NCBI GenBank assembly: GCA_036149055.1
Contig: JAYZQJ010000081.1
Coordinates: 12,076 to 76,075 of the forward strand
Length of the DNA: 64,000 nucleotides
Direction: 5' to 3'
Source: Myxococcota bacterium
GTDB lineage: Bacteria > Myxococcota_A > Polyangia > Polyangiales > Sandaracinaceae
Shown: positions 1-64,000 of the stretch, one piece after another
How positions within the stretch are numbered: position 1 is the stretch's first letter
Layout: the number at the start of each line of letters is the position of its first letter
Made by a program: the position numbers and the translations under genes
Notes under the pieces: generated by a model
Database searches by the model: none
Told to the model about the DNA's origin: nothing
What the model saw: only the letters and a program-made list of their open reading frames with translations

Positions 1-2
1 GC

Positions 3-143
3 CGCGGCTCGATCGCGCCGAGCGGCCGCCCTCCCCGGGCGGCCAAACAGATCCCGACCCCCGTGCTCATCATCGGCCTGATCCTGATCGCCCTGTTCAT
101 GGGCGGCCTCGGCGTCGGCCTCGCGCTGCTCCTGATGAGCTAG
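3..143 (+). CDS. 3' end of a gene entering from the left; C-terminal transmembrane helix
   Basis: Open frame RGSIAPSGRPPRAAKQIPTPVLIIGLILIALFMGGLGVGLALLLMS* ending at TAG 141-143; converges on the next gene. Confidence 0.6.
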   Translation, partial: RGSIAPSGRPPRAAKQIPTPVLIIGLILIALFMGGLGVGLALLLMS

Positions 144-146
144 CCC

Positions 147-1961
147 TCAGAGCGCCGTGCGGAGGAGGAGCTCGTCGTTGGTGGCGGCGCCGAGCTTGAG
201 CGCGCGGAAGGCGACGCTGCTGGGCGGGCGCGTGGTCGTGGTCACCAGGTACTGGAAGCCCGGGGCGTTGGTGCTGTCCTCGAGCCAGCTGACGAGGCGG
301 TAGAGCGCGTCGTAGTGCGAGCGGGCGAGGTCCGCCTCGCGGGGGCTGTCGTGGATCCAGAAGCCCGGCAGCGCGGCGTTGCCCTCGCTCGCGAGGATCA
401 GCGCGGTCAGGTCGAGCGCGAGGGTCTCCATGACCCGCATCGCCGGGCTCGTGCCGCGGCGGCCGTCGGCCATGCGGATGCCCGCCTCGAAGCCGGTGGT
501 GCCGAGCGCGAAGCGGCCGCGGCTGTCCTGACCGGCGAGGCGACGCACCACGAAGTCGTAGGTGTCGCGGACCCGGCCGACCGCCTTGGCGTGGGCCCGG
601 AGCGCCCGCTCCCGGTCGGCGCGCGCGGCGGCGAGCTCCTTCTGCACCGCGGCCAGTTCGTCGGCGAGGGCGCGGCGGCGCTCGAGGTGGCGCGCGAGGT
701 CCTTGGCGCGGCCGAGGCGCTCGCGGGCGTCGGCCCAGCGGAGCCGCGCCTTGCGGGCCCCGTCGCGCTCCTTCTGCTGCGCCTTGGCGAACCGGCGGCG
801 CGCGGTCTCGAGCTTCTTCTCGGCCCGGGCGTGCGCCTTCTCCTGCCGCGCGATCGCGCGCTGAGCGGTCTTGATCGGGTCGCGGCGGCGGCCGCTCGCG
901 GTGCGCGCGAAGGCCTCCTCGCAGGAGGCGTGGCAGAGGCCGCAGTCGGCGTCCTCGCCGGCGAACGAGCGGAGCGCCTCGAGCCGGGCGCGCTCGACCG
1001 CCTCGTCGACCCGCGCCTGCTCCAGCTTGGCCCGCGCCTTGGCGAGCCCCTCCGGCTCGCTCGCGGCCGCGTCGAGCGTGTCGACCTCGCCCTCGAGCTG
1101 GCGCACGACCGCGGCGAGCACGAGCGGCTGCTCGACCAGCTCGGCCGCCTCGCCGTGCCCCTCGCGCTCCAGCCGGCACGAGAGCCAGGCGACCTCCCGC
1201 TCGCAGTCGGCGAGGCGTCGGATGGTCTGCTTCTCGCGGTGCTCGAGGCCGGCCACCGCCTCCTCGGTCGCGAGGTCCTCGTCGGCGCGCACGTTCAGCA
1301 GCGAGCGGATCGCGCGGACGCGCTGCACCTGGGCCACCCGCGCCATCTTGCTGGCCGGGGTCGCGATGCGATCGCGCCAGCGGAGCGGCCCGCCGAAGCG
1401 ACGCTCCTGGTCGCGGCTCATCCACGAGAGCGCGGCCAGCCACGGATCGCCGAGCGGCCGCAGGGTCTCGAGCGCGTCGCCGAGGGTGCCGCGGAGCGCG
1501 TCGAGGAACTCGTCGTAGCCACCGTCTTCGCTCGGCTCGAGCACCTCCTCGAGGAACGAGGCTCGCAGCGCGGAGGAGCCGCGCGAGGCGTCGAACGGGC
1601 GGCGCACCGCCCACGGCTCGCCGTCGACGAAGACCTCGGCGGCCACGTAGCCCTCGGGGAACTTCGCGACGAGCGCCGCCGCGTCCTCCGGCGAGGTGAT
1701 GTCGGGCTCGCCGAGCACGTGGCGCAGCATGCGCACGAGCAGCGTCTTGCCCGCGCCGTGGCCGATCTTGCTGCCGACGCGCTCGTCCGGCTCGGCGTCG
1801 GGCGCCCAGACGACGTTGAGCCCGGGCTGCAGGGTCAGGCGACGGAGCTCGCGGCCGGGCGCGGCGAAGATCGCCACGTGGCGCATCCACACCCGCGGCT
1901 CGGTGCGGGTGGGGCGGGGGACGAAGGGCTCGTCGAGCGTGAGGAAGGTCTGGGTACCCAC
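147..1961 (-). CDS. SMC/Rad50-like ABC ATPase of the ABC-three-component (Lamassu LmuB / DUF2326-like) type
   Basis: GLNVVWAPD...GHGAGKT Walker A, central coiled coil with CGLC, C-terminal LALDL...PGFWIHDSPREADL...FQYLVTTTT; start set to GTG 1961 (ORF extends to 2018). Confidence 0.75.
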   Translation of the reverse strand: MGTQTFLTLDEPFVPRPTRTEPRVWMRHVAIFAAPGRELRRLTLQPGLNVVWAPDAEPDERVGSKIGHGAGKTLLVRMLRHVLGEPDITSPEDAAALVAKFPEGYVAAEVFVDGEPWAVRRPFDASRGSSALRASFLEEVLEPSEDGGYDEFLDALRGTLGDALETLRPLGDPWLAALSWMSRDQERRFGGPLRWRDRIATPASKMARVAQVQRVRAIRSLLNVRADEDLATEEAVAGLEHREKQTIRRLADCEREVAWLSCRLEREGHGEAAELVEQPLVLAAVVRQLEGEVDTLDAAASEPEGLAKARAKLEQARVDEAVERARLEALRSFAGEDADCGLCHASCEEAFARTASGRRRDPIKTAQRAIARQEKAHARAEKKLETARRRFAKAQQKERDGARKARLRWADARERLGRAKDLARHLERRRALADELAAVQKELAAARADRERALRAHAKAVGRVRDTYDFVVRRLAGQDSRGRFALGTTGFEAGIRMADGRRGTSPAMRVMETLALDLTALILASEGNAALPGFWIHDSPREADLARSHYDALYRLVSWLEDSTNAPGFQYLVTTTTRPPSSVAFRALKLGAATNDELLLRTAL

Positions 1962-2199
1962 GATGGCCGGGCACGTTACCCGGCGGTTCGGGGCCGAGCC
2001 ATGGCTTTCCACCGCCAAATTGCGATCGTCGGATCGCCCGGATCCGCTGATTCTCGGTCGAAACCCATGAAATCACGCCCGAAACCGCGGATCTCAGGCT
2101 TCTGGGCACCCTCACGACGGAGGCGATCGCCACCGGGAAAGGGCGATCGCCCCTCGGGGCCGGGCTTGCGCGCAGGGGGCGCGGCCCCACATCGACCCC

Positions 2200-2970
2200 A
2201 TGGCGGGGGACACGCGGGTCGCCGTGGTGAGCGGCGGGAATCGAGGCATCGGGCGCGAGATCGCGCGGGGGCTGGTCGAGCGCGGCTTCGAGGTCGTCGC
2301 GACCAGCCGGAGCGACGCGGGCAAGGCCGACGTGGAGGCGGTCGGCGCGCGCTGGCGGCCGCTCGACGTGGCCCGTCGCGACAGCGTGGGCGCGTTCGCG
2401 GAGTCGCTCGAGGCGGTCGACGTGCTGGTGAACAACGCCGGCGTCGCGCTCGACGGCTTCGACGCGCAGGTCGTGCTCGACACGCTGGCGGTGAACTTCC
2501 TCGGCGCGATGCACCTGACCGACACCCTGCTGCCGAAGATGCGGCGGGGCGCGCGGGTGGTGAACGTGTCGAGCGGGATGGGCGAGCTGTCGTGCCTGGG
2601 CCCGCGCCTCCGCGAGCGCTTCGCCTCGCCCGAGCTGACCCGGGACGAGCTCGTCACCCTGGTCGAGTCCTTCGAGCGCGACGTGGAGAGCGGCGCGCAC
2701 GAGGAGCACGGCTGGCCCTCCTCGGCCTACCGGGTGTCCAAGGCGGCGCTCAACGCGCTGACCCGCGTGCTCGCGCGCGAGCTCGAGGGCGATCCGAGGC
2801 GCGTGCGGGTCAACGCCGCCTGCCCGGGCTGGGTCGCGACCGACATGGGCGGCCCCGGCGCGCCTCGCACCCCGGAGGAGGGCGCGGTCACCCCGCTCTG
2901 GCTCGCCACCGAGGCGCCGGCCGAGCTGACCGGCCGCTTCTTCCGGGATCGACGCGAAATCCCATTCTGA
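2200..2970 (+). CDS. SDR family NAD(P)-dependent oxidoreductase (carbonyl reductase-like)
   Basis: SGGNRGIG, LVNNAG, YRVSK catalytic motif, CPGWVATDMGG. Confidence 0.92.
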   Translation: MAGDTRVAVVSGGNRGIGREIARGLVERGFEVVATSRSDAGKADVEAVGARWRPLDVARRDSVGAFAESLEAVDVLVNNAGVALDGFDAQVVLDTLAVNFLGAMHLTDTLLPKMRRGARVVNVSSGMGELSCLGPRLRERFASPELTRDELVTLVESFERDVESGAHEEHGWPSSAYRVSKAALNALTRVLARELEGDPRRVRVNAACPGWVATDMGGPGAPRTPEEGAVTPLWLATEAPAELTGRFFRDRREIPF

Positions 2971-3013
2971 GGCCTAAAAGGAGGGCGCCCCTCGGCCGAT
3001 ATGCCTCATCGAG

Positions 3014-3469
3014 ATGAAGGGTGAGCCCGTTTCTCTCGACATGGAGGTCGTGAGCCCCCGCGCCGTCGGCTCGCGCGCCCCTTCGGCGCCTCCGCCGGCC
3101 CGGAGCAGCCGCGCGCCCGAGCGGCGTCGGCGGAGAGACGACTTCTGGAGCCAGCTGGTGCCCAAGCTGGCCTTCGTCTCGTGGGGCTTCCTCCTGGTCG
3201 CCGCTGGCTTCTTCGCCTCGGCCCAGCCGCCGACCCAGCTCGGCTTCTTCGCGCGGCTCTCGACCCGGGTGGTGCGATCGTACTGGGACCGAGGCGATCT
3301 GGGGGTCGCGCTCGGCTGCTGCGGCGCCGCCTGGGGCATCTCGCTGTTCGCGATGATCGTGCACTCGCGCCGGATCGGCCGCGCCGACGACCGCGTGCAC
3401 CTGCCCACCGTGATCGCCGGCGTCGCCGCCTCGGTCGCGATCGTCGGCATCGTCGCCATCCTCGTCTGA
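3014..3469 (+). CDS. hypothetical membrane protein (about 3 TM)
   Basis: Three hydrophobic segments; GC3-rich codon usage. Confidence 0.65.
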   Translation: MKGEPVSLDMEVVSPRAVGSRAPSAPPPARSSRAPERRRRRDDFWSQLVPKLAFVSWGFLLVAAGFFASAQPPTQLGFFARLSTRVVRSYWDRGDLGVALGCCGAAWGISLFAMIVHSRRIGRADDRVHLPTVIAGVAASVAIVGIVAILV

Positions 3470-3490
3470 AGCCCGTATAGGATCGGGGGC

Positions 3491-3937
3491 GTGATGCACG
3501 CCGCCGAGCGCAGGGTTCGCGTGGAGCTGGTCGGGGGCGCGTGCCTCGTGATGCCGGCGGCGGCGCCGCGGGTGGACGACATCGAGGCGCTGCGTACCGT
3601 CCTCGAGGAGGCGCTGGCGCGGGCTCCCCTGCCGCTCCTGTTCGTGGTGCCGGCCTCGATGTCGCTGCCCGGCGACGAGGCGCGTCACGCGATGCGCGCG
3701 CTGCTCTCGGACGTCGGTCCGCGGCTGAGCGCGGTGGCGGCGGTGATCGAGGGCCAGGGCTTTCGCGCGGCCGCCAAGCGGAGCGTGGTCACGTTCGTCA
3801 CCGGAGTCCTCGCGCGCGACGTGCGGCTCCGCGTCTTCTCCGGGGTGGACGAGGCCTGCCTCTGGCTCGACGCGGTGGACCTCGAGGCGATCGGCGCCGC
3901 CGTCGCCCGGGCCCGGGTCCAGCTCGACCCGGCGTAG
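3491..3937 (+). CDS. hypothetical protein, STAS/SEC14-like small myxobacterial family
   Basis: AAVIEGQGFRAAAKRSVV...RVFSGVDEACLWL pattern; TAGGAT 7 nt upstream of GTG. Confidence 0.65.
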   Translation: MMHAAERRVRVELVGGACLVMPAAAPRVDDIEALRTVLEEALARAPLPLLFVVPASMSLPGDEARHAMRALLSDVGPRLSAVAAVIEGQGFRAAAKRSVVTFVTGVLARDVRLRVFSGVDEACLWLDAVDLEAIGAAVARARVQLDPA

Positions 3938-3952
3938 GGAGCGCGCCGGCCC

Positions 3953-4918
3953 TCAGCGGCTCGCGCGGCGGCGGAGGTGGTCGAGGGCCACGGCGGCGAT
4001 GATGATGGCGCCGACCAAGATCTCTTGCACGTAGTTCGGCACCCCGGCGAGGGTGCAGCCGTTGGCGAGCACCGCCATGAAGAAGGCGCCGAGGAGCGCG
4101 CCGGCGATGCTGCCGCGGCCGCCGCTGAGGCTGCCGCCGCCGATGACCACCGCGGCGATCACGTCGAGCTCGAGGCCGATCGCGGTCGTGGGATCTCCGA
4201 CGGTGAGCCGGCCGAGCTGCAGGACCCCTGCGAGGCCGCCGAAGACGCCGGCGAGCACGTAGACGAGGACCTTCACCCGCTCCACCGGCACGCCGCAGAG
4301 GCGCGCGGTGGCCTCGCTCGAGCCGATGGCGAAGGTGTGCACGCCGAAGACCGTGCGCCGCAGGAGAAGCGCCATCACCAGCGCCAGCGCCAGCGTGATC
4401 CACACGCCCTTGGCCAGGAGCAGCCAGCCGGGGTCCGGCGTCTTGGTCATCAGGTCGGCGAGCCAGCCCGCGTCGGCGTTCACCGTCTGCTCGTTGGCGA
4501 GGTACTTCGCGGCCCCGCGCGCGATGCCCATCGTGCCGAGCGTCACGATGAACGGCACGATCGACAGACGCGTGATCAGCAGACCGTTGACCGCGCCGAG
4601 CGCCGCGCCGATCGCGACGCCGCCGAGGAGCGCGACCAGCTCGGGCTGGCCCTCCCGCAACAGGACGGCGGTGACCACGCTCGCGAGCGCGATCACCGAG
4701 CCGACGCTCAGGTCGATGCCGCCGCTGACCATCACCCAGGTCATGCCGATGGCGCCGAGCGCGACGATGACCGTCTGGGTGGCGATGGTCTTGAAGTTGT
4801 ACGCGCTGAGGAACCGATCGGGCACGAGGGCGGCGAACAGGATCATCACGAGCAGCAGCCCGATCGCCGGCCCCGCGACGTCGAGCGCCCGCTGCAGCCG
4901 CGCGCGGGCCCCGCTCAC
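3953..4918 (-). CDS. monosaccharide ABC transporter permease (RbsC-like)
   Basis: GGIDLSVGS, PFIVTLGT, ELDVIAAVVIGGGSLSGGRG; GTGA overlap with the ATPase gene. Confidence 0.93.
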   Translation of the reverse strand: MSGARARLQRALDVAGPAIGLLLVMILFAALVPDRFLSAYNFKTIATQTVIVALGAIGMTWVMVSGGIDLSVGSVIALASVVTAVLLREGQPELVALLGGVAIGAALGAVNGLLITRLSIVPFIVTLGTMGIARGAAKYLANEQTVNADAGWLADLMTKTPDPGWLLLAKGVWITLALALVMALLLRRTVFGVHTFAIGSSEATARLCGVPVERVKVLVYVLAGVFGGLAGVLQLGRLTVGDPTTAIGLELDVIAAVVIGGGSLSGGRGSIAGALLGAFFMAVLANGCTLAGVPNYVQEILVGAIIIAAVALDHLRRRASR

Positions 4919-6393
4919 GCCGCACCTCGGATCGCCTCGTCGAGGATCTCCACCTCGGTCCACTCGCTCACGGGGCGCGGCGCGCCGAGGGCGCCGCGAT
5001 GCATCACCGCGACGCGATCGCAGACGCCGAGCAGCTCCGGCACGTAGCTGCTGACCATCAGCACCGACTTGCCCTGCGCGGCGAGCTCCCCGATCAGCCG
5101 ATAGACCTCCACCTTGCTCCCGACGTCGATGCCGCGGGTGGGCTCGTCGAGCAGGAGCAGCTCGGCCTCCTGGTGCAGGAGCCGCGCGATCGCGACCTTC
5201 TGCTGGTTGCCGCCGCTCAGGGCGCCGACCGGCTGCTCGGCCGCGTCCATCTTGATGGCGAGCCGGGCCGACCACTTCTTCGTCACCGCGCTGCGGAGCC
5301 GGCGGTCGATCCACCCGAGGCGCGCGACCGGGCGGCTGAGCGTGAGGTTCTCGGCGATGGAGCGATCGAGCGCGAGCCCCTCCTCCTTGCGGTCCTCGCT
5401 CACCAGGCCGAGGCCCTGCGCGATGCGCCGACGCACCCCCGCGCCGCCGTCCACGTCGCCGCCGATCGTCACCCGACCGCGCCGCACCGGGTCGAGCCCC
5501 ATCAGCGCGCGGAGCAGCTCGGTGCGGCCCGCGCCGACGAGGCCGGCGATCCCGAGGATCTCCCCGCGGCGCAGCGTGAAGCTCGCGCCCTCGGGCCGCT
5601 CTCGCCCGGACAGCGCCGAGACTTCGAGCAGCGGCTCGCCCGGCTCGTGCGGCACCCGCGGGTAGGCCTCGCCGAGGCTGCGCCCGACCATCTGCTCGAC
5701 GATCGCGGCGATCTCGGTGTCGGCGACACGACCGGTCGCCACCGTCTCGCCGTCGCGGAGCACGGTGTAGCGATCGGCGATCCGCTTCACCTCCTCGAGG
5801 AAGTGGCTGATGTAGACGATCGAGACGTCGCGGGCGCGCAGGGCGCGGATCACCGCGTCGAGCTTCTCGGACTCGGCCGCGCTGAGCGACGAGGTCGGCT
5901 CGTCGAGCACCACGACCTTCGCCTCCCCGACCAGCGCCCGCCCGATCTCGACGAGCTGCCGCGCGCCGGGGCCGAGCTCGCGCACCGGGCGGTCCGGCGC
6001 GAGGTCGGGGTGATCCAGCACCGCGAGCGCGCGGTCGACGCGGGGGTCGGCGGACACGACGCCGAGGCGGCTGCGCTCGCGCCCGAGCACGAGGTTCTGG
6101 GCCACGGTCAGGTCGGGCGCGAGGTTCAGCTCCTGGTAGATCATCGCGACGCCCGCCCGCAGCGCGTCGACCGGCCGACGAGGCGCGTAGGCGACGCCGT
6201 CGAGGGTCATGCGTCCGTCGTCCGGCGCGTGCGCGCCGCTGAGCACCTTCATCAGCGTGCTCTTGCCGGCGCCGTTCTCGCCGACCAGCGCGTGCACCTC
6301 GCCGCGCCCCACCTCGAGGTCGACCCCGGCCAGCGCGACCACCGGGCCGAAGCGCTTCCGGATCCTCTCCATCGAGAGGAGCAGCTCGGTCAC
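4915..6393 (-). CDS. monosaccharide ABC transporter ATP-binding protein (RbsA-like, two ABC domains)
   Basis: GENGAGKST, LDEPTSSL, LSGGNQQKV, LDEPTRGIDVG; GTGA overlap with the binding-protein gene. Confidence 0.95.
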   Translation of the reverse strand: MTELLLSMERIRKRFGPVVALAGVDLEVGRGEVHALVGENGAGKSTLMKVLSGAHAPDDGRMTLDGVAYAPRRPVDALRAGVAMIYQELNLAPDLTVAQNLVLGRERSRLGVVSADPRVDRALAVLDHPDLAPDRPVRELGPGARQLVEIGRALVGEAKVVVLDEPTSSLSAAESEKLDAVIRALRARDVSIVYISHFLEEVKRIADRYTVLRDGETVATGRVADTEIAAIVEQMVGRSLGEAYPRVPHEPGEPLLEVSALSGRERPEGASFTLRRGEILGIAGLVGAGRTELLRALMGLDPVRRGRVTIGGDVDGGAGVRRRIAQGLGLVSEDRKEEGLALDRSIAENLTLSRPVARLGWIDRRLRSAVTKKWSARLAIKMDAAEQPVGALSGGNQQKVAIARLLHQEAELLLLDEPTRGIDVGSKVEVYRLIGELAAQGKSVLMVSSYVPELLGVCDRVAVMHRGALGAPRPVSEWTEVEILDEAIRGAA

Positions 6394-7379
6394 TCGCCCT
6401 CGAGGATCGACAGGTCGGGCGAGAGCAGGGCCGCCACCTCGGGCTGCTCCATGTTGTCGCGGGTGACCATGGTCGCGCCGGTGTCGACGCGCGCCTCGAC
6501 CTCCTCCCCGTCGAGGCGAGAGACCGCGGTGCGCACCGCCAGGTCGCCCATGCGCTCGGGGTTCTGGAGCACGAGGCCGTGCACCTGCCCGGCCCGGAGC
6601 GCGGCCACGAGCCCCTCGTTCGCGTCGAAGCCGACGAGCTTCACGTCGCCGGCCCGGTTCCCCTCCTGCAGCGCCCGGAGCATGCCGAAGGTCGTCGACT
6701 CGTTCGGCGTGAACACGCCGTCGACGTCCGGGTGGCGCACGAGGAGGTTCTCCGCCGTCTGGTAGGCGGTCTCGGTCGTGGCGCCGCCGTACTGGTTGTC
6801 GCTGACGATCTCGACGCCGGAGAAGCGCTCGCGCATCGTCTCGAGGAAGCCCGCCTCCCGGCGGCTCGTGGAGTCGGAGCCCTCCTGGTAGCGCATGACC
6901 ATCACGGTGCCCTCCCCGCCGAGCAGCTCGTTCATGCGCTCCGCGGCGAGCACGCCGCCCTGGTAGTTGTCGGTGGCGACGAACGAGACGAGGCCGTCCC
7001 ACTCGATGCCGCTGTCGAAGATCACGACCGGGATGCCCTCGCGGCTCGCCTCGGTCGCGACCGGCACGAGGGCCATGCGGTCGAGGGGCGCGAGCACGAT
7101 GGCGTCGACCCCGCGGCTGATCATGTCCTCGACCACTCGCACCTGCGCCGCGCGGTCGTCCTCCCGCTGCGGGCCCTGCCAGAGGATGTCGACGTCGAGC
7201 TCGTTCGCCGCCCGGAGCGCGCCCGCGTGGACCGAGCGCCAGAAGACGTGCGTGGTGCCCTTCGGGATCACCGCGATGGTGCGCCGAGACGCGCCCTCCC
7301 CCGAGCCGCCCGACGCGTCGCCCGCGCAGTCACACCCCACCAGGAACACCGCCAGCAGCGCCAGCACCAGGACTCGCAT
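6390..7379 (-). CDS. sugar ABC transporter substrate-binding lipoprotein (RbsB/LacI-type fold)
   Basis: Lipobox LVGC; IAVIPKGTTHVFWRSVHAGA, VATDNYQGG, VGFD. Confidence 0.92.
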   Translation of the reverse strand: MRVLVLALLAVFLVGCDCAGDASGGSGEGASRRTIAVIPKGTTHVFWRSVHAGALRAANELDVDILWQGPQREDDRAAQVRVVEDMISRGVDAIVLAPLDRMALVPVATEASREGIPVVIFDSGIEWDGLVSFVATDNYQGGVLAAERMNELLGGEGTVMVMRYQEGSDSTSRREAGFLETMRERFSGVEIVSDNQYGGATTETAYQTAENLLVRHPDVDGVFTPNESTTFGMLRALQEGNRAGDVKLVGFDANEGLVAALRAGQVHGLVLQNPERMGDLAVRTAVSRLDGEEVEARVDTGATMVTRDNMEQPEVAALLSPDLSILEGE

Positions 7380-7443
7380 GGCGGCAACGACATCGGACGG
7401 CGGGTGAAGTGTCAAGCGCCGCGCCGGTCACCCGACCGCAGGC

Positions 7444-8523
7444 TCATGATCCGGTGGCGGAGCTCGGCGTGTCGAGCAGGCGTCGGCAGATGGCGGCGCC
7501 GTCCTCCCACCCGAAGGCGCCGAGGAGGGAGACCGCCGCGAGCAGCGCCGCCGCGAGCAGGACCGCCAGGGGCGCGCGCCTCGGCGTCTCCCTCCTGCGC
7601 CAGAGCCCGGACTGACGAGGGCGACGCCGACGGGGCGCCGCCTGCCCGCGGAGCGCGTCGGCCAGCTCGAGGGCCGAGCCGACGCGGTTCTCCCGCGACT
7701 TGGCGAGCGCGCGCATCAGGGTGCGGCGACCCTCGCGGGGCAACGCCTCCGCCACCGGGTGCGCGTCGACGGGCGTGGGATCGTCGAAGAGGTGGCGGTC
7801 CGCCCAGCCGGCGACGCCGTGGGCCGCGCGATAGGGCGAGCCGCCGGTCAGCAGCTCGTAGGCGATGAGCCCGAGCGCGTAGACGTCGGCGCGCGCGTCG
7901 ACCGGCAGGCCGCAGAGCTGCTCCGGGCTCATGTAGCGCGGGGTGCCGAGGACCTCCCCGCGGAGCGAGATGTCGGGCCGCTCACCGAGGGGATCGGCCT
8001 TGGCGAGCCCGAAGTCGACGACCCGCACCCGGCGGCCCTCGACGATGACGTTCTCGGGCTTGAGATCCCGGTGCACGACCCCGCGCGCGTGGGCGTGCTC
8101 GAGGGCCGCCGCGATCTCGCCGATGACGTGCAGCGCCTCGTCGAGCGGGACCGGCCCGCGCTCCATGCGCTCGGCCAGCGACTCGCCGCGGGCGAGCTCC
8201 ATCACCATCGCCGGCGAGCCGTCGCTCAGCTCGGTGGCGGCGAGGAAGGCGACGATGTTCTCGTGGCGCAGCCGCCGGACCATCTCGTGCTCGCGGCGGA
8301 AGCGCGCGCGGAGCGCGGTCCCCTCGGCCGCGTAGGCGTGCAGCACCTTGATGGCGACGTCGGGCCCGCCGTCCGCGGCCTCGGCCCGGTAGACCGCGCC
8401 GGTGGAGCCGGCCCCGAGCGCCTCGCGCAGCCGCCATCGCCCGAGCACGGTCTCGCCGTCGCGCCGGCGCGCCCGGACCGGACGGTCCGGAGTGATGGAG
8501 GGCAACGTACGGCTCTCGCCCAT
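7444..8523 (-). CDS. Ser/Thr protein kinase with C-terminal TM helix
   Basis: GAGSTGAVY, VAIK, HRDLKPEN, DFG, GTPRYMSPEQ. Confidence 0.93.
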   Translation of the reverse strand: MGESRTLPSITPDRPVRARRRDGETVLGRWRLREALGAGSTGAVYRAEAADGGPDVAIKVLHAYAAEGTALRARFRREHEMVRRLRHENIVAFLAATELSDGSPAMVMELARGESLAERMERGPVPLDEALHVIGEIAAALEHAHARGVVHRDLKPENVIVEGRRVRVVDFGLAKADPLGERPDISLRGEVLGTPRYMSPEQLCGLPVDARADVYALGLIAYELLTGGSPYRAAHGVAGWADRHLFDDPTPVDAHPVAEALPREGRRTLMRALAKSRENRVGSALELADALRGQAAPRRRRPRQSGLWRRRETPRRAPLAVLLAAALLAAVSLLGAFGWEDGAAICRRLLDTPSSATGS

Positions 8524-8601
8524 GCTCCCCAGACAGACGCGCGACCCCGAATATTCGGCTCACGTGCGGCGACGTGCGCGGGACCCCATACTGGAGGCCG
8601 G

Positions 8602-9177
8602 ATGATGATCTTCGTCGAGGCGGCGCTGCAGATCTTCGCCGCGATCGCCTTCGGGCACCTGATCGCGCTCGGGGACCTCCTGGAGCGCCGGGGATACCGC
8701 TGGTTCCGGGGCGCGCCGCTCGCCATCGGCGTCGGAGCCGGCGGCGTCGGCGTGGCGATGCTCCTGATCTCCACGCCCGGCGTGCACCACTTCTGGCTCG
8801 CGGGGCTCGCGAGCTGGGTGCTGCTCGGGCGCGTGCGACACCGCGGCGAGATCGTCATGGCGGTGATGCTCGCGCTCTACCTCGGCGTCTGGACGGTCGG
8901 GCTCGACAACCTCGACACCCGGGCCCTCGCCGGCATGTTCGGCGGCCTGATGGGCGTCGGCGTCCTGCAGCGCCTCGTGAAGCGCGCCCGCCCCAAGCTG
9001 CCCGACAGCGTGGTCGAGGAGCGCTGGGCCTGGTACGCGGTGGTCGCCGGCTACCTCTTCCTGGTGGAGATGGACCTCGGCTTCGCGTGCGCGGTCTGGG
9101 CCTTCCAGTCCGGCAAGGCCGACCTGAACGCGGGCAAGCTGCGCTCCTGGGGCGTCAAGCCGCCGCTCGGGAGCTGA
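8602..9177 (+). CDS. hypothetical multi-pass membrane protein
   Basis: GGAGG RBS before ATG 8602; 5-6 hydrophobic segments. Confidence 0.7.
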   Translation: MMIFVEAALQIFAAIAFGHLIALGDLLERRGYRWFRGAPLAIGVGAGGVGVAMLLISTPGVHHFWLAGLASWVLLGRVRHRGEIVMAVMLALYLGVWTVGLDNLDTRALAGMFGGLMGVGVLQRLVKRARPKLPDSVVEERWAWYAVVAGYLFLVEMDLGFACAVWAFQSGKADLNAGKLRSWGVKPPLGS

Positions 9178-10069
9178 CCCGCTCCAGCAGCCAGTCGCTG
9201 ATCTCGGGCCAGAGCGCCCGGCGGCTGCGAGAGAAGAGGCCGAGGTGGCCGATCGCCGGGAGGTTGCGCTCCTCGGGACGGAGCACGCGCGTCTCCTTGT
9301 CGGCGTGCGGATAGAGCGAGAGCAGCCCCGAGGCGTTCTCGGGCGTCGCGATCTCGTCGTCGCTCGCGTAGACCGCGAGCCAGGGCGCCCGCAGCGCCGC
9401 GAAGCCCGGCTCCGCCGCCAGCTCGCCCGTGAAGTAGTCCGCGCGCCTGCCCCAGCGCGCCCACTCGCGGGCCACCCCCGCCGGGAGATCCTCGCCGAGC
9501 CCGAGCCGCTTGGCCGGCATGTAGCCGAAGAGCGAGGTCGCGGCCGGGATGCCGACGTACCAGAGGCTCGCCACGAACCACTTGTAGGGCGCCGGCATGT
9601 TGCCCCAGTAGCCGAAGCCGGTGCCGAAGGTGGCGACCGCGTCGATCGCCTCCGGCCGGTCGAGCAGCCCGAGCAGCTGCCCCCCGACGCTGTGGCCGAC
9701 CACCAGCCGCGGTAGATCGGGCGCGCGCCGCTCGAGCCAGTCGAACGCCGCCGACGCGTCGAGGCGCGCCCAGTCCTGCTTGGTCGCGTCGAAGCCGCGC
9801 AGCGACGCGGGCCGGGACGAGCCCACGCCCCGGAAGTCGAGGGTCAGGGTCAACAGCCCCCGGTCCGCGAGGTGGGCGGCGAAGGGCGCGTAGAAGCGGC
9901 GCGGGATCCCGGTGCCGCCCAGGAGCAGCACCGTCGCCCTCGGGGCGCCGACCGGCTCGTACAGCGACGCGCCCAGCCCGAGCCCGTCCCGGGCCTCGAT
10001 GCGCACGTTGCGCCCGGGGACGCGTCGCCTTTGCTGTGATGAAATGCTCGCGTTGGACAGGTTTCCCAT
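9155..10069 (-). CDS. alpha/beta fold hydrolase
   Basis: DFRGVG, nucleophile elbow GHSVGG, DDEIA, IGHLGLF; start uncertain. Confidence 0.88.
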   Translation of the reverse strand: MGNLSNASISSQQRRRVPGRNVRIEARDGLGLGASLYEPVGAPRATVLLLGGTGIPRRFYAPFAAHLADRGLLTLTLDFRGVGSSRPASLRGFDATKQDWARLDASAAFDWLERRAPDLPRLVVGHSVGGQLLGLLDRPEAIDAVATFGTGFGYWGNMPAPYKWFVASLWYVGIPAATSLFGYMPAKRLGLGEDLPAGVAREWARWGRRADYFTGELAAEPGFAALRAPWLAVYASDDEIATPENASGLLSLYPHADKETRVLRPEERNLPAIGHLGLFSRSRRALWPEISDWLLERVSSRAAA

Positions 10070-10135
10070 GCATCGAAGCTTTGGGCTGCCACGCAACGGT
10101 GCGTAGGCCTAGAATCGAGAAGTGGGTTTTCACGG

Positions 10136-11020
10136 ATGAAAAGCCCGGACCCGTCCTGGGACGACCTCCGGGTGGTGGTGCTCGCGACCCGCGCCGGCTC
10201 GCTGTCCGGGGTGGCCCGCCACCTCGACGTCTCGGTCGCGACGGTGGGGCGGCGGCTCGACCGGATCGAGGAGGCGCTCGGCGTGCGCCTCTTCCACCGT
10301 CACGCCGGCGGGCTGACGCCGACCGAGGAGGCGGCGCTGCTGCTCGAGCGCGCCGACGCGGTGGCCGACGAGGTGGCGGCCTTCGTGCGGGCGGCCAAGG
10401 CGACCGAGCGCGAGGAGGGCGTGGTCACCATCTCGACCCTGGAGACGGTCGTCACCCACGTCATCGCCCCGCGCCTGGCCGAGTTCCGGGCCGCGCACCC
10501 GCGGGTGGATCTGGTGCTGCGCAGCTCGCCTCGGATCGTGCGCCTCGATCGCCGCATGGCCGACATCGCCATCCGGGTGGTGCGCCCCCACGAGTCGCGG
10601 GTGGTGGGCCGCAAGATCGGCACGCTCGACTTCGGCCTCTACGCGTCGCCGGCCTACATCGCGCGGCGCGGCCGCCCCTCGCCGGGGGACCTGCACGACC
10701 ACGACGTCGTCATGTACGACGCGAGCTGGGACTCCATCCCGGAGATGACCTGGCTGGCCGAGCGCATGCGCGGCGCGAACGCCGCCTTCCGGGTGACCAC
10801 CGCCAACGCGATCTTCGAGACCCTCGCGAGCGGCGCCGCCGTCGGCCTCCTCCCCTGCTTCCTGGCCACGCCGGAGCTCGAGCGCCTCGCCGGCCCGGAG
10901 GAGCTCCCGTCGCGCGATCTCTGGCTCGTGATGCACGAGGATCTGCGCCGCGTGCCGCACGTGCGCGCCGCCGCCGAGTTCCTCGCCCGGGCCACCGCCG
11001 AGGCCCTGGAGCGGGGCTGA
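10136..11020 (+). CDS. LysR family transcriptional regulator
   Basis: WDDLR...GSLSGVARHL...TVGRRLDRIEEALGVRLF HTH; divergent from the hydrolase. Confidence 0.93.
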   Translation: MKSPDPSWDDLRVVVLATRAGSLSGVARHLDVSVATVGRRLDRIEEALGVRLFHRHAGGLTPTEEAALLLERADAVADEVAAFVRAAKATEREEGVVTISTLETVVTHVIAPRLAEFRAAHPRVDLVLRSSPRIVRLDRRMADIAIRVVRPHESRVVGRKIGTLDFGLYASPAYIARRGRPSPGDLHDHDVVMYDASWDSIPEMTWLAERMRGANAAFRVTTANAIFETLASGAAVGLLPCFLATPELERLAGPEELPSRDLWLVMHEDLRRVPHVRAAAEFLARATAEALERG

Positions 11021-11044
11021 GCGGCGCGGTACCGTCGAGGCGCC

Positions 11045-12562
11045 ATGACGAAGAAGGTCGCCATCTTCTGGCCCGGCGACGCGCGGGCCATCCCCAACGA
11101 GCTCGCCACGCCCAACGCGGAGGAGGCGACCCAGCAGCTCGAGAACGCGCTGAAGAAGCTCGGCCGGCAGCCCTACCGGGTGCCCGGGTTCCTCGCCAAG
11201 CCGCACGAGGCCATCACCAAGCTCGGCCCGATCGACGACCCGATGGTCGGCGTGTGCGTGCACTGGTTCTACGGCCCGCACACCACCGACGGCGTGGTCG
11301 GCAAGGACAACCCGCTGCTCCTCGCGAGCAACTTCAGCGGGCAGTGGCCGGGCCTGGTCGGGCTGCTGAACACCGGCGCGTGCCTCGAGTCGCTCGACCG
11401 GCCGCACTCGCGCATCTGGACCGACGCGCCCGACTGGACGGCCGACGACGCGTTCATGGCGCGGCTCGACGAGTGGTGCTCGAGCGGCGCGGTCCGCTAC
11501 GGCGACGAGGCGATCCACCACCACGCGCCGGTGAGCCCCGAGGCGTCGGCGCGAGCGCAGCGGGTGGCGAAGCAGTTTCGCGAGCGGCGCGCGCTGATCT
11601 TGATGCTCGGCGACACCTCGATGGGCATGATCAACGGCTACTTCGGCCCGCGCCTGCTCAACCGCCACGGCTTCACCGAGCACAAGGTCGACCAGGCCTG
11701 GATCCTCGACCGCGGCCGCCGCATCGACGAGAAGCGCATCGACGACGCGCTCGCGTTCGTGAAGGCCAAGGGCGTGACCTTCCACTGGCAGGAGGGCGAC
11801 GACGCGCAGGACTTCACCGAGAACGACACCCGCGAGCAGCTCCGCGACTACCTCGCGGTGCTCGACCTGATCGGCGAGTTCGAGGCCGACTGTCTCGGGT
11901 GGCAGTACCAGCTCGGGCTCATCCCGCTGCGGCCGCCGTCGGACTTCGCGGAGGGCCTGTTCAACTCGACCTGCCGCCCGGAGTCGAACGGCGACACCGT
12001 CACCACCGCGACCGAGGCCGACCAGGGCAACGTGGTGCCGCAGGAGATGATGAAGCGGCTCCTGAAGGACAAGGGGCTGCACCAGGCGGTGATGTTCCAC
12101 GACGTGCGCTGGGGCGCCGAGCACGAGGGCCGCTTCCTCTGGGTGCTGCTCAACAGCGGCAGCTGCGGCGCCTACGCGTTCAACCACGACCCCGAGACGC
12201 TCGAGGGCGCGCACACCTACCGTCAGCCCTCGCTCTACTTCCCGACCCCCGGCGGCACCTTCGCCGGCGAGAGCCTGCCCGGCGAGATGACCTGGGCCCG
12301 CAGCTACATTCGCGGCGGCGAGCTCTGGATGGACATCGGCAAGGGCGAGGTGGTGAAACTCCCGCCCGCCGTGCGCGACGCGTGGTGGGAGGGCACCACC
12401 CGCCAGTGGCCCTTCATGGCCGCCGACATGGGCATCGGCCGGGACACGCTCATGGCCCACTACCTCTCGAACCACGTCGCCGTCGCCTACGGCGACATCT
12501 TCGAGGAGATGGTCGCCCTCAGCCAGGAGCTCGGCTTCCGCGTCCGCGTTCTGCGCGAATGA
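11045..12562 (+). CDS. L-fucose/D-arabinose isomerase-like protein
   Basis: SNFSGQWPGLVGLLN, GWQYQLG, TEADQG, FHDVRWG, SNHVAVAYGD resemble FucI-superfamily metal-ligand regions. Confidence 0.75.
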   Translation: MTKKVAIFWPGDARAIPNELATPNAEEATQQLENALKKLGRQPYRVPGFLAKPHEAITKLGPIDDPMVGVCVHWFYGPHTTDGVVGKDNPLLLASNFSGQWPGLVGLLNTGACLESLDRPHSRIWTDAPDWTADDAFMARLDEWCSSGAVRYGDEAIHHHAPVSPEASARAQRVAKQFRERRALILMLGDTSMGMINGYFGPRLLNRHGFTEHKVDQAWILDRGRRIDEKRIDDALAFVKAKGVTFHWQEGDDAQDFTENDTREQLRDYLAVLDLIGEFEADCLGWQYQLGLIPLRPPSDFAEGLFNSTCRPESNGDTVTTATEADQGNVVPQEMMKRLLKDKGLHQAVMFHDVRWGAEHEGRFLWVLLNSGSCGAYAFNHDPETLEGAHTYRQPSLYFPTPGGTFAGESLPGEMTWARSYIRGGELWMDIGKGEVVKLPPAVRDAWWEGTTRQWPFMAADMGIGRDTLMAHYLSNHVAVAYGDIFEEMVALSQELGFRVRVLRE

Positions 12563-12589
12563 GCGAGCCTCGCGCCCGGTTGCTCGGAG

Positions 12590-12979
12590 GTGAACGCGCT
12601 GGCGCTCCTCGTCTCCTGGCTCCTCGGCGTCGCGCTCTGGGGCACGCTCTCGGGGGGCGGCGGCGCGATGGATCTGGCGGCGCGGGCCGTCGCCGGGGCG
12701 GCGCTCGGCGAGGTGGTCCTGCACTTCATGGCCTTTCGACGGGCCGAGGCGCGCTGGGTCGCGATCGCGCTGACGCTCGCCATGATCGGCGCCGGCAGCC
12801 TCGTCGCCGCGGCGAGCGACGCGCTGGCCGACGGCCGAATCCACACGGCGCTCGATCTGGACCACGCGAGCCTCGTTCGCTGGTGGACCTACCGTCGCCC
12901 GGTCGACGCGTTGACCGAGACGCTGGCCCTCGTCGGCGCGTGGGGCACCGCGGGTCGGGTGGCGCCCTCCGGGCCGTAG
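12590..12979 (+). CDS. small hypothetical membrane protein (5' end possibly frameshifted; see findings)
   Basis: Three hydrophobic helices; fills the gap between the isomerase and the convergent kinase. Confidence 0.55.
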   Translation: MNALALLVSWLLGVALWGTLSGGGGAMDLAARAVAGAALGEVVLHFMAFRRAEARWVAIALTLAMIGAGSLVAAASDALADGRIHTALDLDHASLVRWWTYRRPVDALTETLALVGAWGTAGRVAPSGP

Positions 12980-12980
12980 C

Positions 12981-14882
12981 TCACCCGGGCAGCATCTGGC
13001 GCAGGCGGTGGTTCTGGATCAGGCGCTTGCGCTCGGCGTGGTTGAGCGCCTCGATGGCCCGGCCGACCAGGATGTTCGGGACCAGGGCCACGAACAGGGC
13101 CACGAAGAAGAGGAGCACGCTGGTCGGGAGGGCGGGGAAGTCCACCAGGTGCGGCATGATCAGGATCATGCCTCCCTGGAAGTCGATGCTCCGCGGGAGC
13201 ACGCCGACCTGCTGGAGGGCGAGCGGGATCATCACACTGAGCACGCTGCACGCGTTGATGAGGCCGCGCATCTTCCAGTCGGCGCGCTGGCTGACGGTGA
13301 AGGCGACGGCCGTCGCGCTCGCGAGGGCGGGCACGAGGAAGAACGGCCCGACGACCGCGCTGAAGACCGCGAGCGTGGCGAAAGCGAAGGGCACCGCGGG
13401 GGCGACGAGCGCGCCCACCGCGCGCTGATGGCGCCAGAGCACGAGCGCGCCGAGGGCGCTGCCGACCAGCAAGGCGGTGAGCGCGAAGAAGGTGGGCCAG
13501 TCGCGGATGCCCATCCACCAGAGGATGGGCAGCACCGCGGTGCCGGCGGTGTAGGCGAGCGCGCTCCGGCCGTAGGCGAGCGAGGCGCCGCGGCGACGCT
13601 CCACCTCGATCTCCTGCTCGACCTCGTCCGGCACCCGGCGCATCTCGGTCTCGGTCAGCAGCTTCTCGATCATGCCGATCATCTCGCGGTTGCCCGGGTC
13701 GAGCACCGCGGCGGCGCCGAGCTCGCGGAGCGCCTGCACCCGCACCGTCTCGCTCGAGCCGATCCGGTCGCTCGCCATCGAGACCCGGGCCGCCTCCGCG
13801 TGCTGCCCGGCGACCTCTCGCCGCAGCTCCGCGTTGCGCTCGCCCTCGAGGTAGGCGCGGAGCGCCTCGAGCATCTCGCCCGCGTCGGCGTAGCGCTCGT
13901 CGGGCGTGGGCGCGGTGGCCCGCTCGCAGATCACGTCGATCTCGGTCGGGAACTCCGGGTCGTCCAGGCGCGCGCTCGGACGCGCGTCGACGCCGTTGAC
14001 GGTCGAGCGCATCCGGTCACCGGCCGAGCCCTTGTGCAGCGGCTGATGCGTGCAGCACTCGAAGAGGATCACGCCGAGCGTGTAGACGTCGGCCCGGGCG
14101 TCGACCTCGTCCCCGGTGGCCTGCTCGGGCGACATGTAGCCGGCCGTGCCCACCACCGAGCCCGGCACGGTGTACTGCGGCGCGCCCTCGTCGGTGGTCG
14201 GGTCGGTGAGGTCGGTGTCGGTGCGGAGCTTGGCGATGCCCCAGTCCAGCACGTTCACCTCACCGTAGTCGCCGACCATGATGTTGGCGGGCTTGAGGTC
14301 GCGGTGCACCACGCCGCGCGAGTGCGCGTAGGCGACCGTCTCGATCACGCGCTCGACGATCGAGAGCAGCGCGCGGCGGTGGAAGCGGTCCTCGAGGCTC
14401 TTGGTCTTGCTCGCGAGGCCGACGAGGATGCGCTGGAGGGTGATCCCCTTGACCCGCTTCATCGCGAAGTACGGCTGGCCGCTCGGGGTCACGCCGAGGT
14501 CGTAGACCGGCACCACGCCGGGGTGCTCGAGCTGCGCCTGCACGCGCGCCTCGCGGATGAACCGCTCCCGGGACGTCCGGCCGCGCACCTCGGGGAGCAG
14601 CACCTTCACCGCGACCTCGCGGCCGATCTGGTGGTCGTGGCAGAGATCGACCTTGCCCATGCCGCCCTCGCCCAGCTCGCGGCGCGCCTCGTAGCGCTCC
14701 CAGCCGAGGTCCGAGAGCTGCCGGGGGCTGGCGTCGACGTCGGGGCTCGGCGCCTCGGACGGCAGGTCCCCCTCGATGGTCTCGGTCTCCAGGTCGTCGA
14801 CCATCGTGTCGGCGCCGCGCGCCGCCGGCCCACCCGCCATCGTCCGGGAGCCCTCGCCCCAGTCGTCCCCGTTGCTGCTCAT
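12981..14882 (-). CDS. Ser/Thr protein kinase with C-terminal multi-TM domain
   Basis: GEGGMGKV, VAVK, HRDLKPAN, DWG, GTAGYMSPEQ; about 5-6 TM helices at the C-terminus. Confidence 0.93.
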   Translation of the reverse strand: MSSNGDDWGEGSRTMAGGPAARGADTMVDDLETETIEGDLPSEAPSPDVDASPRQLSDLGWERYEARRELGEGGMGKVDLCHDHQIGREVAVKVLLPEVRGRTSRERFIREARVQAQLEHPGVVPVYDLGVTPSGQPYFAMKRVKGITLQRILVGLASKTKSLEDRFHRRALLSIVERVIETVAYAHSRGVVHRDLKPANIMVGDYGEVNVLDWGIAKLRTDTDLTDPTTDEGAPQYTVPGSVVGTAGYMSPEQATGDEVDARADVYTLGVILFECCTHQPLHKGSAGDRMRSTVNGVDARPSARLDDPEFPTEIDVICERATAPTPDERYADAGEMLEALRAYLEGERNAELRREVAGQHAEAARVSMASDRIGSSETVRVQALRELGAAAVLDPGNREMIGMIEKLLTETEMRRVPDEVEQEIEVERRRGASLAYGRSALAYTAGTAVLPILWWMGIRDWPTFFALTALLVGSALGALVLWRHQRAVGALVAPAVPFAFATLAVFSAVVGPFFLVPALASATAVAFTVSQRADWKMRGLINACSVLSVMIPLALQQVGVLPRSIDFQGGMILIMPHLVDFPALPTSVLLFFVALFVALVPNILVGRAIEALNHAERKRLIQNHRLRQMLPG

Positions 14883-14964
14883 GCGGGGGATTGAAGCATC
14901 GACGCGCACCGGGGGCGACTTCGTCACGCTTGATCGCCCGGCCGTCCGCGGGCGACGGTGACGC

Positions 14965-16599
14965 ATGACCGACCTCTTCCTCGGGATCGACGTGGGCACC
15001 GGGAGCGCCCGCGCCGGGCTCTTCGACGCGGCCGGGGCGCGCCACGGCATGGGCGTGACCGAGATCCAGCTGCACCGCCCCCGGACCGACTTCGTGGAGC
15101 AGTCCTCGGACGACATCTGGCGAGCGTGCGCGGCGTCGGTGAAGGCGGCGCTCGCCGAGGCGGGCGCGCGACCGGAGCAGGTGAAGGGCATCGGCTTCGA
15201 CGCGACCTGCTCGCTCGTCGCGCTCGACGCCGCGGGGGGCCCGGTCACCGTCAGCCCGTCCGGCGACGATCGGTGGAACGTGATCGTGTGGATGGACCAC
15301 CGCGCCCTGGACCAGACGGCGCGCATCAACGCCACCGGGCACGACGTGCTGCGGTACGTCGGCGGCACGATGAGCCCCGAGATGGAGCCCCCGAAGCTGC
15401 TGTGGCTGAAGGAGCGGCTCCCGGAGACCTGGGCGCGGGCCGCGCGCTTCTTCGACCTGCCGGACTTCCTCGTGCACCGCGCCACCGGCGCCGACGTGCG
15501 CTCGCTCTGCACCACCGTGTGCAAGTGGACCTACCTCGGGCACGAGGACCGCTGGGACGACTCGTTCTTCCGCGCGGTGGGCCTCGGCGAGCTGGCGGAC
15601 GACGGGCACGCGCGGATCGGCGCAGACGTGCGGCCGATGGGCGAGCGCGCGGGAGGCCTGAGCGCGGAGGCGGCGGGCGAGCTCGGGCTCGCGCCGGGCA
15701 CCCCGGTCGGCGTGGCCATCATCGACGCGCACGCCGGCGGCCTCGGCCTGCTCGGCGCCCGCGGGGCGGGAGCGCCGCCGCTCGACGCCGAGGCGCTCGA
15801 GACGCGGCTCGCGCTGATCGGCGGCACCTCGAGCTGCCACATGGCGGTGAGCCGCGAGCCCAAGCACATCCCCGGCATCTGGGGCCCCTACCACTCGGCC
15901 ATGGTGCCCGGCCTCTGGCTGACCGAGGGGGGACAGTCGGCGACGGGCGCGCTCATCGACCACGTGATCGCGAGCCACGCGCGCGCGGCGGAGCTCGAGG
16001 CGGACGCCCGGCGCGAGGGCACGACGGTGTACGCGCTGCTGAACGCGCGGCTCGACGCCCTCGCCGAGGCGGTCGCCTTCCCCGCCGCGCTCACCCGGGA
16101 GCTGCACGTGCTCCCCGACTTCCACGGCAACCGCAGCCCCCGCGCCGACCCGACCCTGCGCGGCATGATCAGCGGGCTGAAGCTCGACGCGTCGGTCGAC
16201 GCCCTCGCGCTGCTCTACCTGGCGACCGTGCAGGCGATCGCGCACGGCACCCGGCACATCGTCGACGCGATGAACGCGGCCGGCTACCGCATCGACACCC
16301 TCGTCGCCTGCGGCGGGGACACCAAGAACCCGATCTTCCTCCGCGCGCACGCCGACGCGAGCCGCTGCCGGGTGGTGCTGCCGCGCGAGCCGGAGGCGGT
16401 GCTGCTCGGCGCCTCGATGCTGGGCGCGACCGCGAGCGGGCACGCGGCCGACCTGGTCACCGCGATGGGCTCGATGAACGCCGCCGAGCGCGTGCTGTCG
16501 CCGACCGGCGGCGAGGTCGCCGCCTACCACGAGCGGAAGCACCGGATCTTCCACCGCATGCACGCCGATCAGCTCGCCTATCGCGAGGTGATGGGCTGA
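14965..16599 (+). CDS. FGGY-family pentulose (ribulo)kinase
   Basis: [49 protein letters not shown]. Confidence 0.92.
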
Positions 16600-16611
16600 C
16601 CGCGCGCGGCG

Positions 16612-18162
16612 TCAGCTCGCCAGGGCGCCCGAGCGGGACGGCGCCGAGGCGCGGCGCACCGCGTCGATCAGGGCGCGGCGCGAGAACGGCTTGTGGAGCA
16701 GCTCGCCGCCGAGGACCTCGCCGTAGCTCGTGTAGCCGGTCACGAAGACCGGGGTGACCTCGGGGCGGAGCGCGCCGATCCGGGCCGCGAGCTCCTGGCC
16801 GGTCAGCCCGGGCATCACCAGGTCCGTCACCAGCACGTCGACCGAGAGCCCGTCGCGCAGGGCGGCGAGCGCCTCGAAGCCGTTCGCGGCCTGGGTCACC
16901 TCGGCGCCGGCGCGCCGCAGCCCCTCCGCGCTGAGCCGGCGCAGCCGCGCGTCGTCGTCGACGAGGAGCACCCGGATCCCCGAGAGGGGCGGCGCGTCGG
17001 CCGCGCCCGGGCACGCGCAGGCGGTCACCCGCGGCAGGTAGATCTTGACCCGCGTGCCCCGCCCCACCTCGCTCTCGAGCGTCACCGCGCCTCCCGACTG
17101 CCGCACGATCCCGTAGACGATCGACAGCCCGAGACCTCGGGTCCCGCCGTCCTCGCTGGTGAAGAACGGCTCGAAGACGCGCTCGAGGCTCTCGCGCGTC
17201 AGCCCGCGGCCCTCGTCCGCGATCGTGATCCGCACGTACTCGCCGGGCCGGACCGTCTGGCCTCCGCGACGGAGCGTCTCGACCAGGGTCACCGGCCGCA
17301 CGTCCAGGGAGACGCAGCCCCCCGGAGAGGCCTGGCGGGCGTTGTCGAGCACCCGGCGCAGCGCGCCGAGGAGCTGCCGCGGGTCGCACGAGACGCAGGC
17401 GGGCTCCTCGGGGAGCTGGACCACCAGCCGGTGCGCCTCGCCCATCCCCGCGCCGAGCCGGGGCGCCTCCTCCCGCAGGAGGGCGTCGAGGTCGCAGGTG
17501 ACGGGCTCGCGGGGCTCGCGGGCGCCGAACGCCACCAGCCGGTGGGTCAGGGCGGTGGCGCGCTCCACCGCGTCGAGGGCGGCGCCCAGCTCCTCGCGGG
17601 TCGCCGCTTCGGCGCTCGCGTCCGCCGCGAACGAGACCGACGCGTGGATCTCCATCAGGGCGTTGTTGAACACGTGCGAGACCGCGCCGGCGAGGCGCCC
17701 GAGGGCCTCGAGCCGCTGGGCGACCCGCGCCTCCCGCGCGACGTGGGCGCGGTCGACGGCGTAGCGGATCGCGCGCTCGAGGGTGGCCTGCTCGAGGCCC
17801 GTGCGCGGCAGGTGATCGTCCGCCCCCGCCCGCACCGCGGTCACGCCCGCGCCCGGCAGGTCCGGGGGCGTGAGAACGAGGAGCCCGCAGCTCCGGTGGG
17901 CGCCCCGGATCCGCTCGACGTCGGCGAGGGCGGCCGCGTCGAGCGCGGGCAGGTCGAGCACCAGGACGTCGAACGCCCGCCCGTCGACGATCGCCTGGGT
18001 GACGTCCTCCGCCTCGGAGACCTCGAACCCGACCGGATCGATCCGCGCGAGGACCTCGGGGAGCTGGCGGCGCACCGTCGGGTCGGCGCTCACCAGCAGG
18101 AGACGGATGCCCCCGGCGCGCTCGAGCTCCCCGCTGGCCGTGACTTCGTCCGGCTGACGCAT
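16612..18162 (-). CDS. hybrid sensor histidine kinase (REC-HisKA-HATPase-REC)
   Basis: LGRLAGAVSHVFNN H-box, DEGRG, FEPFFT, GLGLSIV; C-terminal REC VLLVDDD...LVTDLVMPG...KP. Confidence 0.9.
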   Translation of the reverse strand: MRQPDEVTASGELERAGGIRLLLVSADPTVRRQLPEVLARIDPVGFEVSEAEDVTQAIVDGRAFDVLVLDLPALDAAALADVERIRGAHRSCGLLVLTPPDLPGAGVTAVRAGADDHLPRTGLEQATLERAIRYAVDRAHVAREARVAQRLEALGRLAGAVSHVFNNALMEIHASVSFAADASAEAATREELGAALDAVERATALTHRLVAFGAREPREPVTCDLDALLREEAPRLGAGMGEAHRLVVQLPEEPACVSCDPRQLLGALRRVLDNARQASPGGCVSLDVRPVTLVETLRRGGQTVRPGEYVRITIADEGRGLTRESLERVFEPFFTSEDGGTRGLGLSIVYGIVRQSGGAVTLESEVGRGTRVKIYLPRVTACACPGAADAPPLSGIRVLLVDDDARLRRLSAEGLRRAGAEVTQAANGFEALAALRDGLSVDVLVTDLVMPGLTGQELAARIGALRPEVTPVFVTGYTSYGEVLGGELLHKPFSRRALIDAVRRASAPSRSGALAS

Positions 18163-18261
18163 GGCTACGAGGTTCGTCGCCGGACGTCATTTCCACATGG
18201 GGGTTAACCCGGAAGCGCGCCCCGGGATCCCCCGAAAATCACTTCGAAAAGACCCATCGGG

Positions 18262-18615
18262 TCAGCCCGAAGCGAGCAAGCTCTCGAGGGCCTCCCAGAG
18301 GCGGTGCTTGGGCGCGAAGCCCAGGGCGCCCGCCGCCTCGGCCTCGAGGTGATACGCGGGGTCGTCGTGCAGGGACATCAGCACGCAGCGCACGTCGGTC
18401 TCTCGCAGCTCCCGCACGAGCTCGAGGCCCACGCCGTCGGGCAGGCCGAAGTCCACGAGGAGCAGCTCCGGACGCCGCTCGGGCAGCACGTCGCGGGCCT
18501 CGGCCAGGGTCCCCGCCTCCGCGACCACGCGCGCGCCCTTCCGCTCGAGGGCCCGCGAGAGCCGGGCCCGGAACCGGAGGTCGTCCTCGACGAGCATGAT
18601 GGAGAGATCGCGCAT
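18262..18615 (-). CDS. single-domain response regulator
   Basis: MLVEDD, LLLVDFGLPDGVG, GALGFAPK; GAGG RBS. Confidence 0.88.
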   Translation of the reverse strand: MRDLSIMLVEDDLRFRARLSRALERKGARVVAEAGTLAEARDVLPERRPELLLVDFGLPDGVGLELVRELRETDVRCVLMSLHDDPAYHLEAEAAGALGFAPKHRLWEALESLLASG

Positions 18616-18688
18616 CCTCTCTTCACCGTGGGCGCACGAGGGCGATCGCCCCATGAGGGAAAACCCGGATCCGCCTCGGGGAGAACCC

Positions 18689-19333
18689 TCAGGGATCGAT
18701 GAGGCCGTAGCGGACCGCCAGCCGCGTGAGCTCCGCGACGTTCTTCGCCCCGAGCTTCTTGGTCAGCTGCGCGCGGTGCGACTCCACGGTCTTCACGCTG
18801 ATGAAGAGCTTGGCGGCGATCTCCTTGGTGCTCGCCCCCTCGTCGATCAGCTGGAGGATCTCGCGCTGCCGGTCGGTCAGCTGATCGAGCGGCGTCGTGC
18901 CGAGCCCTCCGCCGCCGACCAGGGTGTCGACCAGCGCGCCCGCGACGCTGGGGCTGAGGTACTTGCCGCCCGCCCGGACCGCGTCGACCGCGAGCGCGAG
19001 CTCCTCGGGCGCGCCGTCCTTGAGCACGTAGCCGCGGACCCCCAGCTCGAGCGCGCGGTGCACGTACGCCGGCTCGGCGTGGACCGAGAGCACGATCACC
19101 GCGAGCCCGGGGCGCGCGACGAGGGCCTGCTTGGCGACGTCGAGGCCATTGAGCCCCGGCAGCCCGATGTCGGTGACGAGCAGATCGACGTCGTCGGCTT
19201 CGAGCCTGCGGAGCGCCTCGTGCCCCTCCCCCGCCTCGCCGATCACCTCGACGTCGGGGTGCCCCTCGAGCAGCCGCCGGAGCCCCGCCCGCACGAGGCG
19301 GTGATCGTCGACCAGGAGCGCCCGCAGGGTCAC
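18689..19333 (-). CDS. NarL/LuxR-family DNA-binding response regulator
   Basis: LLVDDHRLVRAG, TDIGLPGLNG, LTDRQREIL...KEIAAKLFISVKTVESHR. Confidence 0.95.
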   Translation of the reverse strand: MTLRALLVDDHRLVRAGLRRLLEGHPDVEVIGEAGEGHEALRRLEADDVDLLVTDIGLPGLNGLDVAKQALVARPGLAVIVLSVHAEPAYVHRALELGVRGYVLKDGAPEELALAVDAVRAGGKYLSPSVAGALVDTLVGGGGLGTTPLDQLTDRQREILQLIDEGASTKEIAAKLFISVKTVESHRAQLTKKLGAKNVAELTRLAVRYGLIDP

Positions 19334-19390
19334 GGTCGCCCTCCGGGGCGGCGCCCGTTGAGCCCCGGCGCGCGTCCGGTGACACTGCGG

Positions 19391-20902
19391 ATGGGGAGAG
19401 CGTTGAGCGGCACGAGAATCCATCATGCCACAGCGTGGACGCGCGGCGTCGGCGTGGTCGTGTGGCTGGCGGTGGTCAGCCCCACGCTGGCGCTCTGGTG
19501 GGCGGCGGGGCGCGAGCTGGAGGAGAGCGCGCGCCAGGCGGCGGAGGGGCACGCCGTCGATCAGGCGAGGCGCCTCGAGGACTTCGTGGCCGCGCGCGTG
19601 GTCGCCGGCGCCGCCCTGGCGAGGGCGCTCGAGCTCGACCCGCCGACCACGGAGGCGGACTTCGCGGCTCCGTCCCGGGCGCTGCTCGGCGAGCTCGAGG
19701 GGCTGCGCGCGCTGAACTGGGTCGCGCCCGACGGCACCATCGTGTGGGTTCAGCCGGAGGCCGCCAACGCCGACGCGAGCGAGCAAAACGTGCTGCGCCA
19801 CCCGAGGGCGGCCGGGCCGGCGGGCGACGCGATCCGCTCGCACCGTCCGCGGCGCACCCCGTTCCTGCGGCTGTTCCAGGGCGGGACCGGCTTCGCGGTG
19901 TACTTCCCCGTGCTCGAGGCGGGGCGGCTGCGCGGGCTGCTCAACGCGGTCTTCGATCTCGAGGGGCTGGCGGCCGTGCTGAGTCACGCGCGCGGCGGCG
20001 CCATCCGGCTGCGCGAGGGCGGAGAGATCGTCTACCGCACCGAAGGCGAGCCGGTCGACGCGCCGGCCCTGGCCACCCGCTCCCTCTTCCTGCTCGACGA
20101 GCCGGTGCAGCTCGAGGTGACGCGCGCGCCCGGGGCCAGCCCGCACGGCTGGGTGCGCCACCTCCTGCTCGCGCTCGGCGCCCTGCTCGGGCTCTTCGCC
20201 GCCGGCCGGGTGAGCCGCTGGGTGGCCCGCAACCAGGCGGTGCGCGCGCGGCTCTCCCGGGAGCGCCGGAGCAAAGCCGAGCTGCGCGGCCTCTCGCGGG
20301 CGCTGATCGAGGCGCAGGAGCGGGAGCGCGCCCACCTCGCGCGCGAGCTGCACGACGAGGTCGGGCAGTCCCTCACCCTCGCCAAGCTGGTGGCCGCCGA
20401 GGCGCGGCAGGGGCACCTGAGCGAGCTGGACGCGCTCGAGCGCTCGGTGGACGAGGCGCTCGAGGCGGTGCGCCGGATCTCCCGCGACCTGCACCCGAAC
20501 GTGCTCCGCGACCTCGGGCTCGTGCCGGGCCTGCGCGCGCTGGTCCTGAAGGTCGAGGCGCGCACGCACGTGACGATCGAGGGGCGGTGGCCGGCCCGGG
20601 TGGACGTGCCCGAGGCGACCGCGCTGTGCCTCTACCGGGTGGCGCAGGAGGCGATCACGAACGCGCTGAAGCACGCGTCCCCGTCGCGGGTCGAGGTCAA
20701 GCTGGAGGAGACCGAGGACGGCCTGATGCTGCGGGTCGAGGACGACGGCGTCGGCTTCGACGGCCCCGCGCCCCAGGGCACGACCGGCCTCACGAGCATG
20801 AGAGAGCGCGCCGCGATGTGCGGCGGTCGGCTCTCGATCGACGGCCGCCCCGGCGCGGGCACCACGGTGACGCTGCGACTGCCACGCCAGGCGACCCATT
20901 GA
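19391..20902 (+). CDS. membrane sensor histidine kinase (CHASE-like sensor + HisKA_3 + HATPase)
   Basis: Two TM helices, ERAHLARELHDEVGQ, QEAITNALKH, DDGVGF; start uncertain. Confidence 0.9.
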   Translation: MGRALSGTRIHHATAWTRGVGVVVWLAVVSPTLALWWAAGRELEESARQAAEGHAVDQARRLEDFVAARVVAGAALARALELDPPTTEADFAAPSRALLGELEGLRALNWVAPDGTIVWVQPEAANADASEQNVLRHPRAAGPAGDAIRSHRPRRTPFLRLFQGGTGFAVYFPVLEAGRLRGLLNAVFDLEGLAAVLSHARGGAIRLREGGEIVYRTEGEPVDAPALATRSLFLLDEPVQLEVTRAPGASPHGWVRHLLLALGALLGLFAAGRVSRWVARNQAVRARLSRERRSKAELRGLSRALIEAQERERAHLARELHDEVGQSLTLAKLVAAEARQGHLSELDALERSVDEALEAVRRISRDLHPNVLRDLGLVPGLRALVLKVEARTHVTIEGRWPARVDVPEATALCLYRVAQEAITNALKHASPSRVEVKLEETEDGLMLRVEDDGVGFDGPAPQGTTGLTSMRERAAMCGGRLSIDGRPGAGTTVTLRLPRQATH

Positions 20903-20975
20903 AACTTTGCGCCCCCGCGCGCGTCGGAGCCCAGGGAATACGGCGCCCCGCGTGTCCGTACGCTCGATGGCCTCC

Positions 20976-21749
20976 ATGCGCACGACCCTCGCCTTCTGCC
21001 TCGCGCTCGCCCTCCCCCTCTCGGCCCACGCCCAGGAGGGCGTGCTGATGACCGGCCTCGGCGGGCCGGCCGGCTACGGCGAGGGGGTGCTCGAGTACAA
21101 CGACGACGGGTCGAGCGCCGAGATCGACATCACCGCCGCGTTCCCGAACGGGCTGGAGTACTTCGGTCAGCGCTTCCGCTCGATGTACGTGAACAACAAC
21201 GGCAACATCACCTTCGGCGGGCCGACCGGCACCTACACGCCGCAGCGCTTCCCGCTCAACGGCAACCGCATGATCGCGCCGTTCTGGGGCGACGTGGACA
21301 CCCGCGGCGGCGGCCGCCCGGCGCGCAACGGCGTCTACTGGGACATCTCCCCGGGCCGGGTCGTCGTCACCTGGCACAACGTCGGCTTCTACTCGCAGAG
21401 CAACTCCCGCGAGAACACCTTCCAGCTCGTCATCCTCTCCAACGAGCTGCTCGATCAGGACGATCTCTGGCGGGTGCAGTTCCGCTACGCCCGCTGCGAG
21501 TGGACGACCGGCAACGCGAGCGGCGGCAGCGGCGGGCTCGGGGGGACTCCGGCGCAGGCGGGCTTCGACGCCGGCAACGGCCGCGTCTTCGAGATCCTCC
21601 CCGGCTCCGGCAGCGCGGCGGTCCTGAGCCTCTGCGGCACGTCGAACGTCGGCGTGAACGGCATCTGGGAGTTCGACATCTACCGGGGCACCCCCCAGGT
21701 CGCGAACCCGAACGAGCCCCAGGTCGAGACCCAGGACTTCTCCCGGTGA
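20976..21749 (+). CDS. secreted nidogen-like (NIDO) domain protein
   Basis: Signal peptide; YVNNNGNITF, IAPFWGDVDTR, VVVTWHNVG, NTFQLV, EWTTG, AQAGF. Confidence 0.85.
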   Translation: MRTTLAFCLALALPLSAHAQEGVLMTGLGGPAGYGEGVLEYNDDGSSAEIDITAAFPNGLEYFGQRFRSMYVNNNGNITFGGPTGTYTPQRFPLNGNRMIAPFWGDVDTRGGGRPARNGVYWDISPGRVVVTWHNVGFYSQSNSRENTFQLVILSNELLDQDDLWRVQFRYARCEWTTGNASGGSGGLGGTPAQAGFDAGNGRVFEILPGSGSAAVLSLCGTSNVGVNGIWEFDIYRGTPQVANPNEPQVETQDFSR

Positions 21750-21752
21750 GCC

Positions 21753-22322
21753 TCACGCGGGCGGGAACAGCCGCCCGACGTCCAGCTCGATCGCCTCGAA
21801 CGGCGCCACCCTCACGACGTCGCCGTCGCTGAAGGCGCCGAGCCGGAACCACCCTCCATCTCGGAGCGCGAACGCTTCGAGCAGCCGCTCCACCGGATCG
21901 ACGATCCAGTAATGCGGGACGTCGACGCGAGCGTAGAGGTCGGCTTTGGTGAGCCGGTCGTGCTTCGCGTTCGACGGCGAGAGGATCTCACAGACCCAGT
22001 CCGGGACGATGGCGATCGGGCGCTCCTCCCACGGCTCGGCGAGGCGATCGCGCCGCCAGCCCGAGACATCTGGTCGGACCACGTCGTGCGGGCCGAGCTC
22101 GTCGTCCACGTCGGGCAGAATCCACCAGCCGCCCGGGCCGTCGAATCCGTCGTCGTCGTCGAACGGGCCGCCCACGAAGCGCCCGATCGCGCGCGCGATC
22201 CGGCTGTGGCGGGGGAGGGGCGAGGGCATGACCCGCACCTCTCCGGCGACGACCTCGGCGCGCACGTCCTCGGGGAGTCGCCGGAGGTCGTCGTAGGTCG
22301 CGAGCTTGCGCGCCGGGTCCAC
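21753..22322 (-). CDS. Uma2 family (PD-(D/E)XK) endonuclease-like protein
   Basis: VRPDVSGWRRDR, PDWVCEILSPS, DRLTK..Y, HYWIVDP. Confidence 0.92.
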   Translation of the reverse strand: MDPARKLATYDDLRRLPEDVRAEVVAGEVRVMPSPLPRHSRIARAIGRFVGGPFDDDDGFDGPGGWWILPDVDDELGPHDVVRPDVSGWRRDRLAEPWEERPIAIVPDWVCEILSPSNAKHDRLTKADLYARVDVPHYWIVDPVERLLEAFALRDGGWFRLGAFSDGDVVRVAPFEAIELDVGRLFPPA

Positions 22323-22340
22323 CCCCCGACGGTAAGTCGC

Positions 22341-23098
22341 TCAGAAGGAGCCGTCGAGGATCAGGCTCGGGCCTCGGAGGCGCAGTGAGGCGCTCGGCGC
22401 GTCGGGGCTCTCGGCGGTCACGAGGTCGACGACCACGAGCGTGGCCGCGCCCGCGGCCGCGACGCCGGCGACGATGTAGAGAGCCAGGGCCGCGTCCGCC
22501 GCCTCGCGGGCCGCCTCGAGGCGACGGTGCTCCTCGCTCCCGCGCACCACCTGCGGCGGGGTCCCGAGCTGGGCCCGCAGATCGTCGAAGGTGGCCTGGG
22601 CGTCGAGCGCCAGGATCAAGCCGGCGGCGAAGCTCCCGGCGGCGAGCGCCGCGGTGCCCACGCCGACCCAGAGGAGGGTGTGGTCGTCCTCCCGCGGGGG
22701 CGGCTCGGACGACTCGGGGGGCAGCGGCGTGACCGCGACCTCGGGCTCCTCTTCTTCTTCCTCTTCCTCGAGCGCCAGCTCGCGCTCGAGCTCTCCGACC
22801 CGCCGCTGCGCGTAGGCCTGGTATCGCCCGGTGTCGTCGTCGCGGGCGCAGGTCCGGTAGGCCCGCACCGCCCGGTCGCGGTGCCCACCCCAGCGATCGT
22901 AGGTCAGCGCCAGGTTGCACATCGTCGTCACGCGCGGCGCGAGGCGATAGGACTCCCGGAAGGCCGCGGCGGCCTCCTCGTAGCGCTCCTGCCGGAGCAG
23001 CTCGACCCCCTCGTCGAAGCGGGCCACCGAGGCGTCGGTCTGCTCCTGCGCCAGCGTCGGCGCGGCGACCAGCAGGGTGAGGGCGAAGGCGAGGCTTC

Positions 23099-23102
<4 letters not shown>
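22341..23102 (-). CDS. exported TPR-containing protein with C-terminal hydrophobic helices
   Basis: Signal peptide, FDEGVELL...YEEAAAAF...NLA TPR, C-terminal LILDGSF; ATGA overlap with the kinase. Confidence 0.8.
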
Positions 23103-24553
<1,451 letters not shown>

Positions 24554-24629
24554 CGGGTGAGGAGGGAAGGTAGCAGACCGACGGGGAGCGCCAATCGACG
24601 GCGCCCGGTTCGATGATACCGTCTCCGCC

Positions 24630-26006
24630 GTGCGAGTCGCGTGCTTCTGCGTGTTTCTCCTGTCGGCCTGCGTGCCGGGATCGGACGACTTCCGGATCGT
24701 CGACGACGGCGGCGTCTCGTCGGACGCCGGCCCGCGCCCGGACGCCGGAGGCATGGACGGCGGCCCGGACGGAGGCCCGGACGGAGGCGGCTCGGATGGA
24801 GGCGACGACGCGGGCCCCGGCTTCGTGCCGACCGCGCTCGACGTCGTGTGCACCGAGCTCTGGGCCACGGCGGCCGGCGGCGGGCCCTGCGAGGGGCGCG
24901 AGGTCGTCACGGTGGCCTCCCCCTTCGACAGCCTCGACGTCGCCCTCGCCCGCGCCGCCGACGGCCAGATCGTGGTCGCCTACAACCAGCGCGACGGCTT
25001 CGACTTCGGGCGCATCGCGACGGTGACCTTCCCCGAGGACGACGCGGCGACCGCGGCCACGCCCGGCCCGACCATCGAGCCCGAGTCGACCATCGGCGAC
25101 GTCGTGGGCATCGACCTCGACTTCGCCACCGAGCCTCCCGACATCCACCACCTCGCCTACTGGCTGCGCTCCGACTTCGGCCACGAGGTGCGCTACCAGC
25201 GCCTGCGCCGCGGCGCCTTCAGCCCGGTCCAGTCCATCGCAACCGGCGTCGGGCGTGACGGCGTGGTCGACGTGGAGATCGACAGCGACCGGCTCGCGAC
25301 CGTCGCCTGGCACGACGACGTCAGCGGGGAGAACGCGGCCCGCCGCGAGCGCCCCGACGAGACCTTCTCGCCCATCGTGAACCTCCGGACCGACGGCGAC
25401 TCCCGCATCGAGGGCGCCGGCGCGGTGGCGCTCCACCCGGGCCGCGCGGGCCGGATGCACATGGCCTATCAGTGGAGCATCTCGCTGGCGGCGAGCGCGC
25501 CGTCCTACAACCTCGCGACCAGCACGATGTGGTCGACCGCGCGGACGCTGGACAACCAGGCGGTGGCCAACCGGGCCTCGGGCGTCGGCGTGGAGCTGAC
25601 GCTGCTCGACGAGGAGGTCGTGGTCGCCTACCTCGACTGGATCGACGGGGTCGGCGAGATCCGATTCGCGCGCTTCGTCTCGGACGACGTGACGACCGAG
25701 GTCTACCTCGACGGGCTCAACATCGCGGACCGGCCCGGGGACCACCCGATCGTGATCGACACCGACGCCGCCGGGCTGCTCCAGCTCCTCGTCGCGGACG
25801 CGTCGGTGGCCGGCACGCGCCTGCAGTGGCATCGCCAGACGCGGGTGGGCGGCGAGACGCGGTGGATCGTCGACACGATCGCCGAGATCATGGCTCCGCC
25901 CGCGCTCGTGCACGTCGACATGAAGCTGGGACCCGACCGCAGACCGCACGTCGTCTTCTGGGACCCCACGCGCGGCGAGCTCCGGTACGCGACCGCGCGC
26001 CCCTGA
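24630..26006 (+). CDS. hypothetical lipoprotein, probable beta-propeller
   Basis: Lipobox LSAC, DGGP repeats, repeated HLAY/HMAY/HVVF blade-like motifs; TACCGT 7 nt upstream. Confidence 0.8.
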   Translation: MRVACFCVFLLSACVPGSDDFRIVDDGGVSSDAGPRPDAGGMDGGPDGGPDGGGSDGGDDAGPGFVPTALDVVCTELWATAAGGGPCEGREVVTVASPFDSLDVALARAADGQIVVAYNQRDGFDFGRIATVTFPEDDAATAATPGPTIEPESTIGDVVGIDLDFATEPPDIHHLAYWLRSDFGHEVRYQRLRRGAFSPVQSIATGVGRDGVVDVEIDSDRLATVAWHDDVSGENAARRERPDETFSPIVNLRTDGDSRIEGAGAVALHPGRAGRMHMAYQWSISLAASAPSYNLATSTMWSTARTLDNQAVANRASGVGVELTLLDEEVVVAYLDWIDGVGEIRFARFVSDDVTTEVYLDGLNIADRPGDHPIVIDTDAAGLLQLLVADASVAGTRLQWHRQTRVGGETRWIVDTIAEIMAPPALVHVDMKLGPDRRPHVVFWDPTRGELRYATARP

Positions 26007-26230
26007 CCTCGAGGAGGCACGCCCTCCCATGGTGGGGCGTGCGCGAGGTTCCGTTGCACCGCTGACGTTTTCGTAACCGCGGTGACGGCGTGCCACTGGC
26101 ACAGCCCCGTGAGCGGGAGTGACGCCGCGTGTGAACCGCGGTCCTCGATCGTCCCTTGCAACGGGGAGACGACGCCGCGCACCGAGAGGAAAGAGCCGCG
26201 GAGACGACCGGCGCCCTTCGCCCGACCGAT

Positions 26231-26246
26231 CGGCACGCGTCTTGCC
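26231..26246 (+). promoter_or_regulatory. putative sigma54 (-24/-12) promoter
   Basis: CGGCACG-CGTC-TTGC with exact GG-N10-GC spacing, upstream of ATG 26304. Confidence 0.65.
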
Positions 26247-26303
26247 AAGCACGTTGTCAGTCACGTCGGCGGCGCGACGGCCGCGGACCACGGGAGGGAA
26301 ACC

Positions 26304-27008
26304 ATGAGACATGCACTCTTCATCTTCACGATCCTGACGCTCGGCTGCGCGGCGGAGACCGGCGCCACCTCGGTGGAGGACGAGCTCCACGCGGGAGAGC
26401 CCGCGGACGCGCACGACGCGGTCGTCGCGGTGGTCCACGGCGAGGGGGACGACGCCGAGCTCTGCACGGGGACGGCCATCGGCCCCTACGCGGTGGTCAC
26501 GGCGCGGCGCTGCGTCGGTGAGGGCCCCTTGCACGTGGTGAGCGGCGACGACGCGCGCTTCGGGCGGTGGCACGAGGTCGAGTCGGTGCTCGACGGCGGC
26601 GCGCTCTCGGTCCTCGTGACCCGCACGCCGCTCGAGCAGGCGGCGTCCCCGGGCTTCGAGGCCGTCCTCGAGGACGACGCGGTGACCGTGGTCGGCATGG
26701 GCATCAGCGGCCCCGGCGGCTCCGAGATCGGCGTGCGCCGCCAGGCGGAGATGCAGGTCGCGGCGGTCCGCGAGGACGCGCTCTGGACGCGGAGCGACGG
26801 CGGCTCCCTCTGCTACGGCGACGTCGGCGCGGCGCTGCTCGACGCGGACGGACGACTCCTCGCGGTGGCCTCGCCCCGCGACGAGGGCTGCACGCGCACC
26901 GAGCTGGTCCGCTGGATCCGCGTGGTCAGCGAGCAGCGCTTCCTCGAGGACGCGCGCGAGGCGCGACCGGTGGACGCCATCCCGATCCAGGACCCGCCCA
27001 CCGGATGA
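26304..27008 (+). CDS. trypsin-like (S1) lipoprotein lacking catalytic His and Ser
   Basis: GGGAGG RBS; lipobox LGC; LCTGTAIGPYAVVTARRC (cf. TAAHC); LCYGDVGA (cf. GDSGG). Confidence 0.8.
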   Translation: MRHALFIFTILTLGCAAETGATSVEDELHAGEPADAHDAVVAVVHGEGDDAELCTGTAIGPYAVVTARRCVGEGPLHVVSGDDARFGRWHEVESVLDGGALSVLVTRTPLEQAASPGFEAVLEDDAVTVVGMGISGPGGSEIGVRRQAEMQVAAVREDALWTRSDGGSLCYGDVGAALLDADGRLLAVASPRDEGCTRTELVRWIRVVSEQRFLEDAREARPVDAIPIQDPPTG

Positions 27009-27013
27009 GCCGG

Positions 27014-28099
27014 TCAGTCCGCGATCAGGCGCCAGGCGTCGGTGACCGGCGCGCTGACGCCGTTGCCGCCGACCACCGACGCGAGGGCGCCGGGGCCGCC
27101 GGGGAGCGCGTACGAGAAGCCCCGCGGGCTCGGCCCCTCGAAGGGCACCTCGAGCTCGGTCCAGGTCAGCGCGTCGAGGTCGGCGTGGAAGAGATCGCCG
27201 ATCGGCCGCATCTCCCCGTCGTAGCCGAAGCCGACGTAGAGGCCGGCGCCGGTCGGGTCCCAGGTGACCCACGGGGTGCGCCGGCCGCTCGGGCCCTCGG
27301 GGAGCGCGAGCTCGGTCCACGAATTCGTCTCGGGATCGAGGCGCCAGAGATCGGCGTAGAACGCGCGCCCGCGCGCCCCGACCGAGCCGCCGAAGAGGTA
27401 GAGCGCGTCGCCGTCCGGGGCGGGGAAGAGCGCGGCGTCGTAGCGGGCGACCGGGCCGCCTGTGGCGACCTCGACCCAGGCCCCGGCCGCGGCGTCGAAG
27501 CGATGCAGGGCCGCGCTCACCCCGGAGCCGTTGGCGCCGCCGAAGAGATACATGGCGCCGCGCGCGTAGCCCATCGCGCAGCCGAGGGTGGTCGCGTGCT
27601 GGGTCGCGCCCTCGATGCGGGTCCACGTCGGCCCGGCGGGATCGAGCTCCCAGGTCTCCGGGTCGAACGCGTTGACCGTCAGGTCGCGACCGCCGTAGAC
27701 GAGCAGCCGCTCCCGATCCGGGTCCCAGGCCGCGCAGCCGCAGTAGCGGGGCGCCGGCCCGGTGGCCTCGATGCGCTCGGCGGTGAGCGTCTCGCCGGCG
27801 CTCACCCGCCAGACGTCGGCGAACACCTCGCCGCCCAGGCGCCCGACGTTGGTCCCGCCGACCACGTAGGCCTGGCGATCGTCGACCCGGGCCACCAGCG
27901 TGCCCCAGAGCCCCCAGGGCCCGTCGCCCTCGGGAGTGGCGGGATCGAAGCGCACCGCGCTCGGGTCGAAGGCGACCCCGGCGTCGGGCGGGCCCGCGTC
28001 GGCCGACGCGTCGGGCGGCGTCGCCGCGTCGAGCGGCGCGGCGCCGTCATCACACGCGGTGAGGAGGAGGAGCAGGGCGAAGGTCGATCGAAGCGTCAT
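27014..28099 (-). CDS. Kelch-repeat lipoprotein
   Basis: Lipobox LTAC; repeated YVVGG/LVYGG/YLFGG...W motifs. Confidence 0.87.
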   Translation of the reverse strand: MTLRSTFALLLLLTACDDGAAPLDAATPPDASADAGPPDAGVAFDPSAVRFDPATPEGDGPWGLWGTLVARVDDRQAYVVGGTNVGRLGGEVFADVWRVSAGETLTAERIEATGPAPRYCGCAAWDPDRERLLVYGGRDLTVNAFDPETWELDPAGPTWTRIEGATQHATTLGCAMGYARGAMYLFGGANGSGVSAALHRFDAAAGAWVEVATGGPVARYDAALFPAPDGDALYLFGGSVGARGRAFYADLWRLDPETNSWTELALPEGPSGRRTPWVTWDPTGAGLYVGFGYDGEMRPIGDLFHADLDALTWTELEVPFEGPSPRGFSYALPGGPGALASVVGGNGVSAPVTDAWRLIAD

Positions 28100-28221
28100 G
28101 GCGCGCGCATCTAGCACCGACCATACCGCGACGGTCTCGCTCGGAGGCGCGGCGCGCGGCGAGGTCGGGGCGGGGTGGGCGTGCCCTCCGGAACGCTCCC
28201 CTCGTGACACGGATCGCCCGT

Positions 28222-29499
28222 TCAGAGCTGCTCGGCGAAGAGCCCGCGCTCGACCGCCGCGTAGTCCACCTCGACGTCCATGCGCGCGAGCACCGAGTAG
28301 AAGCCGAACTGGAGCCGGTTCATCAGGGCCATGCCCTCGGGGAGCGGGACCATCTCGTCCTTCTTGGTCTTCAGCCCCTCCACCGCGCCCTTCACCATGC
28401 CGTCGACCAGGGAGCCGGCGTACTCCCGGGTGATGCGGTAGGGCGACTCGGAGAGCGGCAGGAAGCAGCGCTCGAGGTAGTCGAGCACCAGCGCCTCGAA
28501 CGCGCCGCCGTTCGTCTGCATCATCACCTTGCCCGCCTCGCGGAAGGCGGCCCGGTCCCCCGCGATCGCCGCCTGGTGCACCCGCTTCGCCACCTCGCGC
28601 CGGGCCACCGGGAGCTGCACCACGCAGCCGTAGTCGATGGCGGTGACGCGCCCGCCCTCGTGGAAGAAGAAGTTTCCGGGGTGCGGGTCGGCGTTGAAGT
28701 GCCCGCCCTGGAGGCTGGAGCGGAACACGAAGGCCCAGAGCGCCTCGGCCCAGGCCCGCCGGTCGGCCTCCGGGGCCGCGCACGCCTCCTCGAACGAGAG
28801 GCCGCGGACCCGCTCGCTCGTCATCACCCGGCGGGCGCTGCGCTCGCCGATCACGCGGGGGACGAGGATGCGCGGATCGTGAGCGTGCATCTCCCGGAAG
28901 AGGCGCTGACGCTCCGCCTCGAGGCCGTAATCGAGCTCCTCGCGGAAGTGCCGGTCGAGCTCCTCCATGACCCGCTTCGCCTCGAACTTGGCGCCGATCA
29001 TCGCGCTCTTGAGGCCGCCCATGACGCGCATGTTCTTCAGGTCGTGATCGACCGCGCGCTCGATGCCCGGGTGCTGCACCTTCACCACCACCTCGGTCCC
29101 GTCGTGCAGGGTCGCCGCGTGCACCTGCCCGATCGAGGCGCTGGCCAGCGGCGCGTCGTCGAAGGAGGCGAACAGCTCGCGGGGCGGCGCGCCCAGCTCT
29201 CGCTCGATCACATCCCGGATGGCCTCCGGCGACGAGGTCGGGGCGGCGGCGCGCAGCGTCCCGAGCGCGGCCTCGAACGCGTCGCGCTTCGACTCCGGCA
29301 CGACGCCGTCCACGTAGGACGCCATCTGCCCCATCTTCGCCGCGAGCCCGCGCATCGTCCCGAGCACCTCGGCCGCGGTCTCCGCCGCCCGCTCACCGCG
29401 CTTCTCGAGCAGGAGGCCCGCCCCGGTGCGCGCGCCGAGCCAGGTGAGCCGCGCCACGCGCGAGAGACGGCCCGAGGGGAGGTCGCGATCCGAGGTCAT
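28222..29499 (-). CDS. AarF/ABC1/UbiB family atypical kinase
   Basis: AKMGQM, ASASIGQVH, VVKVQHPG, ADPHPGNF, DYG. Confidence 0.93.
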   Translation of the reverse strand: MTSDRDLPSGRLSRVARLTWLGARTGAGLLLEKRGERAAETAAEVLGTMRGLAAKMGQMASYVDGVVPESKRDAFEAALGTLRAAAPTSSPEAIRDVIERELGAPPRELFASFDDAPLASASIGQVHAATLHDGTEVVVKVQHPGIERAVDHDLKNMRVMGGLKSAMIGAKFEAKRVMEELDRHFREELDYGLEAERQRLFREMHAHDPRILVPRVIGERSARRVMTSERVRGLSFEEACAAPEADRRAWAEALWAFVFRSSLQGGHFNADPHPGNFFFHEGGRVTAIDYGCVVQLPVARREVAKRVHQAAIAGDRAAFREAGKVMMQTNGGAFEALVLDYLERCFLPLSESPYRITREYAGSLVDGMVKGAVEGLKTKKDEMVPLPEGMALMNRLQFGFYSVLARMDVEVDYAAVERGLFAEQL

Positions 29500-29548
29500 G
29501 CGCCCAATGTGGGGTCGGTTCGGCGCCGAATCGAGCTAAGAACAGGTG

Positions 29549-30013
29549 ATGCCCATGCCGAAACCCAACGCACACCACGCCCGCCTCGCCGCGCTCGCCG
29601 GCCGCTGGGAGGGCGAGGAGACGATGCACCCCTCCCCCTGGGTGCCCGAGGAGCGCGTGGGGAGCGCGACGCTGGAGAACCGCGTCGGCGCGGGCGGCTT
29701 CGTGCTGGCGCAGGACTACGTGCAGCGCATGGGCGACGAGGTGACCTTCCAGGCCCACGGCGTCTTCTCGATCCACGACGGCGAGGTCCGGCTGCACTGG
29801 TGGGACGCGATGGGGATGGGGCCGGAGATCTTCCGCGGCGCCTGGGAGGGCGAGCGGCTGGTGCTCCGCGCACGGAGCCCGATGGGCCACACCCGCACCA
29901 CCTGGATCGTGCGCGGCGACACCTACGAGCACCTGATGGAGATGTCGAAGGACGGCGAGGCCTGGAGCGTGATGATGGAGGGGCGGTACCGCCGTCTACG
30001 AGCGCGCGTCTGA
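29549..30013 (+). CDS. DUF1579-like protein
   Basis: HARLAALAGRWEG...F.AHGVF...HWWDAMG. Confidence 0.75.
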   Translation: MPMPKPNAHHARLAALAGRWEGEETMHPSPWVPEERVGSATLENRVGAGGFVLAQDYVQRMGDEVTFQAHGVFSIHDGEVRLHWWDAMGMGPEIFRGAWEGERLVLRARSPMGHTRTTWIVRGDTYEHLMEMSKDGEAWSVMMEGRYRRLRARV

Positions 30014-30025
30014 CCCTGCGTCCCA

Positions 30026-32047
30026 TCATCGACCGCAGCGGTTCTCGATCTCCTGGAAGTAGAAGGGGAGCTCGTCCCGCCACCACTCGCCGTCCCAGGG
30101 CCAGAGCTGATCTCCCTGCACGGCGACGATGCGCCCGCCGGTGGGCGGCTCCATCGGGGCGGGGTTCGGGCGCTCGAGCTCCATGCGGCGCTGGGTGGCC
30201 AGCTCGAGCTCGATGGTGTCCATCTGGTTCATGCGCTCGCGCAGCTCGGCGACGACGCGAGCGAGGCGCTCGCGCGCCATCTCGCCCGTCCGGTCCACCG
30301 CGAGCGAGCGCAGGACGGCGAGGTCGGCGGCGACGCGGGTGTGGAGGCTCGTCTCGAGCGAGCCGGCGAGGACGCGGCCCAGGCGGCGCTGCTCGCGGTC
30401 GAGGGCCCGCACCTCCTCGAGGTGCCGGAGGAGCGTGCGCTCGTCGAAGGCGGCGCGCACCGCGGCGCGGGCGGGCCCCGGCACCCGGGAGTTGTGCGCG
30501 CGCACCGCGACGAGCATGCGGAAGGCGTCCTCGTTGCGCTGCGCCATGCGCAGGGCGCGCTCGGCGGCGTCGAGCTGCGGGTCGAAGCGGGCGTGGAAGC
30601 CCGAGAGGCCGTGCTCGACCGCGTCCCACTGACAGTGCTCGAACTGGATCATCGAGCGCACCACCAGCGCCTCCGGGTGCGCGCGCTCGCGGAAGTAGGG
30701 GGACTGGAGCGCGTGCACGTGGCCGAGGGCGCGGGCCGGCTGGCCGGCGACGTAGAGCGCCCAGGTCTCCTCGAAGAACGAGTCGAGCCAGTACTCCGAC
30801 TCGAGCGGGATGTTGCGCCACGCGGCGATGGCGTGACCGAGCAGCTCGGAGGCGTGGGCGTCGCGCCCCGACGGCTGCTGCATCGCGAGGCTGTAGTAGA
30901 GCCGCGCCACGCTCATCCAGGCGAGGTCGCGCATGCGGGCCGGCTCGTCGTGGCCGCCGGTGCGACCGGACTCGACCGCATCGATCACCCGACCGAAGGC
31001 GCGCAGCGCGGGCTGGGCCGAGCGCATCCGGACGTGGGCGATGCCCTCGAAGAAGCGCGCCTCGAGGCCATGCGGGCTCGACTCGGGCACGCCCGACAGG
31101 AGGGCGACCGCCTCGGCGAAGCGCCGCTCGCCGTAGCGCGCGCGGCCGAGGAGGTAGCGCAGGTGGTGGTAGTGACGACGCGTCTCACCTCGATCGAGGG
31201 CGCTGAGCTGGGCGGCGTCGTAGCGGCCGACCGAGGCGATCACCCCGCTCGGCTCCGGCAGCCGCTCGGCGAGCATCGCGAGCCAGGTGAGCGACGCGTC
31301 GAAGTAGGGGTGCGCCGCGCCGCGCTGGGTGACCTCGTCGAAGGCGGCCGCGGACGCGTGGTAGAGGCCCATGTGATAGAGGCACTTCGCGAGGAAGAAC
31401 TCGGCTTGCGACACGCGGTCGGCGCGATCGCCGCTGCGCCCCTCGACCACGCGCTGGAGCGACACGGCGGCCTCGACGTAGCGCTCGCCGGCGTAGTCGC
31501 GCAGCGCCTCGGCCATCGTCTCGCTCGGCGCGCTCGGGCCGCTCGGGATCACCGGCACCGCGCCGACGTCGAGCTGGAGCGGCAGCCGCGCGACCGGGGC
31601 GTCGGCCGGCTTGGCGCGCCGCTCGACCGGCGCGGCGACCGGGCGCGCGGTGGCGGCGGGCGCGGGGGTCGCGACCCGCTCGGGCGCGACCGAGGGCGCG
31701 GCGATCGAGGGCGCGGCGATCGGCGGCGCGGGAATCGAACGCGCAGGGCTCGAGGGCGTGGCGATCGACGCGCGCTCCGGGGGCGCCTTGGGCAGCGGGC
31801 CTCGCGCGACGGGCATATCCACCCGAAGCACGGCTCCGTCGAAGGCCAGTACGACGCCCAGCGCCAGCCCGACGCCGAGGGCCAGGACGGCGAGCGCCTT
31901 GCCGAGCAGCGCGGCGCCGCCGGCCGATCCGAGCGAGGCTCCGGCGCGGGTGAGGGTCGCGGCTCGGGCGTCGGCGAGGATCGCGGGATCGGGGGTCGCG
32001 CCGCGGAGCAGGTCCACGAACGCGTCGAGCTCGGCGTCGCGGCTCAT
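30026..32047 (-). CDS. membrane-anchored TPR protein with a GltC-like C-terminal region, in the anti-sigma position
   Basis: Short N-terminus, TM, Pro/Ala linker, TPRs (AEFFLAKCLYHMG, YLLGRARY, FFEETWA), C-terminal WPWDGEWWRDELPFYFQEIENRC; ATGA overlap with the sigma gene. Confidence 0.75.
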   Translation of the reverse strand: MSRDAELDAFVDLLRGATPDPAILADARAATLTRAGASLGSAGGAALLGKALAVLALGVGLALGVVLAFDGAVLRVDMPVARGPLPKAPPERASIATPSSPARSIPAPPIAAPSIAAPSVAPERVATPAPAATARPVAAPVERRAKPADAPVARLPLQLDVGAVPVIPSGPSAPSETMAEALRDYAGERYVEAAVSLQRVVEGRSGDRADRVSQAEFFLAKCLYHMGLYHASAAAFDEVTQRGAAHPYFDASLTWLAMLAERLPEPSGVIASVGRYDAAQLSALDRGETRRHYHHLRYLLGRARYGERRFAEAVALLSGVPESSPHGLEARFFEGIAHVRMRSAQPALRAFGRVIDAVESGRTGGHDEPARMRDLAWMSVARLYYSLAMQQPSGRDAHASELLGHAIAAWRNIPLESEYWLDSFFEETWALYVAGQPARALGHVHALQSPYFRERAHPEALVVRSMIQFEHCQWDAVEHGLSGFHARFDPQLDAAERALRMAQRNEDAFRMLVAVRAHNSRVPGPARAAVRAAFDERTLLRHLEEVRALDREQRRLGRVLAGSLETSLHTRVAADLAVLRSLAVDRTGEMARERLARVVAELRERMNQMDTIELELATQRRMELERPNPAPMEPPTGGRIVAVQGDQLWPWDGEWWRDELPFYFQEIENRCGR

Positions 32048-32619
32048 CGCTCCACCTTCCCCTTCGCCTTCAGGCGCGCGAGCGCGCGGGAGACCTCGCG
32101 GCGCGCGGCGTAGAGCCGGGCGTAGGCCGTCTGCAGCGGGCAGCCCAGCGCCTCGGCGATCTCGCTCATCGGCTGCTGCTCGACCTCGTAGAGCACGAAG
32201 ATCGCGCGCTTGTCCTCGTCGAGCGCCTCCAGGATCTCGAAGGCCGCGGCGAGCGCGCGCGCCTTCTCCAGATCGTCGTGCGGGGTGCGGCGCTCGACCT
32301 CGAGCTCCGGCGGCTCGGCCACGCTGTCCTCTCGGCGCCGCGCGGCGTCGCGGCGGAGGCTCATCGCCTTGCGCACGCAGATCGCGTAGAGCCACGCGCG
32401 CAGCTTCGACGGCTCCTCGAGCTCGCCGAGGCGACGGTGCACCACGAGGAACACCTCCTGGAGCGCGTCGCCGAGCTCGCGCTCGCGCACCCCGAGGAGG
32501 CGGAGCGTGCGGCCGACGTAGGGCGCGTGGGCGTCGAAGACCTCGGCGAGCTCGGGGCCCGCCGCGTCTCCGGCGGCCACGGCCTCGAGGCTCTCTTCGA
32601 GTGACGCGTCCACGCCCAT
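32044..32619 (-). CDS. ECF RNA polymerase sigma factor
   Basis: DALQEVFLVVHRRL, RAWLYAI, KRAIFVLYEVEQ..MSEIAEALG.PLQT...RL. Confidence 0.93.
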   Translation of the reverse strand: MGVDASLEESLEAVAAGDAAGPELAEVFDAHAPYVGRTLRLLGVRERELGDALQEVFLVVHRRLGELEEPSKLRAWLYAICVRKAMSLRRDAARRREDSVAEPPELEVERRTPHDDLEKARALAAAFEILEALDEDKRAIFVLYEVEQQPMSEIAEALGCPLQTAYARLYAARREVSRALARLKAKGKVER

Positions 32620-32715
32620 TCGTTCCCGGCGGGCCCCGATCTTTTGAAAGTTTTTTTCGGAGGCGTGGGGGAGATCCCGGCAACGCGCGCTCCGGGACCC
32701 CGTCATCGTGCCCCC

Positions 32716-33354
32716 GTGAGCGAGCCCGCGATCATCGGCGTCCTGCGCGAGTGCCTCGAGGCCGAGCTCCCCGGCCAGGCCTCGGGCGCGCTCTTTCGGG
32801 CCCTCTCGCGCTGGGGCTACGCCCCGCAGCGCTTCGTCGAGCTCGTCGACGTGATCCACGGCCCGCTGCGCGAGGAGTTGGCGGCCATCGTCGGCGACGC
32901 GCGGAGCCGCGCCCTCGTGAAGCGGCTCGAGGAGCGCCTCCGGATGTCGGAGATGCCCACCGGCGACGTCGGCCCCGCGCCGCGCGCCCGCTTCGAGGAC
33001 GCGCCCACCCGGACCCTTCGCCGCGAGCGCGGGCCGCTCCCGGTGCAGGTGGTGGCGCAGACCAAGACGATGGCGATCCTCATCTCGACCGCGCTCGGCC
33101 CCGACCGGGTGAAGCCGTCACGCGAGCCGCGGGTGCTGCTCTTCGATCTCTCGGATCCGCCGCAGGCCTGGGATCCGACGCTGCAGCACGTGGCGTCCCG
33201 GGCCGACGTGACCCTGCTCTACGGGGCCGAGGTCGAGGGCGCCCGGGACCTCGAGGAGTGGCTGGTCGAGGGCGGCGCCGAGGTCCGCACGCTCACCTCC
33301 GACCACGGGATGGCGCCGATCCTCGACGTGCTGCGCGCGCGTCAGAACCCGTAG
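32716..33354 (+). CDS. hypothetical protein
   Basis: Coding-like codon usage, no recognised motif. Confidence 0.65.
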   Translation: MSEPAIIGVLRECLEAELPGQASGALFRALSRWGYAPQRFVELVDVIHGPLREELAAIVGDARSRALVKRLEERLRMSEMPTGDVGPAPRARFEDAPTRTLRRERGPLPVQVVAQTKTMAILISTALGPDRVKPSREPRVLLFDLSDPPQAWDPTLQHVASRADVTLLYGAEVEGARDLEEWLVEGGAEVRTLTSDHGMAPILDVLRARQNP

Positions 33355-33935
33355 CCGGCCGCCGACGGGTGGTCGGGGGGCGCGACCCAGATCATCGCCG
33401 GGCAGAACTCGGTGCACTCGAGGCCGGTGTGATCGTGGAGCAGCACGACGTGGGAGTCGTCGCGCCACAGCCGATCGGGCCGTTCGCCGGGCGCGTTCAC
33501 CGCCTCCAGATCGCTCTCGTCGATCACCGCCTCGACCGCGCGCACCCAGTCCGCCATCAGCGCCGGCTCGGTCGGGCCCCAGATCTGGATCGTCTGATCG
33601 TCGCCGACGTGCAGCTGGGTGGCCTGCCCGGCGAGCGGGAGCTCCACGAAGCAGCCGGTCCCGGGCTGCGGGCAGGCCACCTCCGCCCCGAGGCGGCGGC
33701 CGAGCACCGTCGTCCGGGTGTCGGTGGGGGTCGCGCGGAGATCGTAGGCGAGCACCGCGCGCAGCCAGCGCGCCTCGCGAGGCGGCTCGGGCGTGCGGGG
33801 CGCGGGCCGCGCGGGCGCCTCGTCCCGCTCGCTCGGCGCGTCGTCCCCGCCGCCCGAGGGCGCCTCCCCACCGCAGGCCAGGAGGAGCAAGCACGCGGCG
33901 ATCGAGGCGGCGGTCGCATGAGGGAGCTTCGTCAC
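33342..33935 (-). CDS. hypothetical lipoprotein
   Basis: Lipobox LLAC; two Cys pairs (CPQPGTGC, CTEFC). Confidence 0.65.
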   Translation of the reverse strand: MTKLPHATAASIAACLLLLACGGEAPSGGGDDAPSERDEAPARPAPRTPEPPREARWLRAVLAYDLRATPTDTRTTVLGRRLGAEVACPQPGTGCFVELPLAGQATQLHVGDDQTIQIWGPTEPALMADWVRAVEAVIDESDLEAVNAPGERPDRLWRDDSHVVLLHDHTGLECTEFCPAMIWVAPPDHPSAAGYGF

Positions 33936-33999
33936 CCCCCAACGTTGCCGCGCGCTCGCCCGCGACGCACGCGCCCCGGGCGAGTAGGCTGCGTCGACC

Positions 34000-35130
34000 A
34001 TGCGACCGCTCTTCGCGCTCACCCTCGCCTGCCTGCTGGGCTGCGCCGCGCCGTCCACTCCACCGTCGGCCGCGCAGCGCGCGAAGGCGTCGGTGCTCCT
34101 GGGCTTCGCCGACCAGGTCCAGGCCGCGTCCCGGGATCCGGGCGCGTTCGCCGCGCTCTTCGACCGGCGCGCGCTGGCCGAGCGCATGGCGCCGCCGGGC
34201 ATGACCGCCGCGGAGCGGAGCGCCTTCGTGCGCGGGGCCGAGGAGGGGCTCGGCGACAGCCTCGGCGGCTTGCTCCAGGAGATCGCGGCCACGGACTACG
34301 CCTTCCGCGGCGTGGTGTGGCGGGACGGGCTGCCGACGGCGCGGTTCCGCATGGTGGCGCCGGAGGGCGGCTTCAACTTCCACGACATGGCCGTGGTCGT
34401 CGACGAGACCGGCGCGGCCCGCATCGTCGATCTCTACGTCATGACCTCGGGCGAGTACCTCTCGGAGACGATGCAGCGGCTGGCCACGGTGGCCTGGGGC
34501 CAGGGCGGCGCGCTCGGACGGCTGCTCGGTCGCGAGGGGCTCTCGCAGGCGCAGCTCGAGCGGGTCCAGGCGCTGGTGACGGCGTCGAGCGAGGGGCGCG
34601 CCGAGGACGCGCTCGCCGTCTACGAGCAGCTCGATCCGCGGCTGAAGGACCAGTCGTTCGTGCAGCTCATCCGGGTGCAGGCCGGAGCCCAGCTCGCGGA
34701 CGACGGCCGCTACCTCGCCATCCTCGATGACGCCTCCCGGCGGCTGGGCGACGACCCGGCGGTCGAGGTCATGATGCTCGACGCCTACACCCTGCGGCAG
34801 GACTGGGGGCGCTGCGCGACCGCGCTCGAGTCCATCCGCCGCGAGTTCGACGACCCCTTCCTCGACGCGATGCTCGCCCGCACGCTCGCCCAGGACGGCC
34901 GGGCCGCCGAGGGCCTGGCGCTGGCGCGCGAGGCGGTCGCCGAGGAGCCCGGGCTGCTCGACACCCACGACGCGCTGCTCTTCACCGCGCTGGTCGCGGG
35001 CGACGAGGAGACGGCGGCGCGCGCGATGGACCGGCTCGAGTCGGAGTTCGAGGTGGATCGCTTCGCGCTCGCGGCGCAGCCCGGTTACGAGGGCGTGCTC
35101 ACGCTACCCGTCGGCGCGGCGGACGAATAG
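34000..35130 (+). CDS. hypothetical lipoprotein with TPR-like C-terminal half
   Basis: Lipobox LLGC; helical repeats; TAGGCT upstream. Confidence 0.78.
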   Translation: MRPLFALTLACLLGCAAPSTPPSAAQRAKASVLLGFADQVQAASRDPGAFAALFDRRALAERMAPPGMTAAERSAFVRGAEEGLGDSLGGLLQEIAATDYAFRGVVWRDGLPTARFRMVAPEGGFNFHDMAVVVDETGAARIVDLYVMTSGEYLSETMQRLATVAWGQGGALGRLLGREGLSQAQLERVQALVTASSEGRAEDALAVYEQLDPRLKDQSFVQLIRVQAGAQLADDGRYLAILDDASRRLGDDPAVEVMMLDAYTLRQDWGRCATALESIRREFDDPFLDAMLARTLAQDGRAAEGLALAREAVAEEPGLLDTHDALLFTALVAGDEETAARAMDRLESEFEVDRFALAAQPGYEGVLTLPVGAADE

Positions 35131-36174
35131 GCCGAGCCAGAAGGCGCGGAGAGCGTCGAGGATGCGCTGCCCGGTGGGCTCGGCGAGCTCGGCGAGGGGC
35201 GCGCAGACCTCGACGAGGAGCGCGTCGTCGAGGACGGCGGCCACGACGAGCTCCACGTCGCCGCGGGGCAAGCGCTCCCTCGCGACGCCGCGGATCCGGA
35301 GGCGCCGTCCGTCGCTGAGCGCGATCGACGCCGGCTTGCCGGAGAGCACCCGGCCGATCTCCGGGGTGGGGGCGAGATCGTCGGCGAGGGTGGCGGCGAG
35401 GAGCGCGTCGGCGTCGTCGGGCGGCTCGATCGGGCGGAACGCGGCCCAGGCCACGCCGCGGTTGTGGCGCACGAGGCGGGCGACGTCGGGGCTGCCGGGC
35501 ACCTGCGCGCGGGTGACGCCGGCGACGTCGAGCCCGGCGGTGGAGGCGGAGAACCCGATGGGCGGGAAGCCGCGGAGCCAGCTCTCGTGGGGGTGCAGCT
35601 CGAGCGCCTCGACGCGGGCGAGCTCCGGCACGGCGACGTCGGAGATCAGCGCGCCGGGCGTCAGGAGCGGGAGCCCGTCGGCGGCCACGACCCGCGCGCC
35701 GCGCGGCACGTTGCGGAGGGCCAGGAGCGCGCCTCCGGAGGCGCCCTCGTAGACGTCGACCACCGCCGGCGCCGCCTCGAGGGTGCACGCGTCGTCGCCG
35801 TCGAGGATCACGCCCGCGCCCTTGGGGGAGAGCACCGCCCGATCCTTCGCGTGCTCCCAGCGGCCGAAGTAGGCGTGGTCGCCGCCGCCCGGGATGCGCA
35901 CGAGCCGACGCTCGATCGGCGCTCGCTCCGGCCGCTCGAGGCGGAGCCGGAGCTTGCCCTCGTCGTCGACGCGGGCCCTCAGGCGAGGGCCGTCGCCGTA
36001 CCACACGGCCTCGTGGGTCCGGGTGATCGCGAGCTCCCGCCGCGATCCGTCCGCCTCGATCACGCGGAGCCAGGCGGGGCTCAGGGCGATCAGCGGAGGC
36101 GTGAACGGCGCCGTCGCCCCCTCCGCGGTGAGCTGGAGGAGGCGAATGCGCTCGCGTCGGACCGTTCCCCGCAC
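35104..36174 (-). CDS. hypothetical protein
   Basis: Coding-like 3' portion of ORF 35104..36624; start uncertain. Confidence 0.6.
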   Translation of the reverse strand: MRGTVRRERIRLLQLTAEGATAPFTPPLIALSPAWLRVIEADGSRRELAITRTHEAVWYGDGPRLRARVDDEGKLRLRLERPERAPIERRLVRIPGGGDHAYFGRWEHAKDRAVLSPKGAGVILDGDDACTLEAAPAVVDVYEGASGGALLALRNVPRGARVVAADGLPLLTPGALISDVAVPELARVEALELHPHESWLRGFPPIGFSASTAGLDVAGVTRAQVPGSPDVARLVRHNRGVAWAAFRPIEPPDDADALLAATLADDLAPTPEIGRVLSGKPASIALSDGRRLRIRGVARERLPRGDVELVVAAVLDDALLVEVCAPLAELAEPTGQRILDALRAFWLGLFVRRADG

Positions 36175-36218
36175 CCGGGAGGGATATCGCGCCCCGGGAG
36201 AGGGCGACAAGGACCGCC

Positions 36219-36791
36219 TCACGCGGTGGCGTCGAACACGTTCACTTCGAGGGGCGGCCAGGCGAGCCGGGCCATGAAGAGCGCGTGGGCGAGGCCGGCG
36301 GCGCAGGGCACGGTGGCGAGGCCGGCGAGCATGACGCCCTCTTCGTCGCCGAGGAGCGCGAAGGCGAGCACGACCAGCACGTGGTGCACGGCGGACCAGA
36401 CGGCGACCGGGCGGTGGCGCGAGACGCGGCTCGGATCCCGCAGCGCGCGGATGCCCACCCAGACGAGCGCGCCCGAGAGCAGGACGCCCGAGGCGCAGAC
36501 CGCGAGGAGCGAGTAGCCCGCGGCCGGGTCGCCCTCCATCACCATCAGCGCCAGCGCGCTGCCGCCCGGCGCGAAGCCGAAGACGGTGCAGAGCGCCCAG
36601 AACACCCCGAAGCCGGCGCTCCACCGCAGCGCCTCACCGGGGCGCTCCGGCAGCGGCGCGGTCGAGCGCGAGGCCCGGTAGGCGCCCTCCCCGGCCTCGA
36701 CGGTGGCGGCCCGACCGCGGCGCGCGGCGAGGTGGGTGGCGGCGAGCGCGATCCCCGCGAAGGTGACGACCCCGATGAGCAGTGCCAGCAT
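36219..36791 (-). CDS. hypothetical membrane protein (about 5 TM)
   Basis: AGGAGG RBS; hydrophobic helices; GAYR motif. Confidence 0.72.
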   Translation of the reverse strand: MLALLIGVVTFAGIALAATHLAARRGRAATVEAGEGAYRASRSTAPLPERPGEALRWSAGFGVFWALCTVFGFAPGGSALALMVMEGDPAAGYSLLAVCASGVLLSGALVWVGIRALRDPSRVSRHRPVAVWSAVHHVLVVLAFALLGDEEGVMLAGLATVPCAAGLAHALFMARLAWPPLEVNVFDATA

Positions 36792-36807
36792 CTCTCAGCC
36801 TCCTCTC

Positions 36808-36821
36808 CTGAACACGTTCAG
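36808..36821. promoter_or_regulatory. palindromic operator-like site CTGAAC-AC-GTTCAG
   Basis: Perfect 6-bp inverted repeat, AT-rich for this genome, in a divergent intergenic region. Confidence 0.45.
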
Positions 36822-36921
36822 AACATGGCCATCGGGCGCACCGCGTCAAGAGGTCGGCCCCGAGGTCGGGGCGTGGCACGGCGCGGCACAGCGGATCGGC
36901 CACTTCGGGCGACGCGATGCG

Positions 36922-36937
36922 TGGCACGCCGGATGCT
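36922..36937 (+). promoter_or_regulatory. putative sigma54 (-24/-12) promoter of the Cys-rich peptide / ferritin-like operon
   Basis: TGGCACG-CCGG-ATGCT with GG-N10-GC; predicted TSS about 36948, next to ATG 36950. Confidence 0.65.
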
Positions 36938-36949
36938 CTCCGCCGGGGC

Positions 36950-37357
36950 ATGCAGGACGAACGCGTCTCCGCTCGCACCCGGGCGCTGCGCGCCGCGCGG
37001 GCCATGAGCATCGCCGCGGCGCTCGCGCTCGGCCCCGGCTGCTCGATGAGCCACGACTCGCTCGACTCGGGCGTCGACGCGGCCCCGCCGGTAACGGACG
37101 GCGGGATCGTCGACAGTGGGCCGGTCGACAGCGGGCCGGTCGACAGCGGCCCGGTCGACAGCGGCGTCGACAGCGGGCTCGCCGACTCGGGGATCGACGC
37201 GGGGACCTGCGAAGACATCGAGTGGACCGGCAGCTGCTGCGAGCCGATGCCCCGCGAATGCTGCGAGACGACCTTCGTCGGCGAGTGGATCGAGGAGTCG
37301 GGCTGCTGCGCCACCTGCATCGAGGGCCCGCTGACCCCGCCGTCGGCGCCGGTCTGA
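36950..37357 (+). CDS. Cys-rich small lipoprotein / putative RiPP-like precursor, copy 1 (135 aa)
   Basis: RALRAAR leader, GPGC lipobox-like motif, DSG repeats, C-x8-CC-x6-CC-x13-CC-x2-C, IEGPLTPPSAPV. Confidence 0.8.
   Translation: MQDERVSARTRALRAARAMSIAAALALGPGCSMSHDSLDSGVDAAPPVTDGGIVDSGPVDSGPVDSGPVDSGVDSGLADSGIDAGTCEDIEWTGSCCEPMPRECCETTFVGEWIEESGCCATCIEGPLTPPSAPV
37109..37177 (+). repeat. 15-bp coding tandem repeat (VDSGP)n
   Basis: GTCGACAG(C/T)GG units at 37109, 37124, 37139, 37154, 37166. Confidence 0.8.
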
Positions 37358-37368
37358 GAAGGAGAGCC

Positions 37369-37728
37369 ATGGAGACGGAACGAGAGAGCGCCCGGTCGCG
37401 GGCCCTGCGCGCGGCCCGGGTGATGAGCGTCGCGGCCTCGCTCGCGCTCGGCGCGGTGGGCTGCTCGATGAGCCACGCGACGGTCGACTCGGGGGTCGAC
37501 GCGGGACCGAGCGGCGACGGCGCCGTGGCCGACTCGGGGGTCGACTCCGGGATCGACTCGGGGGTCGACGCAGGAGCCTGCGAAGACATCGAGTGGACCG
37601 GCAGCTGCTGCGAGCCGATGCCCCGCGAGTGTTGCGAGACCGCCTTCGGAGGCGGCTGGGACGAGTCGGCCGAGTGCTGCTTCACCTGCGCCGAGGGCCC
37701 CCTGACCCCGCCGTCGGCCCCGGTCTGA
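37369..37728 (+). CDS. Cys-rich small lipoprotein / putative RiPP-like precursor, copy 2 (119 aa)
   Basis: AAGGAGAG RBS; RALRAAR leader, AVGC lipobox, same 8-Cys spacing, AEGPLTPPSAPV; paralog of 36950..37357. Confidence 0.82.
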   Translation: METERESARSRALRAARVMSVAASLALGAVGCSMSHATVDSGVDAGPSGDGAVADSGVDSGIDSGVDAGACEDIEWTGSCCEPMPRECCETAFGGGWDESAECCFTCAEGPLTPPSAPV

Positions 37729-37730
37729 GC

Positions 37731-38591
37731 GTGAGAGGAACCCTCCGGGTCGACGCGGGCGAGGGCCCGCTCCGGGCGCAGCACGACCGGCTGATGCGCA
37801 CCGCGCTGCGGCGGGGCGACGGGGATCCCGAGGCCGCCCTCGAGGGCGCGGCGCTCGAGGGCGACTACCGGCCCGAGACGCTGGCCTACGCGCGGGGCGC
37901 CTGGCTCGAGCGCATGCGGCGCGAGCACCACTCGGCGGCGGTCTTCTCGCAGATGCTGCCGCAGCTGATGGACGCCGGGGCCACGCTCGACACCAAGACC
38001 GCGGTGCTGCGCATGGCGATGGAGGAGCTGCGCCACGCGGGGCTCTGCGGCGGCGTGGTGAGGCTGCTCGGCGCCGAGCCGAGCCTCGAGACCGAGCTGA
38101 TGCCCGCGCCGCTGCCGCTCCACGAGAAGGCCACGCCGCGGGAGCGAGCGCTCCGGAACGTGCTCTTCGTCGGGGTGAACGAGACGATCGCGGTGGCCCT
38201 CCTGACCGAGGAGCGCGAGCTGACCCGCGAGCCCGCGATCGCGGCGGTGCTCGAGCAGCTGGTGGCCGACGAGGTGGGCCACGCGAAGCTCGGCTGGACG
38301 TACCTCGCCGAGACCTGGCCGACCCTCGACGCGGCGCAGCGGGCGCGCACCGACGCCTACCTCCCCTACGCCTTCGCCTACCTCGAGGAGTCGCTGATGG
38401 GGCCGATCGCGCGGCTCCGCTACGACGACGCGCGGCGGGACGAGCTGAACGCGCTGGGCCTCCCCGCCCCTCAGGACCTGCGGGAGCTCTTCTACGCGGC
38501 GATGCAGCAGGCGGTGCTCGCGCCGCTGGACGCCCAGGGGCTGGCCGCCTCGGAGGGCTGGGCCGCGCGCGCGGCTACCCGAGCCAGGTGA
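37731..38591 (+). CDS. ferritin-like (diiron-carboxylate four-helix bundle) protein
   Basis: W..RM.REHHSAAVF, MEELRHA (ExxH), NETIA, DEVGHA.LGW (ExxH); starts 2 nt after the copy-2 stop. Confidence 0.85.
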   Translation: MRGTLRVDAGEGPLRAQHDRLMRTALRRGDGDPEAALEGAALEGDYRPETLAYARGAWLERMRREHHSAAVFSQMLPQLMDAGATLDTKTAVLRMAMEELRHAGLCGGVVRLLGAEPSLETELMPAPLPLHEKATPRERALRNVLFVGVNETIAVALLTEERELTREPAIAAVLEQLVADEVGHAKLGWTYLAETWPTLDAAQRARTDAYLPYAFAYLEESLMGPIARLRYDDARRDELNALGLPAPQDLRELFYAAMQQAVLAPLDAQGLAASEGWAARAATRAR

Positions 38592-39363
38592 GCCCGCCGC
38601 AGACGAGGATCGCGGAGCCGAAGAGCACGACCAGCCCCGCCTCGCACGCGCCCCGCCAGCGCTGCGCGGCCGCGCGGTGAGCCTCCGGGAGCCCGGCGAT
38701 CGTCACCCAGCGCTCCTCGGCGCCGTCGCGGTAGGTCTCGCCCTGGGGCGCGGCGAGCGAGAAGAGCGCGCAGCCGTCGCCCTCCGGGAGCGGCGTGGTC
38801 GGGCGCGCCGGCCCGCGCTCGCGGCCGTCGAGGAAGAAGAGGCTCCCGTCGACCCGGACCCGCACCGGGCGGGCGTGTCGCAGCTCGGCGAGCCAGCGAC
38901 CGAGGCTCGCGAGCCGCCCGAACAGGAGCGCCAGGAGCAGGAGCCCGCTGGTCGCCGCGCCGAGCCACCAGGGCGACGCCGACGGGGGCCGCCGCCAGCT
39001 CGAGAACCAGCCGAGCCGCGCCAGCTCCACCTCGCCGCCGCGGTTGCGCAGCTCCATGCGCTGCCCCTGCGGGTAGGAGGCGAGGAGCCGATAGCCCTGC
39101 CCGGCGAAGCCCGCGAAGACCTCGCAGCGCGAGGCGTCGCAGCTCTGGCGGAGGTGCGCGTGCCCCATGCGCAGCTCACGGGTCCGGCTCGACTCTCCCT
39201 GCCGGAGAGCGAGCGGGTCGAGGGTCAGCCGCTCGCCCTCCCCGAAGCTGTCGCGCTCCGCCTCCGCGCGCCGGAGATCCACCGTGCGCAGCGCGCCGGT
39301 GAACAGACAGACCGCGTAGATCGCGGCGAGCAGCCCGATCGAGATCGTGACCCAGCGAGACAT
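38575..39363 (-). CDS. hypothetical membrane protein
   Basis: Three TM segments; ETYRD motif. Confidence 0.65.
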   Translation of the reverse strand: MSRWVTISIGLLAAIYAVCLFTGALRTVDLRRAEAERDSFGEGERLTLDPLALRQGESSRTRELRMGHAHLRQSCDASRCEVFAGFAGQGYRLLASYPQGQRMELRNRGGEVELARLGWFSSWRRPPSASPWWLGAATSGLLLLALLFGRLASLGRWLAELRHARPVRVRVDGSLFFLDGRERGPARPTTPLPEGDGCALFSLAAPQGETYRDGAEERWVTIAGLPEAHRAAAQRWRGACEAGLVVLFGSAILVCGGLTWLG

Positions 39364-39407
39364 GCGGAGGCAGGACCCACGGGGCCCCGCCTCCTATTCC
39401 TGCCGCT

Positions 39408-41843
39408 TCACTCGACCGAGATCAACGCGTCCACGTCGAACACCCCGCCGCCGATGAGGCGGGCCTGGCTGCCGCGGGCGTGGGCGTCGAAGCCCATCAC
39501 GCCGGCCGCGCGGTAGTGGTCGTAGTCCTGCCCGAAGCGGTCCTCCATGCGCATCTCGAGGTCGAGGCGCACGTCCATGGACTCGGGGCGGGTCAGGGCG
39601 AGGAGCGCGTAGGCGACCGCGGCCTCGGGGCGCACGCCGTCGAGGTCGTCGGCGTCGTCCACGAGCCCGTCGAAGAGCTCGCGCACCACCTGGGAGCGGG
39701 CCTGCACGACCGAGCGCGCGGTGGCGGCGTCGTAGTCGACGCGGTCTCCGCTCAGCGGCACGTCGACCGCGACCGCCCGGCCGCCGATCGCGCCGAGGCC
39801 GTCGATGCGCGCCCGCTCGACCGCGACGAGGCGCTCGTAGGCGTCGGCCTGCGCCTCGAAGCGCGCGACCATGGCGTCGAGGGCCCGGTCGTCGCCCAGC
39901 CCCGCGCGCTGCGCGTCGACGTCGTCCGCCCGGTCGACGGTGACCGCCGCGAGCACGCCGAGGACCGCCGCGCGGAGCCGCTCGCCTTCGCCCGAGGTCA
40001 GCGCCCGGGAGAGGCTCGCGTCGTCCATCCGGTAGCCGAGCACCACGCTGCTCTCGGGGCCGACCAGCGACGCGTTCGGCTCGGCGACCGCCTGGTAGCG
40101 CACCCGGAGCTCGACCGCCGCGCGGAGGAGCGCGGTCATCTCGGGCTCGAGCCCGGCGCCCTCGATCGCGGCGAGCGCGTCGGCCTGGGGCCCGGTCACC
40201 TCGCGGTCGTCGAGCACGTCGGTGCGGCAGGCGGCGCCGGGGCCCACGCCGCCGGGGCAGACGCGCTCGACGTGCCGCTCGATGGCGTTGCCGTGCGCCT
40301 CGATCTCGGCCAGCAGCGCCGGGCCGCCGACCGCGGTGATCAGCGCGTCGAGGTGATCGAGCGTGGTGTCGCGCTCCATCCACTCGTCGCCCTCGAGCAC
40401 CTGCACGAAGAGGTTCACCTCGGACTCGACCGCGCGGCCGTCGGCGTCGAAGCGCAGGCCGGCGAGCGAGACCCGCTCGTGGCCGTGGGTCTGGAAGAAC
40501 CAGCCGCCCTCGCGGTGGAGCGAGTCGAAGAGGAGCTCCTGGGCGCCGCCGGGGGTGTCCACGCGGACGCTGCCCTCCTCGGCGATGGTGGTCTGGAAGA
40601 AGCGCATGCCGAACAGCTCGACGCCGGCGTGCGACACCGCCGAGAGGCCCGAGCGCGACACGTCGTACTCGAGGGTCACGCCGGCCTCGCCCCGCGCCGA
40701 GAGCGCCTGCGCCAGCCGCACGTCGCCGCGCGCCGCCTGGGACAGCGCCTCGGCGAGCCGCGGGTCCTCCTCGCTCAGGTCGAAGCGCAGCCGGATCACG
40801 CTCATGCGGGTGCTCCGGCCGGTCCGCTCGACCTCGGCGCTCACCATGCTCAGCCGCTCGTTCAGCTGGCGCTGGAGGGCGCGGTCGAGGAGCCGGCCGA
40901 GGTCCACGTCGCGGCCGCCGAGCGAGACGTTGGTCCGCGCGAGCCCGCTCACGCCCCAGCCGTCCTCGAGCGCGAGGCGCGCCGAGCGCACGCTGCTCCG
41001 GTCGGTGCCGACGTCGATGACCGCCTCGTCGCCCTCGAGCCGGACCACCTGCACGTCGAGCTCGCCGGCGATCTGGGCCCGAAGCGCGGCCGAGACGACG
41101 AGGCTGTAGGTGAGGCTCCCGGGGTCGGCGACCACGATCGGCACGCCCGCGCCCACGTTCACGCCGAAGGCGCCCTCGCCGCGCAGCGCGAACGCCTCGC
41201 CGGGCCGCATCGCGCGCACGTCCTCGAGGTCGCGCGGGGCCACGAAGCCGCGGGTCTCGCGCAGCGCGGCGTAGATCGCCTCGGGCGAGGTCCCCGCGTC
41301 GCGCCGGGTGGCGTGGATCGCCCGGCCCTCGACCGAGCCGCGCAGCCCGAGCGCCGCCGAGCCGTCGAAGCCGTCGCCGTCGATGGCGAAGCCGTGGTCG
41401 AGCCCGGCGTCGAGCGCGAAGCGGCTCTCCACGAAGACGTCGTCCTCGCTCGCCCGGAGGTGGCGGCGCCGCGTCTCGGTGACGGTCACCGAGAGCTCGC
41501 GCTCGCCGAAGCGGGCCAGCAGCCCGGCGCCCAGCGCGTCGAGGTCCTCGACCAGCGGCTCCTCGGCCGCCGTCTCCGCGAGCCCGAAGGCGGTCACCTC
41601 GCCGATCTCGACGCCGACGCCGTCGCCCGAGAGCGCGTCGTTCAGCCCCTCGCTGGCCAGCCCGGTGCCGCGGGCGCTCAGATCCGTCAGGTCGAGCTCG
41701 CGCAGGTCGTCGTAGAGGGCCCGGATCGAGTCGAGGCCGTCGCACTTTCCGGTGCAGGTGACCGCGCGCGACTCGGGCGCGGGCCCGGTCTCGGCGCAGG
41801 CGGAGAGGAGGAGAGCGAGGAGAAGAATGCAGCGCTGGGTCAT
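39408..41843 (-). CDS. large hypothetical lipoprotein (811 aa)
   Basis: Lipobox LSAC followed by CTGKCDG; strong coding bias. Confidence 0.82.
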   Translation of the reverse strand: MTQRCILLLALLLSACAETGPAPESRAVTCTGKCDGLDSIRALYDDLRELDLTDLSARGTGLASEGLNDALSGDGVGVEIGEVTAFGLAETAAEEPLVEDLDALGAGLLARFGERELSVTVTETRRRHLRASEDDVFVESRFALDAGLDHGFAIDGDGFDGSAALGLRGSVEGRAIHATRRDAGTSPEAIYAALRETRGFVAPRDLEDVRAMRPGEAFALRGEGAFGVNVGAGVPIVVADPGSLTYSLVVSAALRAQIAGELDVQVVRLEGDEAVIDVGTDRSSVRSARLALEDGWGVSGLARTNVSLGGRDVDLGRLLDRALQRQLNERLSMVSAEVERTGRSTRMSVIRLRFDLSEEDPRLAEALSQAARGDVRLAQALSARGEAGVTLEYDVSRSGLSAVSHAGVELFGMRFFQTTIAEEGSVRVDTPGGAQELLFDSLHREGGWFFQTHGHERVSLAGLRFDADGRAVESEVNLFVQVLEGDEWMERDTTLDHLDALITAVGGPALLAEIEAHGNAIERHVERVCPGGVGPGAACRTDVLDDREVTGPQADALAAIEGAGLEPEMTALLRAAVELRVRYQAVAEPNASLVGPESSVVLGYRMDDASLSRALTSGEGERLRAAVLGVLAAVTVDRADDVDAQRAGLGDDRALDAMVARFEAQADAYERLVAVERARIDGLGAIGGRAVAVDVPLSGDRVDYDAATARSVVQARSQVVRELFDGLVDDADDLDGVRPEAAVAYALLALTRPESMDVRLDLEMRMEDRFGQDYDHYRAAGVMGFDAHARGSQARLIGGGVFDVDALISVE

Positions 41844-41893
41844 GAAAAGGCTCCGAATCGGCCGACCCTAGCTGAAAGGTCACCCTCGGGCCA

Positions 41894-42571
41894 TCACCGC
41901 CGTCGCGCGCGTCGGGTCTTCGCCGCCGCGATCATCTTCGCGGGGTCCGTGGTCCGGCACCGGGTCGGGCCGTGGTCCACCTCGACCGGCCCGATGAGCT
42001 CCACCGCCCGCAGCGCCTCGGCCTCCAGGCGACCGCCCCGCAGCCCGATCGCGGCCACCGCGTCGAGCATCGCGTCCCGCTGCCGGTTCTTCGCGTCGTG
42101 GATCCGGCTGACGATGGACGCGAGCCAGGCGTCGAGCGCGTCGTCGCCGATCGCGCCGTCGCTCATCGCGAGGTGCGCCAGGAGGCGCCAGCCGGCCCGC
42201 CCCACCCACTCGCTCTCGCGGCGGGTCCACTTCTTCATCTTGGCCCGCGCGTGCCGGCTCCGGGCGACGGTCTTCACGAACGCGTCGGTGAGCACGTAGG
42301 AGTCGAGATCGCGCGCCCACCGGTCGAGGTCCGCCGACGAGAGCGCCCGCGCGTCCGCGATCCGGGTCGCGAGCATCCGGGCGTCGTGGTGGCCGGTGGC
42401 CCAGAGCCGGGAGGCGAGCGCCTGGTCGGTGCCGAGCTCCTTCGCCAGCGCGTCGAGGTCGCCGTGCCTCACGCCGTAGAGCGGCGCGCCGACGCCGTGC
42501 TTGCGCATCGTGGCCGCCGTCTCCTCCGAGCCCAGGCGCTCGAGCGCCTCCATCGCCTCACCGAGCTTCAT
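41894..42571 (-). CDS. DNA alkylation repair protein (AlkD-like)
   Basis: YGV..GDL..LAK, LWATGHHDARMLA, IGPVEVDHG.T.C. Confidence 0.85.
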   Translation of the reverse strand: MKLGEAMEALERLGSEETAATMRKHGVGAPLYGVRHGDLDALAKELGTDQALASRLWATGHHDARMLATRIADARALSSADLDRWARDLDSYVLTDAFVKTVARSRHARAKMKKWTRRESEWVGRAGWRLLAHLAMSDGAIGDDALDAWLASIVSRIHDAKNRQRDAMLDAVAAIGLRGGRLEAEALRAVELIGPVEVDHGPTRCRTTDPAKMIAAAKTRRARRR

Positions 42572-42693
42572 GGGATGGAGACGGTAGGCCCGATCGGCGG
42601 GACGTCAGGGCGCGACAGAAGCGCCACACGCAAGCGGATCACGGCGTGGCATCACGCCACGGGGTTCCAGACCGGCGCGGGTGCCTACGTTGC

Positions 42694-42709
42694 TGGCACC
42701 CTCGTTGCG
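42694..42709 (+). promoter_or_regulatory. putative sigma54 (-24/-12) promoter
   Basis: TGGCACC-CTCG-TTGCG with GG-N10-GC. Confidence 0.65.
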
Positions 42710-42711
42710 AT

Positions 42712-43989
42712 ATGAGCGCTCGCGTGTACTCGGAGCATCCCACCCCTCACCACCCCAACTCTCCAGTCCGATGGGCCGAGCCGATCCCGCGGGCCGGGGA
42801 CCGCTTCGGTGGGTACGAGATCCAGCGGCTGCTCGGGCAAGGGGGCATGGGCATCGTGCTCCGCGCGCACGACACCACGCTCCACCGGGACGTCGCGCTG
42901 AAGCTGGTGCATCCCTCGCTCTCGGCGTCTCCGCACGCGCGGGACGCGTTCCTCGAGGAGGCCCGCGCGATGGCCGCGATCCGGCACCCGAACGTGGTGC
43001 AGATCCACGCCTGCGGGACCGAGGGCCCGGTGTCGTACTTCGTGATGGAGCTGTTCGACGGGGGCAGCCTCGAGATGAAGATCATGCGGGACGGCCCGAT
43101 GCCGCCCGAAGAGGCGCTGCCGATCCTGCGCGGGGTCGCCCAGGGGCTCGGCGCCATTCACGCGGTCGGACGCATCCACGGGGACGTGAAGCCGTCGAAC
43201 GTGCTGCTCGGCCGCAAGCGCTCGCAGGTCGCGCTCACGGACATGGGCCTCAGCCGGGCGCTCGGTCAGGGCGAGCCCGAGGGCGAGGTGCAGGGGACGC
43301 CGGCCTATCTCTCGCCCGAGCGCGCGACCGCGCTGACCGTGCCGCCCGCGCTCCAGCCACGCCAGGACGTCTACTCCTTCGCGGTGATGGCGGTGGAGCT
43401 GCTGACCGGGCGCCTGCCCTTCGAGAGCGGGCAGCCGCAGAAGCTCCTCGAGATGCACGCCCACGAGACGCCGCCGAACCCTAGCGCGCTCGACTCCACG
43501 CTCGATCCCCGCCTCGACGCGCCGCTCCTGCGGGCCCTGGTGAAGAACCCGCGCGAGCGAACGGCGACCCCGATGCAGCTCGTCGAGGAGCTCGAGAGCG
43601 CGACTCGCGGCACGAACCGCCCGCTGCGCGTCCTGGTGGTGGACGACGACGCGGACTGGCGCGAGATGCTCGCGCTCGCGATCTCGCGCCGCTTCCCCGG
43701 CGCCACCGTCGAAGGCGCGTCGGACGGCGAGCTGGGCATCATGGCCGCCGAGCGGGAGGCGCCGGACATCGCGCTGATCGATCTGAACATGCCCGGGCTC
43801 AACGGGGTCGAGCTGACGAGCGCGCTCCGGGCCCTGGCCCCGAGGGGCAAGCTCCCGATCATCGTCATGAGCGGCGAGGGCGGGGCCCGGGACTGGCGGA
43901 TCCTCAAGTCCCTGGGCGCGGACCGCTTCTTCGTGAAGCCGGTCGAGCTCGACGAGCTGTTCGCGAGCGTCGAGCGCCTCGTCTCCTGA
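42712..43989 (+). CDS. Ser/Thr protein kinase fused to a C-terminal response-regulator receiver domain
   Basis: GQGGMGIV, VALK, HGDVKPSN, DMG, GTPAYLSPE; REC VLVVDDD...LIDLNMPG...KP; true start may be GTG 42724. Confidence 0.92.
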   Translation: MSARVYSEHPTPHHPNSPVRWAEPIPRAGDRFGGYEIQRLLGQGGMGIVLRAHDTTLHRDVALKLVHPSLSASPHARDAFLEEARAMAAIRHPNVVQIHACGTEGPVSYFVMELFDGGSLEMKIMRDGPMPPEEALPILRGVAQGLGAIHAVGRIHGDVKPSNVLLGRKRSQVALTDMGLSRALGQGEPEGEVQGTPAYLSPERATALTVPPALQPRQDVYSFAVMAVELLTGRLPFESGQPQKLLEMHAHETPPNPSALDSTLDPRLDAPLLRALVKNPRERTATPMQLVEELESATRGTNRPLRVLVVDDDADWREMLALAISRRFPGATVEGASDGELGIMAAEREAPDIALIDLNMPGLNGVELTSALRALAPRGKLPIIVMSGEGGARDWRILKSLGADRFFVKPVELDELFASVERLVS

Positions 43990-44044
43990 GTCGCAACGGA
44001 CATTTCCAGGGCGCCGCGACCCGTCTTGCGGTAGTCTCGGCCGC

Positions 44045-44887
44045 GTGACCGAGCCGACCGCCGCCCACCGCGAAGACGAGCGACACGACGACGCTCCGCT
44101 CCAGGCCGACGACCCGCTGGACGAGCTCGACTTCGACCGGGCCGAGCTCGAACACGAAGACGACCTCGAGCACGACGGCGCCGAGGAGGCCGTTCAGGCG
44201 GCGGGCGCGTTCTGCACGGCCTGCGGCGCCGAGATGTGGGACGCCTACTACGACGTCGACGGAACCGTGGCCTGCGAGGCGTGCGTGCGCGTGCTCCGCT
44301 ACGGCCCGCCGGGGTCGAGCGCCGGGGGCCGCGCGGCGCGCGCGATCGCGCTCGGGGGCATCGCCGCCATCCTGAGCGGCCTCGTCTGGTACGGGATCGC
44401 CGCCCTGACCGGGCTCGAGATCGGGCTCATCGCGATCGCGGTCGGCCTCGCCGTCGGCTTCGCGGTCCGCATCGGCAGCGGCCACATGGGCGGCTGGTTC
44501 TACCAGGGCGTCGCGATGACGCTGACCTACCTGGCCATCGTCGGCACCTACGTGCCCGACCTGATGGACATGATGCGGAACCCGCCGCCCGAGGGCGAAG
44601 AGGTCAGCGTGCTCGGAGGCCCGGCGACCGCCCACGCGCAGCCGGCCGAGAGCAGCGCGCCCGTCGCGCCGGTCGGCGACGAGGAGGCGATGGAGCCGCT
44701 GCCCACGCCGATCCTCTTCGTTCTCGCCTGCATGCTCTCGCTCTTCGCGCCCATCCTCGCCGGCTTCGAGAACATCATCGGGCTCGCCATCATCGCCTTC
44801 GCCCTCTGGGAGGCGTGGAAGGTGAACAAGCGCCCGTACAAGCAGATCTCCGGGCCGTTCGCGCTCGGCGCGCCCGCGGACGGATGA
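44045..44887 (+). CDS. membrane protein with N-terminal CxxC...CxxC zinc-finger
   Basis: CTACG...CEAC followed by 4-5 TM helices; TAGTCT 7 nt upstream. Confidence 0.78.
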   Translation: MTEPTAAHREDERHDDAPLQADDPLDELDFDRAELEHEDDLEHDGAEEAVQAAGAFCTACGAEMWDAYYDVDGTVACEACVRVLRYGPPGSSAGGRAARAIALGGIAAILSGLVWYGIAALTGLEIGLIAIAVGLAVGFAVRIGSGHMGGWFYQGVAMTLTYLAIVGTYVPDLMDMMRNPPPEGEEVSVLGGPATAHAQPAESSAPVAPVGDEEAMEPLPTPILFVLACMLSLFAPILAGFENIIGLAIIAFALWEAWKVNKRPYKQISGPFALGAPADG

Positions 44888-45894
44888 GCGCCACCGAGCG
44901 CTGCCCGGCGTGCGGCACGCAGTGGGGCCCGCGGGTGCTGGCCTGTCCGGGCTGCGCGAAGCTCGTGCACGCGGAGGCGCTCGCGCGGCTGGCCAGCGAG
45001 GCGAAGGCGGCGCGGGCGGCGGACGACCGCGCGGCGGAGCGGAAGGCCTGGGAGCGCGCGCTCACCCTCTTGCCCGCCGACGCCAGGCAGGCCGGGACCC
45101 TGCGCGAGCGGCTGACCGAGCTCGCCCCTTCGCCGGAGGAGGAGCCGGCCTCGAAGCCCTCGAAGGCGCCGCGCTGGCTGGCGAGCCTCGGCGCGTTCGG
45201 GCTGCTCCTCTGGAAGGCCAAGGCGATCCTCGCCTTCCTCGCGACCAAGGGGAAGCTGCTGCTCGCCGGGTTCGCGAGCTGGAAGACCGCGCTCTCGGTG
45301 GGCGTGTCCTTCGGCGTCTACTGGGCGGCGTGGGGCTGGGCGTTCGCGCTCGGGCTGGTCGGCTCGATCTACGTGCACGAGCTCGGCCACGTCGTCGCGC
45401 TCCGGCGCTACGGCATCCCCGCGTCGGCGCCCATGTTCATCCCGGGCATCGGCGCCTTCGTGCGCCTCGATCGCCGGCCGGCCACGCCCATCGAGGACGC
45501 GCGGGTCGGGCTCGCGGGCCCCTGGGCCGGCCTCGGCGCGACGCTGATCGTCTTCGCCGTGCACCTCGCCACCGGCTCGCCGCTCTTCGCCGCGCTGACC
45601 CAGGTGGGCGCCTTCCTGAACCTCTTCAACCTGATCCCGGTGTGGCAGCTCGACGGCTCGCGCGGCTTCGCGAGCCTCACCCGAACGGAGCGAGGCCTCG
45701 CGGCGGCGGTGATCGGCGCGTCGATGGTCGTGACCGCGCAGTGGCTGCTCGGGGTGCCGTTGATCGCGGCGATCCTCCGGGCCGTCGCCGGGCAGGCGCC
45801 GGAGGAGGGCGATCGCTTCGGGCTCGTGCAGTACGCGGTGCTCTTCGCGGCGCTGAGCGCGCTGGCGACGGTCAGCCCCCCAGGTGGGCTTTGA
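44884..45894 (+). CDS. site-2 protease (M50) with N-terminal zinc ribbon
   Basis: CPACG...CPGC; HELGH; AGP; NLFNLIPVWQLDG; ATGA overlap. Confidence 0.9.
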   Translation: MSATERCPACGTQWGPRVLACPGCAKLVHAEALARLASEAKAARAADDRAAERKAWERALTLLPADARQAGTLRERLTELAPSPEEEPASKPSKAPRWLASLGAFGLLLWKAKAILAFLATKGKLLLAGFASWKTALSVGVSFGVYWAAWGWAFALGLVGSIYVHELGHVVALRRYGIPASAPMFIPGIGAFVRLDRRPATPIEDARVGLAGPWAGLGATLIVFAVHLATGSPLFAALTQVGAFLNLFNLIPVWQLDGSRGFASLTRTERGLAAAVIGASMVVTAQWLLGVPLIAAILRAVAGQAPEEGDRFGLVQYAVLFAALSALATVSPPGGL

Positions 45895-46570
45895 GGAAGG
45901 CCACGCTGCGCTCCCAGGCGATCTTCGCGTTGGCCTCGTCGTAGCTGCCGAAGGGGTTCTCGTCGTTGAAGAACGCGTGGTGCGTGCCGCCGTAGACGTT
46001 GATCTTGGCGCTGCCGCCCGCTTCGCGGATCTGCTTGCCCATCTCGAGGGCCTTCTCCGGCGCCGCGAAGTCGTCGGTCTCGGCGTAGTGTCCGAGCACC
46101 GGCGCGGTGATCTTCGAGAAGTCGGGCTGGCTCTGGAGCACGCCGTAGAACGGGACGGCGGCGCCGATGCGGTCGCCCTGCTGGGCCGCGAGCTGGATGA
46201 CGAAGCCCCCGCCCATGCAGAAGCCCACCACGCCCACCTTGGAGGACGTCACCGCGTCGTGCTTCAGGAGGAAGTCGACCGCGCCGCCGAGATCGCGCGC
46301 GGCGTCCTCCTCGGGCAGCGCCTGCATCATCTTGCCCGCCTCGTCGGCGTCGTGCGCGACCTTGCCGCCGTAGAGATCGGGCGCGAGCGCGACGAAGCCC
46401 TGCGCGGCGAAGCGGTTGGAGACGTCGACGATGTGATCGGTCAGTCCCCACCACTCCTGGATGACGATGAGTCCGGGGCCCTTCCCGCCCTCCGGCGCCT
46501 TCAGATAGCCGTGGGCCTCGTGGCCGTTGGACGGGAACGTGATGTTCTGGTGCGGGTTGTCGTGTGCCAT
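45872..46570 (-). CDS. dienelactone hydrolase family protein
   Basis: IQEWWGL, GFCMGG, HAFFND; GGGGAG RBS. Confidence 0.95.
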   Translation of the reverse strand: MAHDNPHQNITFPSNGHEAHGYLKAPEGGKGPGLIVIQEWWGLTDHIVDVSNRFAAQGFVALAPDLYGGKVAHDADEAGKMMQALPEEDAARDLGGAVDFLLKHDAVTSSKVGVVGFCMGGGFVIQLAAQQGDRIGAAVPFYGVLQSQPDFSKITAPVLGHYAETDDFAAPEKALEMGKQIREAGGSAKINVYGGTHHAFFNDENPFGSYDEANAKIAWERSVAFLKAHLGG

Positions 46571-46650
46571 GTCGTCTCCCCTCTACGAGTGGACGGGGAG
46601 GCTAGCAGAGAGTCCCGCGGGCCGGGGCTCACCACCCCCGAACGCGGAAG

Positions 46651-46721
46651 GGGGACGGAGTGAACTTGTGAACCTACGTAGGTGTTCGGACTACGTAAGT
46701 TAACAAGTTCACTCCGTCCCC
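46651..46721. repeat. 71-nt intergenic inverted repeat (31-bp arms, 2 mismatches, 9-nt loop); REP/MITE-like
   Basis: GGGGACGGAGTGAACTTGTGAACCTACGTAG-GTGTTCGGA-CTACGTAAGTTAACAAGTTCACTCCGTCCCC. Confidence 0.85.
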
Positions 46722-46731
46722 GGGTCTTCAT

Positions 46732-47553
46732 TCAGGGCCACACGGCGCGGCGGCGGGCGACGACCACGCCGGCGAGGAGGAGGAGGGCGAGGAGGCCCGG
46801 GAGCGCCCACGCCGCGAGCCTCCACCGCGGGTCTTCGGTGCGGAGCGAGAGGTGCCGGGTCGGGCCGGGGTCGGGGGGCGCGAGGAAGGGGCCCACCGGC
46901 TCGGGCGCTGCGGCCGCGGAGACCGGCACCCGCGAGCCGTCGGGGTAGAGCGCGTGCACGTCGAGCGCTCCCTCGGGGCGACGCGCGTCGCCGACCGTCC
47001 ACCCGAAGCAGCTCGCGTGACCGGCCACCAGCCGGGCGGGGCGCGCGCTCGGGCGGCCGCCGAAGAGATCGCCGATGCGCGGCGGGAGGACGGCGCGCAC
47101 GCCCGGGCCGACGACCTCGAACGCCGGCGCGTCTCCGTCGAGCTCCGAGACGAGCGCGTCGGTGAAGCTGCAGGTCCAGGCGTCCTCCACCACGGTCCAG
47201 GGGCCGCGCGCCGGAGCCGGAGGGCGCCGCCACGCCGGGTCCACCCGGAAGCGGACCGGGCGGTCCGGCGATTCGGCGAGGCGCAGGGACAGCTCGCCTC
47301 CCGCGGCCCGGAACTGCAGGCGGCGCACCCGGAGGTTGCCGTACGTCTCGAGCACGTCCTCGATCACCGGCCGGCTCGCCTCGAAGTCGAGGCTCACGTA
47401 CGGGCCCGCCTCGGCGAACATCCAGATCGTGGGGTCGGGCGGGAGCACCTCGCCGTCTCGCGCGGAGAGCGAGACGCCGGCCATCGCGCACTCCGCGGCG
47501 GCGGGGCTCGCGACGGCGAGGGCGGCGAGGAGGACCGAGCTGAAGAGGCGCAT
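46732..47553 (-). CDS. exported hypothetical protein with C-terminal TM anchor
   Basis: Signal peptide ending AAAEC; C-terminal TM followed by RRR. Confidence 0.72.
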   Translation of the reverse strand: MRLFSSVLLAALAVASPAAAECAMAGVSLSARDGEVLPPDPTIWMFAEAGPYVSLDFEASRPVIEDVLETYGNLRVRRLQFRAAGGELSLRLAESPDRPVRFRVDPAWRRPPAPARGPWTVVEDAWTCSFTDALVSELDGDAPAFEVVGPGVRAVLPPRIGDLFGGRPSARPARLVAGHASCFGWTVGDARRPEGALDVHALYPDGSRVPVSAAAAPEPVGPFLAPPDPGPTRHLSLRTEDPRWRLAAWALPGLLALLLLAGVVVARRRAVWP

Positions 47554-47627
47554 GCGGGCTCCGACAACGCCCGCACGGAAAAGTTTGGCCCGGCGTCCGC
47601 CGCCCGATGTGAGACCCTCGCCCCAGG

Positions 47628-48665
47628 GTGTTCGTCTTCGGCAGCAGCGGCGCGGCGGAGCTGGTGGGCGCGCTCCTCTATCTCTTCGGCCCGGCGCTCA
47701 TCGCGCTCGTGGGCAGCGCCTTCACCGCCGCGCTCACCTCGGCGTCCATCGCGCTCCTGGTCGGCACGCTGCTGCACGCCTTCGGCCTGTCCCTCGCGTT
47801 CGGCTCCCACCGCCTCCGCCGCCCCGGGCACTGGCTCGGCCGGCCGCTGCTCTTCGCGGTGGCCACCGCGATCTTCACCCTGGCCGGGTTCGCGTCGATC
47901 GGCGTCGCGCTCGGCATCGCCACCGGGGACCGCGCCGGCTGGTGGCTGGCGATGGCGCCCGGCTCCGCCTTGCTCGCCCAGCTCGCCTCCGCCGGGGTCT
48001 GCGCGGTGTGGCTCCTCCAGCACACCGGGGGCCTGCTCGGGGACTGGATCGAGCAGCTGCCGCTCCCGCGGACGGAGCGCTTCGAGCTGGGCTGGCGACG
48101 CACGCGGACCGCGGCCCGCTGGCTCGGCGTCACGCTCTGGCTCCTCGCGGCGCTCGCCCTCTTCGCCGCCTCCGCCTTCGGGGTGATCACGGGTCTGGCG
48201 CTGATGATCGCCGCCGACGCGGCTCGCCGCCTGCTCGCGGTCCACACCGCGCTGATGGCGCTCGGCGTCGCGGCCAGCTTCGTGGTGTTGATCCGCCAGC
48301 TCCCCCGGCTGCGCCGACCCGAGGCGGGGCGCTGGATCCCGAAGCTCCGGCTCGCGCCCGCCGCGTCCTGGCCCGGCCACGTGCTCCGCGTGCTCGCCTC
48401 CTGGCTCTCGTGGCTGATCGGCGAGGCGCTCGTCGTGCTGAGCGGCGGGCTGTGCGTGCTCGGGCCGTGGCTCGCGGCGGTCGCCCTGGCGAAGGAGGGC
48501 GACGTCCCGTTCGCGGCGGTCGGGGTGGTGATGACCCTGCTCGGCGTCGGCGGCCTCTATCTCGGCCGGGTCGGCGGCTGGCTGCGCCCGCTGCGCGGCG
48601 AGGCGCCCGAGGCCGACGAGACCGAGGCGGCGAATCTCGCCGCGCCCGCCGCCGGCGGCTTCTGA
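47628..48665 (+). CDS. hypothetical multi-pass membrane protein
   Basis: About 8 hydrophobic helices. Confidence 0.7.
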   Translation: MFVFGSSGAAELVGALLYLFGPALIALVGSAFTAALTSASIALLVGTLLHAFGLSLAFGSHRLRRPGHWLGRPLLFAVATAIFTLAGFASIGVALGIATGDRAGWWLAMAPGSALLAQLASAGVCAVWLLQHTGGLLGDWIEQLPLPRTERFELGWRRTRTAARWLGVTLWLLAALALFAASAFGVITGLALMIAADAARRLLAVHTALMALGVAASFVVLIRQLPRLRRPEAGRWIPKLRLAPAASWPGHVLRVLASWLSWLIGEALVVLSGGLCVLGPWLAAVALAKEGDVPFAAVGVVMTLLGVGGLYLGRVGGWLRPLRGEAPEADETEAANLAAPAAGGF

Positions 48666-48678
48666 TACCGTCCGGCGC

Positions 48679-49458
48679 GTGCTGGACGGAAAGCGAGTCG
48701 CGATCGTGATGCCGGGGATCGACGTCGCCGCGACGATCGAGCGCACCGTGCGCGCCATCCCCGAGGGCGTGGCCGACGAGATCCTCTTCGTGGACGACGG
48801 GAGCACCGACGACTCGGTCGCGGTGGCCCGGCGCCTCGGCTGCACCGTGGTCTCGCACGCCCGGAACCTCGGCTACGGGGCGGCGCAGAAGACCGGCTAC
48901 CGCGAGGCGCTCGCGGGCGGCGCCGACGTCGTCGTGATGGTGCACCCGGACTTCCAGTACAAGCCCGAGCTCGTCCCGGCGATGGCCGCGATGGCGGTGC
49001 ACGGCGGCTACGACGTGGTGCTCGGCTCGCGCATGCTGGTCCGCGGAGCGCTCGCCGGGGGCATGCCGCGCTGGAAGTGGGTCGCGAACCGCGGGCTCAC
49101 CGTCACCGAGAACCTGATGATGGGCGCGGGGCTCAGCGAGTACCACACCGGCTATCGCGCCTTCACCCGGCGCGCCCTCGAGACGCTGCCGCTCGCCGAC
49201 AACCGCAACGACTTCGTCTTCGACAACGAGACCCTCGCCCAGGCGATCTGGCTCGGCCTGCCCATCGGCGAGATCTCGTGCCCGGCGAACTACTTCGACG
49301 AGATGCAGACGATCACGTTCCTGCCCGGCATCCGCTACGGGCTCGGCTGCCTCTCCACCGCATCGCGTTTCCTCCTGCACCGCCTCGGCAAGCCGTCTTC
49401 CATGCTCGACCCCGGCGGCCGCCGCCTCGACGCCTGGACCGAGGGGCGCCGCGTGTGA
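48679..49458 (+). CDS. glycosyltransferase family 2 (DPM synthase-like)
   Basis: VDDGSTD, NLGYGAAQKT, HPDFQY, LGSR, EYHTGYRAF, FVFDN. Confidence 0.93.
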   Translation: MLDGKRVAIVMPGIDVAATIERTVRAIPEGVADEILFVDDGSTDDSVAVARRLGCTVVSHARNLGYGAAQKTGYREALAGGADVVVMVHPDFQYKPELVPAMAAMAVHGGYDVVLGSRMLVRGALAGGMPRWKWVANRGLTVTENLMMGAGLSEYHTGYRAFTRRALETLPLADNRNDFVFDNETLAQAIWLGLPIGEISCPANYFDEMQTITFLPGIRYGLGCLSTASRFLLHRLGKPSSMLDPGGRRLDAWTEGRRV

Positions 49459-50790
49459 TCACATGACGAACGGATAGGTGACGCGGAACGAGTCCCGGGT
49501 GAAGGCCGGGACGCGAGCCGCGCGCACGGCGCGGGCGACGCAGGAGCGCACCGGCGGCGCGGCGTCCCCTCCGGTGGCGGCGGCGCTGCGGACCGAGCCG
49601 TCGCCGGCGAAGTGCACGGTGACGATCACGCGCCCTCCGCCCCCCGCGCCGCAGGCCCGGACCGCCGCGCCGACCCCGTCCATCGCGCGACGCACGTCGG
49701 CGCGGGTCGGCTGCGCGGGGCGGGTCGACGGACGCTCCGGGGCGGGCCGCTCGGGGGGCGCCTCGGGGCGGCCGGCGCGTTCGATCAGCTCCTCGAAGCT
49801 CGGCTCTCCGCGGCGCGGCGTCGCCTCCGCCGCTCGGGGCGCGGGAGGCTCGACGCGCGTCCGCGGGCGCCGGCGCGGGGTCTCGGTCCGCGCGACCGGC
49901 GGCGCGCTCGGAGCGGCGGCCTCCTCGGGGGCCGGGTCGTTCGGATCCTCGACGTCGCTCGGGGCCGGCGCCTGCGCGGCGACCGACGGCGCGGGCTCGG
50001 GCGCCGCCGCTCCCGGAGCCGTCGACGGGGCCGGCTCGTCGGCCACGACCACCGCGGGCGCGTCGACCGGCTGCGGCGCCACCCGAGGCGCGGCGGGGCG
50101 CGTCACCCACACCAGCGCGACCGCGGCGGAGGCGAGCACGCCGAGAGCGCCGACCGCGCCGAGCGCGAGCGCGACCCCGCTCGGGCCTCGCCGCGGCTCC
50201 GACCCGAGCACCGGTCCGAGCGCCGGCGCGCCGAGCTGCGCGGTCGGCGTGCCGAGCGCCAGGAGATCGTCGACCCGGTCCTCCTCCCGGCTGGCCACGG
50301 CCACCGGCGCGGCCGCGAGGGCCCGGATGTCGATGAGCCCGGAGCCCTCGGTGCGCCTCGGCGCCTCGGGCGCGGCCTTCGGCGCGAGGCTCGAGAGGTT
50401 CGAGAGCGAGAAGAGCACCGAGCTCTCGTTGCGCGCGGCGGTGAGCGACGGATCCGTCGGCTCGACGGCGGGCGCCGGCTCGCGCTCGGCGAAGAGATCG
50501 CGGCGAGGCGCCCAGTCGCCCATGCCCTCGCGCCACACGAGGGTCTCGTCGTCGATCGTGCCCTCGGCCGCCAGGCGCGCGAGCGCCTCCTCGGTCCACG
50601 GCCCCGACTGCTCGCCCCGCACGAGCGCGTACCAGCTGCCGCCGTCGCCGTCCGCGGGGGACTCCACGAGGTCGCCGCGGATCTCGATCGGCGCGCTGCA
50701 CCGCTTGCACCGGATCCGGAGCGTCCGCCCCGCCACCTTCTCGTCCGCGATGGCGTACCTCGCGGCGCACGTCTCACACTGAACCTTCAT
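49459..50790 (-). CDS. zinc-ribbon + GYF_2 + TM + TonB-C-like protein (AgmX/GltJ-like)
   Basis: MKVQCETCAARY.I.DEKV...CKRC; GPW...LVWREGMGDW; RNESSVLFSL; SGLIDIRAL; C-terminal SCV...VTYPF. Confidence 0.85.
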   Translation of the reverse strand: MKVQCETCAARYAIADEKVAGRTLRIRCKRCSAPIEIRGDLVESPADGDGGSWYALVRGEQSGPWTEEALARLAAEGTIDDETLVWREGMGDWAPRRDLFAEREPAPAVEPTDPSLTAARNESSVLFSLSNLSSLAPKAAPEAPRRTEGSGLIDIRALAAAPVAVASREEDRVDDLLALGTPTAQLGAPALGPVLGSEPRRGPSGVALALGAVGALGVLASAAVALVWVTRPAAPRVAPQPVDAPAVVVADEPAPSTAPGAAAPEPAPSVAAQAPAPSDVEDPNDPAPEEAAAPSAPPVARTETPRRRPRTRVEPPAPRAAEATPRRGEPSFEELIERAGRPEAPPERPAPERPSTRPAQPTRADVRRAMDGVGAAVRACGAGGGGRVIVTVHFAGDGSVRSAAATGGDAAPPVRSCVARAVRAARVPAFTRDSFRVTYPFVM

Positions 50791-50951
50791 CGCCTCTTCC
50801 CCCGGACGGACCACGCCGCCCGCCCCGGCCGCTCGCCGGGTCGTTCCATCGCGCTCGGGGCGGCTCGAGCCGCGCCCGTACGAGTAGAGACACGAGGCCC
50901 CCTCGAGGCTTGGGTGAAGAATCGACGCCCCACGAGCCGCGCGGCTCGGCG

Positions 50952-52811
50952 TCACTCCGGGATGGAGGCGGGCGTGTCGTCTCGCTGCGCCCAGAGCGCG
51001 TCGACGGTGGCCGGGGGGAGCGGCTCGCTCTCGAGGGCGGGGCCGGGCGCGGGGTCGTAGGCGAGCGCCTCGACGTCGACGTCGTGGCCGAGCGCGACGA
51101 GCGAGTCGCCGGCGACCTGGCGCACCGCCGAGTAGGGGTCCTGCGTGAGCCGGGCGAGGGCGGGGAGCAGCGTCTCCACCTCGGAGGCCTCGCGGGCCGG
51201 CGCCCAGCGGGTGTGCCACGCGGCGAGCGCGCGCTGGACTCCGTCGCCGGTCAGCATCCACACCGCGCCCGCCGGCAAGCTCTCGTGCGAGTCCATGAGC
51301 GCGGGGCGCTCCTGCCCGTACCACTCGGCGAGGTGATCCGCCGTCCAGCCGAGCGAGCGGTCGAGGTGGCAGAGGTTGCAGGCGTTCGGGCGCTGACGCC
51401 CGGCGGCGCCGCTTGCGGTCGGGCCGTCCATGCGGTGGCTGCGCGTCGCCATGAGCAGGCCGTAGCTGGTCTGCGGCATGTGGCACTGAACGCAGCGGCT
51501 CCCCTCGCTCTCGGGCGCGTGGTGCGTGTGCGCCTCGAGGTTTTCGCCCTCCTCGGCGTGGCAGCCGGTGCACATCGCGTCCGACGCCCGGGCCGGATCG
51601 ACCTGCTTGTTCGGGTCGCCGTCGTGCATCGAGTGACAGCTGGTGCAGGCCATCTGGCCCTCCAGGTAGCAGCCCGAGCGGATCATCGAGGTGTACTCGC
51701 GGCCGGCGACCCGGACCGACCCGTCGCGCCAGAACGCCTCCACCGTGTCGAGCGTGTCGACGTCGAGGTGCTCGAGGCTCGCCTCGTGCGCGTGCCGGTC
51801 GGCGGTGCGGTGCACGGCGGTGACGTCGTAGACGTCTGCGAGCCGGGTGCCCGGGCGGAAGTCGACGTGATCGTCGGGCGACTCGTCGTCGGGGTAGATG
51901 GCGTGGCAGTAGCCGCAGACGCTCGCGCTCGCCTCGTGGGGGAGGCGACGCGGGTTCACGATGGAGTCGTCGCCGGCCCCGCGGAGGTGGAGCGCGTAGC
52001 GCCGCGCCGGCGATCGGTTGAGCGCGACGTGTCGCTCCCCCGGCCCGTGGCACTGCTCGCAGCTGATGCCGAGCTCGACCACCGAGGTGTCGACGTCCTC
52101 TCCGAAGCCCTGCGTGGTGGGGTCCCAGGGGCCGCCCGTGGTGTGACAGGCGACGCAGCCCTCGGCCCAGACGTAGCGACGGAGCGGATCGTCGGCGTGC
52201 GGCGGCGGGCCGAGGAAGCTGTCGGCGTTGGCAATCCAGCGGCCCTCGCGGATCACGTAGACGAAGGGGAACTGCTCGAGCTTGCCGTCGTTCGACTGCA
52301 CCCAGTACGCCTGTAGGTGGTGCGAGCCGGTGGTCATGATCACCCGGCGCGCCGCGGGGTGGTCGCGCCACTCGTCGCCCTCCGGGGGGCTGGGGTCCTC
52401 GGGGTCGAGCTCGATCGCGTAGAAGCGCCCCTCGTCCTCGAGCACGGTGAAGACGCGCCCGCGCTCGCGGAGCACGCGTCGGTCGAACGGCGCCACCACG
52501 GCGTCCGCGGTCGCGACCTGGGTCATCGTGCGGTGGAACGAGCCGTGCCACGAGTCGTGCTGCCCGGGGTGACAGGCGCCGCACGCGTTGCTCGACAGGT
52601 AGTCCTCCTGCGGCCCGATCGCCGGCAGGGGCGCGCTCAGCTCCGCGTCGGCCCCGCTCGGCAGCAGCGCGAAGGTGATCGCCGCCCCGAGCACGGCGCC
52701 GAAGACCCCGAAGACGGCGCGCTCGAGGACCCTCAGCCCGCGCGCGATGGCCACCGCGATCACGAAGCAGACGGCGGCCACCCCCACCGTCCACGCGACC
52801 GCGAGGATCAC
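50952..52811 (-). CDS. multiheme c-type cytochrome (8 CxxCH), N-terminally membrane anchored
   Basis: CGACH, CVACH, CEQCH, CGYCH, CTSCH, CTGCH, CVQCH, CNLCH; GTGA overlap with the upstream gene. Confidence 0.92.
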   Translation of the reverse strand: MILAVAWTVGVAAVCFVIAVAIARGLRVLERAVFGVFGAVLGAAITFALLPSGADAELSAPLPAIGPQEDYLSSNACGACHPGQHDSWHGSFHRTMTQVATADAVVAPFDRRVLRERGRVFTVLEDEGRFYAIELDPEDPSPPEGDEWRDHPAARRVIMTTGSHHLQAYWVQSNDGKLEQFPFVYVIREGRWIANADSFLGPPPHADDPLRRYVWAEGCVACHTTGGPWDPTTQGFGEDVDTSVVELGISCEQCHGPGERHVALNRSPARRYALHLRGAGDDSIVNPRRLPHEASASVCGYCHAIYPDDESPDDHVDFRPGTRLADVYDVTAVHRTADRHAHEASLEHLDVDTLDTVEAFWRDGSVRVAGREYTSMIRSGCYLEGQMACTSCHSMHDGDPNKQVDPARASDAMCTGCHAEEGENLEAHTHHAPESEGSRCVQCHMPQTSYGLLMATRSHRMDGPTASGAAGRQRPNACNLCHLDRSLGWTADHLAEWYGQERPALMDSHESLPAGAVWMLTGDGVQRALAAWHTRWAPAREASEVETLLPALARLTQDPYSAVRQVAGDSLVALGHDVDVEALAYDPAPGPALESEPLPPATVDALWAQRDDTPASIPE

Positions 52812-53242
52812 CCGGCCCTCCGGAGCGAGAGCGCCGCGAGCAGCACCGCGGAGAAGAGCGCGATCGCGCCGAGGGGCACGAAGGCGATGCCGACGCCCGG
52901 ATCGCCGCCCGCGACGCCGAAGCCCCCGAGGAAGAAGCCGACCGGGAGCAGCACGCTCGCGGCCATCAGGGCGCGCGAGCCGAAGATCGGCGCGAGGCCG
53001 CTCGGCTGCGCGATGTGGAGCGTGGCCGCGAACGCCACGTGCACCAGCCCGAGGAGCGCGCCGTGCGCGTGCGCGAGCGTCCACATGAGCCGGCGGGTCT
53101 CGTTCTCCGCGTCGAGGTACCACCCGATCTTGAAGCCGTGCAGCGCCTCGAGCGCGACGCCCAGCGAGAGGAACACGAGGAGCGACCACCAGCCGAAGCG
53201 GAGGTGGAGGCCGACTCTTCCGATGGGAGCGCGGGAGGTCAC
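52808..53242 (-). CDS. small 4-TM membrane protein with LEALHG and LAHAHG motifs
   Basis: LRFGWW..., RRLMWTLAHAHGALLGL, LLPVGFFLGG; start uncertain. Confidence 0.8.
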   Translation of the reverse strand: MTSRAPIGRVGLHLRFGWWSLLVFLSLGVALEALHGFKIGWYLDAENETRRLMWTLAHAHGALLGLVHVAFAATLHIAQPSGLAPIFGSRALMAASVLLPVGFFLGGFGVAGGDPGVGIAFVPLGAIALFSAVLLAALSLRRAG

Positions 53243-53353
53243 GTCGAGACAAACATCGCGCGAGCGCGCGGCGAGTGTCCAGACCCGCCCCGAGGGCCCG
53301 GGCTTGGGGGGACCTCGTTGACGCCGAAGCGAGGGGTTCGTAGCGTCTGCCGC

Positions 53354-54658
53354 GTGAGCGACGCGATCGCGGTCATCGGTCTGGGCTACGTCGGCACGGT
53401 GGTGGCCGCTTCGCTCGCCTCGAGCGGGCGGCACGTCATCGGCGTCGATCGACGGCCGGAGCTGGTCGAGGCGCTCTGCGAGGGCGTCGCGCCGATCCCC
53501 GAGCCCGGGCTGCCCGAGCGCCTGGCGAGGGCCCGCATGCAGGGCACCCTGCGCTGCACGACCGATCTCGCGGAGGCGGTGAGGGCGTCGGCCGCGTCGC
53601 TGGTGTGCGTGGGCACGCCGGTGGGCGAGGACGGAAAGCTGATCGAGTCCGACGTGCTCGACGCCTGCGCGGCCATCTCCGAGGCGGCCGAGGGCCCGCA
53701 CGTGATCGTGATCCGGAGCACGGTGCCGCCGGGGCTCTACGCCCGCGCGAGGGCGCGCGTCCGCCCCTCCGTCGGCCTCGCGCTGAACCCGGAGTTCCTC
53801 CGCGAGGGCAACGCGATCGCCGACCACGAGGCCCCCGAGCTGATCGTCTTCGCCACCGAGGACGCGCACGCGGCGGCGTTCGTGGAGGCGCTCTACGCCG
53901 AGCAGCGCGACCGGCTGCACCGCACCGACCCGGCGACGGCCGAGGTGCTCAAGCTCGTGAACAACGCCTGGCACGCAGCGAAGGTGGCGTTCGCCAACGA
54001 GGTCGCGCGGGTCACCCGGCCGATCGGCGTCGATCCGTTCGCGGTCATGGAGCTGCTCTGCGCCGACACCAAGCTCAACACGAGCGCGGCGTACCTCCGG
54101 CCGGGGCTGCCCTTCGGGGGCGCCTGCCTCACCAAGGACGTGGCGTCCCTCGCCACCCACGCGGCCGAGCACGCGGTCGACGCGCCGATGCTCGCCTCGA
54201 TCCTCCGCTCGAACGACGGCCACCTCGACTACCTCGTGGACGCGGTGATGAAGCACCGCCCGCAGCAGGCGGCGATCGTCGGCGTGGGGTTCAAGCCGGG
54301 CGCGTCGGACGTGCGGGACAGCGCGCCGGTGAAGCTGGTGCACCGCCTGCTCGACCTCGGCGTGCACGTGACGGTGGCCGACGCCGGCATCCTGGACGCG
54401 ACCGTGCCGCCGCTCGGCATCGACGCGCTCCGGGCCGCGCTCGGTGACCCGCGCGCCCAGGCCGCCCCGAGCGTGGAGCACGCGGTGGCGGGCGCGGACG
54501 TGGTCGTCGTCGGTCACCCCTGCGAGGCCGATCGGCGCGCGCTCGTCTCGCTCCACCCCGACGTGCCGATCCTCGACGCGGCCGGCGAGCTGTCCCGCAA
54601 GCTCAGCGACGCCGAGCGCGAGGCGCTCGCTCCCGTCGTCGTCCTCTCCCGCGGCTGA
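53354..54658 (+). CDS. nucleotide-sugar dehydrogenase (GDP-mannose/UDP-glucose 6-dehydrogenase family, AlgD-like)
   Basis: GLGYVG, CVGTP, IRSTVPPG, NPEFLREG, YLRPGLPFGGACLTKD, FKPG.SDVRDS. Confidence 0.93.
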   Translation: MSDAIAVIGLGYVGTVVAASLASSGRHVIGVDRRPELVEALCEGVAPIPEPGLPERLARARMQGTLRCTTDLAEAVRASAASLVCVGTPVGEDGKLIESDVLDACAAISEAAEGPHVIVIRSTVPPGLYARARARVRPSVGLALNPEFLREGNAIADHEAPELIVFATEDAHAAAFVEALYAEQRDRLHRTDPATAEVLKLVNNAWHAAKVAFANEVARVTRPIGVDPFAVMELLCADTKLNTSAAYLRPGLPFGGACLTKDVASLATHAAEHAVDAPMLASILRSNDGHLDYLVDAVMKHRPQQAAIVGVGFKPGASDVRDSAPVKLVHRLLDLGVHVTVADAGILDATVPPLGIDALRAALGDPRAQAAPSVEHAVAGADVVVVGHPCEADRRALVSLHPDVPILDAAGELSRKLSDAEREALAPVVVLSRG

Positions 54659-54680
54659 ATCTCCGGTACCCTCCGCGGCC

Positions 54681-55637
54681 ATGAGCGAGCCGCAGGTCCT
54701 GATCGTCCCGACGCACCCCGGCGTGCAGTACCACTTCTGCCGGTCGGGGCTGCCGATCCACTTCCTCGGGCACTGGGACCAGTTCCACTACTGGCGCCCT
54801 CAGCCGCCCAACGTCACCAACGTGCTGCCGGAGTTCGAGGACGCGCACCTCGGGTTCGAGCCGGAAGACTACGCGCGCCTCCTCGACGACCCGACCGTCG
54901 GCTGGCCGGACCGCTTCGACACGGCGTGGCTGATGTTCAACTGGCAGGTGAAGCTCTTCTGGGACCGCCCCGGCAAGAAGCTCTTCCGGGTGGCCAAGAT
55001 CCGCGAGCTCCCCGAGCGCCAGTGGGCGGAGCTGCTCGAGCGCGACGACTTCACCGTGGTCAGCTTCTACCCGAACACCGTCGCCTGGCTGAAGGAGCGC
55101 TTCGGGGTCTCCGTGCCCTACGTCCCCCTCGGCCTCGACCCGGAGGAGTACCGCCCCGCCACCGGCGAAGACGGCAACATCCTCTCCATCATCCACAGCT
55201 ACGCCGAGCGCGGCTGGCACCACCACCTCTGGAAGGAGGCGGTCGACGGCCTCCCGGTCCTGCACGTCGATCACCTCGACCCGGACCAGGAGGTCTACGA
55301 GTACGCCGACCTCATGCGCGCCCTGCGCCGCGCGCGGCTGTACCTGCACGACGGCGAGCAGGAGTACACGATCACCCTCGTCGAGGCGATGATGACCGGC
55401 CTCCCTCTCGTGTCGTTCCGCATCCCCGGCATCGAGCGCTACGTCGAGCACGGCGTGAACGGCTTCGTCGGCGAGACCGCCGCCGAGATCCGCGAGCACT
55501 GCCAGCTGCTCCTGAGCGACGACGCCCTCGCCGCGAAGATGGGCGCGGCCAGCCGCGACAAGGCGATCCGCGAGTTCCACGAGGATCGCTGGCGCGCCCA
55601 GTGGCAGGAGCACGTCCGGGCCTGGTGCTCCGCGTGA
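54681..55637 (+). CDS. glycosyltransferase, GT-B/GT4-like
   Basis: TLVEAMMTGLPLV...YVEHGVNGF...MGAASR. Confidence 0.82.
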   Translation: MSEPQVLIVPTHPGVQYHFCRSGLPIHFLGHWDQFHYWRPQPPNVTNVLPEFEDAHLGFEPEDYARLLDDPTVGWPDRFDTAWLMFNWQVKLFWDRPGKKLFRVAKIRELPERQWAELLERDDFTVVSFYPNTVAWLKERFGVSVPYVPLGLDPEEYRPATGEDGNILSIIHSYAERGWHHHLWKEAVDGLPVLHVDHLDPDQEVYEYADLMRALRRARLYLHDGEQEYTITLVEAMMTGLPLVSFRIPGIERYVEHGVNGFVGETAAEIREHCQLLLSDDALAAKMGAASRDKAIREFHEDRWRAQWQEHVRAWCSA

Positions 55638-56251
55638 AGCGCTTCCGCATGTTCGGCTCGTATCTCCGGGTCGGCTGGCTCGGACGGACCGAGGTGCGGC
55701 TGCACTGGGCCGCGCTGGTGCTCGCGGCCGTTCTCGTCGTCAGCAAGCTGGTCGGCCTCGTGATCGGGCTCGCCACGCTCGTCCTGATGCACGAGCTGGG
55801 GCACGCCTACCTGGCGAGGCGCGCCGGGCTCGCGGTGTCGCACATCGAGATGCACCCGTTCGGCGGCCGCTGCCTCTACTACGCGGACTGGGCCACCCCC
55901 TGGGACCGGGCGGTCATCGCCTGGGGCGGCGTGCTCTTCCAGCTGCCGCTGCTGGCGATCGGCTTCGGGATCCAGGCGCTGCCGCGCCCCGACGGCTGGC
56001 TCGGCGCGCAGATCGCGTCGGTCGCCGTGGTCTGGTCCCTCTACAACCTCGTGACCATCGCCGTGAACCTGATCCCGATGCCGCCGCTCGACGGGGCGGT
56101 CGCCTGGCGCCTGGTGCCGATGATCCCGGCCCGCCTCCGCGCCGCCCGCGAGCGCCGCGAGACCCGCGCCGAGCCCACCGGCCCGTCGCGCCGCGAGGTG
56201 GCCCTGAAGCGAGCGAAGGCGCGAGGCCTGCGGGTGCTCGACGACGAGTGA
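55634..56251 (+). CDS. M50 family metallopeptidase (site-2 protease-like)
   Basis: LHW, MHELGH, PFGG, NLIPMPPLDG; GTGA overlap. Confidence 0.88.
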   Translation: MKRFRMFGSYLRVGWLGRTEVRLHWAALVLAAVLVVSKLVGLVIGLATLVLMHELGHAYLARRAGLAVSHIEMHPFGGRCLYYADWATPWDRAVIAWGGVLFQLPLLAIGFGIQALPRPDGWLGAQIASVAVVWSLYNLVTIAVNLIPMPPLDGAVAWRLVPMIPARLRAARERRETRAEPTGPSRREVALKRAKARGLRVLDDE

Positions 56252-56289
56252 CCTTGTGGCCGGCGCCCGAACTGGGTGAAGGTGCGTCC

Positions 56290-56856
56290 ATGGCCGACTT
56301 CGAGGTGAAGGTTCGAAACCTGAAAACCGGCGAGACGCTCGTCGCGAGCATGGCGAACGCGGAGCAGTGCATCGCCTGGCTCGAAGAGCGCCCGCCCTTC
56401 ATGGAGATCCTGACGGTGCTGAGCGACGTCTCGCCCGCCGAGTCGCGACGCATGAAGGAGGCGATGCGCCCCTACGACGCCGCGGAGCGCGCGCTGAAGG
56501 CGAAGTTCGACGCCGAGAAGGAGGCGGATCTCCAGCGGCGCTACCAGGACGAGATCTCGCGCATCGAGCGCGGCGAGCTCGACGGGGGCGACGAGGACGC
56601 CGACCCGAACCGGCCGCTCGCGGTGAAGTACGAGGTCGACACCGGCTTCACGGTGGTGGACGACTCCCGCCCGCTCACCGACGAGGCGCGGGCCGCGTGC
56701 CTGGCGTGGGTGCAGGAGCGCAACGCGTGGGTCGAGGGCAAGGGGCAGCTGGTCGGCGAGGCGCACCTCGAGGTGTGGCCGAACGAGGTGCCGGAGGGCG
56801 AGGACCGCGTGCTCGAGGGCGGGCGCTTCTTCCCGCGCCTCAAGACGGAGGCCTGA
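56290..56856 (+). CDS. hypothetical protein
   Basis: Strong coding bias; no recognised motif. Confidence 0.75.
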   Translation: MADFEVKVRNLKTGETLVASMANAEQCIAWLEERPPFMEILTVLSDVSPAESRRMKEAMRPYDAAERALKAKFDAEKEADLQRRYQDEISRIERGELDGGDEDADPNRPLAVKYEVDTGFTVVDDSRPLTDEARAACLAWVQERNAWVEGKGQLVGEAHLEVWPNEVPEGEDRVLEGGRFFPRLKTEA

Positions 56857-57317
56857 TGCGCGCGCTCCTCGGCCTCTCGCTGCTCGTGGTCGGGTGCGGG
56901 GGCGCCGCGTGTCCCAGCCCGGACACCGCGGAGGAGAGCGCCGGCGGAGAGGCGCCGGCGGCGGAGATCCGGGCCCTCGAGGACGCCCCGCGGCGCGCCG
57001 CGCCTCCGGGCACCGCGACCGTCGCGATCCTCGCGCAGGGACGCAACGCGTTCGTGGCGCGGCTCGAGATGGAGCCCGGCGCCGCGGTGCCCGAGCACGC
57101 CGACGCCGACGAGGAGTACATCGTCGTGCTCGAGGGCCGCGGCGTGATCACCATCGACGGCGTCGAGACCGAGATCGGCCCCGGGAGCACCGTGTTCATG
57201 CCGGCCGGCGCGACGGTGAGCTACCGGAACGGCGACGCGCCGATGGTCGCCCTGCAGGTGTTCGCGGGGCCGGCCTCGGCCGCGAAGTACGAGCGGTGGA
57301 CGCCCATCGACGGGTGA
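56856..57317 (+). CDS. cupin-domain lipoprotein
   Basis: Lipobox VVGC; PGAAVPEH...EEYIVVLEG.G...GPGSTVFMPAG; TGATG overlap. Confidence 0.85.
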   Translation: MRALLGLSLLVVGCGGAACPSPDTAEESAGGEAPAAEIRALEDAPRRAAPPGTATVAILAQGRNAFVARLEMEPGAAVPEHADADEEYIVVLEGRGVITIDGVETEIGPGSTVFMPAGATVSYRNGDAPMVALQVFAGPASAAKYERWTPIDG

Positions 57318-57321
57318 TCCG

Positions 57322-60300
57322 ATGAGCGACGACGACACGAGGCGGTTCTTCGCGTCCTTCGCCAACGCCGCCCTCGAGCGCTCGCTCCCGCAGATCCGCG
57401 AGTGGCTGAAGCGGCGCCTGGGCCCGCGCGCCTCCCTCGGCGGGCTCTCGCTCGAGGGCGAGCGGGTGCGCCTGCGCGACGCGCGGCTGCCCTTCGCCGG
57501 GCACCTCGTCTTGCACGTGGACACCGCGCTGCTGTGGGCCGACCCCGCGGCGCTCGTGGCCGCGGGGGTCGACCTGGCCGGCGCGCTGCGCTCGGTCCGG
57601 CTCGAGTCGATGCGCGGCACGCTCCACGCCTACCGGGACGGAGAGCCCGCGCTCTCGGCGCCCGTCCGGGTCACCGCGCGCCCGAGCGGCGAGTGGCTGG
57701 ACGCCGACGTGGTGATCGACGGCGGGTCCTGGCGCGTGGTCCGCGGCGAGGGCGAGCAGGCCCCGCTCGCGGGCCGGGCCCGGGTGCGGGTGGACGGGCC
57801 GGCCTGGTCGCTCACCGAGCTGACGCTGACGAGCGGCGACGCGCGGGTCGAGGGCTCGGTGCGCGGGGCCGCGCGCACGCTGGAGGCCGTGGACGTCGAG
57901 GTCCGATCGGCCGGGCTGGGCCACCTCGCGGACGCCTTCGAGGCGCTGACCGCGCGCACGCCGCCCCCGATCCCGCTGCCCTGGGGCGCGAAGGTCGACG
58001 GCCGCTTCGAGCGCGAGGGCGCCCGGACCCGCGCGCGCCTCGACGGAGGCGAGGGCACGCGGCGGATCGCGCTCCGGGTGAGCCTCGAGGGCGAGCGGAT
58101 CGAGGTCGCGGAGCTCGAGGCGTGCCTCGGATGGGCCGACGTGACCCGCGCCCTCCCCCTCGTCTCGCCGGACTCCGCCGACGTGCTCGTGGAGGGCCGC
58201 CTGGAGGGCACGACGCGCGCGCCGCGCGGCACGGTGACCGCCACCTGCGCCGCCCTCGCCTCGCCTCACCTCGCGCGCGAGACCGCGCTGCTCGCCCGGG
58301 TCGACCTCGAGGGCTCGTGGGCGCCGCAGCTGCGGCTCCAGCTCCCGGGCGTCCTGAGCGCCACGCTGCGTCCCACCCTGGAGGACGATCGGCTCGGCGG
58401 CGGAGGAGAGGTGGAGCTCATCCCGGCCTCGCTCCGGGTCCGCGGCGCGGAGATCGAGGGGCCGCCGATCGGCGCCCCGATCACCTTCGACGGAACCCGC
58501 GCCGCGCCCCGCGCCGAGGCCCGCTTCGCCACCCCGACGCTCACGGCCACGCCCTCGCGAGGCAAGCTGCACGCGCGGCGCCTCGAGGGGCGGGTCGGCT
58601 ACGACGGCGGCCTCGTCTTCTCGATCCAGGCGCGCGTCGGGCCGGGCGCGATCCGGCTCACCGAGGAGCGCGCGTCGCTCGCGCGGATCGACCGGAGCGA
58701 CCTCGAGGCGATGCTCGCGCTCGTCGCGCCGCGCCTGCTCGAGCGCGCCCGGCTGCCCGAGGGGACCCAGCTCTGGGCGGAGCTGCGCCGGCGCGGCGAC
58801 CGCCTCGAGGGCGAGGCGCACGCGGAGGCGGCCCGCTCGCGCCTCTCGCTGGCCCCGCTCCGCCTCTCGCGGGCGGAGGGCTGGGAGGGGACGCGCATCC
58901 AGAGCCTCTTCGACTTCGAGGACGCCCGGGAGGCGGGCCTCTGGCGGGCGCAGATCACGCCGCGCGGCAAGGTCGAGCTCGAGGCGCGCGTCGCCGGGGA
59001 GGCGCTCCGGATCACCGCGCGGAGCCGCTCGCTGGAGCTCACCGAGCCGACGCCGCTCACCCTGGAGCGGGCGCGGGTCGAGGCGGTCGTCACCGCGGGC
59101 CGGGTGGAGATCGAGACGCTGGAGGGCGCGCTGCTCGACGGCGCGCTCGAGGCGAAGGGCCGCTGGACGCGCGACGAGGGCCTGCTGATCGAGCGGGCCC
59201 GGCTGACCGGGGCGCGACCCTGGGGCGAGGTCCGCGTCGACGCCTCGGTCCGCGGCACGCTCGAGCGGCTGCATGGGACGGCGGAGGCGAAGACCGAGGA
59301 GAGCGCGCTGAAGCTCACCCTCGGGCTGCGCGACGGCCGCTTCGACGAGACGCGGCTGGAGGGCTGGATCGAGCCGGCCGATCTCCCGGCGCCGAGCGGG
59401 CTTTCGCTGACCCCCGGCGAGCGCTGGATGATCCGGGGCGCGGTATCGGGCCCGGTCCGCGATCCTCGGGTGACGCTCGAGGCCCACGCCCCGCGGCAGA
59501 CGGTGGCGCTCGGTCGGCGCGTGGTGAGCCTGGAGGACGTCTACGTGGCGGCCTCGGGCACGCGGGCGACGCTCGACGTGTCGGAGCTGCGGGCTCAGCT
59601 GCTCGGCGGCCGCCTGCGCGGGTCGGGACACGTGGGCCTCGGCGCCTTCCGCGGGCTGCTCGGCGAGCTGACGCTCGAGGGGATCGATCTCGGGCCGCTC
59701 GAGGCGCCGGTGTCCGGGGAGGCGAGCGCCCGGCTGGTGGTGCACCGCCTCGACCCCGGCCCGCTGCACGCGCTGCTCCGCCTGCGGGTCGCGTCGCCGC
59801 GCTACCCGGCGCTCTCGCGGCTCACGCCCACGCTCGACCGCCTGGGCCTCCCGGCGCTGCCGACCGACGGGGACGAGCCGATGCTCGCGAGCGTGCGGCT
59901 CGAGGACGGCGGCCTGGAGGTCTTCGCGCTGAGCGCGGGCGTCGAGGGCGCGCGACTGACCGGCGCGCTCGCCAAGGCGCCGCTCTGGTCGGGCGCGCTG
60001 TACGTGCACGCGAGCGAGGCGTGGCTGAGCGGCCACCGCCTCCTCCGGATGAAGGGCGGCCTCACGGTGCCGCTCCGGGTGGAGGGCGACGGGCCGATGC
60101 CCCGGATCCGCCCCGACGTGCTCGCGGCGATCGACGCGTGGATCGGGAAGAGCCGGGTCGGCGCCTCCGTGCAGCGCCTCCTCGATCAGCTGGCCGCGAA
60201 GGCGCCGCCGCCGGGGGCCCGTCCCCCCCACGACGCAGGCGCGCTCGCCGGCACCGACACGCTCCTCGATCGGGTCGCGCGAGGCGACGGCGCCGACCGC

Positions 60301-60381
60301 GCGGTGGAGGCCTTGCTCGACCGCGGGCTCACGCCGAAGGAGCTGGCCGACGCGCTCGCGAGCGGGAGCCGACGCACCTAG
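57322..60381 (+). CDS. large beta-rich protein, AsmA/TamB-like
   Basis: Repeated G-x-hydrophobic beta-strand patterns (LEGTTRAPRG, ISGPVRDPRV-like, LLGGRLRGSG, VPLRVEG) over 1019 aa. Confidence 0.6.
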   Translation: MSDDDTRRFFASFANAALERSLPQIREWLKRRLGPRASLGGLSLEGERVRLRDARLPFAGHLVLHVDTALLWADPAALVAAGVDLAGALRSVRLESMRGTLHAYRDGEPALSAPVRVTARPSGEWLDADVVIDGGSWRVVRGEGEQAPLAGRARVRVDGPAWSLTELTLTSGDARVEGSVRGAARTLEAVDVEVRSAGLGHLADAFEALTARTPPPIPLPWGAKVDGRFEREGARTRARLDGGEGTRRIALRVSLEGERIEVAELEACLGWADVTRALPLVSPDSADVLVEGRLEGTTRAPRGTVTATCAALASPHLARETALLARVDLEGSWAPQLRLQLPGVLSATLRPTLEDDRLGGGGEVELIPASLRVRGAEIEGPPIGAPITFDGTRAAPRAEARFATPTLTATPSRGKLHARRLEGRVGYDGGLVFSIQARVGPGAIRLTEERASLARIDRSDLEAMLALVAPRLLERARLPEGTQLWAELRRRGDRLEGEAHAEAARSRLSLAPLRLSRAEGWEGTRIQSLFDFEDAREAGLWRAQITPRGKVELEARVAGEALRITARSRSLELTEPTPLTLERARVEAVVTAGRVEIETLEGALLDGALEAKGRWTRDEGLLIERARLTGARPWGEVRVDASVRGTLERLHGTAEAKTEESALKLTLGLRDGRFDETRLEGWIEPADLPAPSGLSLTPGERWMIRGAVSGPVRDPRVTLEAHAPRQTVALGRRVVSLEDVYVAASGTRATLDVSELRAQLLGGRLRGSGHVGLGAFRGLLGELTLEGIDLGPLEAPVSGEASARLVVHRLDPGPLHALLRLRVASPRYPALSRLTPTLDRLGLPALPTDGDEPMLASVRLEDGGLEVFALSAGVEGARLTGALAKAPLWSGALYVHASEAWLSGHRLLRMKGGLTVPLRVEGDGPMPRIRPDVLAAIDAWIGKSRVGASVQRLLDQLAAKAPPPGARPPHDAGALAGTDTLLDRVARGDGADRAVEALLDRGLTPKELADALASGSRRT

Positions 60382-61169
60382 ACGTGCTCGTGATCCCGCA
60401 GGTGATCCATGCAGTAGGCCTTGCTGCCGCTGCACTTGGAGCAATAGCGGAACTGCAGCTCCGGGTGGCTCTGGTCGGTCCGGCCGCAGGTGGTGCAGGT
60501 GTGGCGGACGGCCGTCTCCGCCTTCTCGACCTGGCGCGCGACGCGATCGCGGCGACGCTGACCGCGCAGGCGCCGGACCATGTCGGGGCCGCAGAAGAGG
60601 AAGAAGGGGATCACGCCGGCGAACGCCACCGCGACGATCGGGAGCGGGGCATCGGCGAGCCCGAAGATCATCAACACCGCGGCGAGGATGCCGAGCCACT
60701 TCGCCTTCACCGGCAGGATGAACATGAGCAGCAGCTCGTAGTCCGGGAACTGGTAGGCGAACGCGAAGCCGATCACGTAGATGAGCGACACGTTGGTGAC
60801 CGGGACGAGCGGGAAGGCGAACGAGGTGGCGACGGTGAAGAGCCACCACGAGAAGATGAAGGCGTTGAACTTGAAGTCGCCCCAGGCGCCCTGGAGCGCC
60901 TGGCCGAAGAGATAGGTGACGTAGATCCCGATCAGCGCGAGGAAGAGGCTCAGGCTCGAGCCCGCGGTCACCGACGGCGGGAAGAAGACGAAGCTGACGA
61001 GCCGCCAGACCTCGCCTCCGAGCACGTGGGCCGGCGAGAGCGGGATCTTCGAGAGGAACTCCGGCTTCGCGAGCGCGAGGACCAGCGTCGCCGTCTGCCC
61101 CCCGACCAGGAACAGGATCAGGTTCGGGATCGCGAAGCGGCCGAGCTTTCGTTCGAGCTTTCGGAGCAT
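60378..61169 (-). CDS. rhomboid-like membrane protein with C-terminal Cys/His zinc-binding tail
   Basis: GEVWRLVSF; LFILPVKAKWL-like motif; HTCTTCG...FRYCSKC...YCMDHLRDHEH. Confidence 0.8.
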   Translation of the reverse strand: MLRKLERKLGRFAIPNLILFLVGGQTATLVLALAKPEFLSKIPLSPAHVLGGEVWRLVSFVFFPPSVTAGSSLSLFLALIGIYVTYLFGQALQGAWGDFKFNAFIFSWWLFTVATSFAFPLVPVTNVSLIYVIGFAFAYQFPDYELLLMFILPVKAKWLGILAAVLMIFGLADAPLPIVAVAFAGVIPFFLFCGPDMVRRLRGQRRRDRVARQVEKAETAVRHTCTTCGRTDQSHPELQFRYCSKCSGSKAYCMDHLRDHEHV

Positions 61170-61213
61170 GCCCCGCCGGGTCTACCGCAGCGCGCGCGGA
61201 GGCGCACCTCCGG

Positions 61214-62155
61214 TCAGAAGGTCCCCTGGAGTCGCAGGCCGGCGCCGTGGCTGGAGAAGTCGGGGGCCACCCAGGCCTCGACGCCGGCGTCGCCCTCCGC
61301 GTCGGGCCGCGGCGCGAGCGGGTTGCGGTCGCCGAAGCGGTAGAACGCCATCCACGGCATCAGGTAGCCGGCGAACACGCCGATCGCGGCCGAGGTGAGC
61401 ACGTCGCCGATGGAGTACTCGTCGGTGAACGCCCACATCGTGCCGGCGAGCGCCGCCGCCGCGACCCCGCCGATGCACGCGGCCGGGCCCTCTTCGTTCA
61501 TCTGGCCGTGCAGGCACATCAGGCTCGCGCTGGTGAACGTCATCGTCGCGCGCGCGCCGGGGTGGAAGGGATCGATCTCGCAGTCGTCCCCGTCGCAGGC
61601 GGCGGCGATCTGATCGGGGTCGGCGTCGCTCAGCCGGTCGAGCCCGAAGCTCAGGCCCTGCGCGAGCGCGTGGGCCATCGCGTCGACGGCGAGGATCCGC
61701 CACCACGCGTCCTCGTGGGAGCGCCGCCGGAAGGGCAGCGTGGCGTCGAGGATGAGCTGGGTGGAGAGCACACCGAACGCGAGCGCGTCGGCCAGGCCCT
61801 CGGCCCAGAAGCCGCGACGCACCTCCTGGCCGCCGAGGAACGACCGCACCACGCGATCGCCGAGGCCGTTGTCCTCCCCGAAGTCCGCCCGCAGCCGGAG
61901 CTGTCGGTGCAGGTGCTCGGGGAGCTCGATCGGGCCCATCAGCTCGAGCTCCGGGCGGAGCACCGGGTCCGGGCACCGAGGCCCGCCCACCGCGCTCGTC
62001 AGCCCGGCCACGAGCCCGAGCACGCCCTCGCCGGACGCGGGCGTCGTCGACGCGGACGAGCCACAGGGCGACGCGCTCTGGGCCAGGGCCCGAGCGGGCA
62101 GCAGGCCGAGAGCGGCGAGGAGACAGGTGAGGGGACAGAGACCGCGGACGCGCAC
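61214..62155 (-). CDS. exported membrane protein, degenerate PAP2-like
   Basis: Signal peptide; FHPGARA and EYSIGDVLTSAAIG resemble PAP2 motifs 2/3 without the His; C-terminal LRLQGTF. Confidence 0.55.
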   Translation of the reverse strand: MRVRGLCPLTCLLAALGLLPARALAQSASPCGSSASTTPASGEGVLGLVAGLTSAVGGPRCPDPVLRPELELMGPIELPEHLHRQLRLRADFGEDNGLGDRVVRSFLGGQEVRRGFWAEGLADALAFGVLSTQLILDATLPFRRRSHEDAWWRILAVDAMAHALAQGLSFGLDRLSDADPDQIAAACDGDDCEIDPFHPGARATMTFTSASLMCLHGQMNEEGPAACIGGVAAAALAGTMWAFTDEYSIGDVLTSAAIGVFAGYLMPWMAFYRFGDRNPLAPRPDAEGDAGVEAWVAPDFSSHGAGLRLQGTF

Positions 62156-62238
62156 CACCGACAAAGATGAGGCGCTTCGCGCGGACGGCAAGCGCGACGC
62201 GCACTCCCGGCGCGGCGATCGGGCCCTATCTTCGCGGC

Positions 62239-63162
62239 GTGCGCGCAGCTCCGTGCATCCTCGCCGTCTCGCTCCTGGCGTGCGGCGCCCCCGAAGCGAG
62301 GCCCGATCCGCCTCGCCCCGGGGTGGTCCGCCTCACCCTCGACGCGAGCGACGGCCTGAGCGGCCTCACCACCGACGGCGAGGGCGTGCACTGGGTCGTG
62401 CCCGAGCGCGCCCGGACGCTCTACGCGATCGCGCCCGACGGGACGCGCCTGCACCGGCTCGTGGGGCTGCCCGAGGAGGTCGACGCCGAGGCGATCACCT
62501 GGCTCGGGGGCCGGCGGTTCGCGATCGGCACCGAGTCGCCCGTCGCCGACCGGACGTCCGACCGCATCGTGATCGTCGAGGTGGAGGGCCAGGAGACGCG
62601 CGTGATCGAGGAGATCGACATGCCCTACGCGGAGCTCGGCGCGCGCCCCGACGACAACGACGGCATCGAGGGGATCTGCCTCGCCGACGGGGAGCTGCTC
62701 GTGGCGATCGAGCACGCCTATCAGGAGAACGGCGCGCGGGTTGCGGTGCTCGCGCGGCGCGCGCTCGATGGCGGCCCGTGGCGGGCGAGCCGGGTCCGAC
62801 TCACGAGCCCGATCGGCAAGCTCTCCGGGCTCGCCTGCCGATGCACGAGCCGGGGCGTCGAGGTGCTCGCGCTCGAGCGCGGCCTGCGCGGCGAGGAGTG
62901 GGCGGGGCGGGTGGTGCGCATCCCGCTCGACGGGCCGGAGCCGCTCGCGGCCGAGCTGGTCGTCGACCTCGCGCCGCACCTGCCCGACCACCCGAACCCC
63001 GAGGGGCTCACCTTCGACGGCGACGATCTGCTGATCGTGGTCGACAACCACTACGGCGTGGCCACCGGGCCGAGCGAGCTGCTCCGCCTCGCGCGGGCCG
63101 CCCGACCCGCCGGCGCGTGCCCTCCCGCCGCCGGCCGTGTTACAGCGCGAGCATGGCCATGA
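62239..63162 (+). CDS. beta-propeller lipoprotein (phytase-like esterase / SdiA-regulated-like)
   Basis: Lipobox LLAC; GLSGL, DAEAIT, NDGIEGI, NPEGLTF, VVDN. Confidence 0.75.
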   Translation: MRAAPCILAVSLLACGAPEARPDPPRPGVVRLTLDASDGLSGLTTDGEGVHWVVPERARTLYAIAPDGTRLHRLVGLPEEVDAEAITWLGGRRFAIGTESPVADRTSDRIVIVEVEGQETRVIEEIDMPYAELGARPDDNDGIEGICLADGELLVAIEHAYQENGARVAVLARRALDGGPWRASRVRLTSPIGKLSGLACRCTSRGVEVLALERGLRGEEWAGRVVRIPLDGPEPLAAELVVDLAPHLPDHPNPEGLTFDGDDLLIVVDNHYGVATGPSELLRLARAARPAGACPPAAGRVTARAWP

Positions 63163-63965
63163 ACGCGATCGCCGTCCTGAAGGTGTCTCCCTCCGTCGTC
63201 TTCGCCGCGCTGCCGGAGGAGAACGGCGCGCGCCGCGCGCAGAACGGGGAGACGGTGAAGATCGAGCCGCTCGAAGACGCGGTGAAGGTGCACCTCGGGG
63301 TCTCGCTGACCTCCGAGCCCGAGGCGCTCGCGGAGCGCATGGACGACCTGCTCGGAGAGCTGCTCGACCTGCACGAGCCGACCAAGGGCGTCCCGGTCTA
63401 CCCCGACTCGCACGCGCTCGCGGCGACGAAGTGGAACGAGGTCGTCGACGAGCTCGGCGCGGCCGCCGACTGGATCCCGGTCCAGGCCGAGGACCCGATG
63501 CAGGCGCTGCTCGGCGGCATGGGCGGCATGGACCTCGGCGCGATGATGCAGCAGATGGGCGGCGACCCCGCCGCGCTGATGCAGCAGGCGATGCAGATGG
63601 CGCAGCAGCTCGCGCAGAGCGGAGACCTCGGCGACCTGACCAAGATGATGGGCGGCATGCAGGGCGGCCAGATGCCCGACCTCGGCGCGCTCGCCGACCA
63701 GGCGCGCGACATGATCGAGAAGGACCCCGGCCTCGAGCAGCGGCTCCAGCAGCAGATGGAGCAGATGGGCGGCCTCGACGCGATGAGCGCGCAGGCCGAG
63801 GCGATGCTCGCCCAGAACCCCGAGCTCGCCGAGAAGCTCCGCACCCAGCTCGGTCGCTCCGACTCCGCCCCCAACCCCGACCCCGCCCCCTCCCCCAACT
63901 CCGAGGCCTCCCCCAACTCCGACCCCTCCCCCAACTCCGAGGCCTCCGACTCCGACTCCGAGTGA
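63159..63965 (+). CDS. hypothetical protein with Met/Gln/Gly-rich STI1-like C-terminal region
   Basis: ATGA overlap; GGMDLGAMMQQMGGDP...KDP...QNPELA repeats. Confidence 0.75.
   Translation: MNAIAVLKVSPSVVFAALPEENGARRAQNGETVKIEPLEDAVKVHLGVSLTSEPEALAERMDDLLGELLDLHEPTKGVPVYPDSHALAATKWNEVVDELGAAADWIPVQAEDPMQALLGGMGGMDLGAMMQQMGGDPAALMQQAMQMAQQLAQSGDLGDLTKMMGGMQGGQMPDLGALADQARDMIEKDPGLEQRLQQQMEQMGGLDAMSAQAEAMLAQNPELAEKLRTQLGRSDSAPNPDPAPSPNSEASPNSDPSPNSEASDSDSE
63891..63944 (+). repeat. 18-bp coding tandem repeat (SPNSEA/SPNSDP) x3
   Basis: TCCCCCAACTCCGA at 63891, 63909, 63927. Confidence 0.8.
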
Positions 63966-64000
63966 GCTGACCCCTCCCTACTCGCCCCTCCCCACTCCCT

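Follow-up and report, generated by a model that had tools for sequence, protein, structure and literature searches.

Ribosomal peptides that mature along the lipoprotein pathway have precedent in the DAG-RiPPs (DybA/DybH) and the ChrH-type MNIO systems (PMC13056109). As described in the main text of that report, the DAG-RiPPs follow a two-gene logic in which a cytoplasmic iron enzyme without a signal peptide acts on a precursor with a lipoprotein signal and a conserved C-terminal motif; some members carry a non-lipid signal, and no dedicated protease or exporter takes part. Their maturase is a TIM-barrel MNIO (DUF692) and their motif is CPxCGxG. The bufferins and oxazolins (PMC11626156, PMC12452194) are likewise RiPP precursors, rich in Cys and exported by Sec; an iron enzyme modifies them in the cytoplasm, in their case an MNIO with a DUF2063/RRE partner, and their Cys are the modified residues.

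No ferritin-like diiron oxygenase acting on a gene-encoded precursor, and no ferritin-like maturase with lipoprotein precursors, was found in literature searches that covered listings and the beginnings of abstracts, subscription papers lying largely outside. The substrates of known ferritin-like diiron oxygenases are small molecules or are bound to a carrier. For a different fold, that of the heme-oxygenase-like dimetal enzymes, a review mentions ribosomal peptide modification, and it gives the AurF family site as 3-His/4-carboxylate (PMC13108848).

Here we analyzed a three-gene cassette in a 64,000-nucleotide window (the whole stretch of DNA under analysis; contig C81, part of a 9.9-Mb genome). 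Its logic resembles that of the DAG-RiPPs, but the cassette differs from them in both enzyme and motif: the enzyme is a ferritin-like four-helix diiron protein, no DUF692 match was obtained in the cassette with Pfam or NCBIfam, and the motif is GPxxPP, for which Cys is not required, a CPxCGxG-type Cys motif being absent from both window precursors. Moreover, the signal peptide is conserved in sequence here and is the modelled docking site, and precursor-enzyme fusions occur. The word 'ferritin' has 0 occurrences in the main text of PMC13056109, to which this comparison refers; its supplements may bear on novelty. The cassette is thus apparently a widespread, undescribed enzyme-precursor system, in which the lipoprotein-pathway RiPP logic is known and the maturase superfamily is the new aspect. 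The features of the locus are as follows.

36950..37357, + strand: precursor gene 1 (135 aa), with leader/signal, lipobox-like Cys31, acidic linker, 8-Cys domain and GPLTPP tail (sequence; alignment)
36950..37042, + strand: precursor 1 leader/signal peptide to Cys31, with RxALRAA helix, hydrophobic stretch and G-P-G-C (leader profile, 42 bits)
37208..37354, + strand: precursor 1 Cys-rich C-terminal domain, 49 aa (sequence; 8-Cys form in 6/125 precursors)
37325..37342, + strand: precursor 1 GPLTPP, the family motif G-P-x-x-P-P, proposed modification or recognition site (alignment; genome-wide searches)
37369..37728, + strand: precursor gene 2 (119 aa), paralog, 75% identical (sequence; partner chain in the complex model)
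37369..37464, + strand: precursor 2 leader/signal peptide to Cys32 (A-V-G-C), with A12, L13, A15 and A16 as best-defined predicted enzyme contacts (complex model)
37579..37725, + strand: precursor 2 Cys-rich C-terminal domain, 49 aa (sequence)
37696..37713, + strand: precursor 2 GPLTPP (G110-P115), within the 104-119 stretch modelled in the enzyme groove (complex model)
37731..38591, + strand: ferritin-like diiron protein (286 aa), R2/PaaA/ADO-type fold, no signal peptide (sequence, profiles, structure model)
37923-38282, + strand: enzyme ligands E65, E99, H102, E151, E181 and H184 (alignment of relatives)

The three genes are co-oriented and tightly packed, exactly as the initial annotation had stated, with gaps of 11 nt between the precursor genes and 2 nt before the enzyme gene, which starts with GTG. 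Positions 36960-38144 recur in a contig from a public run, with eight differing letters and 12 nt inserted between genes 2 and 3, so assembly error does not account for the layout. A scan of the locus for promoters and terminators found none. Eight RNA runs were listed, and the four of them compared at the locus all consist of contigs; since the best of them covers all 30 bins, flanks included, no transcription was inferred from these data.

Both small proteins share the features first read from them, namely RALRAAR(A/V)MS, a hydrophobic stretch up to GCSMSH, a DSG/DAG linker, a 49-aa domain with C-x8-CC-x6-CC-x13-CC-x2-C, and a common EGPLTPPSAPV end. Neither precursor had a meaningful family in Pfam or NCBIfam (one transposase match, E 0.1, was ignored), and ESM Atlas gave no lead for precursor 2 (first matches at most 0.82, TM below 0.4). 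Several of the shared features proved to be local when 125 distinct precursors were surveyed. Six of them, from four loci, have the Cys spacing, and four have the exact 11-residue tail; these four come from two loci, of which one is a near-identical strain. Neither feature is a family hallmark, and the tail described as invariant is so for the window's two paralogs and a single close relative, not family-wide. The acidic linker was rejected as a system-specific mark as well, being generic among lipoprotein-like ORFs of this genome, dozens of which carry it.

What remains constant across the family is R-x-R-A-L-R-A-A, a Cys after the hydrophobic stretch, and G-P-x-x-P-P. This genome was searched as a whole with tblastn and hmmsearch, and the leader profile scored 42 bits on both window precursors, with no other ORF exceeding 23. 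Leader columns A12, L13, A15 and A16 are conserved to 94-100%, and the G, P, P and P of the motif are invariant in the precursor alignment, figures that are inflated and partly circular because the sets were picked on these motifs; loci selected on the tail nevertheless mostly share the same leader. The lipobox-like Cys is invariant in 69/69 alignment rows of a set selected with that feature; 29/87 precursors fit a strict lipobox consensus and 74/87 a relaxed one, and the G-P-G-C of gene 1 is non-canonical. The residue preceding the motif Gly varies (P in 53, W in 51, E in 9, G in 4, V in 3 and others among the 125), and the motif is followed by 1-29 variable residues.

Over the 60 residues that precede the motif, precursors have 0 to 9 Cys, four being the number in 66/125. 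Five precursors have leader and GPxxPP and no Cys beyond the lipobox (L091, L168, L171, L173, L178), and in two others (L172, L175) the mature part is reduced to the lipobox Cys and, no more than five residues on, GPPAPP. A dense, conserved Cys array of the metallothionein kind is therefore not the core of the family.

The pairing of precursor and enzyme was surveyed across genomes. Starting from the enzyme, 242 genome loci were obtained; among the best 80, 77 have a related small lipoprotein gene within the fetched stretch, mostly directly upstream and at some loci downstream or on the opposite strand, and L009, L021 and L071 have none. Starting from the tail, a profile trained on enzyme-adjacent peptides, some from the genomes searched, gave 54 matches in 47/401 genomes of the class with 17 candidates scored per genome, and 53 of these, the count including the two window precursors, lie within 2 kb of an enzyme match. 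These counts support a dedicated enzyme-precursor pairing, as the initial annotation proposed. Among the best 91 enzyme matches, 50 have a tail-profile match; the other 41, read by eye, comprise 29 loci with a GPxxPP precursor, five with a GP(R/Q)PAP variant, four with YDGG-type cores, two with a leader only and one with nothing within 5.5 kb, such that a small signal-bearing partner is present at 90/91. One of the two leader-only loci is cut by a contig end.

Phylum-wide, the tail search gave 56 matches at E <= 0.01 in 43/301 genomes. For tail-selected loci from other classes, at least five of which repeat training loci, the enzyme was present within 1.5 kb in 20/24, and three of the remaining four loci are truncated by the contig edge. 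Fourteen further tail matches were fetched, of which seven have the enzyme, four are real precursors without it and three are apparently spurious. Stand-alone precursors occur in genomes G273, G455, G611, G571 and G602, each with an enzyme match elsewhere, partial in G571; five genomes tested on account of lone copies all have such a match, two of them partial. Lone precursors thus seem to be served by an enzyme in trans. Some enzymes are accompanied by as many as four divergent precursors in an array. Enzyme relatives at E <= 1e-20 were detected in 189/401 genomes of the class, a tally that includes two unpublished genomes (G332, G364), on which none of the other results depends. The named carriers are Myxococcota, many from Sandaracinaceae or Polyangiaceae, and cultured ones include Minicystis rosea, Chondromyces apiculatus and Nannocystis spp. 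(L047, L049, L062, L064, L077). The cassette is real, conserved and recurrent across myxobacteria, and as judged from the sequences it is RiPP-like, with a conserved leader, a variable core and a dedicated adjoining enzyme gene.

Profile searches placed the enzyme in no family: Pfam gave sub-threshold matches only, to AurF (PF11583, 22.8 bits against a gathering score of 29.6) and rubrerythrin (13.2 against 22.8), and NCBIfam gave no match. A protein search retrieved 161 relatives among 8000 scored candidates, in a tight group of 43-79% identity and a wider group near 40%. The structure model (pLDDT 96.9) is all-helical, with a ferritin-like fold and helices beyond the four-helix bundle. Its closest matches are PaaA-like 4mud (Z 17.3, rmsd 2.6, 208 aligned), 6d9f (Z 17.0, rmsd 4.3, 246 aligned), PaaA 3pvr (Z 16.7, rmsd 3.2, 224 aligned), R2 6y2n (Z 16.3, rmsd 3.4, 232 aligned) and sMMO (Z 15.9, rmsd 3.4, 240 aligned), which are tied and indicate fold, not function; AurF and CmlI follow at Z 10.8-11.3. 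Foldseek gave no match at E <= 0.001, and its weak rows agree with this ranking. PaaA, aldehyde-deformylating oxygenase, R2/R2lox, sMMO and AurF/CmlI accordingly share the fold (Z 11-17) and the E/ExxH/E/ExxH ligands with the enzyme, but their identity to it is at most 18% and it stays below the AurF gathering score.

The ligand set noted at first reading holds across the family: E65, E99, H102, E151, E181 and H184 are all kept in 192/195 aligned relatives, the other three having gaps at E65. Both ExxH His are present, and D180 (192/195) and H131 (172/195) are conserved as well. The absence of a signal peptide was likewise borne out by the N-terminus, the best 10-residue hydropathy of which is -0.03 versus 2.2 for the precursors. 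Modelled fold and ligand set identify the enzyme as a ferritin-like diiron protein of the R2/PaaA/ADO type, the metal of which could also be Mn or mixed. A rubrerythrin or storage-ferritin identity was rejected, given the profile score far below cut-off, the length of 286 residues and the helices beyond the bundle.

These observations bear on the alternative raised in the initial annotation, a metallothionein-like surface module for metal handling, the peptide of which would be loaded by a ferritin-type iron protein or share its regulation. The precursor sequence is Cys-rich and acidic, the enzyme has a weak bacterioferritin sequence match (E 0.0003), and among the bufferins, exported RiPPs that bind metal, lipoprotein signals are present in about 16% of one family (PMC12452194). 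Such a metal-handling module is nevertheless very unlikely, as Cys counts vary and Cys-free members exist, the fold is of the long oxygenase type, with storage ferritins aligning over only about 145 residues at Z 10-12, and no metal transport or resistance genes are conserved beside the best 80 enzyme loci (L001-L080).

A complex of the enzyme, full precursor 2 and two Fe was modelled, and its ipSAE was 0.93, compared with 0.01 for the best control. This mark is reached by 116/157 solved complexes and 2/215 mismatched pairs, a calibration that is only rough here because the complex was run with its own alignments and a ligand, the score itself expressing model confidence. At least 53% of contacts are shared between runs, and the partner pLDDT is 55 or higher. 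Contacts are predicted most sharply where leader residues A12, L13, A15 and A16 meet enzyme residues 152-160 and 253-261. Precursor 2 residues 104-119 are also in the predicted interface, C104 and C107 included, and most of the core lies outside it. On the enzyme side the predicted interface comprises residues 64, 67, 68, 71, 125-133, 142-153, 178-194 and 206-230, flanking E65, E151 and E181/H184. From these two residue lists we read that the tail would occupy a groove beside the iron-ligand helices; the complex output names no tail residue as nearest the irons.

No solved complex of like sequence was found (best identities at most 18%), and interface residues are not enriched in conservation (mean top-residue frequency 0.52 at 64 positions versus 0.53 at 163 others). 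One natural fusion protein was folded by another method, with pLDDT 95 and 86 for the leader blocks, below 50 for the linker and 69 for the tail block, which is consistent with a docked leader and not proof of it. The model thus engages both elements that had been proposed for recognition, and supports binding of the precursor by the enzyme at leader helix and tail. Since every one of the best-defined contacts involves the leader, the ferritin-like protein might instead bind the signal peptide as a chaperone or export gate and have hardly any catalytic role, or none. We regard this as extremely improbable, for the six ligands are kept in 192/195 relatives and the tail, too, inserts near them in the model.

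The same model weighs on the original proposal that the enzyme oxidizes, cross-links or metal-loads the Cys/Trp core, as MNIO enzymes might, leader and tail serving recognition only. In the main clades four Cys are conserved to 97-99% and one Trp to 71%, a Cys precedes the motif Gly by 3-8 residues in 124/125 precursors, and C104 and C107 belong to the modelled contact stretch. Core Cys modification and metal loading are nonetheless disfavoured, since the 8-Cys spacing is local and the five precursors without core Cys retain leader and tail. Furthermore, the core Cys differ greatly in spacing and number, and the numbers are mostly even, as with disulfides that form once the protein is exported, and the model places the tail, and little of the core, in the pocket. 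Oxidation of the Cys/Trp core is accordingly an unlikely reading.

Independent of the model, the pairing is also supported by 16 natural fusion proteins in which leader, lipobox, core and WGPxxPP are followed by a linker of 12-17 residues and then the enzyme. They are found in several lineages and were therefore not taken as single sequencing errors. When 195 enzymes were placed in a FastTree tree, seven changes were needed to account for the 12 fused rows, at least two of them forced by strong branches, so the fusion probably arose more than once. Pfam and NCBIfam gave no match to the one fused protein searched.

Fusions would suit a permanent partner as well, and the small protein could be a membrane anchor, gate or inhibitor, perhaps co-exported, of an enzyme acting on a lipid or small molecule. 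The complex model shows only binding, small molecules are the substrates of the closest folds, several of which need effector proteins (PMC13108848), and 35/87 split precursors have a Tat-like RRx(A/L)L leader. However, this twin-Arg motif is missing in both window precursors and occurs in 1/16 fusions, for which reason Tat co-export of the folded pair was rejected. In addition, the modelled enzyme grips the signal peptide itself, which export would cut off; arrays of divergent precursors and scattered lone copies suit substrates better; and no metabolic genes are conserved beside L001-L080. A partner role is hence unlikely, although less so than oxidation of the Cys/Trp core.

The reading that we consider probable, on the strength of the model and the genomic linkage, is that the enzyme oxidizes the GPxxPP region before export, as a two-component RiPP-like maturation. 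In the cytoplasm the enzyme would bind the precursor at two points, the RxALRAA helix and the C-terminal tail, with the signal peptide doubling as RiPP leader and no separate recognition element. The diiron centre and O2 may then oxidize backbone or side chain in or just before G-P-x-x-P-P. The product would leave through Sec, be lipidated by Lgt/LspA at the invariant Cys, form disulfides in its variable Cys domain and reside in the envelope.

As to the chemistry, our tentative preference is hydroxylation of the Gly C-alpha and C-N cleavage, yielding a C-terminal amide and a discarded GPxxPP follower. Such a cut is indifferent to the preceding residue and explains the variable trailing residues, the free position before Gly and the 1-29 residues behind the motif being as expected for a sequence-tolerant cut with a discarded follower; it also resolves how a cytoplasmic diiron domain can stand behind an export signal in non-Tat fusions. 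A close second possibility, held still more tentatively, is Pro/Gly hydroxylation or desaturation with the tail kept, and third comes cross-linking to a nearby Cys or Trp, which seems improbable. Peptidylglycine alpha-amidating monooxygenase forms an amide by oxidative cleavage at Gly, and borosins combine precursor and maturase in one chain and act autocatalytically. The former would match the preferred chemistry and the latter resemble the 16 fusions, analogies that serve as leads only: enzymes and cofactors are unrelated, and the Gly here is internal and followed by Pro.

Several points stand against maturation at GPxxPP. Fusions place the enzyme behind an export signal, which is explained only if cleavage occurs; no conserved reductase gene lies near L001-L080; precursors also stand alone; strict lipoboxes are limited to the 29/87; the predicted interface shows no excess of conservation; the tail block of the folded fusion has moderate confidence only; and the bufferin signal peptide is dispensable for modification (PMC11626156). 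If the proposed maturation is true, ferritin-like diiron oxygenases would join the enzyme superfamilies that tailor ribosomal peptides, lipoprotein-pathway RiPPs would extend beyond MNIO enzymes, and the leader would be a case of a signal peptide serving RiPP biosynthesis. It would also give a substrate class to many genes annotated as 'ferritin-like domain-containing', considering the relatives in 189/401 genomes, and, as a two-gene system whose linker and core tolerate almost any sequence, possibly a portable tool for modifying protein tails.

The flanking genes of the window are absent from the recurrent neighbour clusters of L001-L080, and no protease, transporter or exporter, reductase or second tailoring enzyme recurs beside these loci in a survey whose filter dropped Arg-rich ORFs and ORFs below 110 aa, in agreement with the earlier remark that no protease or transporter is adjacent. 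Recurrent neighbours comprise only local synteny and LysR regulators of more than one type (13/80 loci), the latter suggesting inducible use.

More distant enzyme clades pair with other small exported proteins, characterized by (I/V)NxP repeats, YDGGxxG repeats, CNxxPDPC or GRGF ends, and a related fused type has C-x-x-G-R-(R)-P ahead of the enzyme domain. Such differing, often repeated motifs in the partners of other clades speak for the maturation reading. A broader, speculative reading is that a branch of myxococcotal ferritin-like enzymes are maturases that use the signal peptide as leader and cut the backbone oxidatively at the GPxxPP Gly, giving amidated lipoproteins. It would also cover a cut at the G-R-(R)-P Gly in the related fused clade, fusions that release themselves from their own export signal, and sister clades performing other chemistry on repeated NxP or YDGG cores; if true, it would represent an oxidative sorting step by self-cleavage, for which no counterpart is described. 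Each of the three other enzyme paralogs of this genome has its own partner: a NEP-repeat lipoprotein (contig C123), a Cys-rich lipoprotein (C198) and a fused GRRP type (C227).

Three open reading frames flank the cassette of two lipoprotein precursor genes and a ferritin-like diiron enzyme gene in the window:

36219-36791, minus strand, 190-aa membrane protein
38575-39363, minus strand, 262-aa ORF
39408-41843, minus strand, 811-aa lipoprotein-like ORF

None of the three gave a hit above cut-off in Pfam or NCBIfam, and their recurrence beside the cassette was not found at the relatives' loci. At those loci (L-numbers, from the genome searches), a LysR-family regulator gene lies directly upstream of the precursor in L052, L054, L057, L059, L061 and L068 and near the cassette in L016, L019, L023, L032 and L039, and in three related loci (L003, L005, L007) the enzyme gene is abutted by a thioredoxin-like (AhpC-TSA/Redoxin) gene.

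The precursor number per enzyme varies. One enzyme is accompanied by an array of four precursors in L014/L237 (tandem and upstream in L014), and by one upstream and three downstream precursors in L037; within 5.5 kb of the enzyme gene of L165/L259 (genome G367, contig C4), no recognisable precursor was found. On one contig of the public sequencing run X3, window position 37205 is joined to 37577, resulting in a single chimeric precursor, and 52 letters fit both sides. The two paralogs may have recombined here, or the assembly may have collapsed them into one.

Partner types differ across the enzyme clades. L066/L174, L186, L200, L201 and L203 form a clade in which the precursors end in the family-wide GPxxPP motif but seem to carry a non-lipid signal peptide, lacking the lipobox Cys. 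Upstream of another enzyme clade (L181, L193, L197, L198, L199, L216), each precursor bears YDGGxxG...NPD motifs, in up to several copies, and so has a multi-core look. Additional partner types, with a GRGF(IL)S end or a CNxxPDPC motif, were observed at L212, L214, L215, L218 and L220.

Three further enzyme paralogs are encoded in the window's own genome (G000). An (I/V/A)NEP-repeat lipoprotein gene precedes the paralogous ferritin-like gene at L130 (contig C123, 1619-2867), resembled by the NxP-repeat partners of L217 and L219, and a Cys-rich lipoprotein without GPxxPP is encoded upstream of a distant enzyme paralog at L131 (C198, 3672-5452). At L132 (C227, 4687-6000, minus strand), lipoprotein and ferritin-like domain are fused in one protein, a type also present at L124, L126, L127 and L129. 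Immediately ahead of the enzyme domain, all five fusions carry C-x-x-G-R-(R)-P, which may correspond to the GPxxPP site.
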